Shown here piece by piece: positions 1-30,140 of a DNA stretch of 30,140 nt. Position 1 is the stretch's first letter. Every line of letters starts with the position of its first letter. The notes under the pieces are model-generated. The model saw only the letters and a program-made list of their open reading frames with translations, was not told the DNA's origin and made no database searches. Where the stretch lies: assembly GCA_965649055.1 (NCBI GenBank), contig CBFGJG010000023.1, positions 1 to 30,140 on the forward strand, given 5' to 3'. The translations under genes were made by a program, and so were the position numbers. The DNA comes from a candidate division WOR-3 bacterium (GTDB lineage: Bacteria > Hydrothermota > UBA3072 > B12-G15).

Positions 1-103
1 TGAGATTTATGATAAAATTTTTAGACAAAACTTAAATGTTAATTATAATAAATTGTACCACCATGTCCCTGATCTTCCCGCAGATAGAAAAGAAAAAACG
101 ATT

Positions 104-916
104 TTAAAAACAAAATTCAATATCTATTTCAAAATTTTTTGAAATATCAGTAATTTTGTTCTTAAATTCATTAAGGTATCTTTCTCTATAATAATAGTAA
201 TTATTAAGGATAGATAATTTATCCGGAAAATTTTTCCTATATATTTTTATTAAATTTGAAAAAACAGATGGATAAGGATTTAATGAATCAAAAAGTATAT
301 ATCTAATACCGGAAGATTGAGAATATTGAAATAAATTTATTAAATTTGGATATTGCTCTGTGAATCCTGGAATTATAGGAGCAACAAATAACCATGTCTT
401 TATATTCTCTTTATTCAATTTTTTAATTGCATTAAATCTATTTATAGAAATAGAGGCTTTTGGCTCAAAAATTTTTTGAATATCATAATTAAAAACAGTT
501 ATTGAAAAACCAACTTCTATGTTTTTAGTCTTTCTTAGAATATCAATATCTCTTAACACCAAATCAGATTTAGTCAAAATAGAAATCATATTTTCTGATT
601 CTGAAAGCAATTTAAGACAATTTCTTGTGATCTCATATTTTTTTTCAATCGGTTGATATGGATCGCATGCGGTTCCTATATTAATCTTTGCTTTTTTTAT
701 TGTTGTAATTTGTTTTAGCAGAACTTCTCTTGAATTTATTTTTACATCTACAAATTCTCCCCATCTTTCATTATGCCCTGTAAATCTTCTCATAAAAACA
801 GCATAACAATACTGACAGTTGTGTTCACAACCTATATAAGGATTTAGAGAAAAATCATAATCAGAAATTTTTGATTTGATCAAAATATTTCTGCATTTTA
901 TTTCGTGAATAATCAT
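104..916 (-). CDS. Radical SAM protein, SPL-like (Rv2578c-type) family
   Basis: LNPYIGCEHNCQYCYA (CxxxCxxC), GTACDPYQPIE and LTKSDLVLRDID motifs typical of this family. Confidence 0.85.
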   Translation of the reverse strand: MIIHEIKCRNILIKSKISDYDFSLNPYIGCEHNCQYCYAVFMRRFTGHNERWGEFVDVKINSREVLLKQITTIKKAKINIGTACDPYQPIEKKYEITRNCLKLLSESENMISILTKSDLVLRDIDILRKTKNIEVGFSITVFNYDIQKIFEPKASISINRFNAIKKLNKENIKTWLFVAPIIPGFTEQYPNLINLFQYSQSSGIRYILFDSLNPYPSVFSNLIKIYRKNFPDKLSILNNYYYYRERYLNEFKNKITDISKNFEIDIEFCF

Positions 917-921
917 AACAT

Positions 922-966
922 AAAAAAAAAAAACTCCTCATTACGGACTGAACCATAATGAGGAGT
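922..966 (-). terminator. Intrinsic terminator after the small Lys-rich peptide gene
   Basis: Minus strand ACTCCTCATTATGG-TTCAGT-CCGTAATGAGGAGT (14-bp stem, one G-U pair) followed by a run of about 11 T. Confidence 0.8.
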
Positions 967-984
967 AAAAAATTTCCTCTGCGC

Positions 985-1056
985 TTATTTCTTCTTTGTT
1001 GTTTTTTTCTTCGCTGTTTTCTTTGTGGTCTTTTTGCACGCTTTTTTTGTTGCCAT
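985..1056 (-). CDS. Unannotated 23-aa Lys/Thr/Ala-rich basic peptide (histone H1-tail-like), MATKKACKKTTKKTAKKKTTKKK
   Basis: Hand-translated; strong SD AAGGGAGGTGA just upstream of ATG, upstream TTGACA (1099-1104), terminator immediately downstream. Confidence 0.75.
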   Translation of the reverse strand: MATKKACKKTTKKTAKKKTTKKK

Positions 1057-1131
1057 GTTCACCTCCCTTAATTATTATTTAAACATTTTTTTTTATTTTG
1101 TCAATAGTTTTTTTTTATTTTTGAAAAAAAT

Positions 1132-1159
1132 TTGACAAATTTTTTTTGAAGAATATATT
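1132..1159 (+). promoter_or_regulatory. Sigma70-type promoter of the hyp operon
   Basis: TTGACA-N16-TATATT upstream of the AAGGAG SD of hypC. Confidence 0.6.
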
Positions 1160-1179
1160 TTGTAAAAAGGAGATAACAA

Positions 1180-1395
1180 ATGTGTTTAGGTATTCCGATG
1201 AAAATAATTGAAATTAATGGTGAAAAAGCATTGTGTGAAATTTCCGGAAATAAAATCTCGGTTTCAATAAAATTTTTGCCCGATGCAAAGGTTGGAGACT
1301 ATGTTATTGTTCATACCGGATTCGCAATTCAGAAACTTGATGAAAAAGACGCAGAAGAAACAATCACAATCTTAAAAAATTCAAAAATAATATGA
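1180..1395 (+). CDS. hypC: Hydrogenase maturation chaperone HypC
   Basis: MCLGIP N-terminus, VGDYVIVHTGFAI. Confidence 0.95.
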   Translation: MCLGIPMKIIEINGEKALCEISGNKISVSIKFLPDAKVGDYVIVHTGFAIQKLDEKDAEETITILKNSKII

Positions 1396-2471
1396 AATAT
1401 ATTGATGAGTATAGAGAACAAAAATTAATTAATGATATTTTGAATGATTTAAAAAATTTTTCTTTTGATTCAGAAATAAATATAATGGAAGTATGCGGAA
1501 CTCACACTCATTCAATTCATAAATTCGGAATTCATAAACTTCTTCCTGAAAATGTTAATCACATTTCAGGACCAGGTTGTCCAGTTTGTGTAACACCGAC
1601 ATCTTTTATTGATGCAGCAATAAAATTACTTCAAATAGATAACAATGTTGTAGTATCTTTCGGAGATATGATAAAAGTTCCGGGAAGTTTTTCTTCTCTT
1701 GAAAAAGAAAAAGCCAATGGCAAAGATGTTAGAATTGTATATTCACCACTGGATACGTTAAAATTTTGTATAAATGAAAAAGATAAAAATTTTATTTTTC
1801 TTGCGGTTGGATTTGAAACAACTGTTCCTTCTATTGCTGCAACAATAGAAGAAGCGATAAATAACAATATAAAAAATTTTTTTATTCTACCGGGAAATAA
1901 AACTTTACCAAACGCTTTAAGAATTTTGATAGAATCAGAAAATAAAATTAGTGGATTTCTTCTTCCCGGACATGTTGCAACAATAGTTGGTTCTGATGAA
2001 TATGAATTTCTTGTTAGAGACTACAATCTTCCCTGTGCAATATCTGGATTTGAACCTGTTGACATTATTTTAGGATATATCGCGATATTGAAGCAAATAA
2101 AAGAAAAAAAATATTTAATAGCAAATACATATATAAGGTCAGTAAAGCCAGAAGGAAATATAATAGCAAAAAATTTCATAAAAAAATATTTTGAACAGGT
2201 CGATTCCGAATGGAGAGGAATTGGAATTATAAAAGACAGTGGCTTGAAACTAAGAGATGAGTTTAAAATATTTGATGCGACTATAAGATTCAATATTCAA
2301 TTCGAAAAATCATATGATAATGAATATTGCAGATGTGGTGAAGTTTTACAGGGAAAAATTAAACCACGTCAATGTCCTCTTTATTCAAAGATTTGCACAC
2401 CAGATAATCCTGTAGGACCTTGTATGGTTTCAAACGAAGGGACTTGTTCCGCATATTTTAAATATGGATAA
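1392..2471 (+). CDS. hypD: Hydrogenase maturation protein HypD
   Basis: MEVCGTHTH, GPGCPVCVTP, GFETT, PGHV and C-terminal GPCMVSNEGTCSAY motifs. Confidence 0.97.
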   Translation: MKYIDEYREQKLINDILNDLKNFSFDSEINIMEVCGTHTHSIHKFGIHKLLPENVNHISGPGCPVCVTPTSFIDAAIKLLQIDNNVVVSFGDMIKVPGSFSSLEKEKANGKDVRIVYSPLDTLKFCINEKDKNFIFLAVGFETTVPSIAATIEEAINNNIKNFFILPGNKTLPNALRILIESENKISGFLLPGHVATIVGSDEYEFLVRDYNLPCAISGFEPVDIILGYIAILKQIKEKKYLIANTYIRSVKPEGNIIAKNFIKKYFEQVDSEWRGIGIIKDSGLKLRDEFKIFDATIRFNIQFEKSYDNEYCRCGEVLQGKIKPRQCPLYSKICTPDNPVGPCMVSNEGTCSAYFKYG

Positions 2472-3441
2472 AATATTGTTATCTTATGGTGAAGGTGGAA
2501 GAAATACATATAAAATAATCAAAGAAATTTTCCTTAAACATTTCAACAATGAATTTCTTGAAGAACTTGACGATGGTGCTGTTCTTGAAAATATTATCTT
2601 TACAACTGATTCATTCGTTGTAAACCCGATATTCTTTCCTGGTGGTGACATAGGCAAGTTATCTATTGCTGGAACAATTAATGATATTGTGGCTATGGGT
2701 GGTGAACCATTCTACATATCATCCGGCTTTATAATAGAAGAAGGTCTTGAGTTTGAAACTTTAGAAAGAATTGTTCATTCTATGAAAATTATAACAAAAA
2801 AAGCAAATGTTAAAATCGTTACTGGAGATACAAAAGTAGTTGAAAAAGGGAAATGTGATAAATTATTCATCAATACATCAGGTGTTGGTAAAAAAATTAT
2901 AGATGTTTCGAGAAATAAAATTTCACCTGGAGACCTTGTTATTATAAATGGATGTATCGCTGAACATGGGTTAAGTATTATTGTTGCAAGAAATGAATTC
3001 AATATACAATCAGAAATAAAAAGTGATTGTGACGAATTATGGACTCTTCTTAGAAATACTTTTAGTTACAATATTAAGTTTATGAGAGACCCTACAAGGG
3101 GTGGATTGGCATCTACATTAAACGAAATTGTTTCTGATAAATGGGGTATTGAGTTATGGGAAGAAAAAATTCCAATAAAAGAATCTACAAAAGGAATATG
3201 TGAGATGCTTGGATTTGACCCATTGACTATCGCAAATGAAGGTAAAATGATTATTATTTCTTCAAGAGAGGATGCTGATAAAATAATAGAAGAATTAAAA
3301 AAATATGAAAATGGGAAAGATGCGCAGATTATAGGTGAAATTAAGGAAGAATATAAAGGTAGGGTTGTGGAGAAAAAAATAACAGGAGTGAGGAGAATTA
3401 TTGATATGCCGTCAGGCAGCAATTTCCCGAGGATTTGTTAA
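2464..3441 (+). CDS. hypE: Carbamoyl dehydratase HypE
   Basis: TTDSFVV, GDTKVV, MRDPTRGG, ANEGK and C-terminal PRIC. Confidence 0.97.
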   Translation: MDKILLSYGEGGRNTYKIIKEIFLKHFNNEFLEELDDGAVLENIIFTTDSFVVNPIFFPGGDIGKLSIAGTINDIVAMGGEPFYISSGFIIEEGLEFETLERIVHSMKIITKKANVKIVTGDTKVVEKGKCDKLFINTSGVGKKIIDVSRNKISPGDLVIINGCIAEHGLSIIVARNEFNIQSEIKSDCDELWTLLRNTFSYNIKFMRDPTRGGLASTLNEIVSDKWGIELWEEKIPIKESTKGICEMLGFDPLTIANEGKMIIISSREDADKIIEELKKYENGKDAQIIGEIKEEYKGRVVEKKITGVRRIIDMPSGSNFPRIC

Positions 3442-3786
3442 ATGCATGAAGGTTCAATTGCTCAGAATATAATTAATGAAGTCAAGAAGATTTCTTCTGA
3501 AAATCAGATAAAAAAAATCAGCGAAATAAAATTAATCTGTGGAAAATTACATTCAGTTATTCCAGATTCATTAAAATTCTTCTTTGACATTATGAAGAAA
3601 GACGAAGAGATTATAAAAGATGCAAAAATCGTTATTGAAGAAGAAGATGTGATTACAAGATGTCTTGATTGTAATAGGGAATTTCTTTCAGAAGTTAATT
3701 TTTTCAAATGCCCTGATTGTGGCTCTGTAAGAACAGAGATTATAAAAGGCAATCACATATTTATATCATCGATAAAAGGTGAATAA
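3442..3786 (+). CDS. hypA: Hydrogenase nickel metallochaperone HypA
   Basis: MHE N-terminus, two CxxC motifs (CLDC, CPDC). Confidence 0.95.
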   Translation: MHEGSIAQNIINEVKKISSENQIKKISEIKLICGKLHSVIPDSLKFFFDIMKKDEEIIKDAKIVIEEEDVITRCLDCNREFLSEVNFFKCPDCGSVRTEIIKGNHIFISSIKGE

Positions 3787-4632
3787 TTAAGACAATATTA
3801 ATTCACAATTATCAATTAGCCTTGTTTTACCAAATTTTACAGCAATAAGTAATCTTGCCCTGTCTTTTATTTCTTTTATTTCTTCAAGTGTCTCGGAATG
3901 GACAATTTTTACATAATCAATATTTGCAAGAGAGAAAGAATTTATATAATTTTTAATTTCTGAAATTATTCTATCAGTATCAACTATTCCCTTCTTTACC
4001 ATATCTTGAGCAATTAATAAACTTTTATATAGACATAATGCCTGTTTTCTTTCTTCTGTGTTAAGATAAACATTTCTTGAACTCATAGCAAGTCCGTCCG
4101 GTTCCCTTACTATTGGGCCGTTAATTATTTTTACATCAAGATTTAAATCTTCAACCATCTTTTTTATTATAACAAGCTGCTGATAATCCTTTTCTCCAAA
4201 CACTGCAATATCAGGTTTTACAATATTGAACAATTTTAGCACAACAGTTGTAACACCATCAAAATGTCCTGGTCTTGAAGCACCGCACAATATCTTAGAC
4301 AACTTATCAACACTTACATAAGTGAGAAAATTTTCAGGATACATTTCTTTATCATCAGGTGTAAATAAAATATCACAGCCAGAATCGATTAAAATTTTTT
4401 TATCCCTTTCAATATCTCTTGGATATTTTTCAAAATCTTCCCCGGGAAGAAATTGTTTAGGATTAACATATATACTCACAATTGTTATATCTGAATTTTT
4501 TTTTGAAATTTCGACAAGAGAAATATGACCTTTATGCAAATATCCCATTGTCGGAACAAATCCGATTTTTTTTGTCTTTTTCAATTCATTTATTTTCTCT
4601 CTCATTTCGGAAATTTTTCTAATCTCAATCAT
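3787..4632 (-). CDS. panC: Pantoate-beta-alanine ligase
   Basis: GFVPTMGYLHKGH, RPGHFDGV, FGEKDYQQ, GLAMSSRN, RLIDN. Confidence 0.97.
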   Translation of the reverse strand: MIEIRKISEMREKINELKKTKKIGFVPTMGYLHKGHISLVEISKKNSDITIVSIYVNPKQFLPGEDFEKYPRDIERDKKILIDSGCDILFTPDDKEMYPENFLTYVSVDKLSKILCGASRPGHFDGVTTVVLKLFNIVKPDIAVFGEKDYQQLVIIKKMVEDLNLDVKIINGPIVREPDGLAMSSRNVYLNTEERKQALCLYKSLLIAQDMVKKGIVDTDRIISEIKNYINSFSLANIDYVKIVHSETLEEIKEIKDRARLLIAVKFGKTRLIDNCELILS

Positions 4633-5264
4633 ATATCAAAAGAAACATAGTGAATATTTTTTTCAATTGTATTTATCTTTTCTATCAGTAGTTCAATTGA
4701 ATCCTGATTTGTCAAAAAGTTAACATTATTAGCGTTCACAATAAGTAAAGGAGCTTTATCATAATGAAAAAAATAATCGTTATAGATTTCGTTCAGGGTT
4801 TTTATGTAATTCCTGTTCATATTCCTCTCATATATCCTTCCTCTTTTCTTTATTCTTTCCATTAGAACATCTGTATCAGCCTGTAAGTAAATAACGAGAT
4901 CAGGAACAGGAATATCTTTGTTTAACATCTTAAATAATTCTTCATACAGTATTCTTTCCCTTTCATCAAGGTTTATTGTAGCAAAAATTCTGTCTTTATC
5001 AAATATATAATCTGATATTACCCTTCTTGTAAAAATTTCTCTTGTTGTAATTTCTTTTAATGATTTGTATCTCGAAAGAAGAAAAAAAATTTGTGTTACA
5101 AAAGCGTATTTTTGTGGTTCCTCATAGAAAAGTGGAAGAAAAGGATTATCATCTACTTCTTCAAGAATAGTTTTCGCATTTAATCTATTGGATAGTATTG
5201 TTGCAAGGGTTGTTTTACCAACACCAATTACTCCTTCTATTCCAATGTAATTCCAGTTTTCCAT
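4629..5264 (-). CDS. Deoxynucleoside kinase
   Basis: IEGVIGVGKTT P-loop, NPFLPLFY, PDLVIYLQA, RIKKRGR lid. Confidence 0.9.
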   Translation of the reverse strand: MENWNYIGIEGVIGVGKTTLATILSNRLNAKTILEEVDDNPFLPLFYEEPQKYAFVTQIFFLLSRYKSLKEITTREIFTRRVISDYIFDKDRIFATINLDERERILYEELFKMLNKDIPVPDLVIYLQADTDVLMERIKKRGRIYERNMNRNYIKTLNEIYNDYFFHYDKAPLLIVNANNVNFLTNQDSIELLIEKINTIEKNIHYVSFDI

Positions 5265-5725
5265 ACTTTACATCTGTCACTACATTTTGAAATTATTTCC
5301 TTTATATTTTTTGAACTGACAGGTTCGACAATTTCTCCATCAATCTCAAGTAGTGGTATAAGATAAAAAAGTCTTTCTCTCAAAAACTGATGGGGAATTC
5401 TTAATTTTTCCGAAAGAAAAATATTATTTTCATTAAGAATAATATCTATATCAATAATTCTATCTTTTTTCAATCCTTTATCTTTCCTATTCATCTTTTT
5501 TTCAATTTCTTCTATTACTCTGAGAACTTCAAGTGGTTTTAAATCAGATTCAATTTCTACACACATATTATAAAAATTTTTATCACTCTCCATACCCCAT
5601 GGCTCAGTCTCGTAAATACCGGATAGCTTTAATATCTTAAATTCACCTGATAATAATTTTAGAGCTTTTTTAAGATTTTCCTTTTTATCTCCAATGTTCG
5701 TCCCCAGGGATAAAATATATTTCAT
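5237..5725 (-). CDS. folK: 2-amino-4-hydroxy-6-hydroxymethyldihydropteridine diphosphokinase
   Basis: LSLGTNIGD, YETEPWG, RIIDIDII, IPH motifs. Confidence 0.93.
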   Translation of the reverse strand: MKYILSLGTNIGDKKENLKKALKLLSGEFKILKLSGIYETEPWGMESDKNFYNMCVEIESDLKPLEVLRVIEEIEKKMNRKDKGLKKDRIIDIDIILNENNIFLSEKLRIPHQFLRERLFYLIPLLEIDGEIVEPVSSKNIKEIISKCSDRCKVWKTGITLE

Positions 5726-6060
5726 AATTCAATCTCTGCCTCAGCAAAAAATGTTTCAAGTTTCAACGGTGGATTTTTTTTTCTAACTTTCACCTTTAAA
5801 TGTTCGGGGTTAAAATTTGCCTTTATTTTCTCAAAAATCTCAGAACAATATTTTTCTATAGTGTTATAATCATTATTAAGGACATTATCAATTAATTCAC
5901 ATATATTTCTATAATCAATTGATGGTTCATCCTTTTTTAGGGATTTTTCAAAATCAGAAGATAATTCAACATCTATTTCAATTCTTGTTTTTCTTTTTTT
6001 TTCATCACTAAAACCTATTTTTACATAACGGGAGACACCGCAGAGTCTAATCTTTTGCAT
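5722..6060 (-). CDS. folB: Dihydroneopterin aldolase (divergent)
   Basis: Size, SIDY, TIE and VKVRKKNPP motifs; adjacent to folK. Confidence 0.75.
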   Translation of the reverse strand: MQKIRLCGVSRYVKIGFSDEKKRKTRIEIDVELSSDFEKSLKKDEPSIDYRNICELIDNVLNNDYNTIEKYCSEIFEKIKANFNPEHLKVKVRKKNPPLKLETFFAEAEIEL

Positions 6061-6069
6061 TAATTATCT

Positions 6070-6513
6070 TTATTCAGTAGCAGCTTTATAAAGGATATTG
6101 AATGTTTCAAGTTCAATATTGGCTTTAGCAAGTTTATCACTTAAATTTTCAATTAATGCCTTGTAAATCTTTAATGCAACTAATGGGTGCTCTTCCTCAA
6201 TTTTCTTGAAAGATTTTTCGTCAATTTTAATCAGTTTTAAATCTGTTTCAGCTTTTACACTTGCAGTCCTTAAAGTTTTAAGGAAAAAAGCAATCTCACC
6301 TATAAAATTACCCTGAGAAAGTTTTGTAATAAGCATTTCTTCACCCAATTTCTCAGAGTATACCTTAACTTCACCTTCAACAATATAGTATAATTCGTTC
6401 TTCTTGGTCCTCTCTTCTATTATTACCTTACCCTTTTTAACATTGATTTCTTCTCCAAAAGACTTAAGGATTTTAAAATCCTCTTCTGTCAGATATTTAA
6501 AAACACTGTTCAT
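6070..6513 (-). CDS. Stand-alone cyclic nucleotide-binding domain protein
   Basis: LYYIVEGEVKV, GNFIGEIAFF, RTASVKA; too short to carry a CRP HTH domain. Confidence 0.85.
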   Translation of the reverse strand: MNSVFKYLTEEDFKILKSFGEEINVKKGKVIIEERTKKNELYYIVEGEVKVYSEKLGEEMLITKLSQGNFIGEIAFFLKTLRTASVKAETDLKLIKIDEKSFKKIEEEHPLVALKIYKALIENLSDKLAKANIELETFNILYKAATE

Positions 6514-6525
6514 ATTACACCTCTT

Positions 6526-7107
6526 TTATTTTCCAAGGTTTCTAATTACCTCTTTTACTACTGCTTTAAGTGTTTCAAAAACACCTATTCCTTGATTCGC
6601 AACAGCTTCAAAATATGGCGCGTTAATTATGTTTAACGATTTATTCAAATCTTCAATTGATGCAATGTTTGGTAAATCCCTTTTATTGTACTGCATAACA
6701 AATGGTATTTTATCTAATGAGAGATTATATTCTTTTAAATTCTCAATTAAATTTTCAAGGCTTTCAATATTATCTTCAAGTCTCTCGAGTTGAGAATCAG
6801 CAACAAAAACTATTCCATCAACACCTTTAAGAATTAGCTTTCTTGAAGCATTGTAATAGACTTGTCCCGGAACTGTATAAAGATGAAATCTTACTTTAAA
6901 ACCTTTCACTTCTCCTAAATCAACAGGAAGAAAATCAAAGAAAAGTGTTCTATCAAGCTCGGTATCAAGGCTTACAAGTTTTCCCCTTGCTTCAGGCGCA
7001 ATCTTTGAATAGATAAACTTTATATTCGTGGTTTTACCGCCTAAACCGGGTCCATAATATACAATCTTACAATTTATTTCTCTTGACGCATAATTAATTA
7101 GAGACAT
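6526..7107 (-). CDS. mglA: MglA-family small GTPase
   Basis: [44 protein letters not shown]. Confidence 0.95.
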
Positions 7108-7117
7108 TCATCCTCCA

Positions 7118-7603
7118 TCACTTAAACAGGTTATCAAGTTCAGACTCGGCCTGATCCAGAAAATCTTTTCCAAAACTTGGTTTCATCTGTGTAGAAATTC
7201 TCTGGTAAATTTCATTTATAATTGCTTCAAGTTCCTTTGAAGTTTGAACTGCTTTTATTCTTACAAGACCGAGTGTAGTTTTTTTATCAAAAACAATTGC
7301 AAGTATTAGTTTATCTGCAACTAAAGAAATGTATATCCCAAAGTTTTCGCCCTGATGAAAAATCGTGGAAAATGTCTCTTCTCCTATCAATGTAGCAAGT
7401 TGAGATGTCGCAGCAAAATCAGCAGCAGATAATGTTGCAAATGATGCAAGGTCAAGTTCTCCCATATCGCCTACAGATGTTATAACCTGACCTGCTTTAT
7501 CTATAAGTATGACAGCTTTTGAATTTGTTTCTTGAAGTAATTTTTCAAGATTTTTTGATATCTTCCAAAAATCTTCTTCAAATATGTTTATATCACTTGC
7601 CAA
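7118..7603 (-). CDS. mglB: MglB roadblock/LC7 GTPase-activating protein
   Basis: LIDKAGQ, FHQGE, TTLGLVR and acidic C-terminal helix; directly upstream of mglA; TTG start abutting the porB stop. Confidence 0.9.
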   Translation of the reverse strand: MASDINIFEEDFWKISKNLEKLLQETNSKAVILIDKAGQVITSVGDMGELDLASFATLSAADFAATSQLATLIGEETFSTIFHQGENFGIYISLVADKLILAIVFDKKTTLGLVRIKAVQTSKELEAIINEIYQRISTQMKPSFGKDFLDQAESELDNLFK

Positions 7604-8533
7604 TTATAAACCTGCCTCTTCAAGTTTTATTAATCTATCCCATCTTTTTTCAATCTCTTCCTTCAGTTTTTCAACCATCCATTTATTTTCTTCAGTCAGC
7701 ATATGCTTGAACCTGCCCTGTGATTTTAAAAATTCTTCAACAGGCTTGAATTTTCTGGGTTTTACTGTTATCCTGTGAACACCATTTTCAATCTCATATA
7801 AAGGCCAGAATTTTGTTTCAACAGCAAGTTTTGCAATCTTTATTGTTTCATTTGTTGGATAATACCATCCAACAGGGCATGGTGATAAAATTGTCATAAA
7901 TTTAGGGCCTTCAATTGAAAGAGCCTTTTTTACTTTTTCCATAAGGTCCTGCCAGTGACTCGGTGAAGCCTGTGCTGCATAAGGAACATTATGGGATGCA
8001 ATTATCTCTGTTAATTCTTTCCTCAATTGCAATTTTCCCGGAATTTTTTTACCAGCAGGTGATGTTGTCGTATGTGCTCCGAAAGGTGTAGCTGAACTTC
8101 TTTGAATTCCAGTATTCATATATGCACCATTATCATAACAAATATAAAGAAGGTTATGTCCCCTCTCCATAGCACCTGATAAAGCCTGCAATCCAATATC
8201 GTAAGTCCCACCATCACCACCAAAAGCGATAAAATTTATTTTATCTTCTATTTTTCCTTTCTTCTTCTTTGCAACATAAGCTTTTTCTATACCGCTCAAT
8301 GCAGCTGCTGCGTTTTCAAATGCGACATGAAGGAATGGGACATCCCATGCTGTGTAAGGGAATATTGTTGAGACCACTTCCATACACCCGGTTGCAAAAC
8401 ATACAACGGTATTTTTTCCCGATATTTCAAGAACCTGTCTTAAAATAATTGTTGCACCACATCCAGCGCAGGCTCGATGTCCAGGTGTAAAAAGTTGTTC
8501 TGTCTTTGCTAATGTTTTTATATCTATTGGCAT
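7604..8533 (-). CDS. porB: Pyruvate/2-oxoacid:ferredoxin oxidoreductase beta subunit
   Basis: GHRACAGCG, TPP-binding GGDGGTYDIG...DN, YMNTGIQRS, SPCPVGW. Confidence 0.92.
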   Translation of the reverse strand: MPIDIKTLAKTEQLFTPGHRACAGCGATIILRQVLEISGKNTVVCFATGCMEVVSTIFPYTAWDVPFLHVAFENAAAALSGIEKAYVAKKKKGKIEDKINFIAFGGDGGTYDIGLQALSGAMERGHNLLYICYDNGAYMNTGIQRSSATPFGAHTTTSPAGKKIPGKLQLRKELTEIIASHNVPYAAQASPSHWQDLMEKVKKALSIEGPKFMTILSPCPVGWYYPTNETIKIAKLAVETKFWPLYEIENGVHRITVKPRKFKPVEEFLKSQGRFKHMLTEENKWMVEKLKEEIEKRWDRLIKLEEAGL

Positions 8534-8541
8534 TTTTCCTC

Positions 8542-9699
8542 CTAAATCCTCACACCTATATAGTTTATTTTTTCCAGTTTACCATCTTTTATCTTCCTGT
8601 AAACATCTTCAATCTCATGTGGTTTTATATCTCTACCACCAAGACCATATATGAAACCATAGATATCGGGTCTATTCTTTTCATCATATAATGATGCCTT
8701 TACATCAATGTAAACAGGTCCGCCAAATGCATTAAAACCATCCGCCCTGTCAAGAACAGCGACTTTTTTACAATTCTTTAATGCATTTTTTATCTCTTCA
8801 GCGGGTAAAGGTCTATAGACCCTTATTCTTAATAAACCTACTTTTTCACCTTTTTCCCTCATACTATCGACTGCTTCTTTTGCGGTTCCAGCAGTGGAAC
8901 CCATAACAACAATTGCATATTCAGCATCATCAAGTTTATATTTTTCTATCAATCCATAATATCTTCCAAATTTATCACCATATTCCTTTTCCACTTTCTC
9001 AATAATTTTAGAAGCACCAAGCATTGCCTGTGCTTCCATATATTTGTGTTCAAAATAATAATCCTGCAAATCAAGTGGACCTACTGTAATAGGATTTTTA
9101 ACATCAAGTAAATTATATGGACTTTTATTTTCACCGATAAATTTCTGGACTTCAGAATCTTCAAGCATTTCTATCCTCTGCATTGCATGTGAAAGAATAA
9201 ACCCATCAGCAGTAACCATAACAGGTAGGAAAACCTCTTCTGCGATTCGAACAGCCTGAATAACTGAATCATATGCTTCTTGAGAATCTTCTGAATAAAT
9301 CTGTATCCATCCCGAATCTCGGACATTCATAGTATCTGAATGGTCACAATGTATATTAATTGGTGATGAAAGTGCCCTGTTAATTTCACATAGAACTATC
9401 GGTAATCTCAAACCTGCAGCTATATAAAGAACCTCATCCATAAGGGCAAGCCCTTGTGAAGATGTTCCAGTCATTACTCTTGCACCAGCTGCAGCAGCAC
9501 CTATACATGCACTCATCGCAGAATGTTCACTTTCAACCGCAATAAATTCAGTGTCTACAAGTCCATCATGGACAAATGAACTGAATATCTGAACAATCTC
9601 TGTTGCTGGTGTTATAGGATACGCTGCTACCACATCAGGATTTATCTGTCTCATTGCTTCTGCCATAGCTTCATTTGCTGTTTTTGCAACTATTTTCAT
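8542..9699 (-). CDS. porA: Pyruvate/2-oxoacid:ferredoxin oxidoreductase alpha subunit
   Basis: AYPITP, VESEHSAMS, TSSQGL, YGLGGRD. Confidence 0.92.
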   Translation of the reverse strand: MKIVAKTANEAMAEAMRQINPDVVAAYPITPATEIVQIFSSFVHDGLVDTEFIAVESEHSAMSACIGAAAAGARVMTGTSSQGLALMDEVLYIAAGLRLPIVLCEINRALSSPINIHCDHSDTMNVRDSGWIQIYSEDSQEAYDSVIQAVRIAEEVFLPVMVTADGFILSHAMQRIEMLEDSEVQKFIGENKSPYNLLDVKNPITVGPLDLQDYYFEHKYMEAQAMLGASKIIEKVEKEYGDKFGRYYGLIEKYKLDDAEYAIVVMGSTAGTAKEAVDSMREKGEKVGLLRIRVYRPLPAEEIKNALKNCKKVAVLDRADGFNAFGGPVYIDVKASLYDEKNRPDIYGFIYGLGGRDIKPHEIEDVYRKIKDGKLEKINYIGVRI

Positions 9700-9700
9700 C

Positions 9701-9982
9701 TTATACCTCCCTCACCATTTCTATGGCTTTTGGTGGGCACTCTTCTGCACATATACCACAACCTTTACAATATTCATATAAAAAACCTTCCATCTTACCA
9801 TTATTAACAACAATTGAAGAATCCGGACAATAAACCCAACAGAAAAGACAATGTATACATTTTTGAGGGTTTAAGACCGGTTTAAAGCTTCTCCAGTCAC
9901 CTGTTTGGAATTTCTTAGCAGTTCCACCTTTATCTATAATTCCACCAATAGGTAGTTCAGTTGCTTTCTCTTTTTCCATCAT
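9701..9982 (-). CDS. porD: Oxidoreductase delta subunit (2x4Fe-4S)
   Basis: TGDWR, CIHCLFCWVYCP and CKGCGICAEECP. Confidence 0.92.
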   Translation of the reverse strand: MMEKEKATELPIGGIIDKGGTAKKFQTGDWRSFKPVLNPQKCIHCLFCWVYCPDSSIVVNNGKMEGFLYEYCKGCGICAEECPPKAIEMVREV

Positions 9983-10563
9983 TCCTCCTTAAGTGAGTTA
10001 TAAGCAATCTTTATTGCCTCAATATTTTTTTCAACTATTTCTTCACCTTTTCTTCCCAATTTTAGTTTCAACTTATCTCTAACACTCACAAGCATATTTT
10101 CAAAATTAAGAATGCCGGTAGCCTTTATAAGTGCACCAAGCATAGGTGTATTCGGAATCGGTTTACCAAGCGTCTTTAAAGAGATATCATAAGCATCAAG
10201 TGTATAAACTTTTATATTATTTTTAATCCCGAGGATTTTCTTTATTTCTGATGGAGACTTGGTCGTATTTACAAGAATTTTCCCATTTTCCTTTATACCT
10301 GCTGTAACATCTATTTTACCTATCAATGTTGGGTCAAGCACAACAACGATATCCGGATTTTCTATACCTGAATGAATCCGTATAGGCCTTTGACTTAACC
10401 TATTATAAGCAGAAACAGGTGCACCTGTTCTTTCAGGTCCATATTCAGGGAAAGCCTGGATATACATTCCAGTATCAAGTGCTGCTTCGCCAAAAAGCAA
10501 AGCAATTGTTTTAGCACCTTGACCTCCCCTTCCATGCCATCTTATTTCAATCATATCTTTCAT
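9979..10563 (-). CDS. porC: Oxidoreductase gamma subunit
   Basis: EIRWHGRGGQG, FPEYGPERTGAPV, PNTPMLGA. Confidence 0.92.
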   Translation of the reverse strand: MKDMIEIRWHGRGGQGAKTIALLFGEAALDTGMYIQAFPEYGPERTGAPVSAYNRLSQRPIRIHSGIENPDIVVVLDPTLIGKIDVTAGIKENGKILVNTTKSPSEIKKILGIKNNIKVYTLDAYDISLKTLGKPIPNTPMLGALIKATGILNFENMLVSVRDKLKLKLGRKGEEIVEKNIEAIKIAYNSLKEE

Positions 10564-10582
10564 CTTAACTCCTTTTTTTTCT

Positions 10583-10610
10583 ATATTAATAACAATATAA
10601 AGATTGTCAA
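10583..10610 (-). promoter_or_regulatory. Promoter of the por operon
   Basis: TTGACA-N16-TAATAT upstream of an AAGGAG SD. Confidence 0.55.
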
Positions 10611-10615
10611 GAAAT

Positions 10616-12082
10616 TTAAGAATTATTTTTAAAATAATTTATAAAATCTTCTATCCTTTTTTCCATCCCCTCATTGTATTCCCTGTTAATCCATATATCT
10701 TCTTTTTTCTTCCATATATTATTCAGAACTTCAAGAATTTCCCATCTGTATGTAAAGTTCCTTCCTTTTATTCTTGACAGAAATTTTATCTGTTCCTGGC
10801 TCAAATTTTCGTTTAGTATATATTTTTCTAATTTTTCAGGAGCAATAAATATATTTTCCACCTTTGCACCTTCTACAATATCCTTTGCCTTTCTTTTTTC
10901 AATACCTATTTTTATCAATTCGAAATAAAGTTCATATGCTTTATTAAATGATTTATTTTTAATATCTTTAATGGATTCAACATCTACTCTTTCATTTTTT
11001 AATTTTTTAATATATTCATCATTGATCACATAAGTTATGGTTTTCTGAATCTCTACCTTAAAAACATTCTGAACAAAAAATAACAAGAAAAATGTTAATA
11101 TCATTGTTAATAACGGGGAGAAAATCCATCCTGCAATAATCTTATAAACTGATTTAAAATTCATCCCCCTTATACCTTTGGCAAAACCTATACCAAGAAC
11201 CCCTCCAACAACGCAATGAGAACTGGATACTGGAACAAGCGGGATCTTCGGCAGGTTAAGCATACCAAGTAGTCTTGATAGATTTTTTGAACTGAATAAA
11301 AAAAGAACTATTGATTCTGAAAGCACTACAACAAATGCACTTAAAGGTGAAAGTTTGAATATTTCACCACCTATAGTATTTATTACCTTTTTTGAATATG
11401 TTATTATTCCCAATGCAATAGAAACTCCTCCCAAAAAAAGAAGTATCTGATAACTTTTTATCTTTATAATATTAAAAACTACAATATCTGCTAAAGGAAA
11501 ATTTGGTATAAAGATACCAACGACATTTGCTATATTATTCGCACCAAGGGTATAAGCTCCAAGAATAGCGGTTAGTATCAAACCTTCCCTTAACATATTA
11601 TCAATAGTTAAAAGATGAATTTTTATTTTCTTTAGCACCCTTCTTAATAACTTGAACAAAAGGAATGAAATCACCCCTGTTAATAAAGGTGAAAAAAACC
11701 AACTCAGGATAATATTTCTTAAAGACTTTGAATCTATAAAAGAACCTGTGTATAAATTCCATCCTATTATACCACCTATTATTGCCTGTGTTGTGGAAAC
11801 AGGAAGCCCTGTCTTTGTCATAAAAGTCACAATTATTGCAGCACATAAAGCTACTGTGAATGCACCACCTATTGCATTTATTGAACCAAGTTTTACAATG
11901 GTAAAAGAAGTTCCACTACCTCCAATAACTGAACCTAAGATTACAAAAATTGAAGCAAGTGTTGCTGCTCTCTTGAATGTAAACATCCTTGTTTTAACAC
12001 CTGTACCGAATATATTTGCAGCATCATTTGCACCAAGTGACCAACCGAGAAAAAGACCACTTAAAATGAAGAATAAAGACAT
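10616..12082 (-). CDS. Inorganic phosphate transporter, PiT family, with a soluble C-terminal extension
   Basis: GANDAAN and GANNIAN signatures, PVSTT/PVSSSH, many hydrophobic helices. Confidence 0.9.
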   Translation of the reverse strand: MSLFFILSGLFLGWSLGANDAANIFGTGVKTRMFTFKRAATLASIFVILGSVIGGSGTSFTIVKLGSINAIGGAFTVALCAAIIVTFMTKTGLPVSTTQAIIGGIIGWNLYTGSFIDSKSLRNIILSWFFSPLLTGVISFLLFKLLRRVLKKIKIHLLTIDNMLREGLILTAILGAYTLGANNIANVVGIFIPNFPLADIVVFNIIKIKSYQILLFLGGVSIALGIITYSKKVINTIGGEIFKLSPLSAFVVVLSESIVLFLFSSKNLSRLLGMLNLPKIPLVPVSSSHCVVGGVLGIGFAKGIRGMNFKSVYKIIAGWIFSPLLTMILTFFLLFFVQNVFKVEIQKTITYVINDEYIKKLKNERVDVESIKDIKNKSFNKAYELYFELIKIGIEKRKAKDIVEGAKVENIFIAPEKLEKYILNENLSQEQIKFLSRIKGRNFTYRWEILEVLNNIWKKKEDIWINREYNEGMEKRIEDFINYFKNNS

Positions 12083-12083
12083 T

Positions 12084-12725
12084 TTACCATGTTTCTCTCT
12101 TCAGGGTATATATTGTAAGTCTATCAGTAACATCCTCTGTAAGGTCCGCAATCTGTTCAAGTTTTTCAACAAAATATTTTAACTGGATTTTATTTGCTAA
12201 TGAGTATTTTTCCTTGAATACAGCCCTCTTAATTCCTTCAGCAATTCTATCAGAATCTTTTTCAAAAATCTTTACTTTATTAATATAATCTCTAATTGAA
12301 GAAATATCCCTGAAATATGAACGTATTGCCATAACCATAGAATCAACTGAATCTGATACAGCATTAACAAGTTCAATGAATTTATTAATGTATTTTTCAG
12401 GTATTACTGGATTTTCAATTGAAAGATTTATAGTTGATTTCGAAAGAAGATTCAGCACATTATCTGAATTTTCAAGTATTGCAAGAACATCCCCTCTTCC
12501 ATGCGGAATTAAAGTTTCAGAATAGATTTTATTTTCTATATCCCTTCTTAAAGAGTCTGCTTCTTCTTCAATTGAATCAATTGATTTTATATAAAATTCA
12601 CATTCAGTTTGATTTTTATTAAGATAGCACTTCCATGACTTTTTGAAATCCAATGATGCCTTTTGTATCACATCAAGGAATTTATCTATTTTATCCTCAA
12701 TATCTTTAGTTTTTTTGTATAACAT
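12084..12725 (-). CDS. DUF47 / PhoU-like phosphate transport regulator
   Basis: Repeated E..AD..RR and EKDSD motifs, IAD..ED; adjacent to PiT. Confidence 0.85.
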   Translation of the reverse strand: MLYKKTKDIEDKIDKFLDVIQKASLDFKKSWKCYLNKNQTECEFYIKSIDSIEEEADSLRRDIENKIYSETLIPHGRGDVLAILENSDNVLNLLSKSTINLSIENPVIPEKYINKFIELVNAVSDSVDSMVMAIRSYFRDISSIRDYINKVKIFEKDSDRIAEGIKRAVFKEKYSLANKIQLKYFVEKLEQIADLTEDVTDRLTIYTLKRETW

Positions 12726-12730
12726 ATTTC

Positions 12731-12761
12731 AAAAAAAAAGGCTCCCGAAGGAGCCTTTTTT
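12731..12761 (-). terminator. Intrinsic terminator of csp (possibly bidirectional)
   Basis: GGCTCC-TTCG-GGAGCC hairpin on the minus strand flanked by A and T tracts. Confidence 0.85.
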
Positions 12762-12781
12762 GAGCACCTATTTAATAAACC

Positions 12782-12985
12782 TCAGTTTGCTTTCACTACA
12801 TTTTCAGCCTTTAAACCCTTTTCACCCTGCACAATGTCAAACTCTACCTTGTCTCCTTCCTTCAAAGTCTTAAAACCGTCCTTCTTAATTGCCGAAAAAT
12901 GTACAAATACATCGGTGCCGTCCTCCATGGCGATAAAGCCATAGCCTTTCTTCTCGTTAAACCATTTTACACTACCACGAGCCAT
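12782..12985 (-). CDS. Cold-shock protein (67 aa, start revised to [10 protein letters not shown])
   Basis: KWFN, KGYGFI (RNP1), VFVHF (RNP2); SD AAGGAGG upstream of ATG at 12985. Confidence 0.95.
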
Positions 12986-13015
12986 ATACAAAAAACCTCC
13001 TTTTAAGTTTTTTAT

Positions 13016-13043
13016 AATATAATAAAATGTTAACATTTGTCAA
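13016..13043 (-). promoter_or_regulatory. csp promoter containing a 14-bp palindrome
   Basis: TTGACA-N16-TATATT; AAATGTTAACATTT at 13025-13038. Confidence 0.55.
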
Positions 13044-13096
13044 GTGAGATTTTCAAAATAATTGAAAAAAATTTTTTTATATTTATAATGATGATT

Positions 13097-13786
13097 ATGA
13101 AAGAAAAAGAAATGGATTTTTTTGAACATCTTGAAGAACTAAGAAAAAGAATTATTTATTCATTTATATATATTCTTTTTTTCTCCTCATTAATATTCCC
13201 TTTTTCTAATAAGGTTATTGAGTTTATATCTGAACCTGTCAAAAAACTTTATTTTTTTTCTCCACAGGAGGCAATCTTCATAAGATTAAAAATTTCTTTT
13301 GCAATAGGAATTGTCTTATCGCTTCCTTTTGTTATTCATCAAATATATCTTTTTATATTACCTGCATTAACGGAGAAAGAAAAAAAAATTGCAAACATTT
13401 TTATTTTCTCAACATTTATTCTTTTTTATGCCAGTCTCTTTGTATCTTTTTTTATATTCATTCCTTTCATCGTAAAAATGCTTCTTAAAATTAGTGGAAA
13501 TATGATACCTATGATAAATGTATCAAATTATTTTTCTTTTCTTATATGGATATCAGCGGGATTTGGGATAGCATTCCAATTTCCTGTTCTTTCAGTAATC
13601 TTAAAAAAACTTGGAATAATTGATACTATCTGGATGCTCAGAAACTGGAGGTTTATTGTTATATTTGTATTCATTTTTTCAGCAATTATTACTCCGACAT
13701 ATGATATTATTACAATGTTAATAGTTGCAATTCCACTTTTTGCTGTTTATATATTAAGTATTTTATCAACATTAATGGTGAGATGA
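13097..13786 (+). CDS. tatC: Twin-arginine translocase subunit TatC (start revised, uncertain)
   Basis: FFEHLEELRKR, SPQEA, FILPALTEKEK, FQFPV, SAIITPTYD. Confidence 0.9.
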   Translation: MKEKEMDFFEHLEELRKRIIYSFIYILFFSSLIFPFSNKVIEFISEPVKKLYFFSPQEAIFIRLKISFAIGIVLSLPFVIHQIYLFILPALTEKEKKIANIFIFSTFILFYASLFVSFFIFIPFIVKMLLKISGNMIPMINVSNYFSFLIWISAGFGIAFQFPVLSVILKKLGIIDTIWMLRNWRFIVIFVFIFSAIITPTYDIITMLIVAIPLFAVYILSILSTLMVR

Positions 13787-13787
13787 T

Positions 13788-15125
13788 ATGTTCACAGGGA
13801 TTTTGTTAAGTTATGAAATAAAGGAACTTTCAAGATTTTTAAATGAAGAAATTCTTTCTTTTTCAAGAGACAAGCAGGATTTTTATATAGCTACAAAGAA
13901 AGGAACAATAATTATAAACACAGGTGAATTTTCACATATTAGATTTGCTGAAGAAAAAATTGAAAAAGAGAGATTTTTTTCAAGTTATTTAGAAGGGAAA
14001 AAAATAATTGAATTCAAACAGGAAGGATTTGATAGAATTCTTGATATTATTATAAATGGAATAATTCTAAAAATATTATTTTTTGGAAGACATTCCAATA
14101 TTATAATATATGAAAACGAGAAAATAATTTTTTCATTGAAGAAAAACTTGGAAATAAAAAAAACCGAAGGAATATCATTAGAATCAGATTTAGCATTTGA
14201 AGAAATAAAGAAAGGTGGAAACATAATAGGGCTTACAAAGACATTTATAAACCATTTAAGAAAACTAAATGATGAAGATATAAGAGAATTTCTTAAATTT
14301 AATTATTCCCCCTGTTATAATGAAAATATAGTATCCCCATTTTATATTCCCAGCTTTAAAAATGCTTCAAGTGTAAATGATGGAATATCACTTTTTTTAA
14401 AGGAAAAAGAAAAGATTAAAAAACAATCAGCATCTATTATAGATAAGAAGATAGAATCTTTACAAAAAGCGATAGATGAACTTTCAAGTCCAGTTGAATA
14501 TGAGCATTACAGATTATGGGGAGAATTAATTATGATGAATTTAAATGTAAAACCCGAGAATCCATTAAGATTAAAGACATATACAGGTGAAGATATATAT
14601 ATACCTATTGATTTAAGTAAAAATCTTAAAAGAAACGCTGAAGAATACTTTAAGTTATACAGGAAGGGTAAATCAAGGGAAGAAAAAAGATTAAAAACGA
14701 TAGAAGAATTAAAAAAGAAGATAGAAGAGTTAAAAAATAAAGGTATATCTTTTGAAAAAGAAGAAAAGGAAGAAAGAAAGAAATTCAAAGAATTTAAGAC
14801 ATCATCAGGTCTATTAATACTTGTCGGTAAGAGTGCAAAAAATAATGATGAATTGACATTCAAGAAAGCAAGAAAGTTTGATTATTTTTTTCATGTCAGG
14901 GAAGCCCCGGGAGCACACACAATTCTTTTTTTAAAGGATAAAAATATAAAACCTTCAAAGAAGGATATAGAAGAAGCAGCAGTAATTGCTGCGAAAAATA
15001 GTAAAGCAAGGAATTCTTCTATTGTTCCTGTAAGCTATACAGAAGTAAGGTATTTGAGAAAGGTAAAGGGCAAACCCGGTGCAGTAATATTAAACAAGGA
15101 AAAAGTGATATTTGTAAGGCTTTAA
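13788..15125 (+). CDS. NFACT-family ribosome quality control protein (RqcH/FbpA-like), compact
   Basis: QEGFDRI, NAEEYFKLYRK, VGKSAKNNDELT, FFHVREAPGAH, VSYTEVRY. Confidence 0.85.
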   Translation: MFTGILLSYEIKELSRFLNEEILSFSRDKQDFYIATKKGTIIINTGEFSHIRFAEEKIEKERFFSSYLEGKKIIEFKQEGFDRILDIIINGIILKILFFGRHSNIIIYENEKIIFSLKKNLEIKKTEGISLESDLAFEEIKKGGNIIGLTKTFINHLRKLNDEDIREFLKFNYSPCYNENIVSPFYIPSFKNASSVNDGISLFLKEKEKIKKQSASIIDKKIESLQKAIDELSSPVEYEHYRLWGELIMMNLNVKPENPLRLKTYTGEDIYIPIDLSKNLKRNAEEYFKLYRKGKSREEKRLKTIEELKKKIEELKNKGISFEKEEKEERKKFKEFKTSSGLLILVGKSAKNNDELTFKKARKFDYFFHVREAPGAHTILFLKDKNIKPSKKDIEEAAVIAAKNSKARNSSIVPVSYTEVRYLRKVKGKPGAVILNKEKVIFVRL

Positions 15126-15129
15126 AAAA

Positions 15130-15684
15130 TTATTTTGTTTTTTCTCCGCCCCTTCTTACTAACGGAATATTATTTTTACACAATGGACAATTTTCTGGTT
15201 TAAAATTTTGAACGGGCATTTTAATAATTGATTTGACAGGATATTGTATACCTGTTTCACCCTCGCTTCTGTCAATGAGAACATATACACCTATTATATT
15301 TTTGCCCTTCAGAGAATCAATTGTTGCTTTAACTGATTTCCCTGTTGTTAATACATCATCAACTACAATTATCCTATCTTCATCTTTTATATCAAATCCT
15401 CTTTTTAAGACCATACCATTTTCTGATTTTTCTGAGAATGCTGCTTTACAACCAAGTATCCTTGCAGATTCAAATGCTATTATTGCACCACCTACAACAG
15501 GCCCAACAACCCATTTAATATCATTTAAACCTTTTAGTAAATCCTTAAGTAAATCAGAAAGTAAATAAGGCTTTTCAATTAATCTGAATTTTTCAAAATA
15601 TGTGTCTGAATGAAGACCCGATGTCAGGAGAAAATGTCCTTTTAAGATTACACCTTCATTTTCAAGAATACTTTGATAATCCAT
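15130..15684 (-). CDS. pyrE: Orotate phosphoribosyltransferase (start revised to MDYQ)
   Basis: GHFLLTSGLHS, VVDDVLTTGKS PRPP motif, C-terminal CPLC; pyr operon context. Confidence 0.92.
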   Translation of the reverse strand: MDYQSILENEGVILKGHFLLTSGLHSDTYFEKFRLIEKPYLLSDLLKDLLKGLNDIKWVVGPVVGGAIIAFESARILGCKAAFSEKSENGMVLKRGFDIKDEDRIIVVDDVLTTGKSVKATIDSLKGKNIIGVYVLIDRSEGETGIQYPVKSIIKMPVQNFKPENCPLCKNNIPLVRRGGEKTK

Positions 15685-16384
15685 TTTCCATCTCCTCAAT
15701 TATTTTTATTGCTGCACCTTTAGGGTCTTCCGCTGATAAAATTGGTCTACCAACAACGATATAATCAGCACCATTCTTCATTGCCTCTTCAGGTGTGCCT
15801 GTCCTTGCGTGATCCATTGTATCAAAATCTTTAGGTCTAATTCCAGGGGTTACAACAAGGAAATCTTTTCCACATGCATTTTTTATCTTTGAAATTTCAA
15901 TTGGAGAAGCAATAACTCCGGATATTCCGGCACTTTTTGCAAGCATAGCAAGCTGAACTATCTCTTCATCTATTGATTTATTCACACCAAGAAAATCATT
16001 AAGAAATGCCTGGTCAAGGCTTGTTAAGATTGTAACTCCAAGAAGTATAACCTGTTCGCCATTTGGAGCCCAACTCATCTTCTGCGATGCTTCCATCACT
16101 TCAAAACCTCCAAGTGTATGAATAGTAATCATATTGACCCCCATCATTGCAGCAACACCAACTGTCTTTGAAACTACATTCGGTATATCATGCAATTTAA
16201 GGTCAAGAAAAACCTTTTTATCTTTATCCTTTAGGTATTTTACAATATCAGGTCCTACAGATGTAAATAATTGAACACCTACCTTATAAAATGATATTAT
16301 ATCTCCCAGAATCTCAACTTTTTCTTTCGCAGTTTTAAAGTCACTCACATCAAGTGCTACAATCAATCTTTCATTTACTTCCAT
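15662..16384 (-). CDS. pyrF: Orotidine-5'-phosphate decarboxylase
   Basis: LIVALD, FLDLKLHDIPN, VTPGIRP, VVGRPI. Confidence 0.96.
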   Translation of the reverse strand: MEVNERLIVALDVSDFKTAKEKVEILGDIISFYKVGVQLFTSVGPDIVKYLKDKDKKVFLDLKLHDIPNVVSKTVGVAAMMGVNMITIHTLGGFEVMEASQKMSWAPNGEQVILLGVTILTSLDQAFLNDFLGVNKSIDEEIVQLAMLAKSAGISGVIASPIEISKIKNACGKDFLVVTPGIRPKDFDTMDHARTGTPEEAMKNGADYIVVGRPILSAEDPKGAAIKIIEEMENGLSKYS

Positions 16385-17267
16385 TACGCACCTCCATTTT
16401 CCCTTTTAGTTCAATTATACTATTAATTTTATAAAAATCAAGAAAGTTATTTATTTTTTTAATCATCTCGTTTACCAAAAAAGGATTTTTAAATATTGCA
16501 CTGCCTATCTCAACTAAACTTGCTCCACACAATACATACTCAATCACATCTTCCCATTTTGTTATTCCACCTGATGCTATTATTGGTATTTTTAACTTTT
16601 TGGAAAGGCTCCACACTCTAAACATAGTTAATGGTTTTATAGCAGGTCCTGATACACCTCCAGTTATTCCACCAAGAACAGGTTTTCTTGAATGTATATC
16701 AACAATAAGTCCTCTATATGTATTAGCACAAACTATACCATCAGCACCTGCTTCCTCAGCAGCAATTGAAACATCAATAAAATAATCTGTATCAGGAATT
16801 ATTTTTACAAAAATTAATTTATCTGTTTTTTCCCTTACGTTTTTTGTTATTTTATATACTATATCTGGATTTCTTCCGAAATATGTCCCTTCATAATTAG
16901 GACAGGAAACATTAATTTCATAGCCATCAAGAAAATCTAATTTTTCAACTACTTTCTCAAACTCTTCAACATCTTTACCAAAGATATTTCCAAATACTTT
17001 TGTTCCCAAATTTTTTATATCCTCTTTTCTTCTAATAATTTCATCAACTCCGTTATTATGTAATCCAATTGAATTTATCATACCACAGGATGTCTCGTAA
17101 ATTCTTGGTGGTGGATTTCCTGATTTCCCTTCAAGATTAACACCTTTTAATATAACACCTGCATAATCAGAAGTTTTTAGACCTGAATCAATATCCCATA
17201 CACCCGATGCAAGAAGAAATGGATTTTTAAATTTTATATTTCTTATAATTATTTCAATCTTACTCAA
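16371..17267 (-). CDS. pyrD: Dihydroorotate dehydrogenase, family 1B catalytic subunit
   Basis: GNPPPRI, NSIGLHN, EINVSCPN, GGVSGPAIKP. Confidence 0.93.
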   Translation of the reverse strand: MSKIEIIIRNIKFKNPFLLASGVWDIDSGLKTSDYAGVILKGVNLEGKSGNPPPRIYETSCGMINSIGLHNNGVDEIIRRKEDIKNLGTKVFGNIFGKDVEEFEKVVEKLDFLDGYEINVSCPNYEGTYFGRNPDIVYKITKNVREKTDKLIFVKIIPDTDYFIDVSIAAEEAGADGIVCANTYRGLIVDIHSRKPVLGGITGGVSGPAIKPLTMFRVWSLSKKLKIPIIASGGITKWEDVIEYVLCGASLVEIGSAIFKNPFLVNEMIKKINNFLDFYKINSIIELKGKMEVRNGSK

Positions 17268-17997
17268 TTTTCACCTCTTTACTCAAAAAAACAGGACCAT
17301 CCTTACAAACAAGTTTATATCCTGAATTGGTCAAAACTGCACAACCTTTACAACCACCAAATCCACATCCCATTCTTTCCTCAAGATAAAAATATATTGG
17401 TATTTTTAGACTATCTTCTAATTCTTTAAGTTTTTTAAGCATCTGTTTAGGACCACAGGCATAAATAGTTCTACCTTCAATATTTATTTCCTTAATCTTT
17501 TCTAAGAAGAGATCAATCACATTACTTTTATATCCATAACTTCCATCTTCAGTAGAGACAAAAATCTTTTCTTTATTTACAAATTTTGAACATATTATGT
17601 CCTCTTTTGTTTTACCTCCCAAGAAGAATATAAAGTCATCTGTAAACTTCGAATGAAAATAAAGCGGGGCAAAACCAATACCGCCAGCTATAAAGATTGC
17701 GTTTTTTTTGTTTTTTACACTGTTTCCATAAGGACCTGTAATAAAAATTTCGTAATTAATCTTCAAATTGGAGAGAAATTCACTGAATCTTCCGACATTT
17801 TTAATCAAAAAACAGATTTCATCACAAGAAAAATCAAATACTGAATAAGGTCTCGGAAGAAAAAATCTATCAGATTCATCTGAAAGCATAAAAAAATTCC
17901 CCGGAAGTGGTTTATTATTGAATTTACCTTTAAATTTCAACAAATGGAAATTTCCGATTTTATCATTTCTGATCAGTTTTATTTTCAATCTTTCCAA
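17260..17997 (-). CDS. pyrK: Dihydroorotate dehydrogenase electron transfer subunit
   Basis: RPYS, GPYGN, AGGIGFAP, ACGP, MGCGFGGCKGC...VCKDGPVF (2Fe-2S). Confidence 0.9.
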   Translation of the reverse strand: MERLKIKLIRNDKIGNFHLLKFKGKFNNKPLPGNFFMLSDESDRFFLPRPYSVFDFSCDEICFLIKNVGRFSEFLSNLKINYEIFITGPYGNSVKNKKNAIFIAGGIGFAPLYFHSKFTDDFIFFLGGKTKEDIICSKFVNKEKIFVSTEDGSYGYKSNVIDLFLEKIKEINIEGRTIYACGPKQMLKKLKELEDSLKIPIYFYLEERMGCGFGGCKGCAVLTNSGYKLVCKDGPVFLSKEVKIE

Positions 17998-19246
17998 TTA
18001 TTTCCTCCGCTGAAATTGAATATATGGTTCCAGGAAATTTAGATTTAATTTTTGTGAATGTATTTAATGCAGATACCGTATCATTTATTTTTTCGAGATA
18101 AATTATTCCTAATGCATACATTGATTTCGGAACAAAAAATGTATCATCATACTCTTCGGATATTCTTTTATATAAATCATATGCCTTCATATAATCATTT
18201 TTATAAATAAAATACCCTTCTGCAAGAAGAAAGAGTCTTGAAATCAGAGTATCATTATTTATAGTGAGCGAATCTTTCTTCTCATATAACAAGGAAAGAT
18301 AATTTGCTTTCCTTTTTACAAAAAAAAGCAATGAATCAGGAACATTAAATGTTGTTGCCTTCTTCAGAACTTCGTAAGATTTCAAGCTATCATTAATTGA
18401 TTCGTAAATCTCATCAAGTAACAAAGCAGCGGATAATCCAAGCTTATCTCTTCTTGTCTGGAAAATATTTTCTATCTCCATTACTGCACTGTCATTAAAC
18501 CCCAACTTATAAAAACATTCTGCTTTAACAATTTTTGCATCAGGTGAATTGTAATTTCTTGTAATATCAATTGCCTTCCTGAGACTATCAAGAGATATGT
18601 ATAACTTTGCTATCTTTAGACCAATAGATTCAGCCTCTTCAATCTTAAACATTTCTTTTAAATAGAATAGTGCTTTTGTTGTATCATTCATAGAAAGATA
18701 CGCATCAGAAATAATTTTTAGAATCTCCTGTTTCTTTTCAGGGAATTTTTTAAGAGCAAATTCACCGGATTCGATTACTTTTGCAGTTTCTCCTTTTTTT
18801 AGATAAATTTTTAATTCTTCTTTTGTTGCTTCTTTACTTACTTCCCATATATTATATTTTTTAGCAATTAAAAGATTTCCTTCTGCTTCTTCAATCTCAT
18901 TATCAATTATATTTATCTTCGCAAGATAGAGATATACATAAGAAATAAATTGTGAGTTTGAAAATTTATTTTTAAATTCGGTAAATTTAATCTTTGCTTT
19001 CGCATATTCACCCATCTCAAAATAATTTAGAGCAAGAAGATATAGAGCATCATCTGCCCATTTAGAATTTGGGAACCAATTTAAAACTTTCTCACATTTT
19101 TCAGCACTTCTCTTGAAAAGGTCTAAATAAGGAGAACCTGTTTTTTTTCTTTGAATTCCTTCATTGTAATATTTTTTTGCATTATATAGAGTATTATAAT
19201 ATGCACAACCTTGCAAAAAAAATATTATAAGAATAAATTTCTTCAC
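17963..19246 (-). CDS. TPR-repeat lipoprotein
   Basis: Signal peptide with LQGC lipobox, FPNSKWADDALY and other TPR/BamD-like motifs; GTG start. Confidence 0.7.
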   Translation of the reverse strand: MKKFILIIFFLQGCAYYNTLYNAKKYYNEGIQRKKTGSPYLDLFKRSAEKCEKVLNWFPNSKWADDALYLLALNYFEMGEYAKAKIKFTEFKNKFSNSQFISYVYLYLAKINIIDNEIEEAEGNLLIAKKYNIWEVSKEATKEELKIYLKKGETAKVIESGEFALKKFPEKKQEILKIISDAYLSMNDTTKALFYLKEMFKIEEAESIGLKIAKLYISLDSLRKAIDITRNYNSPDAKIVKAECFYKLGFNDSAVMEIENIFQTRRDKLGLSAALLLDEIYESINDSLKSYEVLKKATTFNVPDSLLFFVKRKANYLSLLYEKKDSLTINNDTLISRLFLLAEGYFIYKNDYMKAYDLYKRISEEYDDTFFVPKSMYALGIIYLEKINDTVSALNTFTKIKSKFPGTIYSISAEEIIGKIENKTDQK

Positions 19247-20679
19247 TAAAATCCTACTTTTACATTTCTAAATCTTGCGGGTGAACTTGCATGTCCAACA
19301 TACATAGATTGTCCCGGTTCTCCTTTACCACAATTTGTAAGACATATAAGTTTGTAATATTTTTCATTACATATCGCATCACAACTCTTCCAGAATTCGG
19401 GTGTTATACCTGAATAAACGCAATTTTTTAAAGGTTTTACAATCTTTCCATTTTTAATCAGATAACCTATTTGAGTCCCGAATTCAAAATTTATTCTTTT
19501 ATCATCAATACTCCAGGAACGATTTGTTTTTAAGAGTATACCGTTATCTGTGCTCTCAATAAGTTTATCATAATCCCAATTTCCTGGTTCGAGATTGATG
19601 TTAACCATTCTTACAAGTGGAATTCTATTATAAGATGATGCACGCATAGCAGCAGTGGATTTTCTACCTATTTTTATTGCAGTTTCCCTTGATGAAAGAT
19701 AATTAACAAGAATGCCATTCTTTATCAGATAGCTTTTATGTGCTTTAACACCCTCGTCATCCCATCCAAAAGTTCCTAAACCTTTAGGATATGTTGAATC
19801 TGCAACTATATTAACAATCTCTGAGCCATACCTGAATTTATCAAGTTTTTCTGTTGTTGCAAAGCTTTTTCCTGCATAACTCTCTTCAGAGCCAAATACC
19901 CTGTCAAGTTCGAGTGGATGACCAACAGATTCATGTATCTGTAATGCGAGCTGGTCAGGTTCTATTATCAAATCAAAATATCCGCTTGGACATTTTTCAG
20001 CTGAAAGTAACATAACTGCTTCTTCAGCTGTTTTTCTTGCATTATTTAAGATATCAAGGGAAAGAAAATATTCCCATCCACCTTGATTGTAATTTCCCCA
20101 AGAATTTGGATAAGACCTTATCTGCACATCACCGGGAACTATTGCCATTGCTTCGATACCACCACCAGTAAATAGGATTTCCTGTTCAAGGAAAGAACCT
20201 TCTGTTGAACCAAAAAACTTATGTTCCCTTTTTGCATGGAAATGCGAAATTCTGATTGAAACACCTTTTACTCTGGATATTTCTTTATCGCATTTCATAA
20301 GATAAGAGATTTTTTCTTTAGGTGATATTTTGAAAGGGTCTTCTTTATATTCTGTTCTGTATGTTCCTGTCTCTGGTTTTTCTTCGGTCAAAATTATTTC
20401 TTCACCTTTTATTTTTGAACTTGATTTTGCAAGTTTTATAGCATTTTTTACAACCTTTCTTATTTCAGATTTTGAAAATTTAGAACTTGCGGAAAAACCC
20501 CATCTTCCATTCATTAGAACCCTTACACCAAAGCCCTGGTCAAAATATTTACCGATATGTTCAACTTTCCCGTTTTTTACAAAAATTACCTCATCTTCAA
20601 TCATCACGACCCTACAATCAGCATATTTAACTTTATTTATCTTTGCAAAATCAATAACTTCTCTCACAAAATCCATCAT
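19246..20679 (-). CDS. tldD: TldD-family metalloprotease (start revised to MMDFV)
   Basis: GFGVRV, HESVGHPLELD, DDEGV, CGKGEPGQ; SD GGAGG before ATG at 20679. Confidence 0.88.
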   Translation of the reverse strand: MMDFVREVIDFAKINKVKYADCRVVMIEDEVIFVKNGKVEHIGKYFDQGFGVRVLMNGRWGFSASSKFSKSEIRKVVKNAIKLAKSSSKIKGEEIILTEEKPETGTYRTEYKEDPFKISPKEKISYLMKCDKEISRVKGVSIRISHFHAKREHKFFGSTEGSFLEQEILFTGGGIEAMAIVPGDVQIRSYPNSWGNYNQGGWEYFLSLDILNNARKTAEEAVMLLSAEKCPSGYFDLIIEPDQLALQIHESVGHPLELDRVFGSEESYAGKSFATTEKLDKFRYGSEIVNIVADSTYPKGLGTFGWDDEGVKAHKSYLIKNGILVNYLSSRETAIKIGRKSTAAMRASSYNRIPLVRMVNINLEPGNWDYDKLIESTDNGILLKTNRSWSIDDKRINFEFGTQIGYLIKNGKIVKPLKNCVYSGITPEFWKSCDAICNEKYYKLICLTNCGKGEPGQSMYVGHASSPARFRNVKVGF

Positions 20680-20698
20680 AATAACCTCCATTTCTTTT

Positions 20699-20726
20699 AC
20701 TTTAAATTCAAAAGAATTTTTGTCAA
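20699..20726 (-). promoter_or_regulatory. Promoter of the tldD-TPR-pyr operon
   Basis: TTGACA-N16-TAAAGT; supports the revised tldD start. Confidence 0.5.
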
Positions 20727-21197
20727 CATAAATTTGGAATTCTTTTTGGAAAATGTTATGATATCTCAAAAAGATTATTCCAAAAACAAGTCAAAAAAAA
20801 CTCTTATAAATTCAAAGAATATAAAGAAGTAAGAAAATTTACAAAAAATATGGCGAAAATTCAATTTTAAGGTTATTGCATTATGTTGTTACTATCTTCC
20901 AAAGAAAAATTGGGATTTTTGAAAAACATAGATAAGATTGAAAAAGCAAGATAAAAGTTAGTCAGATTTTAGTCATATGTTATGATAATGTTTTTATACT
21001 TAATATTAAAAGATTTATCATTTATTTAGTAAAACATTTATTATAATTAAAAATAAAACTACTACACAATTTTTACATTAATTAATTACTTTTATGCCCC
21101 TACATTTCAATATAAAAAGTATGTTTTGGATGCTATATTTCCGAATTATCGGAATAACAGAATTAAATAGCCCTTCTTTTAAGTTTTTAATACATAA

Positions 21198-21692
21198 TTA
21201 CTTTTTCCAGATTCCATTTTTAATATCATTGAGAGTTTCATATATTCTAAAAAACAGTATCATCAATTCGCACAGTACACGCCAGAGAATAGGACCTACA
21301 AGTATAATAGTCCAACCTATTAATACTTGTATGCTTTCATAATACCCAAAATATTTTTCTGAGTTAAAATATATATAACTGATACCCAATATGACAATTA
21401 TTATTGAGCCAATCCAGAAAAAAATCTCAATAATTACTGGGGTTATCATTTTTCTGAATAACAAAAAATCACGCCATGGATTGTCGCCCTTTGGAACTGT
21501 TTGAATTGTTTCTTCTTTCAATGTTTCATCTTCTGAAGACATATTTATCGGTTCCTCATTATTTGTTATTATTGCAGTTTCGGGAATAACATTTTCAGTT
21601 CCACAATTTCTACATTTCGCTACATCACCGACTTTTTGAAATTTAGTAATGATAAACTCACCACACTTTTTACATTTGAATTTTAATGCTAT
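21198..21692 (-). CDS. Zinc-ribbon plus DUF4282-like membrane protein, 164 aa, probable ATA start
   Basis: FLLFRKMITPVII and GPILWRVLCE..ILFFRI.E.L..I motifs; frame stays open 50 codons upstream (CKKC, CRNC) to an ATA behind SD AAGGAGGT. Confidence 0.7.
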   Translation of the reverse strand: MALKFKCKKCGEFIITKFQKVGDVAKCRNCGTENVIPETAIITNNEEPINMSSEDETLKEETIQTVPKGDNPWRDFLLFRKMITPVIIEIFFWIGSIIIVILGISYIYFNSEKYFGYYESIQVLIGWTIILVGPILWRVLCELMILFFRIYETLNDIKNGIWKK

Positions 21693-21734
21693 AAATTACC
21701 TCCTTTTATTTTTGTATTAATTACTTTTCAATTT

Positions 21735-22043
21735 TTATATAAATCCTTTATCTGAATTTTTCAATTCCTTATATTTAGTCTCCGGAGGATTATAAAGGAT
21801 AATTCTTTTTTGTATAAAAGCTTTACCTGAACCACTTTTTAAATATTTTTCAAATGATTTAGCTGATAATTCATCTGCAAACACACAATACCAGATTAAA
21901 CTCCAAGGTGATTTAGACTTTGTATAACCAGAAAAGTTATTATTATGTTCCTTGATTCTACGAGTTAAATTTGTAGTAAATCCTATATAAATACTTTTAT
22001 CTTTTTTACTCTGAATGATATATACATAATATTTTCTTTCCAT
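21735..22043 (-). CDS. Small stand-alone GIY-YIG nuclease (start revised to MERKYY)
   Basis: YVYII...IYIGFT, LTRRIKEHN, PWSL, FEKYLKSGSGK; GGAG SD before ATG at 22043. Confidence 0.88.
   Translation of the reverse strand: MERKYYVYIIQSKKDKSIYIGFTTNLTRRIKEHNNNFSGYTKSKSPWSLIWYCVFADELSAKSFEKYLKSGSGKAFIQKRIILYNPPETKYKELKNSDKGFI
21780..21791. repeat. Remnant of the REP-like hairpin near the 3' end of the GIY-YIG gene
   Basis: CTCCGGAGGATT is identical to 22086-22097. Confidence 0.5.
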
Positions 22044-22068
22044 AAAGTTCTCCAATTTTTTAATGTTT

Positions 22069-22133
22069 TCCTCCTACGCCATAGGCTCCGGAGGATTTGA
22101 ATATCAATCCACCGAAGCTTCAGCGTAGGTGGA
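22069..22133. mobile_element. 65-bp inverted REP-like doublet, copy 1, inside the terminal CRISPR repeat
   Basis: TCCTCCTACGCCATAGGCTCCGGAGGA-TTTGAATATCAA-TCCACCGAAGCTTCAGCGTAGGTGGA between GTTT and CAATCCC of a repeat. Confidence 0.75.
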
Positions 22134-22217
22134 CAATCCCTTATAGGTAGGCTAAAAATAGAAAGTGATAGGAAAAAAGTTTATGATGTTCTTGGTTTCA
22201 ATCCCTTATAGGTAGGC

Positions 22218-22282
22218 TCCTCCTACGCCATAGGCTTCGGAGGATTTGAATATCAATCCACCGAAGCTTCAGCGTAGGTGGA
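22218..22282. mobile_element. 65-bp inverted REP-like doublet, copy 2, between two truncated repeats
   Basis: 64/65 identical to copy 1 (GGCTTCGG vs GGCTCCGG); same right junction to CAATCCC. Confidence 0.75.
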
Positions 22283-22441
22283 CAATCCCTTATAGGTAGG
22301 CTAAAAATTTAGTATTGTTAGTATTGTTGGATTTATAACAATATTGTTTCAATCCCTTATAGGTAGGCTAAAAATTTTCTGAATCTTGGAAAGAGTTGCT
22401 GGAATCATTGTGTTTCAATCCCTTATAGGTAGGCTAAAAAT

Positions 22442-22606
22442 CCATTCTATTATTGCAAATTCAAGATTTTTAATTTCAAAGAACAACATAATTTTACTTT
22501 CCTTATTTTAAATATACAAAGAATTCACTGATTGTCAATATATTTAAAAAATTTTTTTGAGTTGTCTAACCCTATATATTATTACATTATCTATAATCGA
22601 CGAAAA
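22442..22606 (-). promoter_or_regulatory. CRISPR leader with promoter
   Basis: AT-rich non-coding stretch between cas2 and the first repeat; TTGACA (22538-22533)-N16-TATATT (22516-22511) pointing into the array. Confidence 0.75.
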
Positions 22607-22870
22607 TCAAATGATATTTTCAAACTTTCCCTTTTCAATTCCCATTGATTCCCTTGCTGTATATAATTTTGACCTAAAAATATAAAATAATATTGAATCT
22701 TCATCTTTATTTATTGTCTTTCTTAGTTCCATCTTCAATTTTTCAAATTTTGCCTCAGTTATTTCACCTTCAAGTGCTGAATTCTGAACCCAGGTTAGAT
22801 ATTTACGAGCAATCTTTAAAACTTTTGCAACCCTTTTTACTTTTATATCATATACCATTATTAAAAACAT
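22607..22870 (-). CDS. cas2: CRISPR-associated endonuclease Cas2
   Basis: MVYDI, KYLTWVQNSALEGEIT, EDSI. Confidence 0.95.
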   Translation of the reverse strand: MFLIMVYDIKVKRVAKVLKIARKYLTWVQNSALEGEITEAKFEKLKMELRKTINKDEDSILFYIFRSKLYTARESMGIEKGKFENII

Positions 22871-22871
22871 C

Positions 22872-23864
22872 TTACCACCTCGCTATAAATGGTTCATATT
22901 CTTTCTCTCCCATTAAATGCTTCTCAAGCTTTAATGCCTCAAGATGAATTAAAGAACGATAAGATACATTTCTATTTAGCGACGGGTGCTTTATTGTTGT
23001 TTGCATCCTTTTATCCATCTCTTCAATAAATGTCTTTTTTCCTGAGTCTTCAAGAAATATACCTTGCATTCTTTCAACAAAATCTTTTGGTTTTATCATA
23101 TCCTTATTAACAAGAGTGAATATTATTCTATCAACTATTATTGGCTTAAAAATTTCTGCAATGTCAAGATTTAATGAGAATCTCCTAAAATTTGTAGTAT
23201 GCAAATATCCAATTCTCGGGTCAAGATGTGTCTTATAAATTTCACTCAAACAGATTACATACAAAAGGCTATTCCCAAAACTTATTAAAGCATTAACCCT
23301 GTTCTCTGGTGGTCGTTTCGTCCTCTCACCAAATTCAAATTCAGGGTCTCCAAAAATCTTATCAAATGATTTATAATATTGCTCCCGTATGTTCCCTTCA
23401 ATTGCCATAAGTTTTTCAACACTATCCTGTTCATCCAATTTCAATTCCAGTTCTTTAATATGTGCTATAGTTTCATTTATTTCAACTCCTCTGTTATTAT
23501 AATAGATTAAAACTTTCTTTATATTTTCTATTGCGCCTTTAACAATTCTTTTTGCAAGATTAAATCTCTTTTCTTCTGAAAGATAATGCTCTGCCTGTTT
23601 TAATATCATATACCCAGAATTATAATGCTCTCTTGGATAATATGTTCCAATATAATATCCATAATGATTAAAAAAATGAAGAATAATCTCTGATTGACTT
23701 AAAAATTCAAGCAATTTCTTGTTTACTGTTACTTCTCCAAATATATATATTTCACCAGTATTCTCAACTGGTATATATTTTCTTCCCTGTTCACTTTCAA
23801 AAAATATTGTGTTCTGTTTTCTATGAATTTCACCATCTGAAAAGATATATATACTTTTTTTCAT
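22872..23864 (-). CDS. cas1: CRISPR-associated endonuclease Cas1, subtype I-B-like
   Basis: FNHYGYYIG, MAIEGNIR, RTKRPPENRVNALISFGN, IGYLH, SLNLDIAEIFKP. Confidence 0.97.
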   Translation of the reverse strand: MKKSIYIFSDGEIHRKQNTIFFESEQGRKYIPVENTGEIYIFGEVTVNKKLLEFLSQSEIILHFFNHYGYYIGTYYPREHYNSGYMILKQAEHYLSEEKRFNLAKRIVKGAIENIKKVLIYYNNRGVEINETIAHIKELELKLDEQDSVEKLMAIEGNIREQYYKSFDKIFGDPEFEFGERTKRPPENRVNALISFGNSLLYVICLSEIYKTHLDPRIGYLHTTNFRRFSLNLDIAEIFKPIIVDRIIFTLVNKDMIKPKDFVERMQGIFLEDSGKKTFIEEMDKRMQTTIKHPSLNRNVSYRSLIHLEALKLEKHLMGEKEYEPFIARW

Positions 23865-25150
23865 CTATTTTCCATATGATTTTTCAAAATCCATTTCCAT
23901 ACAGGAATTATATTAACCTCTATTCCATCAATTTTAAAATCTTCTTCCATATCATAGGTAAGTATTGTCCCTTTTTCTAAATTCAATTTTTTACAACACT
24001 CTATTAACGCATTAAATTCTCTTTCTCTGTTATTTTTATTAATATCATAACAAACCTGATAAACTGATACCATTTTATCATTTTCTATAACGAAATCACA
24101 TTCATTTATGTTTTCAAAATAAAAGATATTTTCGTTTTTCTTTTTTATTTCATTGTAAACTATATTTTCTAATATTCTTCCATATTCTTCTGCTGTAACA
24201 AGTTTAGCAATTCCCACATCAATAAGATATATCTTTGAAGGATTCCTAATCTTTTGATAAGACGATTTTGAATATTTCTTTGTCTCAGAAATAATCATAC
24301 TTTGTTTAAAATATTCATAATATTTAAACAGGCTATCTTTTGAAAAAGGTATTTTTTCTTTAAATTGTTTATAAAAAGCACTTAATGAAAATTTTTGAGA
24401 GAAAGAAGTTAATATTTTATTCATTAAGGCTTGAAGTAATGAAATATTTGTAATTTTGTATTTTTCTACCAAATCTTTAAAAAATATTGAGCTAAGATAT
24501 TCTTTTATTATTTTTATTTTCTCAAATTCACTTTTTGATAATAATACTTCCGGATAACCTCCGAACTTTATATATTGATCAAAATAGTTTTTTACAATTA
24601 TCTTTTTTTCATTATAAATTATATTGTCATCAATATTAATATTATTTAATTTTAAAAATTCAGTAAATAAAAAAGGTGTAACTTCAATACTCCAAGCCCT
24701 TCCTCTAAGTGAAGTATGCATCTCAAATGGCATAATTTTAAAAGAAGAACCTGTTACAAAAATTTTTATCCCTCTTTTTTCTACTGCTCTTCTACAATAT
24801 TTTTCCCAACCCACAATATTTTGCAATTCATCAAATAAAAAAAACTTCTCTTTATTTATGAGATGTGGATTGAGTTCCAAAAAAGCTTCTTCTAATTTAT
24901 CGAAATCTGCAACAGTGAATTCTGTAAGTCTATCATCTTCAAAATCAATATATAAAGCCTCATTTTTATATGTTTTAAATAAATGATACAATATAAATGT
25001 TTTACCACTCCTCCTCGCACCGTAAAATATAACGACCTTGTTAGATGATGGGAAAATAATATTATCTCTTTTTACTAAAAATTTAATTTTGTTAAGAATA
25101 AAATCTTTATTAGAAATTATTATCTCTTTTATTTTTTCCTTAGATATCAT
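23861..25150 (-). CDS. AAA+ ATPase (AAA_14/DUF4143 type) with a C-terminal nuclease-like domain
   Basis: GARRSGKT Walker A, FLFDELQN Walker B, VTGSS, LRGR, GGYPE, KIYLIDVG, ECDFVI..YQVC. Confidence 0.88.
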   Translation of the reverse strand: MISKEKIKEIIISNKDFILNKIKFLVKRDNIIFPSSNKVVIFYGARRSGKTFILYHLFKTYKNEALYIDFEDDRLTEFTVADFDKLEEAFLELNPHLINKEKFFLFDELQNIVGWEKYCRRAVEKRGIKIFVTGSSFKIMPFEMHTSLRGRAWSIEVTPFLFTEFLKLNNINIDDNIIYNEKKIIVKNYFDQYIKFGGYPEVLLSKSEFEKIKIIKEYLSSIFFKDLVEKYKITNISLLQALMNKILTSFSQKFSLSAFYKQFKEKIPFSKDSLFKYYEYFKQSMIISETKKYSKSSYQKIRNPSKIYLIDVGIAKLVTAEEYGRILENIVYNEIKKKNENIFYFENINECDFVIENDKMVSVYQVCYDINKNNREREFNALIECCKKLNLEKGTILTYDMEEDFKIDGIEVNIIPVWKWILKNHMENR

Positions 25151-25174
25151 TTTTTCCTTTTTATAAGGATAAAT

Positions 25175-25669
25175 TTATATCCAGCAAAATTCATAATAAG
25201 CACAATTCTTACAGAAATTAATCCTTTTAGGTTCTGGTGGTCTATCTAATCTTATAATTTCATTTATTTTCTCAAATGTATTTTTTAATTCTATTTCTTT
25301 CTCAAGACTCAGTTCTATTTTTATTCTCTTTTTTTCCTTTGGTATTAAAAGTTCACCTGTTGAGATTATTCCGTTTTCTTTAAGTCTGAACAAATAGTAT
25401 AAAAGTTGCATCGTTGCTGATTTGAGAAATCTTGATGTTTTTTTCACCTCTCCAATTATTATTTCTTTACCTTCAAATTTTACAATATCTATCTTCATTC
25501 CTGTTGTCTCAAATCCTTTTTTTTCTCTTTCATAAGAATCTTCGTGTATAAGCCTTCCCAATTCAATCAAAGGATTTTCCTGTTGAGGGTTTAACTCATG
25601 TGCCATAAGCCATACTTCTCTTTTGCAGATATAATAATACCAGATTAAAGTACCTGTAATTCTTTCCAT
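25175..25669 (-). CDS. cas4: CRISPR-associated exonuclease Cas4
   Basis: YYYICKREVWL, GRLIHE, KIDI..EVKK, QLLYYL, CKNCAYYEFC. Confidence 0.95.
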   Translation of the reverse strand: MERITGTLIWYYYICKREVWLMAHELNPQQENPLIELGRLIHEDSYEREKKGFETTGMKIDIVKFEGKEIIIGEVKKTSRFLKSATMQLLYYLFRLKENGIISTGELLIPKEKKRIKIELSLEKEIELKNTFEKINEIIRLDRPPEPKRINFCKNCAYYEFCWI

Positions 25670-25847
25670 AATTTTAATCTCTCAATTCCAAATTTAATAA
25701 ATTGCATGATAGGAATTTCTGTTATATATTTTCTTATCCGAAAAGGAAAAAATACTTATATGTTTTTTAATTTTATTAATCAACATTCTTTTTCAATTTT
25801 TACCCGATTTTTGAAAACCAAATTCAAAATCTTCCGGTAGAGAATAA

Positions 25848-26567
25848 TCATTTAATAACGTATCCTATATCATTTATCTTGAATAAACTTTCGCTTGTTA
25901 TTTCTAATTCTATGAATGAAGGGTAAATAATACCATTTTCTTCTTTAATTGGAACAAGGTATGTTTTCAATGGGAGTTTTCCATTTTTTCTCTCACATCT
26001 TTCGTGCATCATATATATCTTTCCGTTCCCAGCTATTACTCGAGTTTTATCGGTAAAAGGGATTGGATATTCAGTTTTTATATTTTTTATCGAAGTATCT
26101 TCTGTAACATTTTTTATCAATATTTTATCAATAACAGATATAGGTGATTCGCTATCACCGCAGGTTATAGGGGTAGTTTTTACCGCAACAGTAATATCGC
26201 CAATGAGATTACTATCTTTAAAGATTGCACAGATTTGCAAATTTTTTGTATATGCAAATTGTCTTCCAAGTGCATTAGTAAATTTCCAAGGGAATATATC
26301 TTCCCATTTGACAACTACAGAAGTAATATAACTTTTTATAATGCAGGGCGATAAAAGCCTTGAACCTGTCCATATAATGTTCTTCTCAATCAATTTAAGA
26401 TATTCTATGGGATGTTTATCGTTTTTATATCGTTGTAAAGCATTTGCAAGCATTCCTATAATAGCAGATGAAGGCATTATAGGGAACGTCAGAGCAGATT
26501 GCCAAGTATATGGTATTCTGATAGAGTAAAGAGAATTAACCCTTATATCAAACACTATTGCATTCAT
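25848..26567 (-). CDS. cas5: Cas5, subtype I-A-like
   Basis: YSIRIPYTWQSALTFPIMPSSAIIGMLANA N-terminal motif, CGDSES G-loop; follows cas7. Confidence 0.85.
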   Translation of the reverse strand: MNAIVFDIRVNSLYSIRIPYTWQSALTFPIMPSSAIIGMLANALQRYKNDKHPIEYLKLIEKNIIWTGSRLLSPCIIKSYITSVVVKWEDIFPWKFTNALGRQFAYTKNLQICAIFKDSNLIGDITVAVKTTPITCGDSESPISVIDKILIKNVTEDTSIKNIKTEYPIPFTDKTRVIAGNGKIYMMHERCERKNGKLPLKTYLVPIKEENGIIYPSFIELEITSESLFKINDIGYVIK

Positions 26568-26571
26568 TGGA

Positions 26572-27510
26572 TTAACCTATCTTGTTTAGTAATTCTGCAA
26601 ATATCTGAGCAATAGTTTCCATCTTCCTTACTCCAGCAGGTTCTTTATCTCCCCAATAAAGAAGTGTTATATTTTCTGGCATAAGTCCTATTGTCTTGTT
26701 GATGTAATCTGAATATATAGGAGAAACCGGAAAAGGTAGCGGCCCTGATTCAGAATAAGCAATAAGGATTTCCACTGGGTTAATGTGTGGAATAGCGTGG
26801 GATAGCGACGCACCAATTTGTCCAGAAATTAAATAACGATAGGCATCAATAGCTACCTTTATTCTGTCCTTTCGACCATTATTATCATCAACTGCATACA
26901 TCTCTCCTGAACCAAAATTTGACTCTACAAGTCCAATTCTATCAACATCTAAAGCTGAAACAAAGGCGTAAAAACCCGAAGCATAAGATTTGTTAAATGG
27001 CATCATAACTGTAGGATCTGACGAAACCCTGTTATGAATAACCTGTTTAGACACAGTCTCTTTACCTAAAACTGGCATTAACCATGAGAACATAGCCCTT
27101 GAAATTCTTCTGGAAGAAATTCCTCTTTCTTCTTTACTTTCTGCTTCTTTTGCTATTAAATAACCATGAATATCGCAAGATGCACAGTCTTTAATAGCAT
27201 CATTCTCTAATTTTGAGATCTGAGCTAAACTACCATTACTTATTTTTCCTGGTTTTATAGGTTCCCCTGCCTTACATCCATCACATAGACCAACATTAGA
27301 ATATGGGCCATTTACAATCAAATGTTTCATGCCCTCATAATGCCAGTGTTTGAGCATTCTGCCTGATACTGCCGGAGCTTCGATTTTATTTCCATTTTCA
27401 TCAAGAAATTCCATTATCCTTATGTCTGTTACATTACCTGCAACTGTTTCGTTGTTTAGGTCATGGACATTTAATTGAACCTTTACTGCAAATGTTACAA
27501 ACTTGAGCAT
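26572..27510 (-). CDS. cas7: Cas7 (DevR/Csa2 family), subtype I-A-like
   Basis: LNVHDLNNE..AGN, PAVSGRMLKHWH, CDIHGYL, RRISR..FSW, HNRV, YASGFY. Confidence 0.88.
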   Translation of the reverse strand: MLKFVTFAVKVQLNVHDLNNETVAGNVTDIRIMEFLDENGNKIEAPAVSGRMLKHWHYEGMKHLIVNGPYSNVGLCDGCKAGEPIKPGKISNGSLAQISKLENDAIKDCASCDIHGYLIAKEAESKEERGISSRRISRAMFSWLMPVLGKETVSKQVIHNRVSSDPTVMMPFNKSYASGFYAFVSALDVDRIGLVESNFGSGEMYAVDDNNGRKDRIKVAIDAYRYLISGQIGASLSHAIPHINPVEILIAYSESGPLPFPVSPIYSDYINKTIGLMPENITLLYWGDKEPAGVRKMETIAQIFAELLNKIG

Positions 27511-27779
27511 TTTAAACCTCCTGTTAAATTTCTTTTTTCTTTAATTCCTTTAACATAATTTTTGATCTTTTTATGGAGTAATGGGATTTTATTTTTTACA
27601 ATATTCCAAAAAAGTTTATAATCTTTATCAAGGTATTCGTGGAAAAGTATATCTATATCGCTTCTTTTTGTCTTCACTTTTATTTGGGCATCAAAAATTT
27701 CTTTAACTTTAAATCTCTTTTTTATTTTAATTGTATGCTCTTTTAATTTTTTCGTTATTTTGTTATTTATTTTGTTCAT
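27495..27779 (-). pseudogene. Probable collapsed MNT antitoxin/HEPN (DUF86, HepT-like) toxin relic, 94-aa open frame
   Basis: KLKEH...IKKRFKVKEI resembles an MNT N-terminus; DILFHEY..DYKLFWNIVKNKIPLL resembles a DUF86 C-terminus lacking the Arg of RX4H. Confidence 0.55.
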
Positions 27780-28110
27780 TTTCTTTTTTCTCGGCTATTT
27801 CGTCATTTTCTGAAGGGAAAGTAAAGGCAAGCATTACAAGGGCTAATTTCGTAGATTCAAAATCTTCATTAGCAAGTTCGAAGACTTTTTTTATTTCTTC
27901 ATCTGAAGGAAGATGAATCATTTCTTTTTGTTCAAGACGTAATCTTCCTTCTCTTAACATCTTTACAATAGTTTCTTCAAAATCTTTTGTCTCTTTTTTT
28001 GCGTTTCTGATATTATCTGCATAACTGTATTTTTTTTCTCTAATAAAGTATCTTAATGTTCGTGCAAGACTTTTTAATGAAGGATTCTCAATAATATTCT
28101 GTTTTATCAT
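27763..28110 (-). CDS. cas11: Internally initiated Cas11/Csa5-like small subunit (115 aa)
   Basis: In-frame AAGGAGGT-TGCA-ATG inside cas8; helical product with YSYADNIRNA and LPSDEEI. Confidence 0.7.
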   Translation of the reverse strand: MIKQNIIENPSLKSLARTLRYFIREKKYSYADNIRNAKKETKDFEETIVKMLREGRLRLEQKEMIHLPSDEEIKKVFELANEDFESTKLALVMLAFTFPSENDEIAEKKENEQNK

Positions 28111-29172
28111 TGCAACCTCCTTTAAAAGGTATTTTGTTGTTTCCGGATATAAAAGATTTGAAAAATTGTCTGTTGATGTCTCCTTAGCATAAAGACGGGC
28201 AAATTTGAGAATATTAAATTTTTGCTGAGATTTAAGAATATTTGTTATTTCAAGAAGGGATGAGATTTTTGGCTGAGTCTTTGAATTACCAAGCAATTTT
28301 TCAATGCATGCTGCATTAAATGGATTGTCAGAGATAAATTTTGCAAATTTCAAAGTATTAACAAACGCAGTCTGTTCAATAACTGTATCTCCTCTATTAT
28401 TTTTCGAAAGTAGAGACAAATGAAAGAGAAGGTGTAAATCTTTTATGATATCACAAAGAGATGGAACTTTTGAAAGTAAACCAATTACAAATGTCTCCAA
28501 GGGTAAAATATCTGAAAGCCAGAAGTTATGTAATGTTTTCTGAAAAGATAAAAGCAACAGTAACTGTTCAGTTATCAACCTGTCTTGCGGAATAGGAAGC
28601 ACAAGGCAATATTTTTTATTTTCCCTACTTCCCATTTGAATATTAAAAGCAAATGAGTGTAGCCCCAAAACAGCAAGGTAGCCACATATTGAACAGAGAG
28701 ATTGGTTAAAAGTTGAAAATCGTTTGTCTCTTTCATAAGGCTTTCCGGCATGAAAGGAAGAAATTAATATTAAACCACTGCTGCGTCCGAATTTTGGAAT
28801 ATATGGATGGCCACAAAATATATCTTTCTTGATATCCAGATTAGAAAAGTCTCTGAAATTGAATACCTTTAAAAATTCACACTTTTTATTTATATTTTCT
28901 ATAATTTCATTATTTGCAGAGTATTTACCTTTATCTTTTGCTTTTACTCCCAAATCAAAGAATCTATCAGATGACAAAAGTCTTCTAAGAATGTTCAAAA
29001 AAGATTGTTTTAATTTATCATCTGAATCTGTTTCAAATTCAATTTTATAAAAACCTTTGTCGACTAAAAGCTTAAATTCAATACCAGCCTCAATCCCCAC
29101 CCTTGCCAGTCCATAAGCAATCTTAATCTCTAAATCAGGAAAACCAGTTGCAGGAGTATAAAGGGTTATCAT
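27763..29172 (-). CDS. cas8: Cascade large subunit, Cas8a-like, with a fused C-terminal small-subunit domain
   Basis: Position before cas7-cas5; N-terminus LYTPATGFPDLEIKIAYGL; GK motif and CSICGYLAVLG as recalled for I-A Cas8a; no HMM run. Confidence 0.65.
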   Translation of the reverse strand: MITLYTPATGFPDLEIKIAYGLARVGIEAGIEFKLLVDKGFYKIEFETDSDDKLKQSFLNILRRLLSSDRFFDLGVKAKDKGKYSANNEIIENINKKCEFLKVFNFRDFSNLDIKKDIFCGHPYIPKFGRSSGLILISSFHAGKPYERDKRFSTFNQSLCSICGYLAVLGLHSFAFNIQMGSRENKKYCLVLPIPQDRLITEQLLLLLSFQKTLHNFWLSDILPLETFVIGLLSKVPSLCDIIKDLHLLFHLSLLSKNNRGDTVIEQTAFVNTLKFAKFISDNPFNAACIEKLLGNSKTQPKISSLLEITNILKSQQKFNILKFARLYAKETSTDNFSNLLYPETTKYLLKEVAMIKQNIIENPSLKSLARTLRYFIREKKYSYADNIRNAKKETKDFEETIVKMLREGRLRLEQKEMIHLPSDEEIKKVFELANEDFESTKLALVMLAFTFPSENDEIAEKKENEQNK

Positions 29173-30047
29173 ATCTCCTCTATCCCTATTTCAATTTTAA
29201 CTTTTCCAGAACCTCTACTTTTCTGTCCACCTAAAAGTTTAATATTCTGAATCGCAGGTAATAAAATTTTTTCAATCAATATCTTTTTTCTATTTTCAAG
29301 ATTAGTCTCTCCCCAATTACTAAGCCATTTATCTATTATTTCATTTTCTATTTTTCTCGGCTTACCAAACTCAAATCCCACTGGTGTTTTGCTAATTATT
29401 TCTATTATCCCTTTAAATACTGTTCCAGGTTTTACCTGTTCACCATCAACTTTAGCTCTCTGGGCTGCGGTTTGCGTTTTTCTATCAATTCTAATATTTG
29501 TCTGGTCTATCAACCAGTCACCCTCGTATGGACAAAAATTATTAAATCTTAGAAATCCCATTATACCTGTGCATCCCATAAAATAACATACTGGACAAAT
29601 GCCCAACTCTCCTGTTATTACATTATTTTCATCAACTTGAATTTCACAATGCCCTGTATATTTATTTCCATTCATTTTTCCTCTATATTTCTCTCTGAGT
29701 AGTTCTATTTCTCCTTTCGTGGGTCTGGGCGACGGGATACAAGGCTTTATCAATTCGTCATTTTCAAGGTTAAATAATTCCTTGAACTCTTGGAGATTTT
29801 CTATTAAAAGCAATTCGATTTGATTTCTCAACGCTCCTTTAAAACTTGTGGCAGGTATCACAGGGATTCTATCCACTTTAAAAACAGCTCCTTTCTTTTC
29901 AGTTAATGGTGAAGAAGCAGCCCCTATATGTAGAAATGAACATGCTTCAACGGTTATTGAGATAGGAACTTTAATTATCTCTAAATTCCCTTCCTGTGAT
30001 TTTTTTAAATCTATGTCTTTGTTATTCAGTTTTACTTTAATGTTCAT
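29169..30047 (-). CDS. Type III RAMP protein, Cas7 group (Csm3-like)
   Basis: LHIGA, PVIPATSFKGALR, CPVCYFMG, IRIDRKTQTA, LGGQKSRGSGKV G-rich loop. Confidence 0.85.
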   Translation of the reverse strand: MNIKVKLNNKDIDLKKSQEGNLEIIKVPISITVEACSFLHIGAASSPLTEKKGAVFKVDRIPVIPATSFKGALRNQIELLLIENLQEFKELFNLENDELIKPCIPSPRPTKGEIELLREKYRGKMNGNKYTGHCEIQVDENNVITGELGICPVCYFMGCTGIMGFLRFNNFCPYEGDWLIDQTNIRIDRKTQTAAQRAKVDGEQVKPGTVFKGIIEIISKTPVGFEFGKPRKIENEIIDKWLSNWGETNLENRKKILIEKILLPAIQNIKLLGGQKSRGSGKVKIEIGIEEI

Positions 30048-30140
30048 TTTGAACCTCCCATAAAGTTTTTAGTGAATCGAGTTTTCTAACAAAATATGCA
30101 ATTTCATCCACCGAAACATTGGCATTATAAAGCTCTTTCA
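30037..30140 (-). CDS. 3' end of an upstream gene cut by the window edge (probably another cas gene)
   Basis: Open frame ...KELYNANVSVDEIAYFVRKLDSLKTLWEVQNEH* overlapping the RAMP start. Confidence 0.5.
   Translation of the reverse strand, partial: KELYNANVSVDEIAYFVRKLDSLKTLWEVQNEH

What the first reader, a model, noticed from the sequence alone, without database searches (positions are those of the whole stretch)
22065..22308. 65-bp hairpin-doublet element at the same base of two CRISPR repeats
Seen: copy 1 splits a repeat cleanly as GTTT|element|CAATCCCTTATAGGTAGGCTAAAAAT with no target duplication. Copy 2 (64/65 identical) has the same right junction and abuts GTTTCAATCCCTTATAGGTAGGC on the left, which means either a 19-20-bp repeat duplication or loss of one spacer. 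A normal 35-bp spacer lies between the copies. The halves are inverted members of one family with compensatory changes: TCCTCC-TAC-GCC-ATA-GGC-TTC-GGAGGA versus TCCACC-TAC-GCT-GA-AGC-TTC-GGTGGA, so the stems covary while the TAC/TTC internal loop is kept. Normal Cas1-Cas2 acquisition gives ~36-bp spacers between full repeats, which this is not. Inference: a non-autonomous element that targets, or spreads by conversion between, CRISPR repeats. I know no description of this, but cannot search.
Basis: partly seen in the sequence, partly recalled or inferred. Interest (0 to 1): 0.85.

Follow-up and report, generated by a model that had tools for sequence, protein, structure and literature searches.

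The report
Nuclease-hairpin cassette colonising CRISPR arrays
The two 65-base hairpin pairs are gene-less miniatures of a tiny selfish DNA cassette (a small nuclease gene between two hairpins) that lies right beside them and that, in several uncultured bacteria, sits at one fixed place in the repeats of CRISPR immune arrays.

Summary
The sequence facts hold: two 65-nt hairpin doublets (64/65 identical) lie at the trailer end of a short type I-B CRISPR array, both abutting repeat positions 5-30. They are the only copies in the 2.08-Mb genome. The adjacent 84-aa GIY-YIG nuclease gene (21790-22043, minus) is bounded by a degenerate repeat plus an h1 remnant on one side and by doublet 1 on the other. 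In a metagenome contig (L039) the same cassette, h1-GIY-h2, sits in mid-array as R[1-25]|cassette|R[5-30]. An identical cassette end abuts three unrelated spacer sets, two of them with different leaders. Doublets or cassettes with the same right junction occur in six further lineages. Close GIY homologues elsewhere carry the same hairpins and abut tRNA 3' ends. The nearest described system is the Ssn nuclease with its SRM hairpins (2025), which was not reported in CRISPR arrays, and the hairpins here fail the published SRM motif. Copy 1 is probably the cassette's right end, not a clean split of a repeat. Copy 2 is a solo miniature. The copying mechanism is inferred, not shown. Earlier notes of this scan describe tRNA-nested relatives on other DNA, none inside a CRISPR array. 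Verdict: a new variant of a known kind; interest 0.65.

The parts
21758..21780 (+). Degenerate repeat R* (18/23 identical to repeat positions 1-23). It is the left flank of the full cassette and the true end of the array.
   Evidence: It is the only place in the genome outside the array that matches R[1-23] with 5 or fewer mismatches.
21781..21789 (+). Remnant of hairpin h1. A 17-nt internal deletion relative to the L039 cassette has removed the hairpin core.
   Evidence: Alignment to the L039 cassette.
21735..22043 (-). GIY-YIG nuclease gene. The conserved 84 aa lie at 21790-22043. The reading frame runs on through the h1 remnant and R* to a stop at 21735.
   Evidence: Pfam PF01541, E 9.2e-19. 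Y8, Y19, G21, R29, H33 and E65 are invariant in 9 homologues. Best solved relatives are UPF0213 and SLX1.
22044..22068 (-). 25-nt stretch between the gene start and E1.
22069..22133 (+). Doublet E1: h1 22069-22095, linker 22096-22107, h2 22108-22133.
   Evidence: One X2 contig spans 21936-22159 exactly.
22134..22159 (-). Repeat positions 5-30 (as written on the plus strand).
   Evidence: Rfam CRISPR-DR2 partial hit, 26.6 bits.
22160..22194 (-). Ordinary 35-nt spacer S3.
22195..22217 (-). Repeat positions 1-23.
22218..22282 (+). Doublet E2, the solo miniature: h1 22218-22244, linker 22245-22256, h2 22257-22282.
   Evidence: An X1 contig covers 22199-22302 with one difference.
22283..22308 (-). 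Repeat positions 5-30.
22309..22441 (-). Intact part of the array: 37-nt spacer, repeat 22346-22375, 36-nt spacer, repeat 22412-22441.
   Evidence: Rfam RF01315, 44.4 bits each.
22442..22606 (-). Leader region between cas2 and the first repeat.
   Evidence: Position between cas2 and the array. Its role as leader is inferred.
22607..23864 (-). cas2 (22607-22870) and cas1 (22872-23864).
   Evidence: Pfam PF09827, E 1.2e-21, and PF01867, E 2.2e-99.

Best explanation
The 65-nt doublet is the gene-less miniature (h1-linker-h2) of a roughly 370-bp selfish cassette: hairpin h1, a gene for an 82-89-aa GIY-YIG nuclease, and hairpin h2. This cassette lives in type I-B CRISPR arrays. It occupies the place of a spacer and is flanked by repeat positions 1-23/25 on the h1 side and 5/6-30 on the h2 side.

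In this window the resident cassette runs from the degenerate repeat at 21758 to the repeat piece at 22159. E1 is its right end and carries an extra h1 plus linker. E2 is a solo miniature one spacer further in.

Inferred mechanism: by analogy with SsnA, the nuclease binds its hairpins in single-stranded DNA and nicks beside them. The break or displaced strand is then repaired or copied using the flanking CRISPR repeat sequence as a ready-made homology arm, so the cassette or its miniature is copied from one repeat pair to another in the same or another array. Unequal recombination between the flanking repeat pieces then makes tandem copies, deletes spacers and sheds the gene.

Shown: the anatomy, the fixed junctions, the gene-hairpin partnership, and an identical cassette end in unrelated arrays. 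Inferred: nuclease specificity, the copying step, and expression by read-through from the CRISPR leader.
For: 1. Full cassette in mid-array. In L039 the arrangement is R[1-25]|h1-GIY-h2|R[5-30], with five full repeats on one side and more than 30 on the other.
2. Homology to the window. Window 21758-22159 aligns with that cassette end to end: degenerate repeat, h1 remnant, gene, h2 and repeat. R* is the only extra repeat-like site in the genome.
3. Origin of the linkers. The doublet linkers resemble the cassette's subterminal sequences (by eye).
4. Recurrent right junction. It is seen in G082 (two tandem doublets), L049, L038, G173 (tandem cassettes; L058 and L081 overlap) and L037/L039/L050.
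5. Evidence of movement. The cassette end is identical in L037, L039 and L050, next to 16, 37 and 30 spacers of which 0 are identical. The leaders of L039 and L050 differ.
6. Gene-hairpin partnership. Strict hairpins lie near the gene in 8 of 20 homologue loci in the phylum, and these are 8 of the 9 best hits. The same holds in 3 of the 5 best loci of alphaproteobacterial MAGs that carry dispersed doublets.
7. tRNA-associated relatives. In four non-CRISPR relatives the hairpin abuts a tRNA 3' end.
8. Gene orientation. The gene points the same way as array transcription in 4 of 4 arrays where both are visible.
9. Intact nuclease. The catalytic residues are invariant.
10. Population variation. 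An X1 contig shows the variant E|R[5-23]|E without spacer S3, as repeat-mediated recombination predicts (one contig, depth 4).
11. Published analogue. SsnA cuts single-stranded DNA a few bases upstream of its flanking hairpins, and the authors call the layout IS-like (PMC11893778, sections read).
Against: - No filled and empty allele pair was found, so neither an insertion event nor its footprint has been seen directly.
- The four CRISPR-associated nucleases form one group in the tree. This also fits a single old capture carried along with the CRISPR locus.
- Within this genome the two copies lie 149 bp apart, so local duplication alone would explain them.
- The hairpins give 0 matches to the published SRM search motif. 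Nuclease activity and specificity are untested.
- A hydrolytic GIY-YIG enzyme cannot join DNA strands itself, so host recombination must be assumed.
- The G082 gene lies about 560 bp from its doublets and has no hairpins of its own.
- GTTT left of E1 has only about a 0.6% chance expectation. It may point to a clean hairpin-insertion mode that this model does not cover.
- The junction spacer S3-R[1-23]|E2 has no independent contig support.
Confidence: 0.68

Rival explanations
1. True cut-and-paste or copy-paste transposition into a single repeat, with staggered cuts 19-21 bp apart. The flanking R[5-23/25] copies would then be a long target-site duplication, not parts of two neighbouring repeats.
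For: R[1-25]|X|R[5-30] is exactly what a 21-bp target duplication would give. tRNA-associated relatives also carry a duplicated target piece of about 15 nt or more on the far side of the gene. Repeated insertion into the right-hand piece would give the tandem forms of G082 and G173.
Against: No transposase or integrase is encoded; the cassette holds only an 82-89-aa hydrolytic nuclease. The duplicated length differs between lineages (19, 20 or 21 nt). The sequence cannot distinguish this from replacement of one spacer plus 4 and 5-7 repeat bases.
Confidence: 0.15
2. A passive relic. One ancient insertion of REP-like hairpins and a GIY-YIG gene at the array trailer was inherited or transferred with the CRISPR-Cas locus, then duplicated locally by unequal crossing-over. 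There is no targeting and no current mobility.
For: Most cases sit at or near the trailer, the oldest part of an array (G000, G082, L049, L038). The CRISPR-type nucleases form one group. The two G000 copies are adjacent.
Against: The cassette end is 100% identical next to three spacer sets with nothing in common, and two of these arrays have different leaders within one assembly. In L039 the cassette lies in mid-array. The nuclease reading frames are intact with invariant catalytic residues in 4 lineages.
Confidence: 0.12
3. A co-opted functional part of the array. The GC-rich hairpins would serve the host as a transcription stop, a stabiliser of the last crRNAs, or a Cas6-released structured RNA.
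For: The position at the trailer end. The repeat piece upstream of each doublet keeps the part of the repeat up to four bases past the expected Cas6 cut site, assuming a cut 8 nt before the repeat end (recalled rule). The fold is strong: -15.7 to -17.5 kcal/mol, z about -5.
Against: No T-run follows either hairpin in the transcribed orientation. Rfam finds nothing but the repeats. The same hairpins flank tRNA-associated nuclease genes and are dispersed in other genomes. The L039 cassette interrupts an array instead of ending it.
Confidence: 0.04
4. An assembly artefact, with collapsed or chimeric repeats in a metagenome-assembled genome.
For: The genome is a draft of 85 contigs. No independent contig spans spacer S3 into E2.
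Against: An X2 contig reproduces 21936-22159 exactly, and an X1 contig reproduces R[5-23]|E|R. The same architecture is present in independent assemblies of six other lineages.
Confidence: 0.01

Closest known systems
Ssn nucleases with NTS/SRM hairpin repeats (Chenal et al., Nat Commun 2025, PMC11893778; abstract and sections 6, 7, 8, 10, 12, 17 read; supplements searched)
   Same: A single-domain GIY-YIG protein of about 85-95 aa. Its gene is flanked on both sides by 20-50-nt hairpin repeats. Copies of the hairpin are dispersed in some genomes that carry the gene. The authors already noted the IS-like layout.
   Different: The hairpins here give 0 matches to the published SRM degenerate motif, and their cores are absent from the paper's supplements (12 of the 14 files held were searched, files 13 and 14 were not). 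G000 has only four hairpins, all in the array. The main text of the paper does not mention tRNA genes, and its seven uses of 'CRISPR' concern tools, not arrays. CDD cd10448 membership could not be tested.
Tn7-like transposons that target CRISPR repeats (Chacon Machado and Peters, Mob DNA 2025, PMC11837452; abstract and section 8 read)
   Same: A mobile element specialised on CRISPR arrays, with close relatives that target tRNA genes. It has a fixed position and orientation relative to the repeat and is often near the last repeats.
   Different: Those elements are multi-kb TnsABCD transposons that insert in the spacer and leave the repeat intact. Here a roughly 370-bp cassette holding one 85-aa nuclease, together with a 65-nt miniature, overrides 4 and 5-7 bases of the flanking repeats.
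REPIN/BIME doublets with RAYT transposases (recalled; cited within PMC11893778, discussion)
   Same: Two inverted copies of a short hairpin separated by a short linker. The pair can fold as one long hairpin, and it is partnered with a single-copy gene flanked by the same hairpins.
   Different: The partner gene here is a GIY-YIG nuclease, not a Y1 (HUH) transposase. There is no genome-wide dispersal in G000. The doublets lie inside CRISPR arrays.
tRNA-nested GIY-YIG hairpin cassettes noted earlier in this scan (unpublished AI notes e1-3312499, e1-805624, e1-1277675 and others)
   Same: A tiny GIY-YIG gene plus conserved hairpins beside a duplicated piece of the target, with gene-less leftovers. 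I saw the same layout in tRNA-Asn and tRNA-Ser relatives of this nuclease.
   Different: The target here is a CRISPR repeat. None of the eight notes shown for the words 'CRISPR array GIY-YIG' (of 12 found) places a cassette inside a true array.

Membership tests
Ssn family (SsnA-like GIY-YIG ssDNA nucleases with SRM hairpins) | Single-domain GIY-YIG protein of about 90-100 aa with catalytic Tyr, Tyr, Arg and Glu | tested here: met
   PF01541, E 9.2e-19, 84 conserved aa. Y8, Y19, R29, H33 and E65 are invariant in 9 homologues.
Ssn family (SsnA-like GIY-YIG ssDNA nucleases with SRM hairpins) | Gene flanked on both sides by hairpin repeats | tested here: met
   Seen in L039, G173, L061, L063 and L064. 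G000 keeps an h1 remnant on one side and the doublet on the other.
Ssn family (SsnA-like GIY-YIG ssDNA nucleases with SRM hairpins) | Hairpins fit the published SRM degenerate search sequence | tested here: not met
   0 matches in window 21600-22500, in 9 related loci and in the whole G000 genome.
Ssn family (SsnA-like GIY-YIG ssDNA nucleases with SRM hairpins) | Assignment to CDD cd10448, or clustering with N. meningitidis SsnA | not testable with these tools
   No CDD library and no SsnA sequence were to hand. The paper's supplements hold no protein sequence matching the motifs searched. Best PDB relatives are UPF0213 BH0048 (E 2.3e-7) and SLX1.
Ssn family (SsnA-like GIY-YIG ssDNA nucleases with SRM hairpins) | Cuts single-stranded DNA a few bases upstream of the hairpin, and not dsDNA or RNA | not testable with these tools
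   Needs biochemistry.
REP/REPIN with RAYT | Partner gene is a Y1 (HUH) tyrosine transposase flanked by the repeats | tested here: not met
   The flanked gene is a GIY-YIG nuclease in every locus examined.
REP/REPIN with RAYT | Tens to hundreds of dispersed extragenic copies in the genome | tested here: not met
   Four hairpins in G000, all within 22069-22282. Four to eleven copies were found in four genomes of family f6.
IS200/IS605-derived miniature (PATE) | Insertion 3' of a fixed tetra- or pentanucleotide without duplication of the target, and a TnpA partner | tested here: not met
   A 19-21-nt repeat piece stands on both sides of E2, L039, L049, G082 and G173. No TnpA gene lies beside them.
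MITE (non-autonomous deletion derivative of an autonomous element) | Shares both ends with a gene-bearing element and lacks the gene | tested here: met
   The doublet has h1 and h2 of the cassette, and its linker resembles the subterminal sequence.
Free-standing homing endonuclease gene | The enzyme cuts the empty target allele, and the gene is copied in by repair | not testable with these tools
   No empty allele was found. By analogy with SsnA, the recognised hairpins lie in the element itself, which differs from classical homing.
Ordinary CRISPR spacer | 35-37 nt of unique sequence between two full repeats | tested here: not met
   The doublet is 65 nt, is present twice, and is flanked by truncated repeats.

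The most novel reading that the evidence does not exclude
Ssn-like nuclease-hairpin cassettes are a class of minimal, site-specific mobile elements. One lineage has switched from tRNA 3' ends to CRISPR repeats. It rides in spacer slots, uses the repeats of any array of that family as universal homology arms, is transcribed from the CRISPR leader promoter, and leaves 65-nt hairpin doublets as its MITEs. That would make it a parasite of the immune memory itself.
Probability: 0.45. Interest if true: 0.78.

Novelty: new variant of a known kind. Interest (0 to 1): 0.65.

Why it matters
The 2025 Ssn paper showed that tiny GIY-YIG nucleases cut single-stranded DNA next to their own flanking hairpins. 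It could only guess that the layout is that of a mobile element. Here the same kind of cassette is seen at a fixed position in CRISPR repeats in several lineages, identical next to unrelated spacer sets, and with gene-less miniatures beside it. This is comparative evidence that such cassettes move and choose their sites. It gives a concrete target (a 30-nt repeat) and a concrete substrate (hairpin plus repeat flank) for a bench test. It is also a second, unrelated case, after the Tn7-like elements, of a tRNA-targeting mobile element retargeting to CRISPR arrays, which suggests that arrays are a general safe harbour. On the practical side, arrays with over-long 'spacers' and truncated repeats are misread by CRISPR finders.

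Tried and rejected
- **Rfam.** At E up to 10 over 21600-22700, only CRISPR-DR repeat models matched, plus chance hits. Nothing matched the doublet.
- **Published SRM motif.** 0 matches.
- **Hairpin cores and protein motifs in the Ssn paper's supplements.** 0 occurrences. One search covered 12 of the 14 files.
- **Junction pattern in viral contigs.** 0 hits.
- **A wider cassette pattern for viral contigs.** Not accepted because of the gap-size rule. I dropped the step.
- **Earlier findings by sequence.** Nothing.
- **IS200/IS605-like idea, insertion 3' of NTTG.** I dropped it for two reasons. The alphaproteobacterial doublets that sit 'cleanly' inside other hairpins are probably copies of larger composite repeats and not independent insertions. 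The CRISPR copies also carry duplicated repeat pieces.
- **Idea that the repeat start mimics a tRNA T-arm, or shares TCCTCG with the tRNA-Asn 3' end.** The resemblance, seen by eye, is weak and the offsets differ. I keep it only as a lead, in view of PMC11837452 section 8.
- **Cas1-Cas2 off-register integration of a 65-nt prespacer.** It would give the same duplication, but nothing supports it and the cassette carries a gene.
- **Runs X1-X3.** Parts of the stretch had no contig cover (22160-22194 in X1 and X2; X3 laid nothing). This says nothing either way.
- **Literature searches that found no description of this arrangement.**
  - GIY-YIG, CRISPR repeat, mobile element, hairpin.
  - GIY-YIG with repetitive extragenic palindromic; 0 papers.
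  - GIY-YIG, tRNA gene, UPF0213.
  - SsnA, GIY-YIG, hairpin, from 2024.
  - CRISPR array, miniature inverted, inserted into, CRISPR repeat.

Full report
**1. What is in the sequence**

On the plus strand the 30-nt repeat stands intact at 22346-22375 and 22412-22441 (Rfam CRISPR-DR2 at 44.4 bits each). Two 65-nt elements lie at 22069-22133 (E1) and 22218-22282 (E2). They are 64/65 identical.
- Each is followed by repeat positions 5-30.
- E2 is preceded by repeat positions 1-23.
- A 35-nt spacer lies between the two units.
- Each element is hairpin h1 (27 nt), a 12-nt linker and hairpin h2 (26 nt, inverted). The outer 6-bp stems differ but stay complementary, and the T-A-C / T-T-C internal loop is kept.
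- As single-stranded DNA the 65-mer folds at -15.7 (plus strand) and -17.5 (minus strand) kcal/mol, z about -5. The best fold is one long hairpin, with h1 paired to h2.
- The element, and each half with up to 5 substitutions, occurs nowhere else in the 2.08-Mb, 85-contig genome.

**2. Context and orientation**

All cas genes are on the minus strand: a RAMP protein, a large subunit without a Pfam hit, Cas7 (DevR), a weak Cas5, Cas4, an AAA_14/DUF4143 ATPase, Cas1 and Cas2.
- Cas2 ends 165 nt from the repeat at 22441, and the repeat read on the minus strand ends in ATTGAAAC.
- I therefore take the array to be transcribed on the minus strand, from a leader at 22442-22606. This rests on recalled knowledge of type I repeats and on gene order.
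- The doublets then lie at the trailer end.
- Directly beyond them lies a minus-strand gene for a small GIY-YIG nuclease (PF01541, E 9.2e-19).

**3. The same thing elsewhere**

*Relatives of the host.*
- Among 101 relatives, the doublet as a whole was found only in G082 (75% identity). h2 alone was found in four genomes of another family of the phylum, f6, where it is dispersed.
- A strict hairpin pattern gave 4-11 hits in those five genomes, against 0 for the reversed control.
- In G082 two doublets stand in tandem between truncated repeats of a related CRISPR family, with the same hairpin|CAAT junction. A 67%-identical nuclease gene lies about 560 bp away.
- A junction pattern found only G000 and G082 among the 272 genomes of the phylum.

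*Genome collection.* The doublet pattern found 10 loci. One was the G082 record, whose title names a candidate division TA06 MAG. Nine were in three alphaproteobacterial MAGs, where the doublets are dispersed.

*Metagenome contigs.* The junction pattern found 21 loci.
- Five are hairpin-repeat junctions (L037, L038, L039, L049, L050).
- Seven are ordinary spacer-repeat junctions.
- Nine are unrelated sequence.

**4. The key locus, L039**

- One repeat position in the middle of a long array reads R[1-25] | h1 - GIY-YIG gene - h2 | R[5-30].
- Five full repeats and a degenerate terminal repeat lie on one side. More than 30 repeats lie on the other (39 full repeats in all).
- The hairpins of the doublet are therefore the two ends of a gene-bearing cassette of about 370 bp, and the doublet is that cassette without the gene.
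- Window 21758-22159 aligns with the L039 cassette from end to end. The aligned parts are:
  - a degenerate repeat at 21758-21780. It is 18/23 identical to the window's own repeat and is the only other such site in the genome;
  - an h1 remnant that has lost 17 nt;
  - the gene;
  - the right end, where G000 carries an extra h1 plus linker in front of h2, which is what makes E1;
  - R[5-30].
- The doublet linkers resemble the subterminal sequence of the full cassette. I judged this by eye.
- I therefore read E1 as the right end of the resident cassette and E2 as a solo miniature one spacer further in.
- The GTTT left of E1 is then the end of the 25-nt stretch upstream of the gene. No other lineage has it there (0 of 6). 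Its chance expectation is only 0.6% per position, so a clean insertion into a former terminal repeat is not excluded.

**5. Evidence for movement**

- L037, L039 and L050 carry a 100% identical cassette end and junction. These are followed by 16, 37 and 30 spacers with no identical spacer in common. One pair shares 30 of 38 nt.
- L039 and L050 come from one assembly and have different leaders.
- G173 has two cassettes in tandem, one with a broken gene, separated by R[6-25]. Three h2 copies lie in front of the array.
- G082 has the gene-less version of that tandem.
- One low-depth contig of run X1 shows E|R[5-23]|E without spacer S3, whereas a contig of run X2 reproduces 21936-22159 exactly. 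The first is the product expected from recombination between the repeat pieces.

**6. The gene-hairpin partnership is general**

- In the phylum, 20 places in 18 of 272 genomes encode a homologue at E up to 1e-15. Strict hairpins lie within the locus in 8 of the 20, and these are 8 of the 9 best-scoring.
- Three are in CRISPR arrays (G000, G082, G173).
- In four others the hairpin abuts the 3' end of tRNA-Asn or tRNA-Ser, and a duplicated tRNA piece lies beyond the gene.
- The four CRISPR-associated proteins form one group in a small tree (support 82/84).
- The three alphaproteobacterial MAGs with dispersed doublets each encode homologues (best E 1.1e-30, 3.2e-28 and 1.2e-12). Hairpins lie beside 3 of the 5 best.
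- Over all loci fetched (239 kb), 56 of 90 matches to the hairpin core alone have flanking 6-nt arms that pair with at most one mismatch. They use 14 different arm sequences. Many of these loci were fetched because they hold the hairpin, so this shows compensation and not frequency.
- The nucleases are 82-89 aa, with Y8, Y19, G21, R29, H33 and E65 invariant. The best solved relatives are a UPF0213 protein and SLX1.

**7. What is known**

- *Chenal et al. 2025 (PMC11893778).* They describe the Ssn family: single-domain GIY-YIG proteins whose genes are flanked by hairpin repeats (NTS/SRM). The proteins bind the hairpin in single-stranded DNA and cut a few bases upstream. The authors note that the layout looks like an insertion sequence.
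  - The main text does not mention tRNA genes, and it uses 'CRISPR' only for tools.
  - The hairpins here do not fit their SRM search motif and are not in their supplements.
  - I could not test CDD membership.
- *Chacon Machado and Peters 2025 (PMC11837452).* They describe Tn7-like transposons that target CRISPR repeats and descend from tRNA-targeting relatives. That is the same shift of target, in an unrelated and much larger element.
- *Earlier notes of this scan.* They describe tRNA-nested GIY-YIG hairpin cassettes in other genomes. None is inside a true CRISPR array (8 of the 12 notes found were shown).
- Five literature searches found no description of this arrangement.

**8. How it most likely works**

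*Shown:*
- the anatomy;
- the fixed junctions;
- the partnership of gene and hairpins;
- an identical cassette end in unrelated arrays;
- tandem and gene-less forms.

*Inferred:*
- The nuclease nicks single-stranded DNA beside h1 on one strand and beside h2 on the other. In both cases this lies in the repeat flank.
- Repair or strand displacement then copies the cassette into another pair of repeats. The flanking repeat sequences, R[..25] and R[5..], serve as homology arms.
- The cassette therefore ends up in a spacer slot, and the neighbouring repeats lose 5-7 and 4 bases.
- A repeat lying between two cassettes becomes R[5-25], as seen in G082, G173 and the X1 variant.
- Recombination between direct copies of h1, or between subterminal repeats, sheds the gene and leaves doublets.
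- The gene points the same way as the array in 4 of 4 cases, so it may be expressed by read-through from the leader.

*Rival that sequence alone cannot separate:* true insertion into one repeat with a 19-21-bp target duplication.

*Less likely:* passive inheritance of one old insertion, a host function for the hairpins, or misassembly.

**9. Limits**

- No empty allele has been seen.
- There is no biochemistry.
- Most loci are short metagenome contigs.
- The CRISPR-type nucleases may represent a single capture.
- The junction S3-R[1-23]|E2 lacks independent contig support.
- The collection scans were capped at one each, so the count of lineages is a minimum.

Noticed in passing
window 23861-25150 (minus): A 429-aa AAA_14/DUF4143 ATPase gene sits between cas4 and cas1, inside the adaptation module of the type I-B operon.
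   Followed up: no
window 25669-25848; G000:C40:15366-16424: The cas operon in the window has no cas3 between cas5 and cas4. The only full match to the cas3 core family in the genome is on another contig (221 bits).
   Followed up: partly
window 27495-27779 (minus): A 94-aa ORF between the large-subunit gene and cas7 has a weak, below-threshold HepT-like match (E 0.002).
   Followed up: no
window 21735-21789: The nuclease reading frame in G000 runs about 18 codons further than in its homologues, through the deleted h1 and the degenerate repeat. The 17-nt hairpin deletion seems to have removed the usual stop.
   Followed up: partly
L004 (G082) 985-1390, minus strand: Between the G082 nuclease gene and its doublets lies a reading frame of about 125 codons with no start codon. 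It runs up to the degenerate terminal repeat and looks like a gene truncated by the array end (read by eye; not listed).
   Followed up: no
L003, L005, L025-L034: In family f6 genomes and in alphaproteobacterial MAGs, the hairpins and doublets sit nested inside the loops of other, unrelated hairpin repeats. They form composite repeat units that recur on several contigs.
   Followed up: partly
L037 spacer at 694 and L039 (reverse complement) spacer at 2232: Two otherwise unrelated arrays hold spacers whose last 30 nt are identical while the first 8 nt differ, as if they were taken from variant copies of one target.
   Followed up: no
L045, L052, L055: Three chance hits of the junction pattern are copies of a different hairpin repeat that begins CGTCATTGC. 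It resembles the CGTC-tagged NTS/SRM type of the Ssn paper (resemblance judged by eye).
   Followed up: no
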